From an uncultured Actinomycetes bacterium (GTDB lineage Bacteria > Actinomycetota > UBA4738 > HRBIN12), in contig OY969934.1 in the NCBI GenBank assembly GCA_963704725.1, forward strand, positions 1,344,001 through 1,408,000: a stretch of DNA of 64,000 bases, read 5' to 3'. A model generated the notes under the pieces. That model was not told the DNA's origin. It saw nothing but the letters and a program-made list of their open reading frames with translations, and made no database searches. How positions within the stretch are numbered: position 1 is the first letter of the stretch; each line of letters starts with the position of its first letter. The translations under genes and the position numbers were made by a program. Shown here piece by piece: positions 1 to 64,000 of the stretch.

Positions 1-651
1 CTCCGGACCTTGCAGCAGGCGCACCGCGGCATGGTGCTCGTCGAGCGAGGTGTCCCGTCCCTTGCGGCGGGTGATCACCACCAGGTCGTTGGCGTTCGGC
101 AGGCCCGGGATCGATTGCTCCTCGGGCCCCGGCTCGCGCTGCGAGAGCACGAGGACCTTGCCGTTCTTGTAGGCGAACCAAGCCGGCACGGTCCGGCGGA
201 CCCCGTTCACGTCCACGCCCACCCAGATGACGTCCGACTTCCGGAAGCCATCCTCGACCTCCTTGGGCAGCTTCGTCGGCGGGGTCTGCACGTACACCGG
301 GACCTCGATCTCGCCGACGATCTCGCCGTCGATCACGAACGACGCCAGGTACGCGCCGGTCTCGTCGAACGTCGCCTCCTCGACGCGATCGAGCTCGGTC
401 GTGAGGTCCATGCTCCCGAGCATCCGGCGCACCACCGGACCCCAGCGGTGCACGAGCCGGCCCGAGGGTCCGTAGAACAGGACCTCCTCGGTCACCATGC
501 CGGTGCCGATCTTCCAGGCCCGGTAGATCGTGAACGGGAGCGCCCGGCCCGGCGCGCCGAGCAGGTAGATGCCGGCGGGCCCGCGTTGTCCCTGGTCCGC
601 CAAGACGCGGTCATCCACCACGTTCGCGAAGACGAGCTCGCCGACCGTCAT
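1..651 (-). CDS. Hypothetical protein, truncated at window edge; C-terminal part weakly resembles a PNPOx-like split-barrel
   Basis: Not in the ORF track. Manual translation from ATG at 651 is open to position 1 (MTVGELVFANVVDDRV...KSDVIWVGVDVNGVRRTVPAWFAYKNGKVLVLS...), with GC3-rich codons and a TATCCT -10-like box upstream. Confidence 0.7.
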   Translation of the reverse strand, partial: MTVGELVFANVVDDRVLADQGQRGPAGIYLLGAPGRALPFTIYRAWKIGTGMVTEEVLFYGPSGRLVHRWGPVVRRMLGSMDLTTELDRVEEATFDETGAYLASFVIDGEIVGEIEVPVYVQTPPTKLPKEVEDGFRKSDVIWVGVDVNGVRRTVPAWFAYKNGKVLVLSQREPGPEEQSIPGLPNANDLVVITRRKGRDTSLDEHHAAVRLLQGPE

Positions 652-706
652 CGGAGCGGAAGGATAGCGAACGCCCCGAGCCGGAGCAGCGGCCGGGGTG
701 GGCGGA

Positions 707-1903
707 TCACACGGTGCGCGCGAGCCACAGGCGCGGCTCGTCGAGCTCGGGCAGGGAGGGGAGGGCCTCCGGGCCCGACCACATCCGCGCCAGTGTCGCC
801 TCGTCCGCGAGCTCGACGACGCGCTCGCAGAACGCCTTGCCCAGCCGGTACTGCTCGCGCTTGACCTCGATGCCGAGGAGGCGCTCCAGGACGGGGTCGA
901 CGTGCTCCGTCTCGCGGTAGCGGCGCATGGCCTCATCGATCTTCGTGTACGAGGCGAGCATCCTGGCTCCGAGGGCGTGCATCACGTGGTCGCCATAGCC
1001 CTCCGCGGCACTCATGAAGGCCTGGATCCGTCCGAGCTTCAGTCGCTGCTCGTCGTCCAGGACCGCGCCGAACAGCCCCTCGTCCGACCCCAGCATCTCC
1101 TGCATCGCCTCGGGGTTGGAGGGATCGAGCGTCTCGAGACGCCGACGGAGTGACTCGACGTCGAGCTGCAGCGTCGACGTGTAGTCCTCGAGCAGATCCC
1201 GGAACCGGGCGAGCGCCCACGGCCGGGCGAACTCGAGCCGGTGTGTGACCTCGTGGATCGCGATCCACGTCCGGAACTCCTTCGGATCGAGGCTCCAGTC
1301 CCGCTCGAAGGCCGCGATGTTCGGAACGACGAAGAGCAGGGCGCCCGCGCCGCCCGGCCGCGGCATCGGGATGTCGTACTGCCCCAGCACCTGCTGGGCG
1401 AGCGCGCCGAGCACCGTCCCGACCTGAGCCCCGAGCAACAGCGGCGAGAGCTGCGCGAGGAGCTGGGTCATGCCCGGCGCCTGGGCGGCCTCGGGCACCG
1501 CGTCGCCCTGGGCCCGGCCCACCGCCTCGGCGATCTTGGCCGCGGCCGGCTCCAGGACCGCCCGTAGCCCCTCGAGGTTCTGCTGCACCCACTGCGCCCT
1601 TCGCACGGCCTCGACCTTCGGCAGGTCTCCGGGAGGCTCGAGCCCGGTGAACCCGGCCACCTGGATCTCGGCCAGTCGGACGGACTCCTCGAACCCGCGC
1701 TGGTCCTCGGCGCTCGGCGCCGGGTCGCCCGCGCCCCACGACGACGAGGCGATGCCGACCTGCCTGGCCAGCTCCCAGTTCACGGGCCCGCTCGAGGACA
1801 GCAGCACCCGCTGGATCTCGCGGAACAGCGGCACGTCGTTCCAGATGTCGCCGAGCGGCACGCCGAACGGATTCTCCTCGGGTCGCTGGGGCGTCTCGCT
1901 CAT
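707..1903 (-). CDS. Zinc-dependent metalloprotease / putative hydrolase (DUF2342, Zincin_2 family)
   Basis: GPVNWELARQ N-terminal motif, HEVTH zincin motif, EGYGDHVM, KREQY..GKAF, PSLPEL.EP..WL.R C-terminus. Confidence 0.88.
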   Translation of the reverse strand: MSETPQRPEENPFGVPLGDIWNDVPLFREIQRVLLSSSGPVNWELARQVGIASSSWGAGDPAPSAEDQRGFEESVRLAEIQVAGFTGLEPPGDLPKVEAVRRAQWVQQNLEGLRAVLEPAAAKIAEAVGRAQGDAVPEAAQAPGMTQLLAQLSPLLLGAQVGTVLGALAQQVLGQYDIPMPRPGGAGALLFVVPNIAAFERDWSLDPKEFRTWIAIHEVTHRLEFARPWALARFRDLLEDYTSTLQLDVESLRRRLETLDPSNPEAMQEMLGSDEGLFGAVLDDEQRLKLGRIQAFMSAAEGYGDHVMHALGARMLASYTKIDEAMRRYRETEHVDPVLERLLGIEVKREQYRLGKAFCERVVELADEATLARMWSGPEALPSLPELDEPRLWLARTV

Positions 1904-1981
1904 GCGGTCATCCTACGGCCGCACCCGCGCTGGGCCGTCCCGACTCGGAGGTCGTGTCGCTCGCGGCGGGGTCCTCCTACG

Positions 1982-2416
1982 ATGGGCCGCGTGCGAGATG
2001 AGCTGCTGGTCCGGGTGACGACCGAGGAGATCGGCGCCGGCGAGCCCGTCGCGTTCGTCGCGGATCCCTCGGCGGGAGGGACGTGCGTCTTCCTCGGCAC
2101 CGTCCGGGATCGCTCCGGCGCCGGCGAGGTCACCGGGATCACGTACGAGGCCTGGGAGGAGCTCGCCCTGCGGCGGCTCGACGACCTCGGCGAGGAGCTG
2201 TTCGCCACGTGGCCGCTCCGCCGCGTGGCCTTGATCCATCGCCATGGCGAGCTCGCGATCGGCGACGTGAGCGTGGCGATCGCCGTCAGCGCCGAGCACC
2301 GCGCGGAGGCGTTCGAGGCCTGCCGGCACGCGATCGAGCGGCTGAAGCAGGACGTGCCGATCTGGAAGCAGGAGCACCTGGTGTCCGGGGAATCGAGCTG
2401 GGTGATGGGCTCGTGA
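1982..2416 (+). CDS. moaE: Molybdopterin synthase catalytic subunit
   Basis: FLGTVRD, YEAW, HRHGELAIGD, SAEHRAEAF, LKQDVPIWKQE motifs. Confidence 0.93.
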   Translation: MGRVRDELLVRVTTEEIGAGEPVAFVADPSAGGTCVFLGTVRDRSGAGEVTGITYEAWEELALRRLDDLGEELFATWPLRRVALIHRHGELAIGDVSVAIAVSAEHRAEAFEACRHAIERLKQDVPIWKQEHLVSGESSWVMGS

Positions 2417-2440
2417 GCCGACCGCCGGCGGGGGGCTGAC

Positions 2441-3448
2441 ATGGGGCGCGACCTGGCGATCGACCTGGGCACCGCCAACACCCTCGTGTACCGGCAGGGC
2501 GAGGGCATCGTCTTCAACGAGCCGACCGTCGTCGCCATGAACGCCGCGACCGGCAAGGTGGAGGCGATGGGGGACGAGGCGTGGCAGATGATCGGCGGCC
2601 GGTCGGGCAACGTCGTCGCGGTCCGGCCGCTCCGTCACGGCGTGATGACCGAGTTCGACATCACCCAGCGGATGATCGGCGTGGTCCTTCGCCGGGTCGG
2701 TGTCCCCCGGTTCCCGAGGCCGCGCGCGCTGGCGTGCATCTCGAGCGAGAGCTCGGAGGTCGAACGGCGAGCCGTCGAGGAGGCCGTCCGCTTCGCAGGT
2801 GGCCGCGGGGTGGTGCTGGTGGAGGAGCCGCTCGCCGCGGCGATCGGCGCTGGGCTGCCGATCCACGAGCCGGTCGGCAACCTGATCGTCGACGTCGGCG
2901 GCGGCACGACCGAGATGGCCGTCGTCTCGATGGGGGGCGTCGTCTCCGGAACCTCGATCCGCGTCGGCGGCTTCGACCTCGACGCCGCGATCCAGGAGCA
3001 CGTTCGAGCGGTGTACGGCGTGGCGATCGGCGAGAAGGCCGCGGAGGAGATCAAGATCGCGATCGGCTCGGCGTTCCCGGTGCAGCGCGGCCGGGCCGCG
3101 GTGGTGACCGGGCGCGAGCTCGCCTCCGGCGCCCCGACCAAGGCCCGCGTGACCGAGGACGAGATCCGCACCGCGATCTCAGAGCCCGTGCAGCGGATCG
3201 TGGACGCCGCCCGTAAGACGCTCGCCGAGGCGCCGCCCGAGCTCACCCACGACGTGCTGGAGACCGGCATGTTCCTGACGGGCGGCGGCGGGCTGCTCCG
3301 AGGCCTCGACCTCCTGCTGTCGCAGGAGTGCGAGGTGCCGGTCCACGTCACCGACCGGCCGCTCGAGACGGTCGTGCTCGGCGCCGGGGCGATGCTCGAG
3401 CACCTCGACGACTACCGGAGCTCGTTCCAGCTCACACGCCGCCGATAG
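2441..3448 (+). CDS. mreB: Rod shape-determining protein MreB/Mbl (actin-like ATPase)
   Basis: DLAIDLGTANT, RPLRHGV, EEPLAAAIGAG, DVGGGTTE, LTGGGGLL. Confidence 0.92.
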   Translation: MGRDLAIDLGTANTLVYRQGEGIVFNEPTVVAMNAATGKVEAMGDEAWQMIGGRSGNVVAVRPLRHGVMTEFDITQRMIGVVLRRVGVPRFPRPRALACISSESSEVERRAVEEAVRFAGGRGVVLVEEPLAAAIGAGLPIHEPVGNLIVDVGGGTTEMAVVSMGGVVSGTSIRVGGFDLDAAIQEHVRAVYGVAIGEKAAEEIKIAIGSAFPVQRGRAAVVTGRELASGAPTKARVTEDEIRTAISEPVQRIVDAARKTLAEAPPELTHDVLETGMFLTGGGGLLRGLDLLLSQECEVPVHVTDRPLETVVLGAGAMLEHLDDYRSSFQLTRRR

Positions 3449-3773
3449 GGCCGGTCGGGAAGAAGTGCTCGATCGTCGAGTTCACGATGTGGCCGAGCTG
3501 GTAGATGCCGAACGCGAGCGCCACGGTCGCCACCACGATCAGGACCAGCAGGCCGACGAACCCCTGGATCCGGTCGCGCCAGGTCGGTCCGCGCACGAGG
3601 ACCCGCAGGTAGGCGTAGCCCGCCCCCGGGCCCTCGGGATCCCCGCCGTCCTCCTGCCCTCCGAGGCCCTCGAACCCCACGGCGGCGGGCCGGTCCTCGC
3701 TGGCCCGGAGCGTGGCGATGTAGACCCCGCCTCCGACGAGCAGCGACAGCGCGACGACGATCAGGTAGGCCAT
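3432..3773 (-). CDS. Small hypothetical membrane protein (two TM segments)
   Basis: 113 aa with two hydrophobic helices; fills the gap between mreB and the PDZ gene. Confidence 0.65.
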   Translation of the reverse strand: MAYLIVVALSLLVGGGVYIATLRASEDRPAAVGFEGLGGQEDGGDPEGPGAGYAYLRVLVRGPTWRDRIQGFVGLLVLIVVATVALAFGIYQLGHIVNSTIEHFFPTGPIGGV

Positions 3774-3841
3774 CGTGAGAACGACGGGAGCCTACCTCCA
3801 CCGGTTCCGTCGAGAGCGAAGCTCGCCCGTACTATCGCTCC

Positions 3842-4819
3842 GTGCGCTGGCTCCGTCGTGGGTGGTTCGCCCTCCCCGCGCTCGCCGTCGTGCTGTTCGC
3901 CGGCACGGTCTTCCTCCCGTACTACAGCATCGGGCCCGGCCCCGCCCGCCCCGTCGCGCCGCTGATCCGCTTCGACGGACACGCTCGGTACGAGGCCGAC
4001 GGCAACTTCGTCCTCACGTCCATCCACTTCGAGCAGCTGACCGCGTTCGGGATCGTGCGGACCTGGCTGGACCCCGACCGATCGGTGGTCTCCAGGGACT
4101 TCCTCTTCGCGCCGGGGGAGACGGCGGACGAGGAGCATCTCCGGTCGATCTCCCAGATGGACCAGAGCAAGCTGGACGCCGCCTACGTGGTCCTCGACGA
4201 GCTGACCGGCTACCCGGAGGAACACGGGGACGGCGTCGTGATCGAGGGCGTGCAGGAAGGGTGCGCGGCCGACGGCGAGCTGTTCCCGGGCGACGTCGTT
4301 CACGCCATCGACGGCACGAGGGTGACCGACGTGGCGGACGCTCGCCGGGTGATCGAGGCCGCCCCGTCGGGGCAGGAGCTCGCGTTCGACGTCACCGTGG
4401 ACGGCGAACCCGAGACCGTGTCGCTCGTCCGCGCGCCGTGCGGTGACCGCAACGAGCCGCTCGTCGGCGTCTTCATGATCGATCGCTTCCCGATCGACGT
4501 GCGGATCTCGAGCGGCGACATCGGCGGGCCGTCGGCGGGGCTGGCGTGGGCGCTCGGGCTCTACGACCTGCTCACGCCCGGGGACCTCACCGGCGGCCGC
4601 ACGATCGCCGTCACCGGCCAGGTCGGCCTGGACGGCACGATCTTCCCGATCGGCGCGCCCGACGAGAAGGTCGTCGCCGCGGCCGACGCCGGAGCGACGG
4701 TGCTGATCCTGCCGCGGGACAATCTGGCCGAGGCACGCTCGATCGGCGACCGGGGGGTGGAGCTCGTGCCGGTCGGCTCGTTCGACGAGGCGCTCGCCTA
4801 CCTGCACGGCAACGGATGA
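3842..4819 (+). CDS. YlbL-family PDZ / Lon-like S16 serine protease
   Basis: N-terminal anchor, PYYSIGPG, PDZ region, IGGPSAGL (catalytic Ser), TG...IG..EK (catalytic Lys). Confidence 0.9.
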   Translation: MRWLRRGWFALPALAVVLFAGTVFLPYYSIGPGPARPVAPLIRFDGHARYEADGNFVLTSIHFEQLTAFGIVRTWLDPDRSVVSRDFLFAPGETADEEHLRSISQMDQSKLDAAYVVLDELTGYPEEHGDGVVIEGVQEGCAADGELFPGDVVHAIDGTRVTDVADARRVIEAAPSGQELAFDVTVDGEPETVSLVRAPCGDRNEPLVGVFMIDRFPIDVRISSGDIGGPSAGLAWALGLYDLLTPGDLTGGRTIAVTGQVGLDGTIFPIGAPDEKVVAAADAGATVLILPRDNLAEARSIGDRGVELVPVGSFDEALAYLHGNG

Positions 4820-4884
4820 CGCGAGGGGCCGGTTCGGAGCGGCCGATGATAGGCTCCTCGAGTCTGCCGGAGCGATAGAGAGGC

Positions 4885-7782
4885 ATGGTCACCCGCATCC
4901 CCGCAGCGAGTTCCGGCCGCCGCCGGATCCTCATCGTCCTCGTCGCGGTGCTCGCCGCGCTGTTCATCGCGTTCACCGCGCTCTCGGGCTTCTTCGTCGA
5001 CGTCCTGTGGTTCCGCGAGGTCCATTTCTCTCAGGTGTTCTGGACGATCCTGCGCACGAAGGTCGTGCTCGGCGTGGTGTTCGGCGTCGCGTTCTTCGCC
5101 CTGCTGTACGCGAACCTGTGGATCGTCCGCCGGTTCACCCCGACGTACCGGCCCCTGACGCCCGAGCAGGAGATCATCGAGCGCTACCGCATGCAGTTCG
5201 AGCCGTACGCGTGGTGGATCCTGCCGCTGTTCGCCGTGGTCATCGCGTTCTTCGTCGGGCTCGGCGTCACGACGCAGTGGAGGACGTTCCTGCTCTGGCG
5301 CAACTCGTCCGGCATCACCTTCGGCTCGCCCGAACCGATCTTCCACCGTGATCCCGCGTTCTACGTGTTCTCCCTGCCGTGGCTGCGGTTCGTCCAGGGG
5401 TGGCTGTTCTCGGCGCTCGTCGGCGTCCTGCTCATCACGGCGCTCGCCCACTACCTGTGGGGCGGCATCCGGCCGAACGCGCCCGGCTTGGGCGACAAGG
5501 TGACGCCGCAGGTCAAGGCGCACCTGTCGGTGCTCCTCGGCGTGATCATCCTGGTGAAGGCTTGGGGGTACTACCTCGGGCAGTTCGACCTGCTGACCTC
5601 CACGCGCGGCGTGGTCTTCGGTGCGTCCTACACGGACGTCAACGCGCAGCGACCGGCGCTGCGGATCCTCGTGTTCATCGCGATCGCGTGCGCCATCCTG
5701 TTCCTGGTCAACATCCGCTTGCGGGGGTGGGCCCTTCCGGTCATCGCCGTCGGCCTCCTCGCGCTGGTCTCGGTGATCGCGGGGGGCGCCGTGCCGGCGG
5801 CCGTGCAGCGGTTCTCCGTCGCGCCGCAGGAGTTCCAGAAGGAGCGCCCCTACATCGGGTACAACATCCGAGCGACGCGGGCGGCGTTCGGGTTGGAGGA
5901 TATCGCCCCCATCTCGCATCCGCTCACCCCCAGCATCACCGCGGACGACATCCAGAACAACGACGCCACGATCTCGAACGTCCGCCTGTGGCGCCCCGAC
6001 ATCCTCGAGGCCAACTACTCGTCGCTGCAGAAGCTGCGCGCCTACTACGCGTTCAACGACATCGACGTCGACCGGTACACGCTCGAGGGCGAGCCGCGCG
6101 TGGTGATGATCTCGGCTCGAGAGGTGAGCCAGGCCGACATCCCGGAGGGCGGCCGGACGTGGCAGAACGAGCACCTCGTCTACACGCACGGGTTCGGCGC
6201 CGTCGCCTCGCAGGTGAACACGGCCACGACGGAGGGGCAGCCGGTCTTCACGCTGAGGGACATCCCGCCGCAGGGAGACCCGCCGCTCGAGGGCAACGGC
6301 CAGCGCATCTACTACGGGGAGGGCGCGGCGGGCAACGTCCCGTTCGTGCTGGTCAACACCGGCACGAGGGAGCTCGACTATCAGGGGACGGCCGGCAACG
6401 ACCAACAGTTCGTCAACTCACCCCAGTACACGGGCGACGGGGGCATCCCGGTCGGCGGCCTGTTCCAGCGCGCGCTCTTCGCGTGGCGCTTCCGGGACGT
6501 GAACCTGCTGATCTCGGGGCTCGTGCAGGGCGACAGCCGGATCATGATCTACCGGGACATCGCCGAGCGGGTCCCCAAGGCCGCGCCCTTCCTCCAGTTC
6601 GACGGGGATCCGTACTCGGCGGTCGTGGACGGCCGCCTCGTGTGGATCTGGGACGCCTACACGGCGACCGACCAGTACCCGTACTCGGAGCCGGTCGATC
6701 TCGAGGACGTGACGACGCCCGGTCTGGCCGGCGCGCCCAGCCTCTCGGGGAGCGCCAACTACCTCCGCAACTCGGTGAAGGTCGTCGTGGACGCGTACTC
6801 GGGCGCGATGACGTACTACGTGCGGGACGACACCGACCCCATCATCCAGGTCTGGGAGCGCGTCTTCCCCGACCTGTTCACGAAGATCGAGGAGGCGCCC
6901 GCGGACCTGCAGGCGCACTTCCGCTACCCCGAGAACCTGTTCCAGGTGCAGGCGGAGCGATACACGAACTACCACGTCACCGACTCGAACGTCTTCTACC
7001 GCAAGGCGGACTTCTGGGCGCTGCCCGAGGATCCCACCGTCCCCGCCGCCTCCGAGGGCGCCCGCGAGATGCGGCCCTACTACGTGCTCATGAAGCTCCC
7101 CGGCGAGACCGACGAGACGTTCTCGCTCATCCTGCCGTTCACGCCGCAGGGCCGGCAGAACCTCGTCGCGTGGATGGCGGCCAAGTCCGACCCGGAGGAC
7201 TACGGCAAGATCGTCACGTTCCAGTTCCCGTCGGGACAGAACGTCGACGGCCCCACGCAGGTCTTCTCCCGGCTCAACCAGGACGCGCGCTTCTCCGAAC
7301 AGCGGACGCTCCTGGGCCAGACCGGGTCGACGATCCGGTTCGGCGACTTCCTCGTGATCCCCATCCAGGATTCGCTGCTCTACGTCCAGCCGGTCTACGT
7401 GCAATCGGACCAGACGAACGCGATCCCCGAGCTGCGGTTCGTCCTCGTGGCCAACGGCGCCCGGATCGGGATCGGCAGCACGCTCCTGGAAGCCCTGTCC
7501 GATTCCGTGGGCGGCGCCCCGCCCAGCGACGGCGGGGAGGAGCAGCCCCCGCCGACCGGGACCGTCGACGAGCAGGTGGCGTCGCTCCTGCAGCAGGCGG
7601 CCGAGCATTTCGCCGCGGCCGACGAGGCCCTGACGCAGGGCAACCTCGCGCGCTACCAGTCCGAGATCGAGGCCGCGAAGGCGGCGATCCAGCAGGCGGC
7701 GGACCTGCTCGGGGTGGCGAGCTCGCCGAGCCCGTCGCCGAGCGCCAGCCCGTCGCCGAGCGCCAGCCCCTCGGCCGGCTGA
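4885..7782 (+). CDS. UPF0182 family membrane protein
   Basis: 965 aa with multiple TMs; DVLWF, GASYTDV, DIDVDRY, HLVYTHGFG, YLRNSVKVVVDAY, HFRYPE, LLYVQPVY. Confidence 0.95.
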   Translation: MVTRIPAASSGRRRILIVLVAVLAALFIAFTALSGFFVDVLWFREVHFSQVFWTILRTKVVLGVVFGVAFFALLYANLWIVRRFTPTYRPLTPEQEIIERYRMQFEPYAWWILPLFAVVIAFFVGLGVTTQWRTFLLWRNSSGITFGSPEPIFHRDPAFYVFSLPWLRFVQGWLFSALVGVLLITALAHYLWGGIRPNAPGLGDKVTPQVKAHLSVLLGVIILVKAWGYYLGQFDLLTSTRGVVFGASYTDVNAQRPALRILVFIAIACAILFLVNIRLRGWALPVIAVGLLALVSVIAGGAVPAAVQRFSVAPQEFQKERPYIGYNIRATRAAFGLEDIAPISHPLTPSITADDIQNNDATISNVRLWRPDILEANYSSLQKLRAYYAFNDIDVDRYTLEGEPRVVMISAREVSQADIPEGGRTWQNEHLVYTHGFGAVASQVNTATTEGQPVFTLRDIPPQGDPPLEGNGQRIYYGEGAAGNVPFVLVNTGTRELDYQGTAGNDQQFVNSPQYTGDGGIPVGGLFQRALFAWRFRDVNLLISGLVQGDSRIMIYRDIAERVPKAAPFLQFDGDPYSAVVDGRLVWIWDAYTATDQYPYSEPVDLEDVTTPGLAGAPSLSGSANYLRNSVKVVVDAYSGAMTYYVRDDTDPIIQVWERVFPDLFTKIEEAPADLQAHFRYPENLFQVQAERYTNYHVTDSNVFYRKADFWALPEDPTVPAASEGAREMRPYYVLMKLPGETDETFSLILPFTPQGRQNLVAWMAAKSDPEDYGKIVTFQFPSGQNVDGPTQVFSRLNQDARFSEQRTLLGQTGSTIRFGDFLVIPIQDSLLYVQPVYVQSDQTNAIPELRFVLVANGARIGIGSTLLEALSDSVGGAPPSDGGEEQPPPTGTVDEQVASLLQQAAEHFAAADEALTQGNLARYQSEIEAAKAAIQQAADLLGVASSPSPSPSASPSPSASPSAG
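7724..7775 (+). repeat. Ser/Pro low-complexity tandem repeat (18-bp unit) at the UPF0182 C-terminus
   Basis: Repeated agcccgtcgccgagcgcc encoding SPSPSASPSPSASPS. Confidence 0.7.
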
Positions 7783-7883
7783 GGCCTGCGGCCGATCGGC
7801 ACGGCCGGCCGGAGTCCTTCGGCCCCCGGGCGGTCGCGCGCCCCTTCCTACCCTGAGCCCATCCGCTCCGCAGGGAGGCGACG

Positions 7884-9536
7884 ATGGCCGGCGTCCCGCC
7901 GAACATGTCCGACTACGAGGAGACCCGCCGGACCTTCCGGCTGGAGGTTCCCGAACGGTTCAACTACGCCCGCGACGTGCTCGACGCGCGGGCGGAGGCC
8001 ACGCCGGACGCGCTCGCGCTGCTCGCCGCCGGACCGCAGGGCGAGGTCGCGTCGCGCCACACCTTCTCCGATCTCGCTCGAGCGTCGCGGCGTGCGGCGA
8101 ACGCGCTCGCGGCGCACGGCGTGAGCAAGGGCGATCCGGTGTTCGTGATGCTGCCGAGGATCCCCGAGTGGCACGTGGCGCTGCTCGCGTGCATCCGGCT
8201 CGGCGCGATCCCCATGCCGGGGACGGGGCTGCTGACGTCACGCGACATCGCCTACCGCATCGGCGCCGCCGAGGCCGTCGCCGCGATCACCGACGCGGAG
8301 GGTGCGGCCAAGGTCGAGGGGATCCGAGCGGACAGTCCGACCCTGAAGTCGGCGATCTGCGTGGGCGGCGGCCGACCGAACGGCGCATGGCTCGACTGGG
8401 CCGAGCTCGTCGAGCGCGCGTCGGACGCCGAGCCGGACGCGGAGCCGACGCGCTCGGACGACCCGATGATCGCCTACTTCACGTCCGGCACGACCGGCTA
8501 CCCGAAGATGGTGCTCCACACCCAGGCCTCGTACGGCATCGGCCACGAGATCACGGCGCGGTTCTGGCAGGACCTGCACCCCGGGGACCTGCACTGGACG
8601 TTCTCGGACACCGGATGGGCCAAGGCGGCGTGGGGTCTGCTGTTCGGGCAGTGGCGGCTCGGCGCCGCCGTGTTCCTGTGGGACCAGCGCGGCAAGCCCG
8701 ACTTCGACCGGATGCTCTCGCTGATCGGCGAGCACCGCATCACCACGTTCTGCGGGCCCCCCACGGTGTTCCGCTCGGTGGTGCTCGGCGACCTGAGCCG
8801 GTTCGACTGGTCGTCGCTGCGTCACGTGGTCTCGGCCGGCGAGCCGCTGAACCCCGAGGTGATGCGGCAGTGGCGCGAGCCGACGGGCATGCAGATCCAC
8901 GACGGCTACGGGCAGACGGAGACGGTGAACCTCGCGGCGAACTTCCGGTGCCTGCCGATCCGCGAGGGATCGATGGGCAAGGCGACGCCGGGATTCGACC
9001 TGCGGGTCGTCGACGATCTCGGCAACGAGCTGGCGCCCGGGGAGACCGGCCACATCGGTGTCCGCGTGGCGCCCGAGCGGCCCGTGGGGCTGTTCCGCGA
9101 GTACTGGCGCGATCCCGAGGCCACCGCCAACAGCCGGATCGGCGACTTCTACGACACCGGCGACCTGGCGTGGGCGGACGAGGACGGCTACCTGTGGTTC
9201 GTGGGGCGCGCCGACGACGTGATCACCTCGAGCGCGTACCGCATCGGGCCGTTCGAGGTGGAGTCCGCGCTCGTCGAGCACCGGGCCGTGGCCGAGGCCG
9301 CGGTGGTGGGCAAGCCGGACAAGCTCCGCGGCGAGATCGTGAAGGCGTTCGTCGCGCTGAAGCCCGGCTTCGAGCCGGGTGACGAGCTCGCGCGCGAGCT
9401 GCAGGGGCACGTGAAGCGACTCACGGCCCCGTACAAGTACCCGCGCGAGATCGAGTTCGTCGACGAGTTGCCGAAGACCGTGAGCGGCAAGATCCGGCGC
9501 GTCGAGCTCCGCGAGCGCGAACGCCGTCGCGCCTGA
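7884..9536 (+). CDS. Medium/short-chain acyl-CoA synthetase (AMP-binding, ACSM-like)
   Basis: YFTSGTTGYPK, SAGEPLNPE, YGQTET, TGD, GRADD, YKYPREIEF, PKTVSGKIRR; GGGAGG RBS. Confidence 0.93.
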   Translation: MAGVPPNMSDYEETRRTFRLEVPERFNYARDVLDARAEATPDALALLAAGPQGEVASRHTFSDLARASRRAANALAAHGVSKGDPVFVMLPRIPEWHVALLACIRLGAIPMPGTGLLTSRDIAYRIGAAEAVAAITDAEGAAKVEGIRADSPTLKSAICVGGGRPNGAWLDWAELVERASDAEPDAEPTRSDDPMIAYFTSGTTGYPKMVLHTQASYGIGHEITARFWQDLHPGDLHWTFSDTGWAKAAWGLLFGQWRLGAAVFLWDQRGKPDFDRMLSLIGEHRITTFCGPPTVFRSVVLGDLSRFDWSSLRHVVSAGEPLNPEVMRQWREPTGMQIHDGYGQTETVNLAANFRCLPIREGSMGKATPGFDLRVVDDLGNELAPGETGHIGVRVAPERPVGLFREYWRDPEATANSRIGDFYDTGDLAWADEDGYLWFVGRADDVITSSAYRIGPFEVESALVEHRAVAEAAVVGKPDKLRGEIVKAFVALKPGFEPGDELARELQGHVKRLTAPYKYPREIEFVDELPKTVSGKIRRVELRERERRRA

Positions 9537-9541
9537 ATCCG

Positions 9542-9568
9542 GGAACCCCTCCGCGACCCGCAGCCGTC
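9542..9568 (+). promoter_or_regulatory. Putative ECF sigma-factor promoter
   Basis: GGAACC-N17-CGTC upstream of the DUF2330/cupredoxin genes. Confidence 0.55.
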
Positions 9569-9621
9569 GAAGCCCGATCACGGCCCCCGACGGGACGGGG
9601 TCGAGAGCGGAGGAGGGACCG

Positions 9622-10688
9622 ATGCTCCGACGAACGCTCCTGGTCGCCGCCCTGACCGGCCTGTCGCTGCTCGTGGCCGGCCCCGCGCTCGCGTGCGGCG
9701 GGCTCGTGAACGCGAACGGCAGCGTCTCGCTCGTCCGCACGACGACGCTGGCCGCGTACCACCAGGGTGTCGAGCACTACGTGACCTCGTTCGAGTTCGC
9801 CGGCGGCACGGGCGAGTTCGGCTCGATCATCCCGCTGCCCGGCGTGCCGTCGAAGGTGATCCGCGGTGGCGATTGGACGCTGCAGCGCCTGGTGCAGGAG
9901 ACCCAGCCGGAGCTCCGTGCGGTCGCCGAGCTGGCGGCGCCGGCGGCGGGGGACGCGAGCGTGATCCTGCGGACGCAGATCGATGCGCTCGACGTCGTCG
10001 TGCTGGAGGGCGGCGGCACGGCCGTCGGCACCTGGGCCAGCGAGCACGGCTTCTTCCTCCCGCCCGACGCGCCGGAGGTGCTCGACTTCTACGCCGAGCG
10101 CAGCCCCATCTTCATGGCCGTGCGGTTCGACGCGAGCCGGGCGGCGGACCTCGGGCTCGAGACGGGTGACGGAACGCCCGTGCACGTCGTGATCCCGACC
10201 ACGAACCCGTGGGTGCCGCTGCGGATCCTCGGCCTCGGCGCGGGCGCCGAGGCGCCGGTCGAGGCCGACGTCTTCCTGCTGACCGATCGGACGCCCGCCC
10301 TGCTCCCCGCGCCGGCCGAGAGGCGCCCGCCGGCGCCGGGCCCGTCGCGCCCGGCCTGGTGCTCGAGCGCAGCGAGCCCGCGTCGAGCGGGCTCATGACG
10401 GACCTCCGATCCGACAGGGGCATGAGCTGGATGCCGAACGACGGGATGTGGCTGTCCTACCTGCGGGTGGACACGACCGCAGGCGATCTGACGTACGACC
10501 TCGCCGTCGATGCGACCGGCGCGGGCCACCCGTCGCCGGTGGCCGCGGGCCTTCCGGCCGACACGGTGAGCGGTATCGACGCCGGCCGCTGGACGACCGC
10601 CGCGCTATGGGCGGCTGTGGCCCTGGTGGCTGCGATCGGGGCGGCGGTCGCGTTCGGGCGCGGGCGCGCCGGTCGCCCGGCGCTGTGA
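9622..10688 (+). pseudogene. DUF2330-family exported protein, frameshifted near 10310-10350 (pseudogene or sequencing error)
   Basis: Signal peptide ending ALA-CGG; frame 9622 turns into low-complexity sequence after ~10315, while the -1 frame continues (GLVLERSEPAS...DLRSDRGMSWMP...) to a C-terminal TM anchor and a stop overlapping the next start. Confidence 0.7.
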
Positions 10689-11089
10689 CGGCGCCCCGGC
10701 TCGCGGCGGCGACCGTGCTCGCCATGCTGGCCTGGGGCGGCCCTGCAACGAGCGCCCCCGACGCCACGCCCACCGTGCACGTCGGGATCCACTACTCGAG
10801 CTTCGAGCCGTCGGCGTTCGCGTTCGCGCCGGGGGACACCGTGACGTTCGTGGTCGAGAACGTCGATCCGATCGACCACGAGTTCATCATCGGTGACCGC
10901 GGGGTCCAGCTCGCGCACGAACGGGGGACGGAGTCCTACCATCCGCCGCGCCCCGGCGAGATGACGATCCCGGCCGGCGAGACGAGGACCACGACGTACA
11001 CGTTCGACGACCCCGGGCGGCTGATCTTCGGCTGCCATCTCCCCGGCCACTACGCGTACGGGATGCGAGGCACGATCGCCGTCGCCTGA
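10685..11089 (+). CDS. Exported cupredoxin (type-1 blue copper protein)
   Basis: GTG at 10685 overlaps the previous TGA; signal peptide; DHEF...FGCHLPGHYAYGM (H, C, H, M ligands). Confidence 0.85.
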   Translation: MTAPRLAAATVLAMLAWGGPATSAPDATPTVHVGIHYSSFEPSAFAFAPGDTVTFVVENVDPIDHEFIIGDRGVQLAHERGTESYHPPRPGEMTIPAGETRTTTYTFDDPGRLIFGCHLPGHYAYGMRGTIAVA

Positions 11090-11096
11090 TCCGGGC

Positions 11097-11126
11097 TTGG
11101 CGCAGGCGGAGAGGGCTCTGTATCAT
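11097..11126 (+). promoter_or_regulatory. Sigma-70-type promoter of tRNA-fMet
   Basis: TTGGCG-N18-TATCAT ending 5 nt before the tRNA. Confidence 0.6.
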
Positions 11127-11131
11127 CGACC

Positions 11132-11205
11132 TGCGGGGTGGAGCAGTCCGGTAGCTCGCTGGGCTCATAACCCAGAGGTCACGGGTTCAAATCCCGTCCC
11201 CGCGA
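11132..11205 (+). tRNA. tRNA-Met(CAT), initiator type; CCA not encoded
   Basis: Full cloverleaf; anticodon stem CTGGG/CCCAG with three G-C pairs, loop CTCATAA, T-loop TTCAAAT. Confidence 0.97.
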
Positions 11206-11210
11206 CGAAG

Positions 11211-11239
11211 GAAGCCGCAGGCCGACGGCCTGCGGCTTC
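11211..11239 (+). terminator. GC-rich hairpin downstream of tRNA-fMet
   Basis: GAAGCCGCAGGCC-GAC-GGCCTGCGGCTTC, 13-bp perfect stem, weak U-tract. Confidence 0.65.
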
Positions 11240-11291
11240 GTCGTCCCGCCAGCGGGTCCGACGCAGGAACGGGACGTTCTCGGGGGCGGGG

Positions 11292-12089
11292 ATGGAGCAG
11301 CTGAGGTTCGGGACGTATCTGGCGCCGAGCGTCCTTCCCGTGTACGAGGCGATCACCGAGGCGGTCGGGAGGCGGCTCGGCGTGCGCACCGAGCTCGTCG
11401 TCGAGACCTCGTACGAGAGCTGCGAGCGCGACGAGAACGAGGTCTGCTTCGTGTGCAGCCTCCCGTACGTGACCTTCGAGCGGCGCGGCCTCGATCTCGC
11501 CGTCCCCGTCGCCGCGCCGGTGCTCCAGGGCGAGCGGTACGGAGGGCGGCCGATCTACTTCTCCGACGTCATCGTTCCGCGCGACAGCCCCGTTCGCTCG
11601 TTCCTGGATCTGCGAGGGCGGTCGTGGGCGTACAACGAACCGCTCTCGCACTCGGGGTACGGCGTGACGCGCCATCACCTGGTGTCTCTCGGCGAGACCG
11701 ACGGGTTCTTCGGCCGGGTGGTCGAGGCGGGCTTCCACCAGGAGGCCGTCCGCATGGTGGCCCGGGGTGAGGCGGACGGGTCGGCGATCGACTCCCAGGT
11801 GCTGGCGATCGAATGCCGCGACCACCCCGAGCTCGCCGAGCAGGTGCGGGTGGTGGCGTCGCTCGGGCCCTCGACGATCCAGCCCGTGGCGGTGTCCCGG
11901 CGGGTCCCGGACGACCTCCGGGAGGCGATCCGCGACGTCCTCGTGACCATGGCCGACGACCCCGCCGATCGCGAGCGTCTCGCGCTCGGCCTGATCGATC
12001 GGTTCGTCCCCGTGGGTCCGGAGTCCTACGACGACATCAGGATGATGCTGGACGCCTGCGAGCGGGCCGGCTTCATGGAGCTCCGCTGA
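11292..12089 (+). CDS. PhnD/SsuA/transferrin-type substrate-binding-fold protein (no signal peptide)
   Basis: PIYFSDVIV, DLRGRSWAYNEPLSHSGY, GEADGSAIDS; start set at ATG 11292 because the longer ORF runs through the tRNA. Confidence 0.8.
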   Translation: MEQLRFGTYLAPSVLPVYEAITEAVGRRLGVRTELVVETSYESCERDENEVCFVCSLPYVTFERRGLDLAVPVAAPVLQGERYGGRPIYFSDVIVPRDSPVRSFLDLRGRSWAYNEPLSHSGYGVTRHHLVSLGETDGFFGRVVEAGFHQEAVRMVARGEADGSAIDSQVLAIECRDHPELAEQVRVVASLGPSTIQPVAVSRRVPDDLREAIRDVLVTMADDPADRERLALGLIDRFVPVGPESYDDIRMMLDACERAGFMELR

Positions 12090-12168
12090 GAGACGGAGAC
12101 CACGTCGGAACACCTACCCGTAGCTCTCCGGGAGATGGGCGCAGCGAACGCCGGGCTCTCGAGGTCGG

Positions 12169-12966
12169 TCAGGCCCCCAGGCTGCCGCAGGTGACGTCCA
12201 TGGCGCTCGCGGTCATGGCGCTCGCCAGATCCGACGCGAGGAACGCGGCGGCGTTCGCCACGTCCGCCAGCGCCGTCATGCGACCCAGCATCGTCTTGGC
12301 CGTGAGCCAGGCGACGAGCTGCTCGCGCGACATGCTTCCCGTCCCGGTGCCGTAGTCGGGGAACTCGTCGCCGTGGAGGGCCTCCGGGAGGCCGGTCGTG
12401 CGCAGCCAGGTGACGCGGATGCCGTGGGGCCCGAGCTCGGACGCCAGCTGCCGGCACAGGCTCTCGATCGCGTCGAACGTCACGCCCGTCCCGCCGACGT
12501 TCGGGATGACGTGACGGGCGGTGGTCGCCGTGACGGCCATGATCACGCCGGATCGTCGGGGGATCATGTGCCGCGCGGCCGCCCGCCCCGTCAGGAACTG
12601 CGCCCGCATCGCGATCGTGATCGGCCGGGCGAAGTCCTCGTACGACATCTCGATGAGCGGTGGCCCGTGGACGTCTCCATGGCCGATCGCGTTGAACGAG
12701 ACGTCGATGCGCCCGGCCCGGTCGGCCACGTCGTCCGCGTGCTCCTCGACCGCCCGCTCGTCCAAGGCGTCGACCCGAGCCACCTCCGCCGCGCCCCCCG
12801 CGGCCGAGATCTCGGCGGCCACCTCCTCGAGCGACGCCGGCGTTCGGCCGGCGAGGAACACTCTGGCTCCCTCCCGGGCGAAGCCCCGGGCCACGGCGCC
12901 CCCCACGAACCCTCCGGCGCCGTAGACCACCGCGACCCTGTCCTCGAGCAGCATGACCGCCTCCAT
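12169..12966 (-). CDS. SDR-family NAD(P)-dependent oxidoreductase
   Basis: AVVYGAGGFVG Rossmann motif, GRIDVSFNA, LASELGPHGIRV, DVANAAAFLAS; lacks the canonical YxxxK. Confidence 0.85.
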   Translation of the reverse strand: MEAVMLLEDRVAVVYGAGGFVGGAVARGFAREGARVFLAGRTPASLEEVAAEISAAGGAAEVARVDALDERAVEEHADDVADRAGRIDVSFNAIGHGDVHGPPLIEMSYEDFARPITIAMRAQFLTGRAAARHMIPRRSGVIMAVTATTARHVIPNVGGTGVTFDAIESLCRQLASELGPHGIRVTWLRTTGLPEALHGDEFPDYGTGTGSMSREQLVAWLTAKTMLGRMTALADVANAAAFLASDLASAMTASAMDVTCGSLGA

Positions 12967-13042
12967 CTCTCCACGTTGTCGATATGCGAGCGCAGCTTAG
13001 GGTCCGCCGGGGGCCCGGGACGCGCTACATTGCCGACGGCAC

Positions 13043-15673
13043 ATGGCTGAGCTGCCGACCGGGACCGTGACCTTCCTGTTCACGGACATCGAGGGTTCCA
13101 CCCGGCTCATGCACGAGCTGGGCGACCGGTACGCGGATGCCCTCCGGGCCCATCACGAGATCCTGCGTCGAGCCGTCGCGGACCACGAGGGCGTCGAGGT
13201 GAGCACGGCCGGCGACTCCTTCTTCGTGGCCTTCGCCTCCCCGTCGAGCGGCCTCGAAGCGGCGGTGGAGGCCCAGACGGCCCTCGCAGCCCACGCGTGG
13301 CCCTCGGACGACGCCCTGTCGGTCCGCATGGGCCTGCATACGGGGGAAGGCGCCGTGGGCGCCGACGGCTACGTCGGGCTGGACGTCAACCGGGCCGCGC
13401 GCATCGCCGCCGCCGCACACGGAGGGCAAGTCATCGTCTCGGAGGCCACGCGGTCGCTCGCCGAGCGCGCCGTTCCCGACGGCGTGACGCTCCGCGATCT
13501 GGGGGAGCACCGGCTCAGGGACATCGTCGACCCGGTGCGCCTGTTCGACCTCGTGATCGAGGGGCTCCCGTCCGAGTTCCCCCCTCCGCGGACCCTCGAC
13601 GCGCGCCCCAACAACCTCCCCGCGCAGCTCACCTCGTTCGTGGGGCGCGAGGACGAGATCGCGGAGGTCTCGAGGCTCTTGTCGCAGACACGGCTTCTCA
13701 CCCTCACCGGCCCGGGCGGGACCGGGAAGACGCGCCTGGCCGTGCAGGCCGCCCCGGAGCTGATGCTGGGCTTCGCCGACGGCGTCTACTTCGTCGACCT
13801 GTCCGCCGTGACCGATCCCGACCTCGTCCCGTCCGCCATCGCCAACGCCATCGGGATCCCGGAGGTGCCCGGGAGCCCGGTCCTCGAAGCCGTGAAGAAC
13901 CACCTCCGGACGAGGGAGCTGCTGCTGGTCATCGACAACTTCGAGCAGGTCGCGGACGCCGCGCCTCGGATCGGGGAGCTGCTCACCGCGGCGCCGAAGC
14001 TCAAGGTCCTGGTGACCTCGCGGTTCGTGCTGTCGGTGCCCGGTGAGCAGGAGTACGGCGTCCCGCCGCTCGAGCCGCCCGATCTGGATCGGCTCCCGGA
14101 CCTGCCCACCCTTCGGCGGGTGGAGGCGGTCCGGCTCTTCACGGACCGGGCCCTCGCGGTCCAACCGCAGTTCGAGATCACCGAGGACAACGCCCTCGCC
14201 GTCGCCGCCATCACGGCGCAGCTCGACGGCCTGCCCCTGGCCATCGAGCTCGCGGCCACCCGGACCAAGGTCCTGTCGCCCCAGCAGATGCTGCCGCGGC
14301 TGCAGCGGCGGCTGTCGATCCTGACGTCGGGAGCTCGCTCGCTCCCCGAGCGCCAGCGGACCCTCCGTCATGCGATCGCCTGGAGCCACGACCTCCTCGA
14401 CCCCGCCGAGCAGCGACTGTTCGCCCGGATGTCCGTGTTCCGGGGCGGGTGGGACGTCGAGGCGGCCGAGGTCATCTGCCATCCTCAGGACCTCGGGCTC
14501 GACGCCCTGGACGGGCTGACCTCGCTCGTCGACAAGTCTCTGATCCGAAAGAGCGAGGCCGGGTCGCGCTCGGTGCGGTTCTCCATGCTGGAGACGATCC
14601 GCGAGTTCGGCCTGGAGCAGCTCCACGCGATGAACGGCGTCGACATCACCCGCCGCCACGCCGAGTACTTCCTCGACCTGGCGATGGAGGCCGAGCCCCA
14701 TCTGACGGCCGACGATCAGGGCGAGTGGTTGGATCGCTGCGACGAGGAGCACCCCAACATCCGCGCCGCGCTCCGGTGGGCGGTCGAGGCCGGGGAGGCG
14801 GATCGCGCGCAGGACGCCGCCGGGGCCCTGTGGAGGTTCTGGCATCAGCGAGGGCACCTGGACGAGGGCCGGCGGTGGTTCGACGAGGTCCTGGCGATGC
14901 CGTCGGGGCAGGGATCGACGGCGGCCCGGGCCAGGGCGCTCCTCGGTGCCGGCGGGGTGGCCTGGTGGCAACGGGACCGCGACGCGACGGGCGCCTTCTA
15001 CAAGGAGGCCGTCGCGATCGAACGGGAGCTCGGGGACCCGGACCGGCTGGCCGAGGCGCTCTACAACCTCTCGTTCGTCGTGGCGGGGGACGACGTCGAC
15101 GCCGCCACGCCGCTTCTCCAGGAGAGCCTCTCCCTGTTCCGGCAGGTCGGCAACGAGGCCGGGATCGCCCAGGTCCTGTCGATGCTCGTGATCGAGGAGG
15201 CCAGGGCCGGCCGGTGGGACGCCGTGATCGCTCGGCTGGAGGAGACCACGACGATCTGGCGCCGGCTGGGCGATCGGCTCCACCTGGCGTTCGAGCTCGT
15301 CTGGCTGGCGTTCGCGTTCGGACGCACGGCCCGGCGGGAGGAGGCCCGCGCCGCGGCCCTGGATGCCCTTGAGCTGTTCCGGGAGGCGGACAATCCCACC
15401 GGCATCGGGATCATCCTGACCGACCTGGCCTTCCTCGCGACGTGGGAGGGCCGCCACGAGGACGCGCTCCGTCTGGCGGGGGCGGCGGAGTCGGTCCGTC
15501 AGCGGATCGGCGCGCCCCCCGGTGGCTTCGCCGGGATCCTCGAGGACGACCCGGCCGAAGAGGCTCGCGCTCACCTTCCGGACGACGCCTCGCGCTCGGC
15601 CTGGGAGGAGGGCCTCGCGATGAGCCTGGACGAGGCGGTGGCCTTCGGCCGGCGTTCGGCCGGGCAGGGCTAG
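13043..15673 (+). CDS. Class III adenylate/guanylate cyclase + STAND (NB-ARC-like) ATPase + TPR protein
   Basis: FLFTDIEGSTRL, GDSFF, RMGLHTG, VNRAARI; NNLPAQLTSFVGRE, GPGGTGKT, LLVIDNFEQ, LDGLPLAIELAA; helical repeats. Confidence 0.92.
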   Translation: MAELPTGTVTFLFTDIEGSTRLMHELGDRYADALRAHHEILRRAVADHEGVEVSTAGDSFFVAFASPSSGLEAAVEAQTALAAHAWPSDDALSVRMGLHTGEGAVGADGYVGLDVNRAARIAAAAHGGQVIVSEATRSLAERAVPDGVTLRDLGEHRLRDIVDPVRLFDLVIEGLPSEFPPPRTLDARPNNLPAQLTSFVGREDEIAEVSRLLSQTRLLTLTGPGGTGKTRLAVQAAPELMLGFADGVYFVDLSAVTDPDLVPSAIANAIGIPEVPGSPVLEAVKNHLRTRELLLVIDNFEQVADAAPRIGELLTAAPKLKVLVTSRFVLSVPGEQEYGVPPLEPPDLDRLPDLPTLRRVEAVRLFTDRALAVQPQFEITEDNALAVAAITAQLDGLPLAIELAATRTKVLSPQQMLPRLQRRLSILTSGARSLPERQRTLRHAIAWSHDLLDPAEQRLFARMSVFRGGWDVEAAEVICHPQDLGLDALDGLTSLVDKSLIRKSEAGSRSVRFSMLETIREFGLEQLHAMNGVDITRRHAEYFLDLAMEAEPHLTADDQGEWLDRCDEEHPNIRAALRWAVEAGEADRAQDAAGALWRFWHQRGHLDEGRRWFDEVLAMPSGQGSTAARARALLGAGGVAWWQRDRDATGAFYKEAVAIERELGDPDRLAEALYNLSFVVAGDDVDAATPLLQESLSLFRQVGNEAGIAQVLSMLVIEEARAGRWDAVIARLEETTTIWRRLGDRLHLAFELVWLAFAFGRTARREEARAAALDALELFREADNPTGIGIILTDLAFLATWEGRHEDALRLAGAAESVRQRIGAPPGGFAGILEDDPAEEARAHLPDDASRSAWEEGLAMSLDEAVAFGRRSAGQG

Positions 15674-15677
15674 CTCC

Positions 15678-15704
15678 GGAACCGAAGCGGCTCCCGGCGC
15701 CGTA
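15678..15704 (+). promoter_or_regulatory. Putative ECF sigma-factor promoter
   Basis: GGAACC-N17-CGTA just upstream of the sugar dehydrogenase gene. Confidence 0.5.
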
Positions 15705-15713
15705 GAACGCTTG

Positions 15714-17018
15714 ATGATGCACACGACCGTCCGGGCCGGCGGGAAGGCCGGCCGCGCCCACCGCATCGTGCGCGCCACGGCGCTCCTGTTCGCGCTCGCG
15801 GTGATGGCGGCGGCATGCGAGGGGAACCCCGGCGGAGGATCGGCCCGCACCTCGACCGGAACCACCGCCTCGTCGACCACCGGGCCCGCGGGTCCCTCGC
15901 CGACCCGGGCCGAGAGCCCGGCCTCGTTCGACCCCACCGTGGTCCGGCTGCGCCTGCGGTCGGTCGCGAGCGGTCTGGAATCGCCGCTGCTCGTGACGTC
16001 GGCGGGCGACGGTACCGGCCGCCTGTTCGTGGTCGAGAAGACGGGGCGGATCCGGATCATCGAGAGCGGGGAGCTCCTCGACACGCCGTTCCTCGACGTC
16101 TCGGATCGGCTCGTCTCCGGCGGAGAGCAGGGGTTGCTGGGGCTGGCGTTCCATCCGGCGTTCGCGACCACCGGGCGGTTCTTCGTGGACTACACCGATC
16201 TGCACGGCGACACGGTCGTGAGCGAGTTCGCCATCTCGGCCGACGACCCCGACCGCGCCGATCCCGCGTCCGAGCGCATCCTCCTGCAGGTCGACCAGCC
16301 CTACGCGAACCACAACGGCGGGAACCTCGTCTTCGGCCCGGACGGGTTCCTGTACGTGGGGATGGGCGACGGTGGGAGCGGCGGCGACCCCATGGGCAAC
16401 GGCCAGCGCCTCGACACCCTGCTGGGGAAGATGCTCCGGATCGACGTGGACACCCGAACCGGCGACGCCGCCTATGGGATCCCCCCAGGCAACCCGTTCG
16501 ACGAACGCGACGACGCGCGGCCCGAGATCTGGGCGTTCGGGCTGCGGAACCCGTGGCGGTTCAGCTTCGACCGCGAGACCGGGGACCTGTGGATCGGGGA
16601 CGTGGGCCAGTCGGCGTGGGAGGAGATCGACCGGATCGGGCCCGAGGACGCCGGCGCCGATCTGGGGTGGAACGTGATGGAGGGCCGGGTCTGCTTCCAG
16701 CCGGCGTCGGGGTGTGACGAGTCCGACCTGACGCTGCCGGTGGCCGTCTACGGCCACGAGGACGGATGCGCCGTCACCGGGGGGTTCGTCTATCGCGGTT
16801 CGCGATGGCCCGCGCTGGCCGGCGCGTACCTGTTCGCGGACTCCTGCTCGGGGATGATCTGGGGGCTGGACGCCGCCGATCCCCGGGCCGCGTCCCCCAC
16901 GGTCCTGCTCGAGACGGGGTTCGGCATCAGCTCCTTCGGGCAGGACGAGTCCGGCGAGCTCTACGTCGCCGACCTCATCGGCGGCACCGTCCTGCAGATC
17001 CAGGGCCCGCCCGCCTAG
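15714..17018 (+). CDS. PQQ-dependent glucose/sorbosone dehydrogenase family lipoprotein
   Basis: Lipobox AAAC; GEQGLLGLAFHP, NHNGG, GMGDGG, GLRNPWRFSFD, ISSFGQD; start uncertain (15711-15717). Confidence 0.9.
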   Translation: MMHTTVRAGGKAGRAHRIVRATALLFALAVMAAACEGNPGGGSARTSTGTTASSTTGPAGPSPTRAESPASFDPTVVRLRLRSVASGLESPLLVTSAGDGTGRLFVVEKTGRIRIIESGELLDTPFLDVSDRLVSGGEQGLLGLAFHPAFATTGRFFVDYTDLHGDTVVSEFAISADDPDRADPASERILLQVDQPYANHNGGNLVFGPDGFLYVGMGDGGSGGDPMGNGQRLDTLLGKMLRIDVDTRTGDAAYGIPPGNPFDERDDARPEIWAFGLRNPWRFSFDRETGDLWIGDVGQSAWEEIDRIGPEDAGADLGWNVMEGRVCFQPASGCDESDLTLPVAVYGHEDGCAVTGGFVYRGSRWPALAGAYLFADSCSGMIWGLDAADPRAASPTVLLETGFGISSFGQDESGELYVADLIGGTVLQIQGPPA

Positions 17019-17212
17019 GGCGCCGCCCCGTCCTCCTCGGGGGCGGCCGGACCGCGCTCGTCGGCGCGGACGACGATCCAGGCGATGGCCGCATAGGGCA
17101 GGGGCGTCAGCAGGAGGGGCCACGCTGCGCTCGCGGCGCTGGCAAGCCCGACCAGCCCGAAGCCGATCAGGAACAGGAGCACGATGGCGGTGATGCGACG
17201 GCGCTCGGTCAT
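17015..17212 (-). CDS. Small membrane protein (65 aa, two TM)
   Basis: MTERRRITAIVLLFLIGFG...; TAGGAT -10-like box 8 nt upstream. Confidence 0.55.
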   Translation of the reverse strand: MTERRRITAIVLLFLIGFGLVGLASAASAAWPLLLTPLPYAAIAWIVVRADERGPAAPEEDGAAP

Positions 17213-17308
17213 CGGCGGCCATCCTACCCGCGCCCCGGAGCCGCCCGCGGGATAGGATACGGTGCCCGTCGGGCCGGACCGCCCGCGTGCGGAAGGAGGA
17301 ACGCGCCG

Positions 17309-17728
17309 GTGTCTCATCACGACGTCCCGTCCAGGCTCGCGAACGTGCCGATCTTCTCCGGGTGCTCCAAGCGCGAGCTCGCGATCATCGCCCGAGCCGC
17401 CAAGGAGGTCTCGCACCGGGGCGGAGCGGTGATCGCGCGCGAGGGCGAGCGGGGCGTCGGCCTGTTCCTGATCATGGAGGGGCAGTGCTCCGTCACGATC
17501 GGCGGGAAGGCCAAGGCCATGCTCGGCCCCGGCGACTTCTTCGGCGAGGTGGCGCTGCTCGACGGGGGACCGCGCACGGCCACGGTCACCGCGATGGCGC
17601 CGGTCAAGCTCGTCGGCATCACCGGGTGGGTCTTCCGCGGACTCCTCATGGAGCATCCGTCGATCGCGCTGAAGACGCTCGAGGCCGTCGCCGGCCGCCT
17701 CCGGACGGTCTCGAAGGAGAGGGTCTAG
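17309..17728 (+). CDS. Stand-alone cyclic nucleotide-binding domain protein
   Basis: AGGAGG RBS + GTG; LANVPIFS, REGE.G, GPGDFFGEVALLDGGPRTATV; no HTH. Confidence 0.88.
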   Translation: MSHHDVPSRLANVPIFSGCSKRELAIIARAAKEVSHRGGAVIAREGERGVGLFLIMEGQCSVTIGGKAKAMLGPGDFFGEVALLDGGPRTATVTAMAPVKLVGITGWVFRGLLMEHPSIALKTLEAVAGRLRTVSKERV

Positions 17729-17739
17729 CCCGTCCCGTC

Positions 17740-18504
17740 GTGCCCTTCGTCGAACGACCGGACGGGACGCGGTTGTATCTCGAGGTCGCCGGCGATCCGC
17801 GACGGATCCCGCTCGTGCTCCTCGAGGGTCTGGGCGGAGACGTCTCGGGGTGGCGACGGAACCTCCCGCACCTGGCGGCCGAGCTGTTCGTGATCGCCTA
17901 CGACCACCGAGGGAACGGTCGAAGCGAGGGGGCGGACGCGCCGACGACGATGAGGACCTACGTCGACGATTGCCTCGCCGTGCTGGACGAGCTCCGGCTC
18001 GAACGGGTCCACGTGTACGGGCAGTCGTTCGGCGGGGCGGTGGCGCTGGAGCTCGCGCTCACCCATCCCGAGCGGGTCCGCTCCGCGATCCTGGCGGCGA
18101 CGCATCCGGGAGCCCGCCACGCGGTGCCGTCCTCCGCGCGGTCGCCGAAGGACAAGCCCTGGCTGCAGCGCTACTCGACGGCGTTCGCCGAGGCGCATCC
18201 GGACCTCGTCCGTGAGGACCTCGGCCTCCAGGAGCGGCGGAGCCGGGCGGGGGAGCGCCGGCAGTGGGAGGCGATGCGGGCGTGGGACGCCTACGACCGG
18301 CTGGGCGACGTGGCCGTTCCGGTGCTCATCCTGCACGGGTCGCAGGACCGGCTGATGCATCCCGACAACGCCCGACTGCTGGCGGAGCGGATCCCGGGAG
18401 CCGAGCTCGAGCTCATCGAGGGCGCCGGGCACGCGTACCAGCTGGAGCGGGCAGAGGAGGCGGACGAGATCGTGCTCGGGTTCGTGCGGAGGCACCGCTC
18501 GTGA
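17740..18504 (+). CDS. Alpha/beta-fold hydrolase
   Basis: YDHRGNGRS, GQSFGG nucleophile elbow, HGSQD, GAGH. Confidence 0.88.
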   Translation: MPFVERPDGTRLYLEVAGDPRRIPLVLLEGLGGDVSGWRRNLPHLAAELFVIAYDHRGNGRSEGADAPTTMRTYVDDCLAVLDELRLERVHVYGQSFGGAVALELALTHPERVRSAILAATHPGARHAVPSSARSPKDKPWLQRYSTAFAEAHPDLVREDLGLQERRSRAGERRQWEAMRAWDAYDRLGDVAVPVLILHGSQDRLMHPDNARLLAERIPGAELELIEGAGHAYQLERAEEADEIVLGFVRRHRS

Positions 18505-19412
18505 CCGAGGCTCCGAAAGACGTCCGCTCGCTCGCCGAGGAGCGCGGGGCGGCTCGCGCGGCGAGGGACTTCGCTCGCGCCGACGCGCTCCGTGACCGGA
18601 TCGCGGAGCTCGGCTACCGGGTGGTCGACGAGCCCGGCGGATGGTCGCTGGTGCCGCTCCAGGTCGAGGCGCCGTCGACCGCGCGACGGGCCGCGCGCGA
18701 CGTCGAGAGCGTCCTCGACGAGCCGCCGAGCGCCGACGTCACCGTGCACTGGGTCGTGCAGGGGTGGCCCGAGGACGTCGTCCGAGCGCTCGCCGGCTTC
18801 CGCGCGCACGCCGGCGAGCGCTCGGTCCAGTACGTCGTCGCGGACCTGACCGAGACCGATCCGGCCGTCTATGGCGACGGCGTCGAGGTGCTCCCCCTCG
18901 AACCCGGAACCGGCTGGGGCGCTGCCCGCAACGCCGGCCTGAAGCGGTCACGAGGGCGGATCGTGATCGTGATGGACGGCTCGGTCGAGCCGAGCGGCGA
19001 CGTGATCGGTCCTCTCGTACATGCGCTTTCCGACGACGCCGTCGGCGTATGCGGTCCGTTCGGCATCTCCACGGAAGACCTCCGCGAGTTCCACGAGAGC
19101 GACGGCCCCGAGGTCGACGCCGTCGAGGGATACCTCATGGCGATGCGGCGCGACGTGATGCGCGACGTCGGCCTGTTCGACGAGCGGTTCCGCTGGTACC
19201 GGACCGCCGACATCGAGCTCTGCTTCCGCCTGAAGGACGCCGGGCTCCGAGCCTTGGTGGTCGACGTGCCGGTCGCCCGGCACGAGCATCGCATGTGGCG
19301 GGCCACGCCGCCCGACGAGCGCGACCGCCTGTCCAAGCGCAACTACTACCGGTTCCTCGAGCGGTTCCGGGACCGGGTGGACCTGCTGGTCAACCCACCC
19401 GCCGCGGACTGA
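18501..19412 (+). CDS. GT2 glycosyltransferase with an N-terminal CysRS C-terminal-like domain
   Basis: N-term ERGAARAARDFARADALRDRIAELGYRVVDEPGG; GT-A motifs GWGAARNAG, MDGS, VGLFDERF, DIELCFRL; GTGA overlap with the previous gene. Confidence 0.8.
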   Translation: MTEAPKDVRSLAEERGAARAARDFARADALRDRIAELGYRVVDEPGGWSLVPLQVEAPSTARRAARDVESVLDEPPSADVTVHWVVQGWPEDVVRALAGFRAHAGERSVQYVVADLTETDPAVYGDGVEVLPLEPGTGWGAARNAGLKRSRGRIVIVMDGSVEPSGDVIGPLVHALSDDAVGVCGPFGISTEDLREFHESDGPEVDAVEGYLMAMRRDVMRDVGLFDERFRWYRTADIELCFRLKDAGLRALVVDVPVARHEHRMWRATPPDERDRLSKRNYYRFLERFRDRVDLLVNPPAAD

Positions 19413-19421
19413 CCCGGAGCC

Positions 19422-21422
19422 TCAGGGCCGGGGAGGCGGCGGTTGGACGACGACGTCGGGCCCGCTCGCCGCCGGGACCCGACCGTTGCCGCGCAGGTCC
19501 CGGCGGAGATCCTCGAGCGAGGGGATCGGCTTGGAGCCGTCGAAGTAGGCGTGCAGGTCCGGGCCGTCGATGACCTCGGTCAGGATCAGGATCTCGGCCA
19601 TCTGTTGGAGGAAGCCGCGGTGCTCCAACAGCACGGTCGTGGCTCGATCGTGCGCCTCGTTCACCAATCGGGCCGTCTCCTCGTCCACCAGCGCGGCGAG
19701 GTCGTTGGAGAGCTCGGGGCTCGCGCCCGGGTAGAACATGCGCGCCTCTGCGCGGAGCCCGTCGTGGCCGAACGAGAGCGGCCCGACCTTCGGGCTCATG
19801 CCGTACTCGGTCACCATGGCCCGCGAGATCTCCGTGGCGCGCTCGAGGTCGTTCTGCGCCCCGGTGGAGATGATCTTGTCGAAGACGATCTCCTCGGCGG
19901 TTCGACCGCCGAGGAGCACCGTGAGGCGGTCGTTGAGCTCGGGCTCGGTGAGCAGGTAGCGGTCCTCGAGCGGCCGCTGCATCGTCATGCCGAGCGCCGC
20001 GGCGCCGCGGGGGATGATCGAGACGCGGTGGACGGGGTCGGCCGTCGGCGCGGTGAGCGCCACGAGCGCGTGGCCCATCTCGTGGACGGCGACGCGCTCC
20101 TTGTCCTTCTCGGACATCACGCGGCTCTTGCGCTCGAGACCGGCGACCGTGCGGTCGATCGCCTCCTCCAGCTCGATCATCGTGACGGCGTTCTTCTCCT
20201 TGCGCGCCGCGAGGAGCGCGGCCTCGTTGACCACGTTCGCCAGATCGGCGCCGGTGAACCCCGGCGTCCGCGAGGCCAGGATCCGCAGGTCGACGGCGGG
20301 GTCGAGCGCGACGCCTCGGATGTGAACGCGCAGGATCTCCTCGCGGCCCTTGAGGTCGGGCTGGTCGACCACCACCTGGCGGTCGAACCGTCCCGGGCGC
20401 ACCAGCGCCGGGTCGAGGACGTCGGGGCGGTTCGTCGCGGCCATGATGATGACGCCCTTGCTCGCGTCGAACCCGTCCATCTCGACGAGGAGCTGGTTCA
20501 GGGTTTGCTCTCGCTCGTCGTGCCCGCCGAAGCTCCCGCCCAGGGCCCCGGCGCGGCCCTTGCCGATCGTGTCGATCTCGTCGAGGAACACGAGCGCCGG
20601 CGCCTTCTCCTTGGCCTGCTGGAAGAGGTCCCGCATCCGCGCCGCGCCGAGCCCGACGAACATCTCGACGAACTCCGACCCGCTCATGAAGAAGAAGGGG
20701 ACGTTCGCCTCGCCGGCGACGGCCCGGGCGAGCAGCGTCTTTCCGCAACCCGGGGGGCCGAGCAGGAGCACGCCCTTGGGGATCCGACCGCCGAGCCGCT
20801 GGTACTTCTTCGGGTTCCGCAGGAACTCGACGATCTCCTTGAGCTCGTCCTTGGCCTCGTCGACGCCGGCGACGTCATTGAACGTCGTCTTCATCTCCTT
20901 GCGGTCGTAGATCTTGACCTTGTTGCGGCCGAGGTTGAGCGCCGCGCCCGCCTGGGCGCCGCTCATGCGGCGGATCAGGAAGAACCACAGCAGGCCGAAC
21001 AGCAGGAGCGGCGCGACCCATCCGATCAGGAAGCTCGAGAACACGTTCGGCGAGACTCCCGTGTAGTCGACGTTGGCGTCCTGCAGTCGGTTGGTGGGAT
21101 CCGCGGTGCCCACCAGGGTCGGCGGGATCGTCGCCGTGACGTTCTCGGTCCCCCCGCCGGCCTTCTGCGACTCCCCGCTCAACGAGGTCTGCGAGATGTC
21201 CACCGTCCCCACGATCTGGCCGCTCTCGGCCCGGCGCAGGAACTCGGAGTAGTCGATCGTTTTGGGACGGGGGGCGGCGATGTAGTTGAAGATGACCAGC
21301 ACGACCAGGAAGCCCAGCACCCACACCCAGGGCGACGAGCGCACGCGCCGGGGCTCGCCCGAGGACCCGCCCCCGAAGTCGAACCCCTGCCACTTGCCGC
21401 GCCGGTCGTTGCCGTTTGCCAT
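19422..21422 (-). CDS. ftsH: ATP-dependent zinc metalloprotease FtsH
   Basis: Two TMs, [36 protein letters not shown]. Confidence 0.97.
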
Positions 21423-21606
21423 CGGACCTCACATCTTCCCATCAGCGTTCGCCAAGCGACAGCGCGGGGTCCACGGCGTGCGGACTCGAAGGGTCGGCGG
21501 CGGATGCTGGGATACTGTCGGCCCACGCCCCCGGAAGCGCCCGAGCGGGCACGAGGGACGAAGGAGGATCGCACGCTGGCGGTGACCGAGCGGATCGGAG
21601 CGAAGG

Positions 21607-22194
21607 GTGGCACGTAGCCAGGCGGCGCCCCCCGCGGACGCCGCGCTCCGCGCGCGGTTCGAGCGCGACGTCCTGCCCCTGCTCCCGAACCTGTACGGCG
21701 CCGCGCTCCGGCTCACCCGGAACCCTCAGGACGCGGAGGATCTCATCCAGGAGACGTACCTGCGTGCCTTCCGAGGGTTCGGGGGGTTCGAGGAAGGCAC
21801 GAACCTGCGCGCGTGGATGTACCGGATCCTGACGAACACGTTCATCAACACGTATCGCAAGCGCCAGCGGGAACCGGTCACGGTCCAAGACGACGAGATC
21901 GAGGACTGGTTCCTGTACGAGCGGCTCGGAGAGTCCGGCGTCGAGGCGTCGGCGGAGACCGAGGTCCTGGAGAAGATTCCGGACGAAGACGTCCAGCGAG
22001 CGCTGGAGGACCTGCCGGAGAACTTCCGGATGGCCGTGCTGCTCGCGGACGTCGAGGGGTTCAGCTACAAGGAGATCGCGGAGATCCTGGACATCCCGAT
22101 CGGCACCGTGATGTCGCGCCTGCACCGGGGAAGGAAAGCGCTGCAGAAGGCGTTGTGGGAGACGGTTAGGGAGCGTGGACTTGTCACCGACTGA
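21607..22194 (+). CDS. sigH: ECF sigma factor SigH/SigR (thiol-stress type)
   Basis: [58 protein letters not shown]; followed by a ZAS anti-sigma factor. Confidence 0.9.
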
Positions 22195-22435
22195 CTGCGA
22201 GCACGTGCTCCGCCAGATCGAGCTCTACCTCGACGGTGAGCTCGTGGGGCTGGAGCGCGTCGACATCGAACGGCACCTGGGGGAGTGCTCCCCCTGCAGC
22301 GGCCACTCCGAGTTCCAGCGCCGTCTCAAGGAGATGCTCCGGGCCAAGTGCGGCTGCAACGACGTCCCGGTGGAGCTCCTGGAGCGCGTCCGGTCCATGA
22401 CCTCGGCGCCGCACCCCCATCCGCCCGTGGCCTAG
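22175..22435 (+). CDS. rsrA: Zinc-binding anti-sigma factor (RsrA/RshA type)
   Basis: C-x..YLDGEL...HLGECSPC (HxxxCxxC), KCGC..VP; overlaps the sigH end. Confidence 0.88.
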
Positions 22436-22511
22436 GCACGACCGCTCCCGATCGGCGGGAAGCGCGAACCGCCGGCGGACCTCCGGCGAATACGCCAGGA
22501 GGAGGTCGCCT

Positions 22512-22700
22512 GTGACCAAGGGAACTCGCCCCGGTCACCTCCCCGCGCCGTCGCGCGCGGAGCCGGAGGGTCGCGTGTGCTCGTTCCCCGGTTGCACGAC
22601 CAAGCTCTCGGTCTACAACACCAGCCAGCGGTGCTGGCAGCACGCGGAGGTGGTCTTCCCCAACCACCGGGGCAAGCGCCTGCGCGACGAACGAACCTGA
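22512..22700 (+). CDS. Small basic Cys/His protein (putative zinc finger), 62 aa
   Basis: Strong AGGAGGAGG RBS; C-x4-C-x12-C-x2-H; followed by a hairpin. Confidence 0.7.
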   Translation: MTKGTRPGHLPAPSRAEPEGRVCSFPGCTTKLSVYNTSQRCWQHAEVVFPNHRGKRLRDERT

Positions 22701-22737
22701 GGACGCCCGCGCTCCCCCTCCCTCGCGCGGGACGACA

Positions 22738-22767
22738 GGAACGGCCCCCTCCCCAGGGGGCCGTTCC
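22738..22767 (+). terminator. Hairpin closing the sigH-rsrA-small gene unit
   Basis: GGAACGGCCCCCT-CCCC-AGGGGGCCGTTCC, 13-bp perfect stem. Confidence 0.65.
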
Positions 22768-22861
22768 GCGTCTCCGTCGCCGTTCCGGTCGACGTTCGGC
22801 GTCCAACCCGGCATGATTCCCTCTCACATCGGGTCACACGCTCATCGGTCAAGGTTCGTGC

Positions 22862-23587
22862 GTGGTGGGGGCGGCGATGGACGAGCTCGGGACGATCCTG
22901 GGGGTGTGGGCACACCCCGACGACGAGACCTACCTGTCCGCGGCGCTGATGGCCCGTGCCGTCCGAGCCGGCTCGCGCGTCGTGTGCGTGACCGCGACGC
23001 GGGGCGAGGGCGGCTCGATGGACGAGGAGCGATGGCCGCCCGAGAAGATGGGTGAGGTCCGCACCGCCGAGCTCCAGCGCTCGATGGAGATCCTCGGCGT
23101 CACCGAGCACCACTGGCTCGACCTCCCCGACATCGACATGGACACCGGGCTGCCCGAGGAGGGCTACGCGCGGGTCCGCGGCCTCGTCGCCGAGGTCCGG
23201 CCGGACACGATCCTCACGTTCGGACCGGAGGGGATGACCGGCCACGAGGCTCACAAGACCGTCTCGCGCTGGGCGACGCGGGCCCTGCGCGAGGCCGGCG
23301 AGCCCGGCTCCCGCGTGCTCTACGCCTGCGTGACGCCGGAGTGGGCGGCCGAGTTCCTGCCGATCTGGGAGCCGTTCAACGTGTTCCTCCCCGGTACCCC
23401 GAGGGTCGTGCCGCCCGAGGAGCTCTCGATCGACTACCGGCCGCCGGACGACATCCTCGAGATCAAGGTCAACGCGATCAACGCCCACGTGAGCCAGATC
23501 GAGTCGATCCTGCAGGCCGTGGGCGACGAGACGTGGTGGCGGCAGATGTCGTTCGAGGGCTTCCGGCTCGGCGAGGAGAAGCGGTGA
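22862..23587 (+). CDS. PIG-L/LmbE family deacetylase (MshB/Mca-like)
   Basis: WAHPDDE, ATRGEGG, R..EL, TFGPEGMTGHEAH, AHVSQ; start may be ATG 22877. Confidence 0.88.
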   Translation: MVGAAMDELGTILGVWAHPDDETYLSAALMARAVRAGSRVVCVTATRGEGGSMDEERWPPEKMGEVRTAELQRSMEILGVTEHHWLDLPDIDMDTGLPEEGYARVRGLVAEVRPDTILTFGPEGMTGHEAHKTVSRWATRALREAGEPGSRVLYACVTPEWAAEFLPIWEPFNVFLPGTPRVVPPEELSIDYRPPDDILEIKVNAINAHVSQIESILQAVGDETWWRQMSFEGFRLGEEKR

Positions 23588-25095
23588 CCGACTCGCCGAA
23601 CCCGTTCGGCGATCTCGACTGGGATCCGGCGCGCGCGCGCGCCTTCACGGCCCGGGTGGCGGGGCTGTACGAGGAGTTCCTCACCCGCCTCCCGGAGCTC
23701 CCCATCACGCACGGCCGGAGCTGGGCGGAGGTCCGGGAGGCCGTGGCGATCGAGGTGCCCGAGGAGCCCATGGCCGACGACGACCTCATCGCGTACCTGC
23801 GCGAGGTCGTGTTCGAGCAGTCGACGTTTCCCGGGCATCCGCGCTTCATGGCCTACGTGTCGGGGGCGGGAACCGTGCCTGGCGCCGCGGCCGACCTGCT
23901 CGCGGCGGGAATCAACATGAACGCCGGGGGGTGGATGCTGTCCCCGGCCGCCACCGAGATCGAGCTCCAGCTCACGCGAACCCTCGCCTCGTGGTTCGGG
24001 TTGCCGCCGGGGTCCGGCGGGATCGTGGTCTCGGGCGGCGCGATGGCCAACTTCGTCGCGCTGAAGGCGGCCCGCGACCACGGCGCGGGGTGGGACGTCC
24101 GCCGCGCCGGCGTCTCGGCCGGGCCGCCGCTGGCCCTCTACCTGTCCGAGGAGACGCACGTCGTGTCGTCCCGGGCCGCCGACATGCTGGGGCTGGGGAC
24201 CGACGCGGTGCGGACGATCCCCGTCGGCGGCGACTACCGCGTCCGCCTCGACGCGCTGCGCGAGGCGATCGCCGCCGATCGGGCGGCGGACGTGCGGCCG
24301 TTCGCCGTCGTGGCCTCGGCCGGCACGGTCGCCACGGGGGCGATCGACCCGCTGGGGGCGATCGCGGATCTGTGCGAGGACGAGGGCCTGTGGTTCCACG
24401 TCGACGCCGCGTACGGGGGGCCCGCGGCGTTCACGGACGATCTCCGCCCGCTGTTCGACGGGATCGAGCGAGCGGACTCGATCGCGTTCGACCCGCACAA
24501 GTGGCTCTACACGCCGCTCACGGGAGGATGCGTGCTGGTCCGGGACATGCAGACGCTACCGGACTCGTTCTCGGTGACGGCCTCGTACACGTACCAGGAC
24601 AAGGAGCGCACCGGGCGCGGCGTGGACGGCACGCAGCTCGGGCCGCAGTTCTCGCGCGGCTTCTGGGCCCTGAAGGTGTGGCTCTCGCTCCTCGCGCACG
24701 GCCGGGTCGCATACGCGCGCCGGATCTCGCACGACGCCGAGCTGGCCCGCTACCTCGGCTCGCGCACCGAGGAACGGCCCGACTTCGAGCTCAGCTGTCC
24801 CGTCGGCCTGTCGATCTGCTGCTTCCGGTACGTCCCGCCCGACCTGCCGCACGCCGAGGGTCGCGAGGAGTACCTGGATCTGCTCAACGAGCGGCTCATG
24901 ACCGAGGTGCAGCAGGAGGGGCGGGTGTTCTTCTCCAACGCCGTGCTGCGGGGACGGTTCGTGCTCCGCGTGTGCATCGTGAACTTCCGCACGGAGGCCA
25001 CGGACCTCGACGCCGTGCTGGACGTGGCGGCCGAGACCGGCGAGCGCCTGGACGCCGAGCTCCGGCCGGCCGGGCTCCGACAGGGGGCGGCGTGA
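23584..25095 (+). CDS. Group II PLP-dependent decarboxylase (aromatic-L-amino-acid/DABA decarboxylase family)
   Basis: HPRFMAYV, SGGAMAN, AGTVATGAIDPL, WFHVDAAYGG, DPHKWL (PLP Lys), RVCIVNFRT. Confidence 0.9.
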   Translation: MTDSPNPFGDLDWDPARARAFTARVAGLYEEFLTRLPELPITHGRSWAEVREAVAIEVPEEPMADDDLIAYLREVVFEQSTFPGHPRFMAYVSGAGTVPGAAADLLAAGINMNAGGWMLSPAATEIELQLTRTLASWFGLPPGSGGIVVSGGAMANFVALKAARDHGAGWDVRRAGVSAGPPLALYLSEETHVVSSRAADMLGLGTDAVRTIPVGGDYRVRLDALREAIAADRAADVRPFAVVASAGTVATGAIDPLGAIADLCEDEGLWFHVDAAYGGPAAFTDDLRPLFDGIERADSIAFDPHKWLYTPLTGGCVLVRDMQTLPDSFSVTASYTYQDKERTGRGVDGTQLGPQFSRGFWALKVWLSLLAHGRVAYARRISHDAELARYLGSRTEERPDFELSCPVGLSICCFRYVPPDLPHAEGREEYLDLLNERLMTEVQQEGRVFFSNAVLRGRFVLRVCIVNFRTEATDLDAVLDVAAETGERLDAELRPAGLRQGAA

Positions 25096-25826
25096 GCGGG
25101 CGAGCCATGGCCCTGCTCGGCTCCGGCGAGTTCGACCCGTGGTCCGAGCCCGTCGACCGGTGGCTCCTCGAGCGGTCGCGGAACCCCGACGGCGTCGTGC
25201 TCGTCGCGCCCACGGCCGCCGCGCACGAGGGCGAGGCGTCGTTCTCGTCCTGGGGCTCCAAGGGGCTGGAGCACTACCGATCCCTCGGCCCGCCCGCGGA
25301 GGTGCTGGAGCTCCGCACGCGGGAGGACGCGTTCCGCGACGAGATCGTCGGCCGGCTCGACGACGCCTCCCTCGTCTTCTTCTCGGGGGGGAACCCGGCA
25401 CGCCTGGCCGAGGCTCTCCGCGACACCCCGTTCTGGTCGGCGCTGTGCTCGGCCCTCGGCGACGGGCTCCCCTACGCGGGGTGCAGCGCCGGCGTGGCGT
25501 GCCTCACCGAGCGCACGTACGACAGCGAGACGCAGGACTTCGAGGGGATGTGGAAGCCGGGGATCGGGTTCGTCCACGGGACGCTCTTCGGACCGCACTG
25601 GGACATCGTCGACTCGTGGGTGCCCGGCGCGAGCGAGTTCATCGTGGGCTCGGTGACGGACGGGCAGGTGTTCGTGGGCCTGGACGAGGACACCGCGATG
25701 GTCGGCGACGGACACGAGTGGTCGGTGCTCGGGCGGCAGGGGATCCACGTCCGGCGCAACGGCGACTGGGCCACGTACCGGGAGGGCGACGCCTTCGAGC
25801 TCGACCTTCCGCTGGACGGCGACTGA
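25092..25826 (+). CDS. Peptidase S51 / cyanophycinase-like protein (class I GATase fold)
   Basis: LLGSGEF, PTAAAHEG, FFSGGNP, GCSAG nucleophile, PHWD, GLDEDTA. Confidence 0.82.
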   Translation: MSGRAMALLGSGEFDPWSEPVDRWLLERSRNPDGVVLVAPTAAAHEGEASFSSWGSKGLEHYRSLGPPAEVLELRTREDAFRDEIVGRLDDASLVFFSGGNPARLAEALRDTPFWSALCSALGDGLPYAGCSAGVACLTERTYDSETQDFEGMWKPGIGFVHGTLFGPHWDIVDSWVPGASEFIVGSVTDGQVFVGLDEDTAMVGDGHEWSVLGRQGIHVRRNGDWATYREGDAFELDLPLDGD

Positions 25827-25830
25827 GCCC

Positions 25831-26490
25831 GTGGCGAAGTCCAAGCTCACGCGGGGCGACCCGATCGAGCGGCGCGCGCCGGCGATCGTCGAGCGGCTCT
25901 CGGCCGCGTATCCCGACGCGCACGTCGCGCTCCGGTTCTCGAACGCGCTCGAGATGCTGGTGGCGACGATCCTGTCCGCGCAGTGCACGGACGAGAAGGT
26001 GAACGAGGTCACTGCCACGCTGTTCCAGAAGTACCGATCGGCGCAGGACTACCTGAAGGTCCCCGAGGACGAGCTCAAGGCCGACATCAAGCCGACCGGA
26101 TTCTTCAACCAGAAGGCGACCTCGATCCGCGCCGCCTGTCAGCGGATCGTCGAGGTGTACGACGGAACCGTCCCGGACACGATGGAGGACCTCGTCACGC
26201 TGCGCGGCGTGGCGCGCAAGACGGCGAACATCGTGCTGGGCAACGCCTACGGCAAGGTCGAGGGCGTCGCGGTCGACACGCACGTCAAGCGCCTGGCCAA
26301 CCGCCTTGGGTTCACCGCGCAGTCGGACCCCGACAAGATCGAGCGGGACCTGATGCGGTTGGTGCCGCGGGAGCGGTGGTTCGACTTCACCTATGTGCTG
26401 ATCGACCACGGCCGGGCGGTCTGCCACGCTCGCCGTCCGCGATGCGAGGACTGCGTCGTCAACGAGCTGTGTCCGGCCAGCCTGGTCTGA
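25831..26490 (+). CDS. nth: Endonuclease III
   Basis: LVATILSAQCTD, HhH GVARKTANIV, VDTHV, C-x6-C-x2-C-x5-C Fe-S motif. Confidence 0.96.
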   Translation: MAKSKLTRGDPIERRAPAIVERLSAAYPDAHVALRFSNALEMLVATILSAQCTDEKVNEVTATLFQKYRSAQDYLKVPEDELKADIKPTGFFNQKATSIRAACQRIVEVYDGTVPDTMEDLVTLRGVARKTANIVLGNAYGKVEGVAVDTHVKRLANRLGFTAQSDPDKIERDLMRLVPRERWFDFTYVLIDHGRAVCHARRPRCEDCVVNELCPASLV

Positions 26491-26519
26491 GCCGCCGGCG
26501 CCATCGGTAGGCTTGCGGA

Positions 26520-27299
26520 ATGCCCGACCATCGGTTCCCGGACGACGCGTTCCCGGTGATCGTGGCGCACCGCGGGGCGCCCTCGAGCCGCCCTGAGAAC
26601 ACGCTGGCGTCGTTCGAGGAGGCCCTGCGCCTGGGCGCGCGGATCGTCGAGCTCGACGTGCGCGTCTCGCGAGACGGCGTCGCCGTGGTCATGCACGACG
26701 CGACGGTGGACCGGACGACCGACGGGGCCGGCGCGGTCCACGAGCTGACGGCGTCGGAGCTGACGGCGCTGAACGCCGGGACGCCGGAGCGACCGGAGCG
26801 CGTCCCGACGCTGGCCGACGTCCTCGACCTCGTCGGCGGCCGCGGCGCCGTCGCGCTCGAGATCAAGAACCTCCCCGGCGAGCCCGGGTACGACCCGGTC
26901 CGGGAGACGGCCGTCGAGCTCGTCCACGCCGAGCTGGAGCGGACCGGATTCGAGGGACCGGTGCTCGTGCTCTCGTTCAACCCGGCGTCGCTCGGGGCCT
27001 CGAAGGAGCTCGCGCCCGACGTGCCCACGGGGTTCCTCACCACCGAGCACCTGCCGCCCCGCGAGGCGCTGGCGCACGCGGCCGGCGCCGGTCACGAGAT
27101 GCTCCTGCCGGGGACGCGATCGCTGATCCCGGCGGGACCGGGTTTCGTGGAGGAGGTGCACGCGGCCGGCCTGCGCGTGGGGACGTGGACCGCCGACGAG
27201 CCAAGGGAGGTCCGGATGCTCCTCGATCGCGGCGTCGACGCCGTCGCCTCGAACGACCCGGCGATGGCGCTGGCCGTCCTCGCCGAGCGATCGCCCTGA
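26520..27299 (+). CDS. Glycerophosphodiester phosphodiesterase
   Basis: AHRGA..PENTL, ELDV, HD..VDRTT, EIK, WTAD, GVDAVASNDP. Confidence 0.92.
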   Translation: MPDHRFPDDAFPVIVAHRGAPSSRPENTLASFEEALRLGARIVELDVRVSRDGVAVVMHDATVDRTTDGAGAVHELTASELTALNAGTPERPERVPTLADVLDLVGGRGAVALEIKNLPGEPGYDPVRETAVELVHAELERTGFEGPVLVLSFNPASLGASKELAPDVPTGFLTTEHLPPREALAHAAGAGHEMLLPGTRSLIPAGPGFVEEVHAAGLRVGTWTADEPREVRMLLDRGVDAVASNDPAMALAVLAERSP

Positions 27300-27730
27300 T
27301 GGTGCTCCGCCGTCGCCGGCTGCCCGAGCGCCTCGAGGCGAGCCGCCGCGCGTTCGAGGGCCTCGTCCCGGCACTGGAGCGGGCGAAGGGCGCCCTCACC
27401 GAGTCCGTCCCGGGGACCCGGATGCCGGGGCGGCCGCTGGCCGAGGCCCTGTTCGAGTTCGAGCAGGCGTTGCACGAGGTCGAGGCCGGGATGGACGCGT
27501 GGCGCGCCCCCGAGCTCGAGGACGCGTGGCTGCGCGCGAGCGCCGGGCTCGGCGAGGCGCTGACGCTGGCGGAGCGGGTGCGGACCGAGGCGCCCGAGCC
27601 GGCGGCGTTCGAAGGCCTGATCGGTCTGATCGGGAACCTCCTCGCGCCGCTCGACGCGTTCGGGGTGGCCGCCGATCGCTTTCGCGACCTGCGGCGATCG
27701 TCCGGCCGGGCGCACACGGAGCGCCGGTAG
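27299..27730 (+). CDS. Hypothetical helical protein
   Basis: ATG overlaps the previous TGA; GC3-biased codons; fills the operon gap. Confidence 0.6.
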   Translation: MVLRRRRLPERLEASRRAFEGLVPALERAKGALTESVPGTRMPGRPLAEALFEFEQALHEVEAGMDAWRAPELEDAWLRASAGLGEALTLAERVRTEAPEPAAFEGLIGLIGNLLAPLDAFGVAADRFRDLRRSSGRAHTERR

Positions 27731-27739
27731 GATCGGGCC

Positions 27740-28417
27740 GTGGAGTGGGGGGCGCCGAGCGTCGTGGACGCGCTCGCCGGGGAGAGCCGGCGGGCGGCGG
27801 AGGTGGCGCTGGCGCTGTCCGAGGACGCCTTCACCCGACCCACCAGGTGCCCGCCCTGGGACGTGAAGGCCCTGGTCGGACATCTCTACCGCGACGTCGA
27901 CCGGATCCTCGAGTACCGGGACCGGCTCGCGGGAGCTCCGGACACGGACTCGGTGAGCTACTGGACGAGCTACGACCCGCGGGGCGACGCGGCGGACGTC
28001 TCGGCTCGGGCGCAGCAGATCGCGGACGGGTACGCGACCGGGTCCGATCTCGCGCGCGCGTTCGACGAGCGCTGGCGGGTGGCGGTCGCCGCGGCGCAGG
28101 AGATGAGCCCGGATCGGTCGATCTCGACGTTCGGCCCGACGCTGCGATTCGACGAGTACGTGAAGACACGGGTCCTGGAGATGGCGGTGCACGGTCTCGA
28201 CCTGGCGCACGCGCTCGATCGCGAGCCGTGGACGATGCCGGAGGCTGCCGCCGTCGTCCACGCGATCCTCGTCGGTCTCCTGGGCATCGAGCCGCCCGCG
28301 GCTCTGGGTTGGGACGACGTGACGTTCTTCGACACCGGGACGGGGAGGCGCGCCCTCACGGATGCCGAGCGCTCGGCGCTCGGGGAGCGAGCGGGCCGCT
28401 TCCCGCTGCTCTCGTGA
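27740..28417 (+). CDS. Maleylpyruvate isomerase family mycothiol-dependent enzyme (DinB superfamily)
   Basis: PTRCPPWDVKALVGHL, RVLEMAVHGLDL, GTGR. Confidence 0.85.
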   Translation: MEWGAPSVVDALAGESRRAAEVALALSEDAFTRPTRCPPWDVKALVGHLYRDVDRILEYRDRLAGAPDTDSVSYWTSYDPRGDAADVSARAQQIADGYATGSDLARAFDERWRVAVAAAQEMSPDRSISTFGPTLRFDEYVKTRVLEMAVHGLDLAHALDREPWTMPEAAAVVHAILVGLLGIEPPAALGWDDVTFFDTGTGRRALTDAERSALGERAGRFPLLS

Positions 28418-29145
28418 CCCGGCGCGAGCTCGAGCTCGTGACCGCCGAGGTCGTGGCATGCCGGCGGTGCCCCCGCCTCGTCGAGTGGCGGGAGCGCGTG
28501 GCCCGTGACAAGGTGGCGCGCTTCGCCGACGAGGACTACTGGGGGCGTCCCGTCCCCGGGCTCGGCGGCTCCGGCGCGCGGATCCTGGTCCTGGGGCTCG
28601 CCCCGGCCGCGCACGGCGGCAACCGGACCGGCCGCATCTTCACCGGCGATCGGTCGGGCGACTTCCTGTTCCGCTCGTTGTTCACGGCGGGTCTGTCGAA
28701 CAGGCCGGTGTCGCTCCGCAGGGGCGACGGCCTGCGACTGCGATCGACCTACGTGGCCGCCGTGAACCGGTGCGCGCCGCCGGGGAACCGCCCCACGCCC
28801 GATGAGCGGGATCGCTGCCTCCCGTACCTCGAGCGCGAGGTCGCCGCGCTCGCCCGGCTCCGCGTGATCGTGGCGCTCGGCGAGGTGGCCTGGGACGGGG
28901 CGCTGCTGGCGCTCGCGGCCCTCGGTCACCGGGTGCGGCCCAAGCCCCGGTTCGGGCACGGCGCCGAGGCGGAGGTCGGTCCCTTCGTTCTGCTCGGCTC
29001 CTACCACCCCAGCCAGCAGAACACGTTCACGGGGAAGCTCACGCAGGACATGCTCGACGCGGTCCTGGCTCGCGCCACCGAGCTCGCCGGCGTTATGCGT
29101 TCTGGGAGGAGCCGTCCTCGGTCTGCTCGTGGATCCTCCGCATGA
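28414..29145 (+). CDS. udgB: Family 5 uracil-DNA glycosylase
   Basis: CRRCPRL, YWGRPVPG, GLAPAAHGGNRTGRIFTGD, RCAPP.N, YHPSQQNTFTG. Confidence 0.92.
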   Translation: MTRRELELVTAEVVACRRCPRLVEWRERVARDKVARFADEDYWGRPVPGLGGSGARILVLGLAPAAHGGNRTGRIFTGDRSGDFLFRSLFTAGLSNRPVSLRRGDGLRLRSTYVAAVNRCAPPGNRPTPDERDRCLPYLEREVAALARLRVIVALGEVAWDGALLALAALGHRVRPKPRFGHGAEAEVGPFVLLGSYHPSQQNTFTGKLTQDMLDAVLARATELAGVMRSGRSRPRSARGSSA

Positions 29146-29545
29146 GCGGGATCCGGTCGAGCTCGAGGATGCCGATGACGAGGATCGTTCCGAGCGCCGC
29201 CGTGAGGTAGGCGCCGAGCCCGGCCACGACGCCGAGCGCGGTCGCCGCCCACGCGCCGGCCGCGGTCGTCAGGCCGTGGATGTAGGTCGACTTCCGCTGG
29301 AAGATCAGGCCGCCGCCCAGGAAGCCGACGCCGGTGGCCACCCCCTGGATGACCCGACTCGCCCCCTGGATGCCCAGGAGCAGCGCCCCTGCGGCGGCGA
29401 ACGCGGCGGCGGCGAACGCGAGGAGCGCGAACGTGCGCTCACCCGCCGCCTTCCCCCGGTACTCGCGCTCGATCCCGATGGCGAGGCCGAGCAGCGCTCC
29501 GAGGGCGGCCCGACCGAAGAGCGTGAGCTCGAGGGTCGTGTCCAC
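29093..29545 (-). CDS. MgtC/SapB family membrane protein
   Basis: IGIERE..GKAAGERT, SRVIQGVATGVGFLGGG, GLTTAA. Confidence 0.9.
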   Translation of the reverse strand: MDTTLELTLFGRAALGALLGLAIGIEREYRGKAAGERTFALLAFAAAAFAAAGALLLGIQGASRVIQGVATGVGFLGGGLIFQRKSTYIHGLTTAAGAWAATALGVVAGLGAYLTAALGTILVIGILELDRIPLMRRIHEQTEDGSSQNA

Positions 29546-29601
29546 GGCGACAGCCTAGCCCGGCCGGCCGTCGTATCGGAGGGGGGCCGTATCCTGACCT
29601 G

Positions 29602-31563
29602 ATGCGAGGCCACGGCATGTTCCGCGTTCCCTCCGAGGAGGACCAGCGCCCCATCGGCAAGCACACGGTGCGCCGTGTCGTCGCGACGTTCCGCCCCTAC
29701 CGCGGCAAGGTCACCCTCGTCGGGCTCCTCATCGTCGTGACGTCGGGGCTCGGCGTCGTGAACCCGCTCCTGATCAAGTACATCTTCGACCACGCTCTCT
29801 TCGGGAAGACCTGCGACGGCGGCCCGTGCCCCAACCTGCACACGCTCTACGTCGGGGTTGGGTTCATGGTGGGGATCCCGATCGTCACGGGGCTGATCGG
29901 GATCGGACAGACCTATCTGGCCAACGTCGTCGGGCTGAACGTGATGCAGGACCTGCGCAACCAGCTTTACGCCCACCTGCAGTTCATGCCGCTCCGTTTC
30001 TTCACGACGACCCGGACCGGCGAGATCCAGTCTCGCCTCGCCAACGACGTCGGCGGCGTGCAGTCCGTGGTCACGGATACCGCGTCGAACGTCCTGGCGA
30101 ACGTCGTCGTGATCGCGAGCACCCTCGTCGCGATGCTCGTGCTCTCCTGGCAGCTGACCGTTCTGAGCCTGTTCATGATGCCGCTCTTCCTGTGGCTCAC
30201 GGTCAAGGTGGGGCGCGCCCGGCGCGAGGTTGCCACCAACACGCAGAAGACCCTCGCCGACCTGACCGCCATCACCGAGGAGACGCTGTCCGTGTCGGGC
30301 ATCCTGCTCTCCAAGTCGTTCGGGAGGCAGCGCCACGAGATCGGCCGCTTCCGAGGCGAGAACGAGCGGCTGACCGGCCTGCAGATCCGTCAGACGATGA
30401 TCGGCCGGTCGTTCTTCGCCGTCGTGGGCACGTTCTTCTCGATCACGCCGGCACTGACGTACCTCGTCGCCGGCTGGGTCCTCTCCAACAACCCCCTGCA
30501 GACGGCGATCACGGCTGGGACGATCGTGTCGTTCACCACGCTGCAGAGCCGGCTCTTCTTCCCCGTGGGCTCGATGCTCCAGGTCTCGACCGAGGTCCAG
30601 TCCTCGATGGCGCTCTTCGACCGGATCTTCGAGTACCTCGACATGGACCACGAGATCGCCGACGCGCCGGACGCCGTGCACCTCGCGCCGGACCAGGTCC
30701 TGGGAAAGGTCGCCCTCCGCGACGTGTGGTTCCGGTACGACGCGCCGCCGGACGGGGAGCGAACCCCCGTGTCCCCACCCGACCTCGCGCTGGCCAACGA
30801 GGCTCCGCGCGAGTGGACGCTCGAAGGCGTCTCGCTCGAGATCGAGCCGGGGCAGTTGGCGGCGCTCGTGGGCCCGTCGGGCGCGGGCAAGACGACGATC
30901 ACGTACCTGGTGCCCCGGCTCTACGACGTGCAGCGGGGACAGGTCGAGATCGACGCGACGGACGTGCGGAAGATCGCGCTCGAGTCGATCGGCGACGCGA
31001 TCGGGGTCGTGACGCAGGAGACGTACCTGTTCCACACCACGATCCGGCGCAACCTCCTGTACGGCAAGCCCGACGCCACGCAGGAGGAGCTCGAGGCCGC
31101 GGCCGCCGCCGCCAACATCCACGACCGTATCGCCGAGCTGGCCGAGGGCTACGACACGATCGTCGGGGAGCGCGGCTACAAGCTCTCGGGCGGGGAGAAG
31201 CAGCGTCTGGCGATCGCCCGCGTGATCCTCAAGGACCCGCGGATCCTCATCCTGGACGAGGCCACCTCGTCGCTCGACACGACGTCGGAGCGGCTGGTGC
31301 AGGCCGCGCTCGAGCCCTTGATGAAGGGGCGGACGACGATCGCGATCGCGCACCGGCTGTCGACGATCCTGTCGGCCGACGTGATCTTCGTGGTGGACCG
31401 GGGCCGGATCGTCGAGCGGGGGACCCACCAGGAGCTCATCGACCGGGGTGGCCTGTACGCGCGGCTGTACGAGCAGCAGTTCCGCGGCGGTCTCGTCCAG
31501 GCCGAGTGCGAGGACGGCGTGATCCTGTCGACCGGCGAGGTCGTGCGGACCGGGAGCGGTTAG
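29602..31563 (+). CDS. ABC exporter, fused permease/ATP-binding protein
   Basis: TM domain + GPSGAGKT, LSGGEKQR, ILDEATSSLD, IAHRLST. Confidence 0.94.
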   Translation: MRGHGMFRVPSEEDQRPIGKHTVRRVVATFRPYRGKVTLVGLLIVVTSGLGVVNPLLIKYIFDHALFGKTCDGGPCPNLHTLYVGVGFMVGIPIVTGLIGIGQTYLANVVGLNVMQDLRNQLYAHLQFMPLRFFTTTRTGEIQSRLANDVGGVQSVVTDTASNVLANVVVIASTLVAMLVLSWQLTVLSLFMMPLFLWLTVKVGRARREVATNTQKTLADLTAITEETLSVSGILLSKSFGRQRHEIGRFRGENERLTGLQIRQTMIGRSFFAVVGTFFSITPALTYLVAGWVLSNNPLQTAITAGTIVSFTTLQSRLFFPVGSMLQVSTEVQSSMALFDRIFEYLDMDHEIADAPDAVHLAPDQVLGKVALRDVWFRYDAPPDGERTPVSPPDLALANEAPREWTLEGVSLEIEPGQLAALVGPSGAGKTTITYLVPRLYDVQRGQVEIDATDVRKIALESIGDAIGVVTQETYLFHTTIRRNLLYGKPDATQEELEAAAAAANIHDRIAELAEGYDTIVGERGYKLSGGEKQRLAIARVILKDPRILILDEATSSLDTTSERLVQAALEPLMKGRTTIAIAHRLSTILSADVIFVVDRGRIVERGTHQELIDRGGLYARLYEQQFRGGLVQAECEDGVILSTGEVVRTGSG

Positions 31564-32048
31564 ATCCCGCGCTGGTAGGTCAACAGCACGAACCCGTCGG
31601 GGAAGACCCGGTCGGCGAGCCGCTCGAACCCGAGGTGCTCGTACATCGCCTGGGCCACGGTCATCCGGTGCGTGGTGTGCAGGGTCATCCGGGTGCGCCC
31701 GGCGAGGCGGGCCCGCTCGAAGCACGCGTCCATGAGCGCCCGGGCCACGCCGCGTCCGCGCGCCGACGGATCGACGCCGAGCATCCGGATGTGCGCCTCG
31801 TCCGCCGACAGCGGTGGGTCGTCCCCGTCGATCCGCCGCCCGATCTCGAGCGACGCGCTCCCGAGCACACGCCCGTCCTCGACCGCGACCAGGATCGTGG
31901 CCGCATCGGCTCGCCCCGCCACGTCGGCGATCTCCGCCAGGTAGTCCTCCCAAGCCGCCTCGCCCGGCCCGACGTACTCACGGTAGGCGAGCGCGGTCAC
32001 GCGCCCCGCCTCCGCATACTCGTCGGGTCTGGCCTCGCGCACCTCCAT
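31560..32048 (-). CDS. GNAT N-acetyltransferase
   Basis: IRMLGVDPSARGRGVARAL, AQAMYEHLGF. Confidence 0.88.
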   Translation of the reverse strand: MEVREARPDEYAEAGRVTALAYREYVGPGEAAWEDYLAEIADVAGRADAATILVAVEDGRVLGSASLEIGRRIDGDDPPLSADEAHIRMLGVDPSARGRGVARALMDACFERARLAGRTRMTLHTTHRMTVAQAMYEHLGFERLADRVFPDGFVLLTYQRGI

Positions 32049-32084
32049 GACCCCGAAGGCTACCGAAGGTCGCCGACGTCAAGC

Positions 32085-32564
32085 ATGTTGACGACCGCGC
32101 GCAACCGGGGCGACGATGTTCGCGTGGGCCAGCCCGATCTGCCGAGGCTCCTCCTCGAGGCGTCGAGGACGCTCGGCGCCGAGCTGATGGCGAGCCTCGA
32201 CGAGCGGGGGTTTCCCGATGCGCGGCCGGGGCACGCCGCCATGTTCATGCACATCGACCGGCGGTCGGGGACCCGGCTGACCGACCTCGCGAGACGGGCC
32301 AGGATGACGAAGCAGGGGATGATGTTGCTCGTCGACGATCTCGAGACGCGCGGCTACGTCCGCCGGGTCCCCGATCCCGAGGACGCGCGGGCCAAGGTCG
32401 TGCGGCTCACGGCCCGCGGCCGGCGCTACGCCGCCGAGGCCCGGCGCGCCGTGGCCGCCGTCGAGGCGCGCGCCCGTCGCGAGCTCGGGGACCGCCGCTA
32501 CGACACGCTGCGAGGCGTGCTCGAGGAGCTGATCGAGGCCGGCGACGGCCACGCCGAGCCTTAG
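32085..32564 (+). CDS. MarR family transcriptional regulator
   Basis: TDLARRARMTKQGM..LVDDLE.RGYVRR.PDPEDARAKVVRLT.RG; start uncertain (32085-32124). Confidence 0.88.
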   Translation: MLTTARNRGDDVRVGQPDLPRLLLEASRTLGAELMASLDERGFPDARPGHAAMFMHIDRRSGTRLTDLARRARMTKQGMMLLVDDLETRGYVRRVPDPEDARAKVVRLTARGRRYAAEARRAVAAVEARARRELGDRRYDTLRGVLEELIEAGDGHAEP

Positions 32565-33379
32565 ATGCCGACGCCGACGTCGAGCAGCTTGCCGACGACG
32601 TAGGTGATCCCCGCCGCGGCCCCGCCGATCGCGAGCATCCGCAGGCCGGAGAGCGCGGGGTTGCGCCCCGTGAGGTAGGACATCGCGGCGCCCACGCCGA
32701 ACAGGGCTCCGCCCGAGAGCGCGCCGGAGACGACCACCGCAGCGTTTCCCGAGCCGAACAGGAACGGCACGAGCGGCACGATCGCGCCGACGGCGAACAT
32801 CCCGAACGAGGCGCCGGCCGCCGCCACCGGCGACCCCAACCCCTCCTGCGGGTCGAGGCCGAGCTCCTCGCGCGCGTGCGTGTCGAGCGCGACCTCGGGG
32901 TCCTTCATCAGCTCCGCCGCCAGACGCTCCGCCAGGTCCCGGGGCAGGCCCTTGCGCACGTAGAGCTCGGCGAGCTCCACGCGCTCGGCCTCCGGGTCCG
33001 AGCCGATCTCGTGTGCCTCGAGGTGGATCAGCCGCTCGAAGACCTCGCGCTGCACGCGGACCGAGATGTACTCGCCGGCCGCCATCGAGAACGCGCCGGC
33101 CAGCAGGCCGGCGACGCCGGCCAGGACGACGACCTGGTTGTCGACCCCGGCGCCGGCCACTCCGAAGATCAAGGAGAGGTTGGAGACGAGCCCGTCGTTG
33201 ACGCCGAAGATCGCCGCGCGCAGCGCGCCCGACTTGCCGCCGCCGCGCTGCTCGCCGCCGATCGGACCGGGATGCGGCACGATGCGCCATCGCCGCCCGC
33301 GCATCCGCCGGACGATCCGGGACAGGAGGTCGACCCGCCCCTTCGTCACCCGGTCCCGCGGCGAGAGCTCGGCGTTCAC
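32561..33379 (-). CDS. VIT1/CCC1 family Fe/Mn transporter
   Basis: LRAAIFGVNDGLVSN, GAFSMAAGEYISV, HAREELG; start uncertain. Confidence 0.9.
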   Translation of the reverse strand: MNAELSPRDRVTKGRVDLLSRIVRRMRGRRWRIVPHPGPIGGEQRGGGKSGALRAAIFGVNDGLVSNLSLIFGVAGAGVDNQVVVLAGVAGLLAGAFSMAAGEYISVRVQREVFERLIHLEAHEIGSDPEAERVELAELYVRKGLPRDLAERLAAELMKDPEVALDTHAREELGLDPQEGLGSPVAAAGASFGMFAVGAIVPLVPFLFGSGNAAVVVSGALSGGALFGVGAAMSYLTGRNPALSGLRMLAIGGAAAGITYVVGKLLDVGVGI

Positions 33380-33416
33380 GTGACGAACCGATCGGCCGGG
33401 AACCGCCGCGGGCGAC

Positions 33417-34679
33417 TCAGGTGACGCTCCGGCGGCGGCGCGCCGCGAACCGCGCGAAGATCCTCCTGTTCGCCCGGTCGTGATCGTCGGCCGCACTCGA
33501 GAGCGCCGCCTTCTCCTCCTCCACATCCTCCTTGGTGAGCTCGGACTCGACGACCTCGTGCCGCGTCAGGTAGGTCGAGACCGTCGCCTGGATCACCGCG
33601 GCGGCGGGCAGGGCCATGAACGCGCCGATGAACCCGCTGACCGAGGCCCCGGCCAGGGCGGCGCCGAAGGCCACGGCGGGATGGAGCTGCATGGTCCGCG
33701 CCGTGATCCGGGGGGCGAGCAGGTAGTTCTCGATCTGCTGGTACACGACCACGAAGATCAGGAAGAAGAGGGCCGACCAGGGATCCTCGAGCAGGGCGAC
33801 CAGGAGCGGAACGGCGGCGGCGATGTACGTGCCCACCACCGGGATGAACTGCGACACGAGTCCCTGCCACAGCGCGAGCGGCAAGGCGAACGGGATCCCG
33901 AGGATCTGGAGTGCGATGAACGTGAACGCGGCGTTGATGACGGCGAGGAGCAGGCGCGAGTACAGGTAGCCGCCGGTCTTGTCGATCGCGATCTCCCATG
34001 CGGCGAGCACCTCGCGCTGTCGCCGCGGCGTGAGCACCGAGCACACGGAGCGACGGAACCGAGGGCCGTCGGCCACGAGGTAGAACGTAAACAGCCCGAT
34101 CGTGAGCAGCTGGAACAGGATGCCCAGCAGGAACGCCCCGATCGAGGCAACGTTCGCCGCGACGTCCTGGACGTCGGTCTGGGCGCTCGCGATGCGATCG
34201 AGGATGTTCTTGGTCGAGAGCTCGTAATCGGGGCCGAACCATCGCTTGGTGTACACGCTCGCCTGCCGGAGCCAGCCGGGGAGGCGGCCGATCAGCTCCT
34301 GCACCTGGTCGATGACGAGCGGCACCATGAGCGCCGTCATCACCAGCACCAGCAGGACGAGGCCGAACAGCACGGCGGCACTGGCGGCGCCGCGCTTCCA
34401 GCCCCTTCCGACCAGCCAGTTGACCGCGGGCTCGAGCGCGAAGGACAGGAACAGGGCGGTCACCAGCCACACGATCAGCTCGCGGACACGCCGGAACATC
34501 GTGAACGCGGCGTACGCGGCGAAGAAGACGAGGACGATCAGCAGCAGCAGTCGGGTGACCCATGGCGGCATCCGGGTCGTGTCGGGATCCTCCCCGGGTG
34601 TGCCGACCTCCTCGGCGCCGCGGGCCTGCGCGTCGGCCAACGGGACGCTCGGCTCCTCGGGCGCGACGACCGGGTCCAT
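33417..34679 (-). CDS. AI-2E family transporter
   Basis: Multiple TMs, ALEPAV, FIPVVG, YQQIENYLLAPRI, LHPA, ALPAAA; TACCCT box 7 nt before ATG 34679. Confidence 0.88.
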   Translation of the reverse strand: MDPVVAPEEPSVPLADAQARGAEEVGTPGEDPDTTRMPPWVTRLLLLIVLVFFAAYAAFTMFRRVRELIVWLVTALFLSFALEPAVNWLVGRGWKRGAASAAVLFGLVLLVLVMTALMVPLVIDQVQELIGRLPGWLRQASVYTKRWFGPDYELSTKNILDRIASAQTDVQDVAANVASIGAFLLGILFQLLTIGLFTFYLVADGPRFRRSVCSVLTPRRQREVLAAWEIAIDKTGGYLYSRLLLAVINAAFTFIALQILGIPFALPLALWQGLVSQFIPVVGTYIAAAVPLLVALLEDPWSALFFLIFVVVYQQIENYLLAPRITARTMQLHPAVAFGAALAGASVSGFIGAFMALPAAAVIQATVSTYLTRHEVVESELTKEDVEEEKAALSSAADDHDRANRRIFARFAARRRRSVT

Positions 34680-34764
34680 CTCCGGCAGGGTACCCACCGG
34701 CCATGGGCGGCGCCAGCATCGCCGACCGCCACCGCAACGCCGAACGGGCTCGTACGATGGGGCC

Positions 34765-35256
34765 GTGCCGCAGGAGGCCCGGGGGAAGACCGGCCGGCCC
34801 ACCGAAGGGCGGAACAAGCCCGAGCGTCCGCGCGACCACCTGGGGCGGCCCCAGCCGTGGGACGCGGAGGGCACGCTCCGTCTCGAGGACTACGACAGCC
34901 TGCCGATCGAGGAGAACCACCGGCTCGGGCGGGAGCACCTGAACGCGGGACGGTACTTCCCCGCCCACGAGGCCTGGGAGACCGCGTGGAAGCAGGCTCG
35001 GGACACCGACGACGCGGAGTTCTTCAAGGGGCTCTCCCAGCTGGGCGCGGGCTACACGCACCTGCTCCGCGGGAACGCTCACGGGGCCGTCCGCCTCCTG
35101 CGTCGAGCCTCGGGACGGATCGGCGCTTACCCGGACGGCCACCTCGGCGTGCCGACGACTCGGGTGGCCGAGGCCTCGGAGGCCCTGGCGGCGGCGGTCG
35201 AACGCGGGGACGTCGTTCCCGGCGAGGACGCGGCGTTCGAACCGCCGGCCGTGTGA
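34765..35256 (+). CDS. DUF309 family protein
   Basis: RPRDHLGRP, G.YFPAHEAWETAWK, KGLSQL..GYTH..RGN..GA..LL. Confidence 0.85.
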   Translation: MPQEARGKTGRPTEGRNKPERPRDHLGRPQPWDAEGTLRLEDYDSLPIEENHRLGREHLNAGRYFPAHEAWETAWKQARDTDDAEFFKGLSQLGAGYTHLLRGNAHGAVRLLRRASGRIGAYPDGHLGVPTTRVAEASEALAAAVERGDVVPGEDAAFEPPAV

Positions 35257-35287
35257 GCGGTTGACTGTGAAGGCCACAGCAGAGACC

Positions 35288-36043
35288 ATGTCTGAAGGAA
35301 TGTCACCCGAAGCCGCGAACACGTTGGAGTGGAAGGGCCGAACGGGGCCGTTCTCGATCGAGGTCGACCCCGCGATCTTCGCCCCCACGCACACGAGCCG
35401 CACGATCGCCGACGCGCTGGAGATCCAGTCCGGCGACACCGTGATCGACGTCGGATGCGGCAGCGGCGTGCTGTCGTTCGTCGCGTCCAGGCTCGGCGCG
35501 AAGCGCGTCTACGGCGTCGACCTGTCGCCCGAGGCGGTCGAGGTGGCCGGGCGCAACGCCGAGCAGCTCGGCGTGGGCGACCGGACCGAGTTCCGGGTGG
35601 GGAACCTGCTCGAGCCGATGCGCGGCGTCCAGGCGGACGTCATCATCGGCGACGTCTCGGGCATCCCCGACGAGATCGCGGCGGTCTCCGGATGGTTCCC
35701 CGACGGACGGGCCGGCGGGCCGACCGGGGCCGAGCTCCCCGCCGCCATGCTCGAGAGCATCCACGACAACGACTGCCTCCGGCCGGGCGGGCGTCTGTAC
35801 CTGCCCACCGGCACGATCCAGGCCGAGGGCAGGATCCTCGAGGTGGCCAAGCGCATCTTCGGAGCCGCCAACCTCCAGTCCCTGCTCAGCCGGGAGTTCC
35901 CTCTCCCCGACGTCGTGGCCAGGTCCAAGGCGGTCGCGCAGATGATGAAGGAGGGCATCCTCGACCTCCACGCGCGCGGCAGCCGGCTCCTGTGGCGGCT
36001 CCAGGTGTGGCGCTGCGAGATGCCGACCGTCCTGTCGGACTGA
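35288..36043 (+). CDS. Class I SAM-dependent methyltransferase (HemK/PrmA-like)
   Basis: IFAPT, VIDVGCGSGVL, YGVD, GNLLEP; DVSG in place of NPPY. Confidence 0.82.
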   Translation: MSEGMSPEAANTLEWKGRTGPFSIEVDPAIFAPTHTSRTIADALEIQSGDTVIDVGCGSGVLSFVASRLGAKRVYGVDLSPEAVEVAGRNAEQLGVGDRTEFRVGNLLEPMRGVQADVIIGDVSGIPDEIAAVSGWFPDGRAGGPTGAELPAAMLESIHDNDCLRPGGRLYLPTGTIQAEGRILEVAKRIFGAANLQSLLSREFPLPDVVARSKAVAQMMKEGILDLHARGSRLLWRLQVWRCEMPTVLSD

Positions 36044-36054
36044 GCGGCGCCCCG

Positions 36055-36561
36055 CTACGCCCCAGGCCGGACCTCCACGACCGACTTGACCCAGTACCCC
36101 GACTCCCGCAGATGCGCCGCGCCCCCGCGATCGATCGCGAGCACGATGATCCCGATGCGGCATCCGTGCTCCTCGAGCACCTTCGCCGCCTTCAGGACCT
36201 GATGCCCGGTCGTCGAGACGTCCTCGATGAGGGCGATCTCGGCGCCGGCCGGCGCGTGGCCCTCGACCTGCGAACGCGTGCCGTAGGCCTTGGCCTCCTT
36301 GCGGACCACCGCCACGGGCAGCCCGGTCTCGATCGCGACCGCGGCGACCAACAGGGTGGCCGCGCCCTCGGGCGCGCCGAGATGCGTGACGCCCTCCGGG
36401 AGCAGGTCCGCGACGGCGTGGGCGGTCTCCCGCAGCAGGCCGGGCTCGGTGAGGAAGCGGAACTTGTCGAAGTAGACCGTCGACCGCTTCCCGGACGACA
36501 GGATGAAGTCGCCGTGGAGCTCGGACGCCTCGAGCAGGCGCCTCGCGAGATCGTGCGACAT
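36055..36561 (-). CDS. pyrE: Orotate phosphoribosyltransferase
   Basis: GDFILSSGKRSTVYFDK, VRKEAKAYGT, LIEDVSTTG; divergent from pyrD. Confidence 0.9.
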   Translation of the reverse strand: MSHDLARRLLEASELHGDFILSSGKRSTVYFDKFRFLTEPGLLRETAHAVADLLPEGVTHLGAPEGAATLLVAAVAIETGLPVAVVRKEAKAYGTRSQVEGHAPAGAEIALIEDVSTTGHQVLKAAKVLEEHGCRIGIIVLAIDRGGAAHLRESGYWVKSVVEVRPGA

Positions 36562-36567
36562 CGCCGG

Positions 36568-36574
36568 TAGCATA
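36568..36574. promoter_or_regulatory. Overlapping bidirectional -10 elements for pyrE and pyrD
   Basis: TAGCATA reads TAGCAT (+) and TATGCT (-) in a 21-bp intergenic gap with no SD sequences. Confidence 0.55.
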
Positions 36575-36582
36575 GGGCGCCG

Positions 36583-37587
36583 ATGGGCTGGTACCGGACG
36601 CTGGCGCGACCCGCGTTCTTCGCGATCCCGCCCGAGGTCGCCCACGCCGCCGCCACCCGCCTCCTCGGCCTGCCGCTCCCGTGGGAGCGTCTGGGCGGCG
36701 CCGTCCGGGAGCCGGCGCTCGAGACCGAGCTCGCAGGGATCGCCCTCGCCAACCCGGTGGGGCTTGCCGCCGGCTTCGACAAGACCGGCCGCCGTCTGGG
36801 TGCCCTCGGCCGCCTGGGGTTCGGCTACGTGGTGGGCGGGACCTTCACGAGGCGCCCGCGCGGGGGGAACCCGAGACCGAGGATCGTTCGGTACACCGAC
36901 CGGTCGTCGATGGTCAACGCCATGGGCCTGCCGAACCCCGGGGCCGAGGCCGCCGCGGCCACGCTGGCGCTCACGTCGCGGACCGCCCCGAGGTTCGCGA
37001 GCATCGCCGACGAGGACGTCGCCGACGCGGTCGAGGCTCACCGGCTCCTGGAGCCTCACGTCGACGGGATCGAGCTGAACGCGAGCTGTCCCAACGTGTC
37101 GTGGGGCCGGGACCGCGACAACGAGCTGCACCTGTCGGCGCTGCTGGCGGCCCTGGACACCCGGTCCAAGCCCCTGTTCGTCAAGCTCCCGCCGTTCCGG
37201 ACCGGGATCGAGCGAGACGTGGTGCTCGCGCTCGCGAGCATCGCCGTCGCCGGCGGCGCGGACGGCCTGGTCTGCTCGAACACCCGGTCCGTCGCGGACG
37301 CCCGGCTCTCGGTCGGCCGGGGTGGGCTGTCCGGAAGAGCGCTCGTCGCCGACACGTCTCGGATCGTGGCCGAGGTCGCCGCGTTCGTCGGGGGCGCCCT
37401 CCCCATCGCCGCATGCGGTGGCATCTCCACGCCGGCGGACGCGCTGGCGTGCCTGCAGGCCGGCGCCTCGACCGTCCAGGTGTACACGGGCCTCGTGTAC
37501 CGGGGCCCGGGCATCGTGGGGGAGCTCACGGGCGGGCTGGTGGCGGCGCTCGGGGTCCGTGCCGGCGCCGCTCCGGCCCCGGGCTGA
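36583..37587 (+). CDS. pyrD: Dihydroorotate dehydrogenase (quinone, class 2-like)
   Basis: PEVAH, NPVGLAAGFDK, GNPRPRI, NAMGLPNPG, NASCPN, GGLSG, GASTVQVYTG. Confidence 0.88.
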   Translation: MGWYRTLARPAFFAIPPEVAHAAATRLLGLPLPWERLGGAVREPALETELAGIALANPVGLAAGFDKTGRRLGALGRLGFGYVVGGTFTRRPRGGNPRPRIVRYTDRSSMVNAMGLPNPGAEAAAATLALTSRTAPRFASIADEDVADAVEAHRLLEPHVDGIELNASCPNVSWGRDRDNELHLSALLAALDTRSKPLFVKLPPFRTGIERDVVLALASIAVAGGADGLVCSNTRSVADARLSVGRGGLSGRALVADTSRIVAEVAAFVGGALPIAACGGISTPADALACLQAGASTVQVYTGLVYRGPGIVGELTGGLVAALGVRAGAAPAPG

Positions 37588-37710
37588 GCTCCGGCGCGCC
37601 GAAACGTCGAATCGGAGGCGCGCGTCCACGCCGCGCCGAGGGGTTGCCGAGGGTTGGCTTCCCGTTCAAGATGTCGCGGTTCCGGCGATCGAGCAGGTGA
37701 CGGAGGGGGA

Positions 37711-38838
37711 TTGGCACAACCGGAGGTCCGGGTCGACCGCGCCCACGCGTCCGCGGAAGGCGCCGTCGCCGTCCGGCTGGCCGGGGTGCGCAAGCGCTTC
37801 GGAGACGTCGTCGCGGTCGACGGCGTCGACCTGGAGGTCGCCGAGGGCGAGTTCTTCTCGATGCTCGGTCCATCCGGGTCGGGCAAGACCACCTGCCTGC
37901 GGATGATCGCCGGCTTCGAGCCGCCGACCGAGGGCCGGATCGAGCTCGGGGGCCGGGACGTGACGGGCCTCGCGCCGTACGAGCGAGACGTCAACACCGT
38001 CTTCCAGGACTACGCGCTCTTCCCGCACATGACGGTGCTCGAGAACGTCGAGTACGGCCTGCGGGTCAAGAAGGTCCCCAAGACCGAACGGTCCGAGAGG
38101 GCCGCCGACGCCTTGGCCATGGTGCAGCTCGGCGGGTTCGGCGATCGCAAGCCCTCGCAGCTCTCGGGCGGGCAGCGCCAGCGGGTCGCGCTGGCCCGGG
38201 CGCTCGTCAACCGGCCGCGGGTCCTGCTCCTGGACGAGCCGCTCGGGGCGCTCGACCTCAAGCTGCGCCAGGCGATGCAGATCGAGCTGAAGGAGATCCA
38301 GCAGCGCGTCGGGCTCACGTTCGTCTACGTGACGCACGACCAGGAGGAGGCGCTCACGATGAGCGACCGCCTGGCGGTGTTCAGCCACGGCCGGATCGAG
38401 CAGGTGGGGACCCCGGCCGAGGTCTACGAGCGGCCCGCGACGGGGTTCGTGGCCGGATTCGTCGGGACGTCGAACGTGCTCTCGGGAACCGTGGCCGAGG
38501 CGATCACCGGCTCGGCCGAGGCCATCACGATCCGGCCGGAGAAGATCCACATGGGCGAGGTCTCCTCGAGCGCCGGCCCCGACGAGTGCACGGCGACCGG
38601 ACACGTCACCGAGGTCGTCTACATCGGCGCGCTGACGAAGTACTCGGTCGCGCTCGACGCCGGCGGAGTGCTCGTCGTCTTCCAGCAGAATCTCAGCACG
38701 TCGTCGATGGAGGCGCTCCAGGTGAAGGGGCGAGCCGTGCGGCTCACGTGGAGTCGGGGGAACAACCGCCCGATCGTCGCGACGGGCGTCGATGCGTCGT
38801 CGGATCCCGATGCGGGGTCGAAGGAGGGAATGGGATGA
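37711..38838 (+). CDS. Polyamine ABC transporter ATP-binding protein (PotA-like)
   Basis: GGAGG RBS + TTG; GPSGSGKT, VFQDYALFPHM, LSGGQRQR, DEPLGALD, TOBE-like tail. Confidence 0.92.
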   Translation: MAQPEVRVDRAHASAEGAVAVRLAGVRKRFGDVVAVDGVDLEVAEGEFFSMLGPSGSGKTTCLRMIAGFEPPTEGRIELGGRDVTGLAPYERDVNTVFQDYALFPHMTVLENVEYGLRVKKVPKTERSERAADALAMVQLGGFGDRKPSQLSGGQRQRVALARALVNRPRVLLLDEPLGALDLKLRQAMQIELKEIQQRVGLTFVYVTHDQEEALTMSDRLAVFSHGRIEQVGTPAEVYERPATGFVAGFVGTSNVLSGTVAEAITGSAEAITIRPEKIHMGEVSSSAGPDECTATGHVTEVVYIGALTKYSVALDAGGVLVVFQQNLSTSSMEALQVKGRAVRLTWSRGNNRPIVATGVDASSDPDAGSKEGMG

Positions 38839-40025
38839 GGACTTTCAGGGGGGCGCTGCCGATCGTCTTCGTGCTCGCGCTCGTGGCCGCAGCGTGCGGC
38901 AACGACGAGGGCGACGGGGGCGGCGGCAGCGGCGGCGGGGAGCAGCAGGTGTTCTCCTACGACGCGAACGCAACGGGTGAGGGGGAGCTCAGCCTCATCG
39001 CGTGGCCGGGGTACACGGAGGACGACTGGGTGACGCCGTTCGAGGATGAGTCCGGCTGCCAGGTGACGGTGAAGCCGGGCAACACCTCGGACGAGATGGT
39101 GAACCTCATGCGCCAGCAGGGCGGCAGCCTCTACGACGGCGTGTCGGCGTCGGGGGACGCGACGAACCGCCTCATCGCCAACGGCGACGTCGCAGCGGTG
39201 GACATCTCCTCGTTCCCCGACTACACGGACGTGATGCAGACCCTCCAGGCGCCGCCGCACAACACGGTGAACGGCGTCCACTACGGCGTGCCGTACATGT
39301 GGGGACCGAACCTGCTCATGTACAACAGCGCCGAGGTCAGCCCGGCGCCGACGAGCTGGGACGTGACGTTCGCGGCGGACTCGCCGTACGCGGGGAAGGT
39401 GACCGCGTACGACAGCCCGATCTTCATCGCCGACGCCGCGATGTACCTGATGTCGACGCAGCCCGATCTGGGGATCACCGATCCCTACGAGCTGACGCAG
39501 GACCAGCTCGATGCGGCCGTGCAGGTGCTGCAGACCCAGGCGAACCTGGTGGGCAAGTACTGGGCCGTCTACACGGACGAGATCGACGGGTTCAGCTCCG
39601 GGGACATGGTCGTCGGAACGGCCTGGCCGGTGAACTGGCAGTACACGAAGGCCGAGGACGTGCCGGTGGAGGCCGTCATCCCGTCGGAGGGCGTCACGGG
39701 CTGGGCCGACACCTGGATGATGTCGTCGAACGCGCCGCACCCCGTCTGCATGCTGAAGTGGATGGAGTACACGCTCCGGCCCGACGTGCAGACGCAGGTG
39801 GCGGAGTTCTACGGCGCCACGCCCTCGAACATCGGGTCGTGCGACCAGCTGAACTCGGACCTGGGCGCGGATGCCGCCGCGTACCACTGCGGCGACGACG
39901 AGTTCCTTTCGAGCGTCTGGCTGTGGAAGACGCCGCTGCCCGACTGCGGCGACGATCGCGGGGAGACGTGCACCGACTACTCGGCCTGGACGAACGCCTG
40001 GACCCAGATCCGGGGCGCCGGCTAG
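38835..40025 (+). CDS. Polyamine ABC transporter substrate-binding lipoprotein (PotD/YdcS-like)
   Basis: Lipobox AAAC; AWPGY, SASGDA, GVPYMWGPN, EGVTGWADTW. Confidence 0.9.
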   Translation: MRTFRGALPIVFVLALVAAACGNDEGDGGGGSGGGEQQVFSYDANATGEGELSLIAWPGYTEDDWVTPFEDESGCQVTVKPGNTSDEMVNLMRQQGGSLYDGVSASGDATNRLIANGDVAAVDISSFPDYTDVMQTLQAPPHNTVNGVHYGVPYMWGPNLLMYNSAEVSPAPTSWDVTFAADSPYAGKVTAYDSPIFIADAAMYLMSTQPDLGITDPYELTQDQLDAAVQVLQTQANLVGKYWAVYTDEIDGFSSGDMVVGTAWPVNWQYTKAEDVPVEAVIPSEGVTGWADTWMMSSNAPHPVCMLKWMEYTLRPDVQTQVAEFYGATPSNIGSCDQLNSDLGADAAAYHCGDDEFLSSVWLWKTPLPDCGDDRGETCTDYSAWTNAWTQIRGAG

Positions 40026-40039
40026 GACCTGCGACGTGA

Positions 40040-40067
40040 GGGAGCCCGGCCGGTTGGCCGGGCTCCC
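40040..40067 (+). terminator. Intra-operon hairpin after the substrate-binding gene (mRNA-stabilising or attenuating)
   Basis: GGGAGCCCGGCC-GGTT-GGCCGGGCTCCC, 12-bp stem. Confidence 0.6.
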
Positions 40068-40082
40068 CTCCTCACCGACGAG

Positions 40083-40988
40083 ATGGCCGCGGCGACCGCA
40101 CCGATCGACGCCCCCGAGGGCCCTCTCGCTCGGCGCGTCTCCGCGGGTCTGTTCCGGCATCCCCGGGCCAAGCTCGCGCTCATGCTCGGGCCGCCGCTGA
40201 CGTGGATGGGGCTCGTGTACCTCGCGTCGTTGACCCTGCTCCTCGTGACGTCGTTCTGGCGGCTCGACGTGCTGACGTCGCAGATCGAGCATTCGTGGGG
40301 ACTGCAGAACTACCAGACGCTCGTCCGGGACTCGGTCTATCGAACGATCGTGCTCCGGACGGTCGGCATGGCCGCCGCCGTGACGGTGACCGACCTCGTC
40401 CTGGCGTTCCCCATCGCCTACTACATGGTTCGTCTCGCCACGCCGAGGGTCCGCTCGTTGCTGCTGCTGGCGGTCGTCATGCCGTTGTGGTCCAACTACC
40501 TCGTGCGCATGTTCTCGTGGAAGATCATCACCGCGGGCAACGGGCCGCTGGAGAGCCTCCTCGGGCTGGTCGGGATCCACGTCGGCCTGGCCGCGAGCAA
40601 CTGGGCGGTGTGGCTCACGTTCTGCTACCTCTGGTTGCCGTTCGCGATCCTGCCCGTCTACGCGGCGCTCGAGCGGCTCCCCTCCTCGCTGTTGGAGGCC
40701 TCCAGCGACCTCGGCGCATCGGGATGGATGACGTTCCGCCGGGTCGTGCTCCCGACGATCTTCCCCGGCCTCGTCGCCGCCTCGATCTTCACGTTCTCGC
40801 TCACGCTCGGGGACTACATCACCCCGATCACGGTGGGGAACGGCTTCTTCATCGGGAACGCGATCTACAACCTCGTCGGAACGGCGAGCAACCTTCCGCT
40901 CGCGGCCGCCCTCGCCACGATCCCGGTGATCGTGATGGCGCTGTACCTGACGCTCGCGCGGCGCCTGGGCGCGCTCGAGGCGCTGTAG
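40083..40988 (+). CDS. Polyamine ABC transporter permease (PotB-like)
   Basis: PLWSNYLVR, LPF.ILP.Y, EASSDLGA (EAA loop), LTLGDY. Confidence 0.9.
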   Translation: MAAATAPIDAPEGPLARRVSAGLFRHPRAKLALMLGPPLTWMGLVYLASLTLLLVTSFWRLDVLTSQIEHSWGLQNYQTLVRDSVYRTIVLRTVGMAAAVTVTDLVLAFPIAYYMVRLATPRVRSLLLLAVVMPLWSNYLVRMFSWKIITAGNGPLESLLGLVGIHVGLAASNWAVWLTFCYLWLPFAILPVYAALERLPSSLLEASSDLGASGWMTFRRVVLPTIFPGLVAASIFTFSLTLGDYITPITVGNGFFIGNAIYNLVGTASNLPLAAALATIPVIVMALYLTLARRLGALEAL

Positions 40989-40992
40989 GCCG

Positions 40993-41814
40993 ATGGAGTC
41001 TCGTCTGGCGCGGCTGGTGATCAAGGGGGGAACCGCCCTGACGTTGACGTTCCTGTACGCGCCGCTCGTCATCCTCGCCCTGTACGCGTTCAGCAAGACG
41101 ATCGCGCATCGATGGCCCCCACAGCTGTGGACGACGAAGTGGTTCTCGACCGCCTGGCATGACCCGCAGCTCCCGACGGCGCTCGCCGGCTCGCTTCAGG
41201 CGGCGGTCGGAGCGACGATCCTCGCGTTGTTCCTCGGATCGCTGGCGGCGTTCGCGGTGCACCGGTTCCGCTTCTTCGGTCGGGAGGCCGTCTCCTTCGC
41301 CCTGGTGCTGCCGATCGCCCTGCCCGGCATCGTGACGGCCATCGCGCTGTCCTCCGCCATCAACTTCGGGCACGATCTGTTCGGCCTCACGTTCTCGGTG
41401 TGGACGGTCATCATCGGTCACGCCACGTTCTGCATCGTCGTCGTGTTCAACAACGTCATCGCGAGACTCCGGCGCACCGGCACGTCGCTGGTCGAGGCGT
41501 CGATGGATCTCGGCGCAGACGGGTGGCAGACGTTCCGGTACGTGACGCTCCCCGCGATCCGAACGGCTCTCGTCGCCGGGGCGCTGCTCGCCTTCGGACT
41601 GTCGTTCGACGAGGTGGTCGTGACGAACTTCACGGCCGGCACGAAGCTCACGCTCCCGCTGTGGATCTTCGGCAAGATCCGGACGCCGCGAGAGCAACCG
41701 GTCGTCAACGTCGTGGCGCTCGTCCTGATCTTGGCCTCGTTCATCCCCGTGTACCTCGCGCAGCGCCTGGCGACGGACACGACGGGGGCGATCAGCGCGG
41801 GCCGACGTCGATAA
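40993..41814 (+). CDS. Polyamine ABC transporter permease (PotC-like)
   Basis: FLYAPL, LPIALPGIV, EASMDLGA, LSFDEVVVT, TLPLWI. Confidence 0.9.
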   Translation: MESRLARLVIKGGTALTLTFLYAPLVILALYAFSKTIAHRWPPQLWTTKWFSTAWHDPQLPTALAGSLQAAVGATILALFLGSLAAFAVHRFRFFGREAVSFALVLPIALPGIVTAIALSSAINFGHDLFGLTFSVWTVIIGHATFCIVVVFNNVIARLRRTGTSLVEASMDLGADGWQTFRYVTLPAIRTALVAGALLAFGLSFDEVVVTNFTAGTKLTLPLWIFGKIRTPREQPVVNVVALVLILASFIPVYLAQRLATDTTGAISAGRRR

Positions 41815-41826
41815 CCTGCAGGGCAG

Positions 41827-43035
41827 ATGCGCCGCGCCGCCACGCTCGCGATCGTCCTGGCGCTGCTCGCCGCGGCGTGCGGCTCGAGCGGGGAGCCGGA
41901 GCCCCCGGCACCCCGCGGACCGGCCGAGGTCCTGAACGAGATCGGGGACCCCGAGGGCCAGCTCAGCTTGGTGGCGTTCGCCGGGTACGTCGAGGACGGC
42001 TCGAGCGATCCCGAGTTCGACTGGGTCCTGCCGTTCCAGCGCGCGACGGGGTGCGCCGTGGAGGTCCGATACGTGGATTCGGGCGACGAGGTCGTCCGGC
42101 TCCTGGAGCGCGAGGACTCAGGGTACGACGGCGCAGCGGTTCCGGGCGACGCGGCCGGCGAGCTCATCGCCGACCGGCGGGTCGCGGCGGTCGAACCCGA
42201 CCTGTTCCCCGCGTGGGGCGACGTCCTCGCGCCGCTCCGTGAGACGAACGCCCGCCACTACGTCGTCGACGACGACGTCTACGGGGTCCCCGCCCTGTAC
42301 GGACCCAACCTGCTCGTCTATCAGGCGCGGCTCGTCAAGCCCGCGCCGACCAGCTGGGACGTCGTGTTCGAACCGGACACGCCGTACGCGGGCTCGATCG
42401 TGATGATCGACTCCCCGATGGTGATCGCCGACGCGGCGCGCTACCTGCAAGCGCACGATCCCGACCTCGGCATCGAGGACCCGTACGCGCTCACGCCGCG
42501 CCAGCTCGATGCGGCCACGGCGCTGCTCCGCGACCAGTCGGATCGGGTCGGCCTGTACTGGAGCCTCCTGCCGGACTCGGTCGACGGGTTCCGCTCGGGC
42601 GAGACGCTCGTCGGCGAGGCGTGGCCGTTCGCGCTCAGCCTGCTGAAGATCGACGACCTGCCGTTCAACGCGGCCGATCCGTCCGAGGGGATGACCGGCT
42701 GGGCCGACACGTGGATGGTCGCCGTCGACGCTCCTCACCCCAACTGCATGCTGCTGTGGATGCGCTGGACCCTGTCCGCGAAGGTCCAGGCCGAGATGGC
42801 GATGTGGTACGGCGGGGCCCCCAGCAACGGGAGAGCCTGCCCCCTGATCCGCGAGGAGCTCGGTCAGTTCTCCGATCTCGCCGACACGCTTCGGTTCGGC
42901 CGGTGCGGCGACGAGGACTTCCTGGCCGCGCTCTCGCTGTGGCGGATGCCGACGGTCGATTGCGGCGACGATCGCGGGCGCGAGTGCACCGGCCTGCCCG
43001 CCTGGCGCAGGAGCTGGGCCGACGTGCGCAGCTGA
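41827..43035 (+). CDS. Second polyamine-type substrate-binding lipoprotein (paralog)
   Basis: Lipobox AAAC; shares GWADTW, APHP.CML and CGDDRG..CT with 38835..40025. Confidence 0.87.
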   Translation: MRRAATLAIVLALLAAACGSSGEPEPPAPRGPAEVLNEIGDPEGQLSLVAFAGYVEDGSSDPEFDWVLPFQRATGCAVEVRYVDSGDEVVRLLEREDSGYDGAAVPGDAAGELIADRRVAAVEPDLFPAWGDVLAPLRETNARHYVVDDDVYGVPALYGPNLLVYQARLVKPAPTSWDVVFEPDTPYAGSIVMIDSPMVIADAARYLQAHDPDLGIEDPYALTPRQLDAATALLRDQSDRVGLYWSLLPDSVDGFRSGETLVGEAWPFALSLLKIDDLPFNAADPSEGMTGWADTWMVAVDAPHPNCMLLWMRWTLSAKVQAEMAMWYGGAPSNGRACPLIREELGQFSDLADTLRFGRCGDEDFLAALSLWRMPTVDCGDDRGRECTGLPAWRRSWADVRS

Positions 43036-43047
43036 CGCGGGCGAGGG

Positions 43048-43545
43048 CTACAGGTACTGCCCGCGAAGGTCCGTGTCCGGGGCGGCCTCGGGCGCGCCCT
43101 GGGGCAGCCCTCGCCGTCGAAGCTCCTCGAACTGCGCTCGTGCCGCCGCCTGCTGGGCGAACAGGGCGGCCTGGATCCCGTGGAACAGGCCCTCGAGCCA
43201 GCCCACGAGCTGCGCCTGCGCGATCCGGATCTCGGACTCGGTCGGCACCCCGTCCATGGGGGGTGCCAACGCCTCGAGCTCCTCGCGCAGGTCGGGGCTC
43301 AACACCTCGGCCAGCTCGCCGAGCGAGCGCTCGTAGATCTGGCGCAGGCGCACCCGCCCCGGCTCGTCGAGCGAGGCCTGGCGCGTGTCCTCGAGCAGCT
43401 CGCGGACCATGCTGGCGATCCGCAGGAGCTTGGCCGGCTGGGTGATCGACTCCTGGGGCGCTTCGGGCATCGGCTCGGCGGGAGCGACCGGCTGGGCGTC
43501 CTGGCCCGGCGCCTGGGGCATCGCGACGTCGTCCATGTCCTCCAC
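43048..43545 (-). CDS. bpa: Bacterial proteasome activator Bpa/PafE
   Basis: QPAKLLRIASMVRELLE, ELREEL, RIAQAQLVGWLEGLFHGIQ, C-terminal GQYL. Confidence 0.93.
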   Translation of the reverse strand: MEDMDDVAMPQAPGQDAQPVAPAEPMPEAPQESITQPAKLLRIASMVRELLEDTRQASLDEPGRVRLRQIYERSLGELAEVLSPDLREELEALAPPMDGVPTESEIRIAQAQLVGWLEGLFHGIQAALFAQQAAARAQFEELRRRGLPQGAPEAAPDTDLRGQYL

Positions 43546-43583
43546 CGTAGCAGCCCTCAGGCGCCGTCCGGGAGCACGCGGAG

Positions 43584-44930
43584 TCAGTTCCCGGCGAGCT
43601 CGGAGAACAGGATCGCCTCGGCGAGCGCCGCCCGCTCGAGGTCCGCCAGATCGACGCTCTCGTCGATCGAGTGGTACTGGCTCTTCTCGTCGGAGACGCC
43701 GTAGATCAGGATCTCCGCGCCGGGCAGGGCCTCAGCCACGACCGGCACGAGGGGCACCGATCCGCCGCTCCCGCTCTCGACCGGATCCCGCCCGTAGGCC
43801 TCCTTCATGGCGCGCTGCATCGCCGCGAACGCCGGCCCGTCGTTCGGCAGCCGGAGCCCCCGGCCCGCCGACCCCTCCTCGACCGAGACCTCCACGCCCC
43901 ACGGCGCGTGCTCCCGAAGGTGGTTCATGAGCAGCTCCATGGCCCGCGCGGGCTCCTCGTCCGGCGGGATCCGCAGGCTGACCTTCGCCGAGGCCACGGG
44001 GACGAGCTGGTTGGAGGCCTCGCGTACCCGGGGCGCGTCGATGCCGAGCACCGAGACGGCGGGCTTGGACCACAGCCGCTCGGCGAGCGGTCCCGAGCCC
44101 AGCAGCCGGACGCCCGGGCGGATCGGGGCCTCGTCGCGAAGCTCGTTCTCGCTGATCTGGACGCCGTCCCATCGGGCCCGCCGGAGCCCGTCGATCGCGA
44201 CCTCGCCGCCGTCGTCCTGCAGGGTCACCAGGAGCCGGGCGAGGCTCGAGATCGCGTCGGGGATGGGCCCGCCGAACGTGCCGGAGTGCACGGCCAGGTC
44301 GAGGACGCGGACGGTGACCCGGCAGTCGACCACGCCCCGGATGCTCGTCTCGAGCGCGGGGACGCCGGTCCGCCAGTTGCCGCCGTCGGCGATGCCGATC
44401 ACGTCGGCCGCCAGGAGGTCGCGGTGCTCGCCGATCAGGAAGGGGAGATGCGCGGTGCTGGTTTCCTCCTCACCCTCGACGATCACCTTCAGCGTGATGG
44501 GGGGCGAGCCGCCCCACGCGCGCACCGCCGCGGCGTGAAGGACGATCCCGCACTTGTCGTCGGAGGTGCCGCGGCCGAACAGCCGGCCGTCGCGGACCTC
44601 GGGCTCGAACGGAGGGCTCGACCACTCCTCGACCGGTCCCTCCGGTTGCACGTCGTGGTGAGCGTACAGGAGCATCGTCGGTGCGCCGGCCGGTCCGCGG
44701 ACCTCGCCGTACACGGCCGGATGCGGGGTGCCGTCGGGCATCTCGATCAGCCGGACCCCGTCGAAGCCCGCGGAGGTCAGGATCTCGGCGGTCGTCTCGG
44801 CCGACGCCCGGACCGGGCCGCCGTCGTAGCCGGGGAAGGCGATCGAGGGGATCCGCACCAGGCGCGAGAGCTCCTCGACGGACGCCGGCATGCCCTGGGC
44901 GATCGCTGCGCGGAGGTCCGGCGGGCGCAT
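43584..44930 (-). CDS. M20 family dipeptidase
   Basis: LLYAHHDVQP, GRGTSDDK, EGEEE, HSG.FGG, GSGGSVP, HSIDES. Confidence 0.92.
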   Translation of the reverse strand: MRPPDLRAAIAQGMPASVEELSRLVRIPSIAFPGYDGGPVRASAETTAEILTSAGFDGVRLIEMPDGTPHPAVYGEVRGPAGAPTMLLYAHHDVQPEGPVEEWSSPPFEPEVRDGRLFGRGTSDDKCGIVLHAAAVRAWGGSPPITLKVIVEGEEETSTAHLPFLIGEHRDLLAADVIGIADGGNWRTGVPALETSIRGVVDCRVTVRVLDLAVHSGTFGGPIPDAISSLARLLVTLQDDGGEVAIDGLRRARWDGVQISENELRDEAPIRPGVRLLGSGPLAERLWSKPAVSVLGIDAPRVREASNQLVPVASAKVSLRIPPDEEPARAMELLMNHLREHAPWGVEVSVEEGSAGRGLRLPNDGPAFAAMQRAMKEAYGRDPVESGSGGSVPLVPVVAEALPGAEILIYGVSDEKSQYHSIDESVDLADLERAALAEAILFSELAGN

Positions 44931-45055
44931 ACGGGCCCGAACGATACCAGCGCCGACGGCACCGACCTTTCGCCCGCGTGAGGGGGGCCGTTCGACCCGA
45001 CCCGGGGCGGGGCGGCGGGCGCAGCCTGGAGTCGAGAACGAGCCCGGGAGGCGCG

Positions 45056-45469
45056 ATGTCCACGATCACGGTGCGGCACGAGGACGGCGACCGGTTCCGC
45101 GTCGGCGTTCGCGGGCACGAGCTCGTCGTCGACCAGCCGCTCGACGACGGGGGCGGGGACATGGGCCCCTCGCCGACGGAGCTGTTCGTCGCGAGTCTCG
45201 CGGCGTGCATCGCGTTCTACGGGGGCCGGTTCCTCCGGCGACACGGCCTGTCGCTCGAGGGCTTCGGCGTCACGAGCGGATTCGCGTTCGCCACGGACCC
45301 ACCCGCGCGGGTGGGGTCGATCGACATCGCGGTGAGCCTTCCCGTCGGCTTCCCGGAGCAGCGGCGCGCGGCGTTCCTTGCAGTCGTCGAGCACTGCACG
45401 GTCCATAACTCGATCCGTCAGCCACCCGACCTGCGGATCGAGCTCCAGCAGGCCCGCGGCGCGGCGTAA
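45056..45469 (+). CDS. OsmC family protein
   Basis: GGGAGG RBS; DQP...GG.D.GPSPTELFVASLAAC, HCTVHNSI. Confidence 0.88.
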   Translation: MSTITVRHEDGDRFRVGVRGHELVVDQPLDDGGGDMGPSPTELFVASLAACIAFYGGRFLRRHGLSLEGFGVTSGFAFATDPPARVGSIDIAVSLPVGFPEQRRAAFLAVVEHCTVHNSIRQPPDLRIELQQARGAA

Positions 45470-45479
45470 GCCCCACCGC

Positions 45480-45986
45480 TCACCCGAGGTCCTTCGGCAC
45501 GACGAACGACGACAGCCGGGCCCGGCCCGGGCCGAGCTCGTGCCACGCCCCCTCGATCTCGAACGAGGCGAGCGCGCACGTCGGGAATCGCTCCCGGAGC
45601 CGGACGGCTGCCTCATCGAGTTCGGGCCCGACCAGCTCGACCGCGAGGTCCTGCATGCCGGGGTTGTGGCCGATCACGAGCAGCGTCCGGGATGCGCCCG
45701 CCATCTCGCGGATGCAAGCGAGGATCTCCCGGTCGCTCGCCCCGTAGAGCCGGTCCTCGAAGCGCTCGTGGGTGTCCGGCAGCCCGAGCAGCTCGAGCGT
45801 CCGGCGGGTCCGGAGTGCCGAGGAGCACAGGACGAGGTCGGGGAGCAGGCCCGAGGATCGAAGATGCGCGCCCAACCTGGCGGCGGCCGAGCGCCCTCGT
45901 TTGGCGAGCGGCCGGTCGCGATCGGGGGTCGCCGGCTCGTCCCAGCTCGACTTGGCGTGCCGAACCAGCAGGAGTCGGTTGGTCAT
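45480..45986 (-). CDS. SixA-type histidine phosphatase
   Basis: RHAKSSW, DRPL..RG, CSSALRTRRT, GHNPG, FPT. Confidence 0.9.
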   Translation of the reverse strand: MTNRLLLVRHAKSSWDEPATPDRDRPLAKRGRSAAARLGAHLRSSGLLPDLVLCSSALRTRRTLELLGLPDTHERFEDRLYGASDREILACIREMAGASRTLLVIGHNPGMQDLAVELVGPELDEAAVRLRERFPTCALASFEIEGAWHELGPGRARLSSFVVPKDLG

Positions 45987-46261
45987 TCCGCGAGACCACT
46001 ATCAGATCGAACGGGAGGTGGCGGCCGTCCGTGCGGTGGGACGGCACTCCGGTCGTGGGTCCTGCCGGTCATCTGACGCTCCTCCCGCGGCGGCGCCCCA
46101 CGAATCACGCTCGCGGTGCCTCCCCGAGCAAGCCGCGGGCTGTGGCCAGGGGCAAGGGGTGCACCCAACTTGACACAAGTCGAAGAAGTACCCGCAGGTA
46201 GATGGGCCTTTCCGCCTGAGCGGCCGTCATGCGAAGGTTTGGCGCGACGCGACTACGTGCG

Positions 46262-46846
46262 TCACTTCAGCACTTCGAATCGGAAGTGGGTGGCGCCCGG
46301 TGTCTCGATCGAACTCGTCCTCCGCAGTTCGATCCCCTCAGGATCGAGACCCTCGAAGAGCCGGATGCCGCCGCCGAGGAGTAAGGGGACCAGGTGGATG
46401 TGCATCTCGTCCAGCAACCCGGCCTTCAGATACTGCCTCATGATGTTCGCTCCGCCCCAGACACCGACGTTCTTGTCGCCGGCGGCGGCACGGGCCAGCT
46501 CGAGTGCGGCCCCGATCCCATCCGTCACGAAGTTGTAGGTCGTACCCCCCTGCATCGGCAGGGACTCCCGCTCTTCGTGAGTGACGATAAACACCGGCAT
46601 CCCGTACGGCGGAGGATCGCCCCACGGCTCGAACCCGACGTCGAACATCCGCTTCCCCATCAGCACCGCCCCGGTCAACTCGAACATCTCGTCCGCGATC
46701 GCGGCGTCGGTCTCCGTCTTTGCGTCGAATTGCCAGTCGGAAAGTCGACCAGGGTCGTTTCCCTCCAACGGGGTTCCGACGCTCGCATCGGGATCAGTGA
46801 TGAACCCGTCTAACGACATCGAGATCTCGGAAATGACCTTGCCCAT
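46262..46846 (-). CDS. Dihydrofolate reductase-like (RibD C-terminal) family protein
   Basis: ISMSLDGFI, GAVLMGKRMF, AGDKNV..GGA, GLLDE..HLVPLLLGGG.RLF; GAGGAGG RBS. Confidence 0.88.
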   Translation of the reverse strand: MGKVISEISMSLDGFITDPDASVGTPLEGNDPGRLSDWQFDAKTETDAAIADEMFELTGAVLMGKRMFDVGFEPWGDPPPYGMPVFIVTHEERESLPMQGGTTYNFVTDGIGAALELARAAAGDKNVGVWGGANIMRQYLKAGLLDEMHIHLVPLLLGGGIRLFEGLDPEGIELRRTSSIETPGATHFRFEVLK

Positions 46847-46913
46847 CGCAGGCCTCCTCATCGATCGAGGGAGACGGCTCCTCGTCTCACGCCATCCCCA
46901 CTTCCCCGCCCGC

Positions 46914-47354
46914 TCAGGTCGCGGACCGTGTCTGGATCCTGGCCTCGAACCCGTCCAGGAACTCGTTCCAGCCTTCGACGTACCCTCGTTCGACGTCGCC
47001 GGAGGGGAGCCCTCGTTGCGTGAGCGTGAGGAGCGTCCGGCCATCTCGCCATTGAAGGCTGATCTCCATCAGCGATTCGACGCGCGATCCGTCCGGCCAC
47101 TCGGTGGTCGACGCGTAGACGAGGCGGTGCGGCCTGTCCACGGTGTGGAAGACGTTGCGCTCGACGTAGGGCGCCGAGGACGGGCCGAACCGGATGATCC
47201 ACTCGCCTCCGACACGGAGATCGCACTCGGACTCCACGATCTCGTCGGGCCCCGAGACCCTGAGCGCACGTTGCGCATCGGGATCCGTGTAGGCGTCGAA
47301 CACGACGTCCGGGGGCGCCTCGAGCCACCGCTGGAGGCGGACGTCCGGGCTCAC
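46914..47354 (-). CDS. SRPBCC/AHSA1 (START-like) domain protein
   Basis: APPDVVFDAYTDP, DLRVGG.W, VDRPHRLVY, TLLTLTQ, EGW..FLD; GTG overlaps the ArsR stop. Confidence 0.85.
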   Translation of the reverse strand: MSPDVRLQRWLEAPPDVVFDAYTDPDAQRALRVSGPDEIVESECDLRVGGEWIIRFGPSSAPYVERNVFHTVDRPHRLVYASTTEWPDGSRVESLMEISLQWRDGRTLLTLTQRGLPSGDVERGYVEGWNEFLDGFEARIQTRSAT

Positions 47355-47683
47355 CCGCGTCGCCCCATGCGAGTCGAGAGGTAGCGGTCGAGCCCGTCGA
47401 GCCGTCGTTCCCACATGCGGAACGTCTCGATCCATCGCCGGGCTTCGTCGAGGCGTTCTGGGCCGAGGGTGCACTCTCGGACCCTGCCCACCTTCTCCGT
47501 CCTCAGCAGTCGCGTCTCCTCGAGGATGCGCACGTGTTCCAGGACCGTGGGAAGCGCGATCCCGAAGGGTCGTGCCAGCTCGCTGATCGATGCCGGGCCC
47601 GCGGAGACGAGCTGCAGGATGCTGCGGCGGGTCGGGTCGGCCAGCGCGCCGAACGTTCGGTCGAGCGACACATACTTAGGCAT
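47351..47683 (-). CDS. ArsR/SmtB family transcriptional regulator
   Basis: LDRTFGALADPTRRSIL, SISELARPF, HVRILEE..L.RTEKVGRVR; TTAG-N8-CTAA palindrome over the start. Confidence 0.88.
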   Translation of the reverse strand: MPKYVSLDRTFGALADPTRRSILQLVSAGPASISELARPFGIALPTVLEHVRILEETRLLRTEKVGRVRECTLGPERLDEARRWIETFRMWERRLDGLDRYLSTRMGRRG

Positions 47684-47770
47684 GTGGCTAACCATATGCA
47701 AACGACATCGGACCGGTCAACTCGGCATGTTGGAGCGGCGGGAGCGTGATGGTTGCCGATCTCCTCCCAG

Positions 47771-47842
47771 TGCCCTCGGCAGGACTCGAACCTGCGCACC
47801 CGGCTCCGGAGGCCAGCGCTCTATCCACTGAGCTACGAGGGC
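47771..47842 (-). tRNA. tRNA-Arg(CCG); CCA not encoded
   Basis: Reverse complement GCCCTCGTAGCTCAGTGGATAGAGCGCTGGCCTCCGGAGCCGGGTGCGCAGGTTCGAGTCCTGCCGAGGGCA folds into a cloverleaf. Confidence 0.97.
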
Positions 47843-47887
47843 GTACCGGTCGAGTCTAGCAACCGCCTCGGCACCTATGCTGCTCAG

Positions 47888-48271
47888 ATGGGTGTCATGC
47901 CGCTCGTCCTGCTGGTCGACGACGAGCCGGTCCTGCTTCGGATGCTCGAGGTCAACCTGCGGATCGCGGGATTCGACGTGCGCACGGCGTCGAGCGGGAC
48001 GGGCGCCCTCGATGCGGCGGCCGAGGTCCGTCCCGACGTCGTGGTACTCGACCTGGGGCTTCCGGACCTGGACGGATGGGAGGTGCTCGGCCGGCTCCGG
48101 GCCTCGGCGGAGCTCGCCGATACGCCGGTGATCGTCCTGTCGGGCACCGACCGGGACGCCGCCGACGACCACGGCTACGCTTCGAGCGTGCACGCGTTCC
48201 TCACCAAGCCCGTCGAGCCCGCCGACCTCGTCGAGACCGTCCGCCGCGCCGCGGCGCGGACGGACGGCTGA
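47888..48271 (+). CDS. Single-domain (CheY-like) response regulator
   Basis: LLVDDEP, VLDLGLPDLDG, VIVLSG, FLTKP; TATGCT box 6 nt before ATG. Confidence 0.9.
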   Translation: MGVMPLVLLVDDEPVLLRMLEVNLRIAGFDVRTASSGTGALDAAAEVRPDVVVLDLGLPDLDGWEVLGRLRASAELADTPVIVLSGTDRDAADDHGYASSVHAFLTKPVEPADLVETVRRAAARTDG

Positions 48272-48289
48272 CGGCGCTCGCTCCCGCCG

Positions 48290-49957
48290 ATGATCGAGGA
48301 GCGACTCACCGAGCTGCTGCGCAGGGCCCTCGAGGCCTCCGGGCTGGTCCCCGACGCCGCCTCGGTCGAAATCGTCCTCTCGAAACCCCGCCTGAGGGAG
48401 CACGGGGACTTCTCGACGAACGTCGCGCTCACCCTCTCCAAGCGCCTGGGCCACCCGCCACGGGAGCTCGCCGACCTGATCGTCGCTCATCTCCCCGCGT
48501 CCGGGCTGGTCGAGTCGGCCGAGGTGGCCGGCCCGGGCTTCGTCAACCTCCGGGTCTCCGACGTGTGGCTCCACGACGCCCTGCGGTCGGCGGCCGAGCT
48601 CGCCGAGGGCTACGGGCGGTCGGCCCCGACCGGGCGGCGCGTCCAGGTCGAGTTCGTGAGCGCCAACCCCACCGGGCCGCTCACGCTCGGGCACGCCCGG
48701 AACGCGGCCATCGGCGACGCGCTGGCCCGGCTCCTCGCGTTCGGCGGGTGGGACGTCGAGCGCGAGTACTACTTCAACGACGCGGGCGGGCAGATGGACC
48801 GTTTCGGCGCGAGCGTCGAGGCGCGCTACCTCCGGCTCGCCGGCCGCGAGGCCGAGGTCCCCGACGACGGGTACCACGGGGAATACGTGGCCGAGCTGGC
48901 GAAGGACATCCTCGAGGTCGAGGGACCGGCCCTGGTCGACCTGCCGGCGGACGAGCGCCTGGCGCGGCTGCGCGACGAGGGCGCGCGACGGGTGCTCGGC
49001 TGGATCCGGGCCACGCTCGAGCGGTTCGGCGTGCGGTTCGACGTGTTCACGTCGGAGGCGGATCTCTCCGGCCGCGGCGAGATCGACGGGGCGGTCGAGC
49101 AGCTCCGGGCGTCCGGGTTCGCCTACGACGCCGAGGGCGCCGTGTGGTTCCGTTCGACGGCGTTCGGCGACGACAAGGATCGGGTGGTGGTCCGATCGAA
49201 CGGCGTGCACACGTACTTCGGCGCGGACTGCGCGTACCTGATCGACAAGTTCGGCCGGGGCTTCGATCACGTGATCTACGTGTGGGGCGCCGATCACCAC
49301 GGCGACGTGGTGCGGGTCCGGGGGGCCGGCCGGGCGCTCGGCTTCGATCCCGACGCGATCGAGATCGTGATCTACCAATGGGTGTCGTTCCTGCGGAACG
49401 GCGAGCCGGTGCCCATGAGCAAGCGGGCCGGCACCTTCATCACGCTCGACGAGCTGATCGACGAGGTGGGCGCGGACGCCGCGCGGTTCCACCTGCTGAT
49501 GTTCAGCAACGACGCGACGATGAACTTCGACATCGAGACGGTGCGCCGGCAGTCCATGGACAATCCCGTCTACTACGTGCAGTACGGCCACGCGCGGATC
49601 GCGTCCATCCTTCGCACGGCGACGCAGCGGGGCGTCGAGCTCCGGCCCATCGCCGACGCCGACCTCTCCTTGCTCCGGCACGAGCGAGAGCTCGACCTGC
49701 TGCGCGGGATCGCCGAGGCGCCGGCCGAGATCGCGCGAGCGGCCGACCTCCGAGCCCCGCACCGGCTGACGCACGCGGCCCAGGACCTCGCCGGCTCGTT
49801 CCACCGCTTCTACACGGAGTGCCCGGTGCTGTCCGACGACAGCTCGCTCACCCAGGCGCGGCTGTGGCTCTGCGTGGGAGCGAAGCAGGTGATCGCGAAC
49901 CTGCTGAGCCTGCTGGGCGTCTCTGCGCCGGAGTCGATGGAGCGGTCGGATGACTGA
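48290..49957 (+). CDS. argS: Arginine--tRNA ligase
   Basis: HGDFSTNVA, AGPGFVN, EFVSANPTGPLTLGHAR, GADHHG, MSKRAG, NPVYYVQYGHAR. Confidence 0.97.
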   Translation: MIEERLTELLRRALEASGLVPDAASVEIVLSKPRLREHGDFSTNVALTLSKRLGHPPRELADLIVAHLPASGLVESAEVAGPGFVNLRVSDVWLHDALRSAAELAEGYGRSAPTGRRVQVEFVSANPTGPLTLGHARNAAIGDALARLLAFGGWDVEREYYFNDAGGQMDRFGASVEARYLRLAGREAEVPDDGYHGEYVAELAKDILEVEGPALVDLPADERLARLRDEGARRVLGWIRATLERFGVRFDVFTSEADLSGRGEIDGAVEQLRASGFAYDAEGAVWFRSTAFGDDKDRVVVRSNGVHTYFGADCAYLIDKFGRGFDHVIYVWGADHHGDVVRVRGAGRALGFDPDAIEIVIYQWVSFLRNGEPVPMSKRAGTFITLDELIDEVGADAARFHLLMFSNDATMNFDIETVRRQSMDNPVYYVQYGHARIASILRTATQRGVELRPIADADLSLLRHERELDLLRGIAEAPAEIARAADLRAPHRLTHAAQDLAGSFHRFYTECPVLSDDSSLTQARLWLCVGAKQVIANLLSLLGVSAPESMERSDD

Positions 49958-51758
49958 GGGCGGTCCCTGGCCGGACCACGCGCGGTTCGGCGCCCAGGGG
50001 CTGGTCGTGGCCGGCGTCGCGGCTGAGGAGCTGGCGCGTCGGTACGGGACGCCGCTCCTGGTCGCGGACGAGGATCACCTGCGCGACCGGGCCCGGGCGT
50101 TCGCGACGCTGTTCCCGCACCCGCTGTACGCCGTGAAGGCGTTCTGTTCGCGCGCCGCGATCCGGATCGTCGCGGAGGAGGGCCTCGACCTCCTGGTCTC
50201 GACCGGCGGGGAGCTCGAGGCCTGCCTGCGCGCCGGGGTCCCGGGGAGCCGGATGGTCCTGCACGGCAACAACAAGTCCGACGACGAGCTCCGCCTGGCC
50301 GTCGCCACCGGGGTGCGGCTCGTGAACGTCGACAACCCCGAGGAGCTCGAGCGCCTGGAGCGGGTCGCGGCGGAGGCGGATGCGGTCCAGCCGATCATGC
50401 TCCGCGTGATCCCGGGAGTGGGCGCCGGAGCCAACGAGAAGATCGTCACGGGGGCCGTGGGGTCCAAGTTCGGCACGGCGCTGGAGCTCGTCCCCTCGAC
50501 GGTCCGCCGGGCCGTGGAGCTCGGCCACGTGCGGCTCGTGGGAATCCACTCGCACGTCGGCTCGCAGGTCCTGGAGGCCGAGCCGTACCTGGCCGAGGTC
50601 GACGTCCTGCTCGACCTGCTCATCCACCTCCGCGAGGAGGCGGGGTTCGTGGCCGAGCTCGTCGACCTCGGCGGCGGGTTCGGCGTGGCGTATACGGACG
50701 AGTCGCCGTTCGCGCTCGACGAGCTCGCGCCGGCCCTCCTCGCCCGTGTGCACGAGGGCGCCGAGCGCCGGGGGCTGCCGCCGGTCCACACGCTCGTCGA
50801 GCCGGGGCGCTCCGTCGTGGGGACGGCCATGCTCACGCTGTACCGCGTGGGAACGGTCAAGGCCTCGGCCGGCGGTCCGACGATCGTCGCCGTCGACGGC
50901 GGGATGTCGGACAACATCCGGCCGATGCTGTACGGCTCCCGCTACACGGTGGCGTTCGCCGGAGCGCCGCGAGGCGTCTCGCCGACGTCCGTCGACGTCG
51001 TCGGGCGACACTGCGAGTCCGGGGACGTGCTCGCCCGCGACGTGAAGCTGCCGGTCGAGCCGCGGCCCGGCGACCTCCTCGCGTTCGCCGCGACCGGCGC
51101 GTACACGTACTCGATGGCGAGCACGTACAACCGCGTGGGGCGCCCGGCCGTGGTCGCCGTGCGGGAGGGGACGGTCGTGCCTTGGCTCCGCCGCGAGGAG
51201 CCGGCCGACCTCGATCGGCTCGAGGCCGCCCCGCCGGCGACCCTGCCGAGGTCGCGGCCCGAGAGCATCGAGATCCGCCCGGCCCGTCCCGGCGACGCCC
51301 GGTCGTTCCTCGAGCTGTACCGGAGCGTCGCCGCCGAGCGGCGCTTCATCCAGACCGAACACGTGTCCCGCTCCGCCGGCTACTACCGGCGACGGTTCCG
51401 CCGGTCCCTCGACGACGGGGGAGCCCACCTGCTCGCCGTGGAGGGCGAGCGCGTGGTGGGAAGCCTGTCGATCCGCCGTGACCTGCAGCCCGCGATCCGA
51501 CACGTGGCGACGCTGGGGATGCTGGTCGCGGAGAGCCACCGTGGCCGGGGGATCGGAGGCGCGCTGATGGAGGAGGCGCTGCGGTGGGCGCGCCGGGTCG
51601 GCATCGAGCGCGTCGAGCTCACGGTCTACCCCCACAACGCCGTGGCGATCGCGTTGTACCGCGGGTTCGGGTTCGTCGAGGAGGGGAGGCTCGTCCGCCA
51701 CTCGAAGAAGTCGTACGGCTACGAGGACGAGATCCTTATGGCCGCGTTCCTGGACTGA
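49950..51758 (+). CDS. lysA: Diaminopimelate decarboxylase fused to a C-terminal GNAT acetyltransferase
   Basis: YAVKAF (PLP Lys), HGNNKS, SKFG, HSHVGSQ, EPGRS, CESGD, TGAY, then an in-frame ~165-aa GNAT (HRGRGIG, N..AIALY..FGF). Confidence 0.93.
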   Translation: MTEGGPWPDHARFGAQGLVVAGVAAEELARRYGTPLLVADEDHLRDRARAFATLFPHPLYAVKAFCSRAAIRIVAEEGLDLLVSTGGELEACLRAGVPGSRMVLHGNNKSDDELRLAVATGVRLVNVDNPEELERLERVAAEADAVQPIMLRVIPGVGAGANEKIVTGAVGSKFGTALELVPSTVRRAVELGHVRLVGIHSHVGSQVLEAEPYLAEVDVLLDLLIHLREEAGFVAELVDLGGGFGVAYTDESPFALDELAPALLARVHEGAERRGLPPVHTLVEPGRSVVGTAMLTLYRVGTVKASAGGPTIVAVDGGMSDNIRPMLYGSRYTVAFAGAPRGVSPTSVDVVGRHCESGDVLARDVKLPVEPRPGDLLAFAATGAYTYSMASTYNRVGRPAVVAVREGTVVPWLRREEPADLDRLEAAPPATLPRSRPESIEIRPARPGDARSFLELYRSVAAERRFIQTEHVSRSAGYYRRRFRRSLDDGGAHLLAVEGERVVGSLSIRRDLQPAIRHVATLGMLVAESHRGRGIGGALMEEALRWARRVGIERVELTVYPHNAVAIALYRGFGFVEEGRLVRHSKKSYGYEDEILMAAFLD

Positions 51759-51800
51759 TCGGGTGTCCCCTGCCTCGGACCCCGTTAGCCTGATCGGAGC

Positions 51801-53165
51801 ATGGTGGGCGAACGCACCCTGAGGATCGGGCTCCTCGGCTGCGGCAACGTCGGCGCGGCCGTGGTGCGCCTGCTCGAGCGCAACCGCGAGGAGGTCGCGC
51901 GTCGCGCTGGGTGCCGGCTCGAGATCACGAGGGTCGCGGTTCGGGACCCCGCCGCGACCCGGGACGTCCCGCTCGACGTCTCGGTCTTCGTCGACGCACC
52001 GATGGCCGTGATCGAGGATCCGGACGTCGACATCGTGTGCGAGCTGATCGGAGGGATCGAACCCGCGGCGACGCTCGTGCTCGCGGCGTTCGAGCGCGGC
52101 AAGCCAGTCGTGACGGCGAACAAGGAGCTGCTCGCGACGCGCGGCCGGGAGCTGTTCGATGCCTCGGACGCCAAGGGTCTCGACCTGTACTTCGAGGCGG
52201 CCGTGGGGGGCGGGATTCCGCTCATCCGGCCCCTGAAGGAGTCGCTCACCGGCGAGCGGCTCCGCCGCGTCGTCGGCATCGTCAACGGCACGACGAACTT
52301 CATCCTCACGCGGATGTCCGAGGAGGGACGATCCTTCGACGACGTTCTGGCCGAAGCGCAACGGCTCGGCTACGCGGAGGCCGACCCTACCGCCGACGTC
52401 GACGGCCACGACGCCGCGGCGAAGCTGGCCATCCTCGCCTCGATCGCCTTCAACGCGCGCGTCGTCGCCGGCGACGTGTTCCGCGAGGGCATCTCGCGCG
52501 TGCGTACGGAGGACATCGAGTACGCGAGGCGCCTCGGGTACGTCGTGAAGCTCCTGGCGATCGCGGAGCTCGGCGACGACGAGCGCATCACCGCGCGCGT
52601 GCACCCGGCCATGGTCCCCGAGGCGCACCCGCTCGCGAGCGTTCGCGACGCGTTCAACGCCGTCTTCCTGCGGGGGCCGACGATCGGCGAGCTGATGTTC
52701 TACGGGCGCGGCGCCGGCGGCGAACCCACCGCGACGGCCGTGGTCGGAGACCTGGTCAGCGTGGCCAGGAACCGGCTTGCCCACACGCACGGGGTCGGCT
52801 GCACGTGCTTCCACGAGCGCACGATCCGTCCGATGGCCGAGATGACCGGCCAGTACTACATCCTGCTGCATGTCGACGACCGTCCCGGCGTGCTGGCCGA
52901 GATCGCGAGCGTTCTCGGCCGCAACGACGTCTCGATCAAGAGCGTGTGGCAGGAGGGGACCGGCCGCGACGCGCAGCTCGTGTTCGTCACCCACCCCGCC
53001 TTGGAGGGATCGTTCCAGCGCGCGGTTTCGGAGCTCCACGACCTCCCTGCCGTCGAGGAGGTCCGCAGCGTCCTGAGGGTGGAGGAACAGGACTCAAGCA
53101 GCGAAGCGGTAGTCCCCGGAGGAGACCTCGCGGAGCGAGGTCGCCTCCGGAAGGAAGAGGGCTGA
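51801..53165 (+). CDS. hom: Homoserine dehydrogenase with ACT domain
   Basis: [42 protein letters not shown]. Confidence 0.95.
53116..53150. repeat. Imperfect palindrome (REP-like hairpin) in the hom 3' tail
   Basis: CCGGAGG-A-GACCTCGC-GGA-GCGAGGTC-G-CCTCCGG, preceded by GCGAAGC. Confidence 0.6.
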
Positions 53166-54217
53166 TGGCGCGTCCCTGGCGCGGCGTGATCGAGGAGTAC
53201 CGGGACCGGCTTCCTGTGACCGAGCACACCCCGGTGATCACGCTGTGCGAGGGCGGCACGCCGCTCGTCCGCTCGGAGCCGCTGTCGGCCGAGACGGGAT
53301 GCGAGGTCTGGCTGAAGTACGAGGGCGCCAACCCCACGGCCTCGTTCAAGGACCGGGGGATGACGCTCGCGATCAGCAAGGCGGTCGAGGCCGGCTCCAA
53401 GGCGGTCGTGTGTGCCTCGACCGGCAACACGAGCGCGAGCGCCGCGGCCTACGCGGCGAAGGCCGGCCTCACCTGCGCGGTCCTGGTGCCGAAGGGCAAG
53501 ATCGCCATGGGCAAGATGGCCGCCACCCTGGTCCACGGCGCCCAGGTCCTCGAGATCGAGGGGAACTTCGACGCCTCGCTCGAGGTGGCGAAGGAGCTCG
53601 CCGAGCGGTACCCGGTCACGCTCGTCAACTCGGTCAACCCCTACCGCATCCAGGGGCAGAAGACGCTGGCGTTCGAGGTCGTCGACGCGCTCGGTCGAGC
53701 CCCCGACCTCCATTGCGTGCCGGTCGGCAACGCGGGGAACATCTCGAGCCACTGGCGCGGCTACTCGGAGTACCTGGCGGACGGCGTGATCCACGAGCCG
53801 CCGCGGCTGTTCGGCTTCCAGGCCGCGGGAGCCGCGCCGCTCGTCAGCGGGGTCCCCGTGCCGAACCCCCAGACGATCGCCACGGCGATCCGCATCGGGA
53901 ACCCGGCCTCGTGGGACATGGCCCTCGGCGCAGCGAAGGAGTCCGAGGGCGGCATCCTCGCCGTCACCGACCGCGAGATCCTCGCGGCGTACCGCCGCGT
54001 CGCCCACGAGGGCCTGTTCGCCGAGCCGGCCTCGGCGGCGAGCGTGGCCGGCCTGCTGCGCCTGGCCGCGGAGGGCATCCTCAACCCCGGCGCCACTGTG
54101 GTCTGCGTTCTCACCGGCCACGGGTTGAAGGATCCCGAGTGGGCCATCACCGGCGCCGCGCGTCCCCGCACGGTGGGTGCCGACGCGCACGCCGTCGCCG
54201 AGGAGCTCGGGCTCTAG
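53165..54217 (+). CDS. thrC: Threonine synthase
   Basis: [53 protein letters not shown]. Confidence 0.96.
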
Positions 54218-54234
54218 GAGCCCGATCGCCGCCG

Positions 54235-55107
54235 ATGCGTCTGACCGCCCGCGTTCCGGCCACCTCCGCGAACCTCGGCCCGGGGTTCGACTGTTTCGGA
54301 TTGGCCCTCGACCTGTGCAACGAGGTCACGATCGACACCGACGCCGAGCCGGGAGTGTCGTGGGACGGCGAGGGCGCCGACGAGCTCCCCACCGACGGCA
54401 CCGACCTGGTGAGCTCGGCGATGCTGCGCGCCGCCGCGGACCTGGGGGGACTCCTGCCCGCGCTCTCCGTGCGTGCGAAGAACCGGATTCCCCTCGAGCG
54501 CGGCATCGGCTCGTCCGCTGCCGCGCGGGTGGCCGGCGTGGCGCTGGCCACCCGCCTCCTCGATCCGGAGACCGCCGACGACCAATTCCGAGTGTTCTCG
54601 GTCGTCGCAGAGCTCGAAGGTCACCCGGACAACGCGGCGGCTGCGGTCTTCGGCGGTTTCACGATGGTGCTGGGCGGCCGGGCCCCGCTCGTCCGGCGAT
54701 TCGACCCTCACCCGGGGCTTCGACCGGTTCTCCTCGTCCCCGATGGGATCCGGATATCGACCGCCGCTGCCAGGCAAGCGCTCCCCGATCACGTTCGGTT
54801 CCGTGATGCCACCATCAACGCGGCGCGCTCCGCATTGACCGCCGCGGCGATTGTCGGCGAGCCCGATCTGCTGTTCCCGGCGATGGTGGACAGGCTGCAC
54901 GAGGACGAACGCCTTTCCCTGGCCCCGGCCGCGCGCGCGGTCTTCGACCGGATCCGGGAGGCGGGCTTCGCCGTGTGCGTCTCCGGCTCCGGTCCGTCGT
55001 TGCTGGCGTTCGACAGTCGGCACGGTCGCGTCCCCGACCCGGGCGAGGGCTGGCAGGTCCTCCGGGTCCCGGTTCGATCGACCGGATTCGAGATCGCCGA
55101 AGGCTGA
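54235..55107 (+). CDS. thrB: Homoserine kinase
   Basis: VPATSANLGPGFD, IPLERGIGSSAAA, EGHPDN, DRLHE, SGSGPS. Confidence 0.94.
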   Translation: MRLTARVPATSANLGPGFDCFGLALDLCNEVTIDTDAEPGVSWDGEGADELPTDGTDLVSSAMLRAAADLGGLLPALSVRAKNRIPLERGIGSSAAARVAGVALATRLLDPETADDQFRVFSVVAELEGHPDNAAAAVFGGFTMVLGGRAPLVRRFDPHPGLRPVLLVPDGIRISTAAARQALPDHVRFRDATINAARSALTAAAIVGEPDLLFPAMVDRLHEDERLSLAPAARAVFDRIREAGFAVCVSGSGPSLLAFDSRHGRVPDPGEGWQVLRVPVRSTGFEIAEG

Positions 55108-55189
55108 AGGTACCGAGACCGAGTGACGATGTGTGAGGGATGCCGTTGAACGCCCACAGGACCGACCCTAGACTCGCCCCCGACCTCCG

Positions 55190-57388
55190 ATGACGACGGA
55201 CCCACACGGCCGCGACGACGACGCCGCGCAGGGATCCGAGCTGTCGGGAGCCAAGCCCGTCGTCGTCACCGACCTCGCGAGCAAGACCCTCGCGGTGAAG
55301 GAAGGCGACACCTTCCTCTACTCCGATCTCGAGGGGAACCTCGACCACGGCGGCGACTACGGCCTCGGCCTGTACGCCAAGGACACGCGGTTCCTCTCGC
55401 ACTTCAAGATGACGATCAACGGCCGGCCCCCGGTCCTGCTGTCGTCGTCGTCCGAGCGCGGCTACATGTCGCACGTCGACCTGACCAACCCCGACCTGTA
55501 CGACGACGAGGTCGTCACCGTCCCGCAGCAGACTCTCAACCTCCGCCGCATCCGCGCCATCAACGGCCGGATGTTCGAGCGCGTCCGGGTGAAGAACTAC
55601 AACCCGTTCCCCGTCACGCTCGACCTCGAGTTCCATCTCGGCGCCGACTTCGCGGACATCTTCGAGGTGCGCGGCATGACCCGGGAGGCGGGGCCCGCGC
55701 CGCGGCCTCCGGTGGTGCGCGACGGCGTGATCGAGTTCGTGTACGACGGTCGCGACGACCTCCGCCGCACCACGCGGATCGAGTTCGCCGGGCTGCCGGA
55801 TCGCATCGACGTCCACGGGCTGCTCGCGACCGCGGTCTTCCGCATTCACCTCGGCCCCTACCAGACCAAGCTCGTCGGGCTGTCCATCGATCCCGTCATC
55901 GAGGACGGGAGCCCGTCGTCGACGGACTTCGACCACGCGGTCCACGAGCTCCGCCGGTCGTACGAGGAATGGGAGCGGGAGTCCACCGAGATCGTGACGG
56001 ACAACGAGCTCTTCAACGAGCTGCTGGCGCGGAGCCGGCGCGACCTCAGGGTCCTCCACACCGACACCGACGGCGGCTCGGTCCTGGCCGCGGGCATTCC
56101 CTGGTACGTCACCGTCTTCGGTCGCGACGCGCTGATCGCCTCCCATCAGCTCTTGCTGGTGAACACGCGCCCGGCCCGCGAGGCGCTCGAGCTCCTCGCC
56201 GCCAAGCAGGGCACGACGATCGACGACTGGCGCGACGAGCAGCCGGGCAAGATCCTGCACGAGATCCGCCATGGCGAGTTCGCGCGCGCCGGGATCATCC
56301 CGCACACGCCGTACTACGGGTCGGTGGATGCGACGCCGCTGTTCGTCCTCCTCTACGCGATGCACCTCCGGTGGACCGGCGACGTCTCGTTCGCCGAGAA
56401 GCTCCTGCCGGCGGCCGAGGCGGCGCTCGGATGGATCGACCAGTACGGCGACGTGGACGGCGACGGTTTCGTCGAGTACCAGACACGCTCGTCTCGCGGG
56501 ATCCGCAACCAGGGATGGAAGGACTCGCACGACTCGGTCGTTCACGCCGACGGTCGCCTGGCCGAGCCCCCCATCGCGCTGGCGGAGGTGCAGGGATACG
56601 TGTACCTGGCGAAGCTGCGGATGACCGACGTGTATCGGGCGCTCGGTCGCCATGCGGACGCGCGGCGCCTGGTCGATGAGGCCGCGGCGTTGAAGCTCCG
56701 GTACAACGAGGCGTTCTGGATGGAGGACGAGCACTACTTCGCGCAGGCGCTCGACGCCGACAAGCGGCAGGTGCGCACCGTGACGTCCAACCCGGGCCAC
56801 GGTCTCTACTGCGGGATCGTGGACGACGACAAGGCCGTGCCGCTCGCCCGGCGCTTGCTCTCGCCCGACATGTTCTCGGGCTGGGGCATCCGGACGATGA
56901 GCAAGGCGGCCGCGGCGTACAACCCGATGAGCTACCACAACGGCTCGGTCTGGCCGCACGACAACGCGCTCATCGCTGCCGGCTTGAAGCGCTACGGCTT
57001 CGCCCGGTCGACGAACCGGGTGGCCACGGCGATGTTCGACGCGGCCGTGCAGGCCGACTACATGCGCCTCCCCGAGCTCTTCTGCGGGTTCACGCGCCGC
57101 ACGCCGAACCGCCCGGTCAGCTACCCGGTCGCGTGCTCACCCCAGGCGTGGGCCGCCGGATCGCCGTACCTCATGCTGCAGGCGATCCTGGGGATCTCGG
57201 CCCGGGCCCACGAGAACCTCCTCACGGTGAACCTCCCGCACCTCCCCACGTGGCTCAACACCGTCGAGGTGCGCAACATCCGGGTCGGCGAGAGCCGCAT
57301 CAGCATCGTGTTCCGGCGCGAGGGGGAGATCACGTCGTTCTCGCTGCTGGCGCGCGAGGGCGACGTGCGTGTGGTGATGGAGGAGTAG
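55190..57388 (+). CDS. Amylo-alpha-1,6-glucosidase / glycogen-debranching family glycoside hydrolase ((alpha/alpha)6 barrel)
   Basis: AAGIPWY.TVFGRD, EQPGKILHE, YYGSVDATPL, NQGWKDS, YHNGSVWPHDN, RLPELFCG, YPVACSPQAWAAG. Confidence 0.9.
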   Translation: MTTDPHGRDDDAAQGSELSGAKPVVVTDLASKTLAVKEGDTFLYSDLEGNLDHGGDYGLGLYAKDTRFLSHFKMTINGRPPVLLSSSSERGYMSHVDLTNPDLYDDEVVTVPQQTLNLRRIRAINGRMFERVRVKNYNPFPVTLDLEFHLGADFADIFEVRGMTREAGPAPRPPVVRDGVIEFVYDGRDDLRRTTRIEFAGLPDRIDVHGLLATAVFRIHLGPYQTKLVGLSIDPVIEDGSPSSTDFDHAVHELRRSYEEWERESTEIVTDNELFNELLARSRRDLRVLHTDTDGGSVLAAGIPWYVTVFGRDALIASHQLLLVNTRPAREALELLAAKQGTTIDDWRDEQPGKILHEIRHGEFARAGIIPHTPYYGSVDATPLFVLLYAMHLRWTGDVSFAEKLLPAAEAALGWIDQYGDVDGDGFVEYQTRSSRGIRNQGWKDSHDSVVHADGRLAEPPIALAEVQGYVYLAKLRMTDVYRALGRHADARRLVDEAAALKLRYNEAFWMEDEHYFAQALDADKRQVRTVTSNPGHGLYCGIVDDDKAVPLARRLLSPDMFSGWGIRTMSKAAAAYNPMSYHNGSVWPHDNALIAAGLKRYGFARSTNRVATAMFDAAVQADYMRLPELFCGFTRRTPNRPVSYPVACSPQAWAAGSPYLMLQAILGISARAHENLLTVNLPHLPTWLNTVEVRNIRVGESRISIVFRREGEITSFSLLAREGDVRVVMEE

Positions 57389-57397
57389 GCGGGGCCC

Positions 57398-58156
57398 TCA
57401 GGGCCGGACGATCACGGGCGTGCCGAGCCGAAGGAGCGGCCGGAGCCTGGCCAGCGCCGCCTCCGAGACCCGGAGACACCCGGCGCTGGCCGACGTGCCG
57501 ATCGAGGAGGCGTCGTTGGTCCCGTGGATCGCGAGCTGGTCGCCGCCGGTCCACCCGGACGGCAGCCGGGGCTGGATCCCCGAGATGCCGAACGCGAACG
57601 TCCCGAGCGATCCGCCGCCCGGGAACGCGATGCGGTCGGTGACGAAATACCGGCCGGCGGGGGTGGGGGAGGCCGCCGCGCCGGTCGCCGCGGGCGTACG
57701 CAGGATGACCCGGCCCCCGCGTCGCACCGCGAGCCGGTGCGCGGACAGGTCCGCCACCACGGTGACCCGCGTCCCGGATCGCTCGAGCCCGCGAAGGCGG
57801 ATCCACCCGGAGACGTGCGTTGCGAGGTACGGCACGTCGACCAGCCCGAACCGCCCGTTCGCGCTCACCCGGCGGACCCACGCTACCGTCTGCGTGCCGT
57901 AGAAGCGGGAGCCGTCGGGCATCGTGCCGACGACCCGCCCGCCGTCCGGGCGGGCGGTGACGGGCAACGAGCGATCGATCTCGACGAGGAGGGCCGCCGG
58001 AACACGGCTCGCCGGAACGTGAGCCGGGGCGAGCGGCGGCACCGGTGGGTCGGCCAGGATCGCGGCCCGCGCCTCGGTGCCGCGGGTACCTGTGGCGATC
58101 GTCACCAGGGTGACGATCGCCACGATGGCGAGCCCCCGCTTCCGCGCCGGTCCCAT
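57398..58156 (-). CDS. L,D-transpeptidase (YkuD domain), exported
   Basis: Signal/TM; TG...PTP.GRY, IHGTN......S.SAGCLRV. Confidence 0.88.
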   Translation of the reverse strand: MGPARKRGLAIVAIVTLVTIATGTRGTEARAAILADPPVPPLAPAHVPASRVPAALLVEIDRSLPVTARPDGGRVVGTMPDGSRFYGTQTVAWVRRVSANGRFGLVDVPYLATHVSGWIRLRGLERSGTRVTVVADLSAHRLAVRRGGRVILRTPAATGAAASPTPAGRYFVTDRIAFPGGGSLGTFAFGISGIQPRLPSGWTGGDQLAIHGTNDASSIGTSASAGCLRVSEAALARLRPLLRLGTPVIVRP

Positions 58157-58277
58157 GCACGCGATATCGGCGCCTCGGGACGCAGGGCTGACCGGGTGGC
58201 GGCGCGTCTAGCCGAAGGTCCTCACCCGCGATCCCGGAAGGCCTCGACCCATCGGCCGACCCGGGCCGGGACCGAGG

Positions 58278-59459
58278 TCAGCGAAGGCAGGCGCCGGTGC
58301 CGACCGGGTCGGTCTCGCCGACGGCGTCGTCCAGGCGATCCCGCACGTCGCGAGCCGCTATCGCGTAGCCGACGTCCTCGTTCGTCGACGAGGCCGCGAA
58401 GACGACGCCGGCGACCGTGCCGTCCGCCAGCATGAACGGCCCTCCGGAGTTCCCCGGGCGGACCTCCGTCTGCAGCTCGATCACCAGACGGTCGACGTTC
58501 CCGGTCCCGTAGATGTCGTGCCCGAGGGCGGAGTACGAACGGAGCACGGCCGCGGGCGTGCCCGACAGTGGCCCGCCCCCGGGGTAGCCGAGGACCGCCC
58601 CGACCTCGCCCCGCTCGACGTCCCCCGAGGTGAGCACCAGGATGCGACCGATCGGCTGGCCCACGTGCACGACGGCCAGGTCCAGGTCGGGGTCGAAGAG
58701 CACGGTCGTCCCGTGCTGGGTCCCCCCGGCCGAGGTCTGCACGATCGGATCGTCCACGCCGGCCAGGACGTGCGCGTTCGTGACGACGTACCCGTCGGCG
58801 GCGACGAAGCCGGATCCCTCCTGCACGTGGCCGCAGGCCTCCCCCCAGATCTCCAGCGTGCTCCGGGCCGCGGCGTTGTAGGCGGCCTGCTCCTGCCGGT
58901 CGGTGGGCGGCGGGACGGGGGCGGCCGGCAGCGGCGGGATCCCCGAGAAGACGTCGGGGAAGCCGAACCGGTTGAAGAAGCGCCGGACCTGCCCGAGCAG
59001 CGAGGGCGGCTCGGGGAGCGCGTCGTCGAGCGTGCGCACGATCGCGGAGCCCCGGACCTCGCTGGCCAAGCCGGGGAAGGGGCCGTTGACCAGGTTCAGC
59101 GCGACGAACCAGATCGCCAGCAGCGAGGCCATCACCGCGACGACCGATCCCCCCACGGCGTCGGCGGGCGCGAACCGCGTGGCGCGCGCCCGCTCCCTGA
59201 TGCGATGGCCGAGGAACCATCCCGCCGTGTCGCCGACGGCCGCCAGGAGCAGGAGGGTCAGAGCGGTCAGGCCCGCCTGGGCGCCCGGCGAATCGGCCAG
59301 CCCCGCCACCCGCGGCGCGAGGAGCGCGCCGACGACGAGTCCCACGAGCAGACCGCCGAACGCGCACGCCTGCAGCATCACGCCGCGGCGGTAGCCGGAC
59401 ACGCCGGCGAGCGAGATCAGCAGGAACAGGGCCAGATCGAGCAGGTTCACGACCCGCAC
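58278..59459 (-). CDS. MarP-family membrane serine protease (CvpA-like TM + trypsin domain)
   Basis: N-terminal TMs NLLD..., EGSGF, VTNAHV, DLAV, PGNSGGP; terminal disulfide Cys. Confidence 0.9.
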   Translation of the reverse strand: MRVVNLLDLALFLLISLAGVSGYRRGVMLQACAFGGLLVGLVVGALLAPRVAGLADSPGAQAGLTALTLLLLAAVGDTAGWFLGHRIRERARATRFAPADAVGGSVVAVMASLLAIWFVALNLVNGPFPGLASEVRGSAIVRTLDDALPEPPSLLGQVRRFFNRFGFPDVFSGIPPLPAAPVPPPTDRQEQAAYNAAARSTLEIWGEACGHVQEGSGFVAADGYVVTNAHVLAGVDDPIVQTSAGGTQHGTTVLFDPDLDLAVVHVGQPIGRILVLTSGDVERGEVGAVLGYPGGGPLSGTPAAVLRSYSALGHDIYGTGNVDRLVIELQTEVRPGNSGGPFMLADGTVAGVVFAASSTNEDVGYAIAARDVRDRLDDAVGETDPVGTGACLR

Positions 59460-59530
59460 ATGGTCCCAAAGCGGCGACCCGTCGGCCGTGCCGGCTCCGG
59501 CGGCAGCCCTCCACTAGACTGGAAGCGGCC

Positions 59531-60334
59531 GTGGTCACGATCGCCCACATCTCGGACCCTCACGTCGGTTCCCCCTACTTCGTCCCCAACCTGATGCACC
59601 GCGTGATCGTCGAGCTGAACGAGCTGCAGCCCGACGTCGTGATCTGCAGCGGAGACCTGACCAACGAGGGGTATCGGCAGGAGTTCAAGAACTGGGTCGC
59701 GTACGCCCAGCGGATCCAGGCCCCCATGTTCACGGTCCCCGGCAACCACGACGCTCGCAACGTGGGCTACCTCCACTTCGAGGAGCTGATCGGCGCCCGC
59801 GCCTGGAGCACCGACGTCCAGGGTGTGCGCATCGTCGGCGTCGACTCCAGCGAGCCCGACATCAACGAGGGGCAGGTGGGCCGCGAGCGCTACGACTGGA
59901 TCCGGGAGCGCTTCGACGTCCCGGCGGACCTCAAGGTGTTCGTGCTGCACCACCACCTCCTGCCGATCCCGGGCACGGGCCGCGAGCGCAGCACGGTGAT
60001 GGACGCCGGCGATCTGCTGGAGGAGCTGATCTCGGCCGGGGTGAACATCGTGCTCTCCGGTCACAAGCACGTTCCGTACGTGTGGCGGCTCGAGGACCTG
60101 TACGTCGCGAACGCTGGGACCGTCGCCTCGCTCCGCGTCCGCGGCTACACCAAGCCGTGCTACAACGTGCTCGAGTTCGAGGGGGACCTGGTCAAGATCA
60201 CGCGGAAGTACCCGTTCGGCGCGGGGAGCGTGATCGCGCATTTCTCGCTGTCCACCGGCGAGCAGTTCTTCCGAGAGCTCGAGCCGCCGGTGCAGCCGCG
60301 GACCACGGTGTCGCAGGGGCATCAGGGGGAATAA
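59531..60334 (+). CDS. Calcineurin-like metallophosphoesterase (CpdA/Icc-like)
   Basis: ISDPH, SGDLT, PGNHD, LHHH, GHKH; TAGACT -10-like box upstream. Confidence 0.9.
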   Translation: MVTIAHISDPHVGSPYFVPNLMHRVIVELNELQPDVVICSGDLTNEGYRQEFKNWVAYAQRIQAPMFTVPGNHDARNVGYLHFEELIGARAWSTDVQGVRIVGVDSSEPDINEGQVGRERYDWIRERFDVPADLKVFVLHHHLLPIPGTGRERSTVMDAGDLLEELISAGVNIVLSGHKHVPYVWRLEDLYVANAGTVASLRVRGYTKPCYNVLEFEGDLVKITRKYPFGAGSVIAHFSLSTGEQFFRELEPPVQPRTTVSQGHQGE

Positions 60335-60407
60335 CCCGCCGGACGATCGAGCCACCGCACCGGATCGATAGGTCCACCCACCCAGGAATCGGCACCCAGG
60401 AGGCGTC

Positions 60408-61745
60408 GTGAGGGTCCTCGTCCTCGTGGACGGCGAGCACTATCCACCCGTCACCCGGTGGGGGATCGAGGTCGCCCGAGGACGGGGCCTCGACCCCGTC
60501 GCCGCGCTGCTGGTCGGCGGCGTCGAGAAGCTGCGGCCGGGGGAGGCGCTCGACCTGGGAACCCCGGTCCGGATCGCGGGCGAGGACGTCGCCGCCTCCC
60601 TCGCCGCGGCAATCGAGGACCTGGCGCCGGAGGGTCTGCAGGGCGTGCTCGATCTGTCCGACGAGCCCGTCCTGGGCTATCGGGAGCGGATGGAGCTGGC
60701 CGCCGTGACCCTGATCCGGGGGTTGCCGTACGTCGGCGCCGACTTCCGGCTCGACCCACCGATCGATGGCCCGCCGCTCGAGGTGCCGGCGCTCGCGGTG
60801 ATCGGGACCGGCAAGCGAACGGGCAAGACCGCCATCGCCGGCGAGGTCGCCCGGACCGCGGTGGCGATGGGAGCCCGTCCCGTCGTCGTGGCCATGGGCC
60901 GGGGCGGTCCGCTCGAGCCGCAGATCGCGCAGGCCGGCAGTGTCACGCTCGATCGGTTGCTCGAGCTGGTCCGCAGCGGAGAGCACGCGGCGTCGGACTA
61001 CCTCGAGGACGCGGTGACGACCGGCGTGACGACCGTCGGGGCCCGGCGTGCCGGCGGAGGGCTGGCCGGCCGGCCGGCCGCCACCAACCTCCGGGAGGCC
61101 GCCGAGCTCGCGACGGGTCTCGGCGCCGGGATCGTGATCCTGGAGGGGAGCGGCTCCGCGATCCCCCCGGTCCCCTGGGACGCCGGCGTGCTGGTTGCGC
61201 CCGCCTCGCTCCCCGTCGAGTACCTGGGGGGATACCTGGGACCGTTCCGACTCTTGCTATCCAACCTGGTCGTTGTTACCATGGGTGCCAGCCCAGCCGG
61301 GCTCGAGAACCTCCCTGTCTTCAGATCCCTCGTCCAGCGACTGCATGGTGATGCCCGGCTCATCGTGACGGATCTCCATCCACAGCCGCTCGGCGATGTC
61401 GAGGGCAAGGACGTGTTCTTCACCACGACGGCGCCGGGGCCGGTCGCGAAGAGGCAGGCCGGGTCCCTGGAACGGAACCACGGCTGCCGTGTGGTGGGGT
61501 GGAGCGCTCGTCTTGCCGACCGGGCGGGGCTGGCGCGAGACCTGGACGGCGCCGGAGGGTACGAGGTGCTGCTCACCGAGTTGAAGGCGGCCGCGGTGGA
61601 CGTGGCCTGCGAGCGGGCCCTCGCGCGGGGCGCGGAGGTCGTGTTCGTCGACAACCGGCCCGTCCCGATGGAGGGCGAACCCGATCTCGGGTCCGCGCTG
61701 AGGGAGACGATCGAGCTGGCCGTGGAGCGGAAAGCCGACAGATGA
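60408..61745 (+). CDS. cpgS: Cyclic 2,3-diphosphoglycerate synthetase (cDPGS)
   Basis: DGEHYPPV, GGVEKL, DLSDEPV, GADF, GTGKRTGKTA, AMGRGGP, HAASDYLED, RRAGGGLAG, EGSGSAIPP, TELKAAAVD, FVDN; AGGAGG RBS. Confidence 0.9.
   Translation: MRVLVLVDGEHYPPVTRWGIEVARGRGLDPVAALLVGGVEKLRPGEALDLGTPVRIAGEDVAASLAAAIEDLAPEGLQGVLDLSDEPVLGYRERMELAAVTLIRGLPYVGADFRLDPPIDGPPLEVPALAVIGTGKRTGKTAIAGEVARTAVAMGARPVVVAMGRGGPLEPQIAQAGSVTLDRLLELVRSGEHAASDYLEDAVTTGVTTVGARRAGGGLAGRPAATNLREAAELATGLGAGIVILEGSGSAIPPVPWDAGVLVAPASLPVEYLGGYLGPFRLLLSNLVVVTMGASPAGLENLPVFRSLVQRLHGDARLIVTDLHPQPLGDVEGKDVFFTTTAPGPVAKRQAGSLERNHGCRVVGWSARLADRAGLARDLDGAGGYEVLLTELKAAAVDVACERALARGAEVVFVDNRPVPMEGEPDLGSALRETIELAVERKADR
61254..61282 (+). 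promoter_or_regulatory. Putative internal sigma-70 promoter inside cpgS
   Basis: TTGCTA-N17-TACCAT with extended -10 TGn, in a locally AT-enriched patch. Confidence 0.55.
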
Positions 61746-62755
61746 CGCCAGACACCGGTACCCCTTCCCGATCCGGGACGGGGCCCGACACCGGTTCCGA
61801 GAGCAGGAACGAGCCTCGGAGCCCGCGCATCCTCATCCACGACGGTCCGTCCGGACTGCCGTACTCGAAGGGTCTGCGAGCGTCCGAGGTCATGGTGACC
61901 GGTCTGTCGCCATATCGCGCCTACCAGGTCGCCGAGGCCGTGGAGCAGCGGCTGCTCGAGCGGGGCGCGGCCTCCGCGACGAGCGAGGAGCTGGGTGACC
62001 TGACCCTCGAGGTCATCGAGGAGCTGGCCGGCGAGCGGTACGCCGACAACTACCGGCGGTGGCGGGAGGTGGAGGCGCTCGACGTCCCGATGGTCGTCCT
62101 GATCGGCGGGGCGACGGGGGTCGGGAAGTCGACCATCGCCACCCAGCTCGCGACGCGACTGGGGATCGTCCGGGTCGTCGCCACCGACGCGGTTCGAGAG
62201 GTCCTGCGCGCCGTCTTCTCCCGGGAGCTCATGCCGACCCTGCACACGTCGTCGTTCGAGGCGGGGGAGGTGCTGCGGGAGCCGCCATCGCGCGACGCGG
62301 TGGTGGTGGGGTTCCGCGAGCAGACGGCCGCCGTCGCGGTCGGCGTGAACGCGCTCCTGGATCGCGCAGCGATGGAGGGGACGAGCCTCATCATCGAGGG
62401 CGCGCATATCGTCCCGGGGTTCCTCGAGGCGAGCGCCTGGGAAGACCGCGTGCTGGCGGTGCCGGTGATCCTCACCGTGGACGAGGAGGATGCGCATCGC
62501 AGTCACTTCGCGGCTCGCGCGGCCGATCACGCGGGCCGATCCGCCTCCCGGTACCTCGAGCAGTTCGACCACATCCGGCGGGTGCAGCGCTACATCAAGA
62601 ACCAGGCGCTCTCGCACGGCGTGCCGGTCATCTCCAACTTCAACTTCGACCGCACCCTGGCGGCCGTCATCGACCTCGTGATGGAGCGCGCGACCGGGCG
62701 GATCGCGGGTCACCGCCCGCGCGTCGGATCCGCGACCGAAGGAGGGACCCCGTGA
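61742..62755 (+). CDS. pgk2: 2-phosphoglycerate kinase (archaeal type, ATP-cone + P-loop)
   Basis: LPYSKG ATP-cone, YRRWR, LIGGATGVGKSTIA, TDAVRE, LHTSSF, IIEGAHIVPG, HRSHF; ATGA overlap with cpgS. Confidence 0.88.
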   Translation: MTPDTGTPSRSGTGPDTGSESRNEPRSPRILIHDGPSGLPYSKGLRASEVMVTGLSPYRAYQVAEAVEQRLLERGAASATSEELGDLTLEVIEELAGERYADNYRRWREVEALDVPMVVLIGGATGVGKSTIATQLATRLGIVRVVATDAVREVLRAVFSRELMPTLHTSSFEAGEVLREPPSRDAVVVGFREQTAAVAVGVNALLDRAAMEGTSLIIEGAHIVPGFLEASAWEDRVLAVPVILTVDEEDAHRSHFAARAADHAGRSASRYLEQFDHIRRVQRYIKNQALSHGVPVISNFNFDRTLAAVIDLVMERATGRIAGHRPRVGSATEGGTP

Positions 62756-63414
62756 AGCTGTTCCTGGACACCGCGAACATCGAGGAGATCCGAGAGATCA
62801 ACCGATGGGGCGTGCTGCGTGGCGTGACCACGAACCCGTCGCTGATCTTCAAGGAGAAGCTGGACCCGGAGCGGGTATGGAAGGAGATCCTGGCCGAGGT
62901 CGACGGCGACGTGTCGCTCGAGACCACCGAGCCCGAGCCGGGCCCGATGTACGAGGAGGGGCTCCGGCTGGCCCAGATGGCCCCGAACGCCGTCGTGAAG
63001 GTCCCCATGACGGAGGCCGGGCTCGAGGCCGGCAAGCGCCTCGTCGACGACGGGATCCGGATCAACGTGACGCTCGTGTTCTCCCCGGCCCAGGCGATCC
63101 TGGTGGCCGAGGTGGGCGCGTACATCGTGTCCCCGTTCCTGGGGCGACTGGACGACGCCGCGGCAGACGGGATGGACGTCCTTCGGAAGATCTGCGAGAT
63201 CTACGAGGTTCAGGGGTATGAGACCAACGTGCTGGCCGCGTCCCTGCGGCATCCCATGCACGTCGTCGAATCCGCGCTCGCCGGGGCCGACATCGCCACG
63301 ATGCCGTATGCGGTCTTCAAGCAACTGGTCAAGCACCCGCTCACCGACGTTGGAAACGAGAAGTTCCTCCGGGACTGGACGTCCCTCAAGGAGGAGCTGG
63401 AGAAGGGAGCCTGA
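62752..63414 (+). CDS. tal: Transaldolase / fructose-6-phosphate aldolase (short type)
   Basis: LFLDTAN, GVTTNPSL, VVKVPMT, NVTLVFS, SPFLGRLDD, AASLRHP, HPLTD.G..F..DW; GTGA overlap. Confidence 0.92.
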   Translation: MKLFLDTANIEEIREINRWGVLRGVTTNPSLIFKEKLDPERVWKEILAEVDGDVSLETTEPEPGPMYEEGLRLAQMAPNAVVKVPMTEAGLEAGKRLVDDGIRINVTLVFSPAQAILVAEVGAYIVSPFLGRLDDAAADGMDVLRKICEIYEVQGYETNVLAASLRHPMHVVESALAGADIATMPYAVFKQLVKHPLTDVGNEKFLRDWTSLKEELEKGA

Positions 63415-64000
63415 GTGGCAACCATGGAGAAGAGCGCCCTCGAGGGCAAGGTCGCGTCCGAGCTGCACCAGATCGCGTCCGACCTCGGGATCGAGGGGCA
63501 CAAGGGGCTCAAGAAGGCCGATCTGATCGATCGCATCCTGACGCACGCCAACGGCGCGCGGTCGGGCGGCGTCGCGACGGCGCCGGCCCCGGCCCCCGCG
63601 CCGGAGTTGACGGCCGGCCCGGCCGAGGAACGTCGGGCCGCCGGCAACGGCGAGGCACGCATCGACATGCGCCCCGCCCCAGGCAACGGAGAAGGCAGCT
63701 CGCAGGAGCGTCGGGACGACCGTCCGCCGCGCGACCGGTTCGAGCCCCGCGGGGGCGATCGGACGAACGTGCGCGAGGGTGGTCCTGTTCGCGACCGTGA
63801 GGGGGGTCCTCCCCGCGGCCGCGAGGGCGGGCAGCAGCGCGAGGGCGGTCCTCCCCGCGACCGCGAGGGCGGGCAGCAGCGCGAGGGCGGTCCTGCCCGC
63901 GACCGCGACGCGAGCCGTCGCCGGCCGTCCCGGGAGGAGCGCCGCCGACAGCGGGAAGAGCGCCGGGTTCGCGAGTTCGAGGTCCGCGAGGAGGAGCTCG
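63415..64000 (+). CDS. rho: Transcription termination factor Rho, N-terminal part (truncated by window)
   Basis: MEKSALEGKVASELHQIASDLGIEGHKGLKKADLIDRIL (Rho N-terminal helical domain) followed by an R/E/G-rich insertion; synteny with the thr genes; start GTG 63415 or ATG 63424. Confidence 0.85.
   Translation, partial: MATMEKSALEGKVASELHQIASDLGIEGHKGLKKADLIDRILTHANGARSGGVATAPAPAPAPELTAGPAEERRAAGNGEARIDMRPAPGNGEGSSQERRDDRPPRDRFEPRGGDRTNVREGGPVRDREGGPPRGREGGQQREGGPPRDREGGQQREGGPARDRDASRRRPSREERRRQREERRVREFEVREEEL
63805..63908 (+). repeat. 42-bp in-frame tandem repeat (~2.5 copies) in the Rho N-terminal insertion
   Basis: ggtcctccccgcg(g/a)ccgcgagggcgggcagcagcgcgagggc twice plus a partial copy. 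Confidence 0.8.

What the first reader, a model, noticed from the sequence alone, without database searches (positions are those of the whole stretch)
60408..63423. Archaeal-type cyclic 2,3-diphosphoglycerate pathway in an operon with tal and rho in an actinobacterium
Seen: cpgS and pgk2 with full motif sets, overlaps ATGA (61742-61745) and GTGA (62752-62755), and rho starting right after tal; codon usage is mostly host-like. Established: 2-PG kinase plus cDPG synthetase make cDPG, a thermoprotective solute characterised in methanogens such as Methanothermus fervidus; bacterial homologs are annotated (e.g. Rubrobacter), but I know of no demonstrated bacterial cDPG. Inference: this bacterium makes cDPG, and coupling to central carbon metabolism and Rho suggests a core role (phosphate/energy store, stress protectant or signal).
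Basis: partly seen in the sequence, partly recalled or inferred. Interest (0 to 1): 0.85.

Follow-up and report, generated by a model that had tools for sequence, protein, structure and literature searches.

The report
Bacterial cyclic-diphosphoglycerate gene cluster

Summary
cpgS (60408-61745), a 2-phosphoglycerate-kinase homologue (61742-62755), a short transaldolase (62752-63414) and rho (from 63415) lie head to tail, with the ATGA and GTGA overlaps as stated.

CpgS aligns over its full length to the crystallised Methanothermus fervidus enzyme (E 7e-93). It keeps 10 of 11 mapped ligand residues.

The interpretation needs correcting in three ways:
- **A missed gene.** A metallophosphoesterase gene (59531-60334) leads the cluster. 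Across 401 sampled genomes of the phylum, 224 have both it and cpgS, 6 have cpgS only and 2 have the esterase only. A phosphoesterase also sits beside cpgS-pgk2 in Thermococcus-like, Asgard-like and Cloacimonadota-like contigs.
- **Not an archaeal oddity.** cpgS was found in 230 of 401 sampled genomes. The family tree is mostly bacterial, with the archaeal enzymes as one nested branch.
- **tal-rho is a backbone.** The pair persists in a relative that lacks the cDPG genes, so the linkage says little about function.

Best reading: the cluster synthesises cDPG from 2-phosphoglycerate, and the esterase is the turnover enzyme. The product is untested.

This scan has reported the same operon at least seven times on other genomes.

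The parts
59531..60334 (+). Metallophosphoesterase (MPE, 267 aa), first gene of the conserved unit and candidate cDPG or 2,3-DPG hydrolase.
   Evidence: Pfam Metallophos, 75.5 bits, E 1e-20. Full metal-ligand motif set: D9-x-H11, G41-D42, G71-N-H-D74, H140-H141, G177-H-x-H180. The closest solved proteins are only Rv0805 and GpdQ, at E about 1e-9. It is adjacent to cpgS in 79 of 80 close loci and 16 of 20 diverse loci. An orthologue at E<=1e-50 was found in 226 of 401 phylum genomes, 224 of which also have cpgS.
60408..61745 (+). cpgS, cyclic 2,3-diphosphoglycerate synthetase homologue (445 aa).
   Evidence: phmmer against PDB: 8ORU/8ORK E 6.9e-93 and 9SXB E 5.1e-92, both full length. P-loop G133-T-G-K-R-T-G-K-T141. 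Residues matching Mf E45, K46, K145, R146, K149, T150, D208, T353, E404 and K406 are kept; Mf E305 is A294 here.
61742..62755 (+). pgk2, 2-phosphoglycerate kinase family protein (337 aa). The ATG overlaps the cpgS stop (ATGA).
   Evidence: NF003259, 295.9 bits, E 3.6e-88, profile positions 6-294 of 306, below the cut-off of 343. Walker A G123-ATGVGK-S130. Weak ATP-cone at residues 54-110, 19.5 bits. It is adjacent to cpgS in 79 of 80 and 19 of 20 loci.
62752..63414 (+). tal, short-type transaldolase (220 aa). The GTG overlaps the pgk2 stop (GTGA).
   Evidence: TIGR00875, 255.3 bits, above the cut-off of 245.95. PDB: T. maritima transaldolase 1VPX 235 bits, against E. coli FSA 1L6W 101 bits. 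It is adjacent in 78 of 80 and 16 of 20 loci.
63415..64000 (+). 5' part of rho. The whole gene is 567 aa and ends about 1.1 kb beyond the window. It begins one base after the tal stop.
   Evidence: Rho_N in the window. The full ORF at L103 416-2119 has Rho_N, Rho_RNA_bind and the ATPase domain. The rho core was found just downstream on the same strand in 68 of 80 close loci and 20 of 20 diverse loci.
61742..61745 (+). ATGA start/stop overlap between cpgS and pgk2.
   Evidence: The same kind of 4-base overlap, in frame with the downstream gene, occurs in 66 of 98 related loci.
62741..62755 (+). GGAGGG ribosome-binding site and the GTGA start/stop overlap between pgk2 and tal.
   Evidence: The 4-base overlap at this junction occurs in 78 of 94 related loci.

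Best explanation
The five genes MPE-cpgS-pgk2-tal-rho form one co-directional, translationally coupled block that is old in this phylum.

Proposed mechanism: Pgk2 phosphorylates 2-phosphoglycerate to 2,3-diphosphoglycerate using ATP. The 2-phosphoglycerate is supplied by enolase and by the genome's archaeal-type cofactor-independent mutase ApgM. CpgS then uses a second ATP to close the two phosphates into the cyclic pyrophosphate cDPG, by the chemistry described for the M. fervidus enzyme. The metallophosphoesterase most likely opens or dephosphorylates the product (cDPG to 2,3-DPG, or 2,3-DPG to a monophosphoglycerate). The unit would then encode both synthesis and turnover of a pool that can buffer phosphate, carbon and energy, or act as a stress solute, rather than serve as a heat protectant.

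What is shown: gene identities, conservation of the ligand residues, gene coupling, co-occurrence and synteny.

What is inferred: the substrates of Pgk2 and the MPE, the existence and size of a cDPG pool, and co-transcription.
For: - **CpgS homology.** Full-length match to the crystallised enzyme.
- **Ligand residues.** Ten of the 11 residues that De Rose 2023 (section 8) names for 2,3-DPG, Mg and ATP binding, and that I could map, are kept in the window. They are invariant or nearly so in 235 homologues.
- **Similarity in context.** The window scores 315 bits to 8ORK. A Thermococcus-type CpgS, whose near relative is itself deposited as cDPG synthetase (9SXB), scores 345 bits.
- **Pgk2.** Its best family is 2PGK. 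Its score of 295.9 bits is the same as cpgS-adjacent kinases in Asgard-like contigs (315 and 334 bits) and a Cloacimonadota-like contig (294.5 bits).
- **Co-occurrence.** Of 230 cpgS-positive genomes, 219 also have both pgk2 and the MPE orthologue. Of 171 cpgS-negative genomes, 2 have the MPE and 1 has pgk2 (compared by hand).
- **Gene order.** MPE-cpgS-pgk2 order holds in 79 of 80 close loci. pgk2 is adjacent in 19 and the MPE in 16 of 20 loci from 20 other families.
- **Independent linkage.** An MPE also follows cpgS-pgk2, in a different order, in 3 of 3 Thermococcus-like, 1 of 2 Asgard-like and 5 of 6 Cloacimonadota-like metagenome loci.
- **Coupling.** 4-base overlaps and short gaps at all junctions.
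- **No need for 2,3-DPG as a cofactor.** The genome has ApgM (340 bits, above the cut-off of 320) but no cofactor-dependent mutase above its cut-off.
- **Precedent.** Roberts 2005 (section 24) describes cDPG as a carbon and phosphate store with a hydrolase in Methanothermobacter.
Against: - No measurement of cDPG exists for any bacterium.
- Pgk2 is below NCBIfam's equivalog cut-off (295.9 against 343). The family includes kinases with other substrates, such as mevalonate-3-phosphate 5-kinase, NF008996.
- The adenosine-contact residue Mf E305 is A294 here and varies (A/S/G/R) in 79 close relatives, although it is E in the other groups.
- In the only lineage where cDPG is proven, cpgS stands alone: 0 of 29 Methanobacteriales-like loci have pgk2 or an MPE within the fetched flanks. 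So the MPE is not shown to be needed there.
- The hydrolase reported in Methanothermobacter is membrane-bound. I did not run a membrane-segment prediction on this MPE.
- The co-occurrence counts come from related genomes and are not independent events.
Confidence: 0.6

Rival explanations
1. The pair does make 2,3-DPG and cDPG, but only as a low-level regulatory metabolite or a pathway intermediate. The phosphoesterase would then be a processing step towards another product, not a recycling enzyme. No large solute or storage pool would exist.
For: Nothing here bears on pool size. The genes sit in a housekeeping block with rho, prfA and rpiB rather than with stress genes. The Thermococcus-like clusters carry a CBS-domain ORF between pgk2 and the MPE. 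From general knowledge, CBS domains usually sense adenosyl ligands.
Against: In the archaea where it has been measured, cDPG is a bulk solute (Roberts 2005). Spending two ATP per molecule and keeping a dedicated esterase fits a turnover pool equally well. No downstream tailoring enzyme is conserved in the 100 actinobacterial loci.
Confidence: 0.15
2. The bacterial enzymes act on a different substrate. The annotation as cDPG synthetase and 2PG kinase is carried over from archaea by homology alone.
For: Pgk2 is below the curated cut-off, and the 2PGK superfamily includes kinases with other substrates. The window's CpgS lies in a bacterial clade separate from the clade holding the characterised enzyme. 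The position matching Mf E305 has changed.
Against: All residues reported to touch 2,3-DPG (Mf E45, K145, R146, K406) and Mg (T150, D208) are kept in the window. They are invariant in the 79 close loci, the 20 diverse actinobacterial loci and the 29 methanogen-like loci. The kinase and synthetase stay paired across bacteria and archaea.
Confidence: 0.12
3. The cluster is a recent horizontal import from thermophilic archaea and marks heat adaptation of this organism.
For: Historically the pathway is known only from hyperthermophilic methanogens.
Against: - G+C of the cluster equals that of the flanks.
- cpgS was found in 230 of 401 genomes, 150 of 249 genera, with the same gene order in 20 families at 40-52% identity.
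- The window's protein is not in the archaeal branch.
- No reverse gyrase above the cut-off in the genome: best hit 249 bits against a cut-off of 472, covering the topoisomerase part only.
Confidence: 0.03

Closest known systems
cDPG biosynthesis of Methanothermus fervidus: 2-phosphoglycerate kinase plus cDPG synthetase (PDB 8ORK/8ORU; De Rose et al. 2023, PMC10690619)
   Same: Same two enzyme families. CpgS aligns end to end. It has the same P-loop, Mg ligands, 2,3-DPG-binding residues and the partner-subunit E-K pair.
   Different: - Bacterial host with no hyperthermophile marker.
- The genes are fused into an operon with a phosphoesterase, tal and rho. In 29 Methanobacteriales-like loci, one of which scores 768 bits to 8ORK, cpgS stands alone.
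- The residue matching Mf E305 is not conserved.
- The window's protein lies in a different clade of the tree.
cpgS-pgk2-CBS-MPE clusters of Thermococcus-like, Asgard-like and Cloacimonadota-like metagenome contigs (loci L135, L138, L140, L107, L158 and others; the Thermococcus type is close to PDB 9SXB)
   Same: The same three families (synthetase, kinase, metallophosphoesterase) lie side by side on one strand.
   Different: The order is reversed, with the esterase last. In the three esterases scanned (L135, L107, L158) the protein is about 500 aa, and Pfam reports two metallophosphoesterase stretches in L135 and L107 but one in L158. A CBS-domain ORF is inserted in L135. There is no tal or rho. 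The taxon labels are inferred from 50-80% identity to named cluster members, not from the contigs themselves.
Class III cyclic-nucleotide phosphodiesterase Rv0805 and glycerophosphodiesterase GpdQ (closest solved relatives of the MPE)
   Same: Binuclear metallophosphoesterase fold motifs are all present.
   Different: Only E about 1e-9 to either. The score on the cAMP-phosphodiesterase model NF008359 is 41.8 bits against a cut-off of 225. It is a separate subfamily whose substrate is unknown.
MPE-cpgS-pgk2 operons reported earlier by this scan in other Actinomycetota (Thermoleophilia, Gaiellaceae)
   Same: The same three-gene unit and the same reading.
   Different: In this genome's order the unit is joined directly to tal-rho. 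I show here that rho follows the unit in 20 of 20 families examined, and that the esterase linkage extends to archaeal-type loci.

Membership tests
Cyclic 2,3-diphosphoglycerate synthetase (CpgS; Pfam PF27272 CpgS_N; PDB 8ORK) | Full-length homology to the characterised enzyme, including the unique N-terminal domain. | tested here: met
   E 6.9e-93, residues 2-440 aligned to 5-453 of 8ORU. Close homologues carry precomputed PF27272. The local Pfam and NCBIfam copies hold no model that matches it.
Cyclic 2,3-diphosphoglycerate synthetase (CpgS; Pfam PF27272 CpgS_N; PDB 8ORK) | Walker A loop with K145, R146, K149, T150 and the Mg ligand D208. | tested here: met
   K136, R137, K140, T141 and D197 in the window. 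These are invariant in 79 close, 20 diverse and 29 methanogen-like homologues.
Cyclic 2,3-diphosphoglycerate synthetase (CpgS; Pfam PF27272 CpgS_N; PDB 8ORK) | Substrate contacts from the partner subunit (E45, K46) and K406/E404. | tested here: met
   E40, K41, E391 and K393 are present.
Cyclic 2,3-diphosphoglycerate synthetase (CpgS; Pfam PF27272 CpgS_N; PDB 8ORK) | Adenosine and ribose contacts E305, P335, T353. | tested here: inconclusive
   T353 maps to T341 and is kept. E305 maps to A294 and is not kept; it is variable in this order but E elsewhere. P335 could not be mapped, because position 335 of the aligned chain is not a proline.
Cyclic 2,3-diphosphoglycerate synthetase (CpgS; Pfam PF27272 CpgS_N; PDB 8ORK) | Converts 2,3-DPG and ATP to cDPG. 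| not testable with these tools
   Needs an enzyme assay.
2-phosphoglycerate kinase (NCBIfam NF003259 / PRK04220) | Score above the curated equivalog cut-off. | tested here: not met
   295.9 bits against 343. The cut-off is passed by a Thermococcus-like cpgS-adjacent kinase (411 bits), but not by Asgard-like ones (315 and 334 bits) or a Cloacimonadota-like one (294.5 bits).
2-phosphoglycerate kinase (NCBIfam NF003259 / PRK04220) | Best-matching family over nearly the whole profile, with a P-loop kinase core and an N-terminal ATP-cone. | tested here: met
   Profile positions 6-294 of 306, and it is the best of 11 families. Walker A at residues 123-130. The ATP-cone is only weak, at 19.5 bits against a cut-off of 25.8.
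2-phosphoglycerate kinase (NCBIfam NF003259 / PRK04220) | Genomic pairing with cpgS. | tested here: met
   225 of 230 cpgS-positive genomes have it, and 1 of 171 cpgS-negative genomes does. It is adjacent in 98 of 100 actinobacterial loci.
2-phosphoglycerate kinase (NCBIfam NF003259 / PRK04220) | Phosphorylates 2-PG to 2,3-DPG. | not testable with these tools
   Needs an enzyme assay. No solved structure of any family member was found.
Calcineurin-like metallophosphoesterase superfamily | Pfam domain above the cut-off and the complete metal-ligand motifs. | tested here: met
   75.5 bits against a cut-off of 21.5. Motifs DxH, GD, GNHD, HH and GHxH are all present.
Class III cNMP phosphodiesterase (CpdA / Rv0805) | Score above the family cut-off. 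| tested here: not met
   NF008359 scores 41.8 bits against a cut-off of 225. Rv0805 matches at E 1.5e-9 only.
Short-type transaldolase (TIGR00875 group) | Score above the cut-off, and closer to transaldolases than to fructose-6-phosphate aldolase. | tested here: met
   255.3 bits against 245.95. 1VPX, 1WX0 and 3R8R score 217-235 bits, against 87-103 bits for the FSA entries.

The most novel reading that the evidence does not exclude
The conserved metallophosphoesterase is the cDPG hydrolase, whose gene I found identified in no paper (search). On this reading cDPG is not a thermophile speciality. It would be a widespread, dynamically turned-over phosphate, carbon and energy buffer in most deep-branching Actinomycetota (and in Bipolaricaulota, Cloacimonadota, Thermococcales and Asgard archaea), expressed constitutively because its genes are read through into the essential rho gene.
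Probability: 0.3. Interest if true: 0.75.

Novelty: new variant of a known kind. Interest (0 to 1): 0.5.

Why it matters
The literature treats cDPG as exclusive to hyperthermophilic methanogens and as a heat protectant (De Rose 2023 abstract). Intact, residue-conserved synthesis genes in more than half of the sampled genomes of a large bacterial phylum make a different picture directly testable. So does their fixed partnership with a phosphoesterase across both domains. On that picture, cDPG would be a common bacterial metabolite with its own breakdown enzyme. A positive result would have three consequences:
- It would change how this solute's role is understood, as a phosphate and energy store rather than a thermoprotectant.
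- It would name the missing hydrolase.
- It would offer mesophilic enzymes for producing a compound of commercial interest (Stracke et al. 2025, passages read).

Tried and rejected
- **Expression evidence.** The look-up of sequencing runs listed no RNA holder. It listed only four DNA runs, each holding 0.05-0.07 of the words. I did not lay reads, so nothing can be said about expression or habitat.
- **Regulatory signals.** No sigma-70-like promoter, intrinsic terminator or Rfam family was found in 59300-64000.
- **Naming the tree.** Only 11 of 30 cluster representatives carried a taxon name.
- **Locating the M. fervidus cluster.** I could not find it among the 50% representatives. A Methanobacteriales-like metagenome locus, L109 (768 bits to 8ORK), served as the anchor instead. 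The tree is unrooted, so the direction of any transfer between domains is not decided.
- **A wasted literature search.** One search matched 'cpgS' to 'CpGs'.
- **Rival rejected: 2PGK only supplies the 2,3-DPG cofactor of a cofactor-dependent mutase.** The genome has no such mutase above the cut-off and uses ApgM.
- **Rival rejected: recent archaeal import**.
- **Not run.** No structure prediction, fold search or complex prediction, because the sequence match to solved structures was already decisive and I claim no binding between the proteins.
- **Supplements closed.** Tables S2/S3 of Abby 2020 (cDPGS distribution in ammonia-oxidising archaea) and the supplementary figures of De Rose 2023 were not seen.

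Full report
**What is there.**
Five genes lie head to tail on the + strand:
- a metallophosphoesterase (MPE), 59531-60334
- cpgS, 60408-61745
- a 2-phosphoglycerate-kinase homologue (pgk2), 61742-62755
- a short transaldolase (tal), 62752-63414
- rho, from 63415

ATGA is at 61742-61745. GTGA is at 62752-62755 behind a GGAGGG site. The rho GTG comes one base after the tal stop, behind AAGGGAG. The gap between the MPE and cpgS is 73 bases.

Rho runs beyond the window. The whole gene is 567 aa with Rho_N, RNA-binding and ATPase domains. It is followed by DUF1385, a DivIVA-like gene, prfA, a Sua5/YciO-family gene, a low-molecular-weight phosphatase and rpiB, which is a housekeeping stretch. G+C in the cluster (0.66-0.75) matches the flanks. 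No promoter-like site, terminator-like site or Rfam match was found in 59300-64000.

**Identity of CpgS.**
The protein has no hit in the local Pfam or NCBIfam copies. It does match the two M. fervidus cDPG synthetase structures at E 6.9e-93 (315 bits, residues 2-440 of 445), and a third deposited cDPG synthetase, 9SXB, at E 5.1e-92.

De Rose et al. 2023 (I read section 8) name these residues:
- K145, R146, K149 and K406 as charge shields
- E45 and K46 from the partner subunit
- T150 and D208 as Mg ligands
- E305, P335, T353 and E404 at the nucleotide

Reading the printed alignment, these map to K136, R137, K140, K393, E40, K41, T141, D197, A294, (not mappable), T341 and E391. So 10 of the 11 mapped residues are kept.

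I aligned 235 homologues: 79 close loci, 20 loci from other families of the phylum, 58 cluster representatives and 78 metagenome loci. The ten kept positions are invariant or nearly so in this alignment.

The exception is the position of Mf E305. It varies (A/S/G/R) in the window's close relatives. It is E in 20 of 20 diverse actinobacterial homologues and 28 of 29 methanogen-like homologues.

For scale, the window scores 315 bits to 8ORK. A Thermococcus-type CpgS scores 345 bits, and two unnamed representatives score 372 and 374 bits.

**Identity of Pgk2, Tal and the MPE.**
Pgk2's best family is NF003259 (2-phosphoglycerate kinase) over positions 6-294 of 306. Its 295.9 bits fall below the curated cut-off of 343.

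That cut-off is narrow. A Thermococcus-like kinase next to cpgS scores 411 bits. Asgard-like ones score 315 and 334 bits, and a Cloacimonadota-like one scores 294.5 bits. I therefore file Pgk2 in the 2PGK family in the wide sense, with its substrate inferred. No solved structure exists for the family.

Tal passes TIGR00875. It is far closer to solved short transaldolases (217-235 bits) than to fructose-6-phosphate aldolases (87-103 bits). The genome has a second TAL_FSA-family gene elsewhere.

The MPE has every metal-ligand motif. It resembles Rv0805 and GpdQ only at E about 1e-9.

**Distribution.**
Homologues number at least 7897 clusters at 90% identity. The best 120 include many named 'cyclic 2,3-diphosphoglycerate synthetase' from Actinomycetota MAGs. 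At 50% identity there are 232 representatives at E<=1e-30.

The 80 closest genome loci are all uncultured Actinomycetota, at 63-79% identity. Among 401 genomes drawn evenly from the phylum:
- cpgS was found in 230 (150 of 249 genera)
- the MPE orthologue (E<=1e-50) in 226
- pgk2 (E<=1e-40) in 226

By my hand comparison of the three listings:
- 224 genomes have both cpgS and the MPE (6 cpgS only, 2 MPE only)
- 225 have both cpgS and pgk2 (5 cpgS only, 1 pgk2 only)
- 219 have all three

Whole families lack all three: 0 of 21, 0 of 19, 0 of 13 and 0 of 10. These genomes are relatives, so the counts are not independent events.

The tallies include the genomes flagged as unpublished: G088, G332, G239, G048, G226, G001, G148, G120, G318, G018, G174, G082, G268 and G391. 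All 14 are cpgS-positive, so without them the figure is 216 of 387. No locus from them was fetched.

**Gene order.**

| Gene found beside cpgS | 80 close loci | 20 loci from 20 other families (cpgS 40-52% identical) |
|---|---|---|
| MPE | 79 | 16 |
| pgk2 | 79 | 19 |
| tal | 78 | 16 |
| rho core | 68 | 20 |

Most misses in the close loci are at contig ends. In-frame 4-base stop/start overlaps occur at cpgS-pgk2 in 66 of 98 loci and at pgk2-tal in 78 of 94 loci. The distance from tal to rho is at most 150 bases in 62 of 62 loci.

One family (f16) has an unlinked, more divergent pgk2 and 2-4 MPE copies.

**Is the link to tal and rho meaningful?**
I examined three cpgS-negative relatives:
- One has hom-thrC-thrB-rho.
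- One has thrB, then an ORF with no Pfam match, then rho.
- One (G012) has a short tal whose end overlaps the rho start, preceded by an unrelated TIM-barrel gene.

So tal-rho is a backbone pair that survives without the cDPG genes. The linkage implies probable co-transcription with an essential gene, which is an inference. It does not by itself show a 'core role'. Only three genomes were examined.

**Archaeal comparison.**
I scanned metagenome contigs with an alignment of the archaeal-type representatives and obtained 80 loci. Their contexts were as follows:
- **Methanobacteriales-like.** Twenty-nine low-G+C loci form one clade (support 100). One of them, L109, scores 768 bits to the M. fervidus structure. 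In all 29, cpgS stands alone within the fetched flanks.
- **Thermococcus-like.** Three loci are 62-66% identical to a cluster named Thermococcus paralvinellae, which scores 611 bits to 9SXB. In all three, cpgS-pgk2 is followed by an MPE ORF of about 500 aa. I scanned one of them, L135, in which Pfam reports two metallophosphoesterase stretches and a CBS-domain ORF lies between pgk2 and the MPE.
- **Asgard-like.** One locus has cpgS-pgk2-MPE and the other has cpgS-pgk2 only.
- **Cloacimonadota-like.** Five of six loci have cpgS-pgk2-MPE.

The esterase therefore travels with the synthesis genes in two gene orders and in both domains. This is the strongest argument that it belongs to the pathway. 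The labels rest on similarity to named cluster members, not on the contigs themselves.

**Tree.**
In a FastTree of 157 CpgS sequences, all archaeal rows fall in one 41-row group (support 80). These rows are Asgard-like, Thermococcus-like and the 29 methanogen-like loci. The group is nested in a 92-row clade (support 100) that also holds Bipolaricaulota, Cloacimonadota and small-genome actinobacterial families. The window's protein is in a separate 24-row clade (support 99), together with other actinobacterial families and Acidimicrobiia.

Before building this tree I dropped nine gappy or two-piece representatives and any metagenome row outside 400-520 aa. The tree is midpoint-rooted for drawing only. 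It shows that 'archaeal-type' is a historical label. It does not show who gave the gene to whom.

**Mechanism and rivals.**
The best reading is 2-PG to 2,3-DPG (Pgk2), then to cDPG (CpgS), with the MPE as the turnover enzyme. The genome supplies 2-PG through ApgM (340 bits, above the cut-off of 320). It has no cofactor-dependent mutase above its cut-off, so 2,3-DPG is not needed as a cofactor. No reverse gyrase passes its cut-off, so a hyperthermophilic role is unlikely.

Roberts 2005 (section 24) records cDPG as a carbon and phosphate store in Methanothermobacter, with a K+- and Pi-inhibited, membrane-bound hydrolase. The same section records a reversible synthetase in M. fervidus.

The rivals, with their evidence, are set out in their own sections: a low-level signal or intermediate, a different substrate, and a recent archaeal import.

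**Novelty.**
The gene families and their bacterial annotation are known. This scan has reported the same MPE-cpgS-pgk2 operon at least seven times on other genomes. Those notes are leads only, and I re-tested their content here.

I found no paper on bacterial cDPG or on the hydrolase gene in the library. Only open-access papers and bioRxiv preprints are searched.

This window adds three things:
- the direct fusion of the unit to tal-rho
- the finding that rho follows the unit in every family examined
- the extension of the esterase linkage to archaeal-type loci

Noticed in passing
window 55190-57388 (+): A 732-aa protein with GDE_N_bis, MGH1-like glycoside-hydrolase and GDE_C domains recurs near the cluster. 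It appears in 34 of 80 close loci and 10 of 20 diverse loci. In some it lies directly upstream of the MPE (L090, L093), and in L091 directly upstream of cpgS where the MPE is missing. It may be a hydrolase for a glycerate-containing solute that feeds glycerate into the pathway. This is speculative.
   Followed up: partly
window 61287-61289 (CpgS residue A294): The residue matching M. fervidus E305, an adenosine/ribose contact, is A here and varies (A/S/G/R) in 79 close relatives. It is E in nearly all other homologues. This could mean altered nucleotide binding in this order.
   Followed up: partly
L135 9234-11185; also L138, L140, L107: Thermococcus-like and Asgard-like contigs carry cpgS-pgk2 followed by an MPE ORF of about 500 aa. 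Two of these esterases, L135 and L107, were scanned, and Pfam reports two metallophosphoesterase stretches in each. L135 also has a 144-aa CBS-domain ORF between pgk2 and the MPE. This is a possible regulated breakdown module.
   Followed up: partly
window 63550-64000 (rho N-terminal region): Rho has a long arginine-, glycine- and glutamate-rich insertion between Rho_N and the RNA-binding domain, with repeated REGG...PPRD-like units (translation; domains). Its low complexity is why the N-terminal query found rho in only 53 of 80 loci.
   Followed up: no
genome G000:C1:2159434-2160555 (outside the window): The only phosphoglycerate mutase found above a cut-off is the archaeal-type ApgM. No cofactor-dependent or bacterial cofactor-independent mutase was detected.
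   Followed up: yes
L189 (G012) 1013-3813: In a cpgS-negative relative, a short transaldolase still overlaps the start of rho. So tal-rho is an independent conserved pair in part of the phylum.
   Followed up: partly
family f16 genomes (e.g. L088 = G056): This family keeps MPE-cpgS next to rho. Its pgk2 is unlinked and more divergent (E 1e-44 to 1e-53), and it has 2-4 copies of the MPE.
   Followed up: no
window 57398-59459 (-): A MarP-family membrane serine protease (349 bits, above the cut-off of 250) and a YkuD L,D-transpeptidase lie divergently upstream of the MPE. MarP is nearby in 58 of 80 close loci.
   Followed up: no
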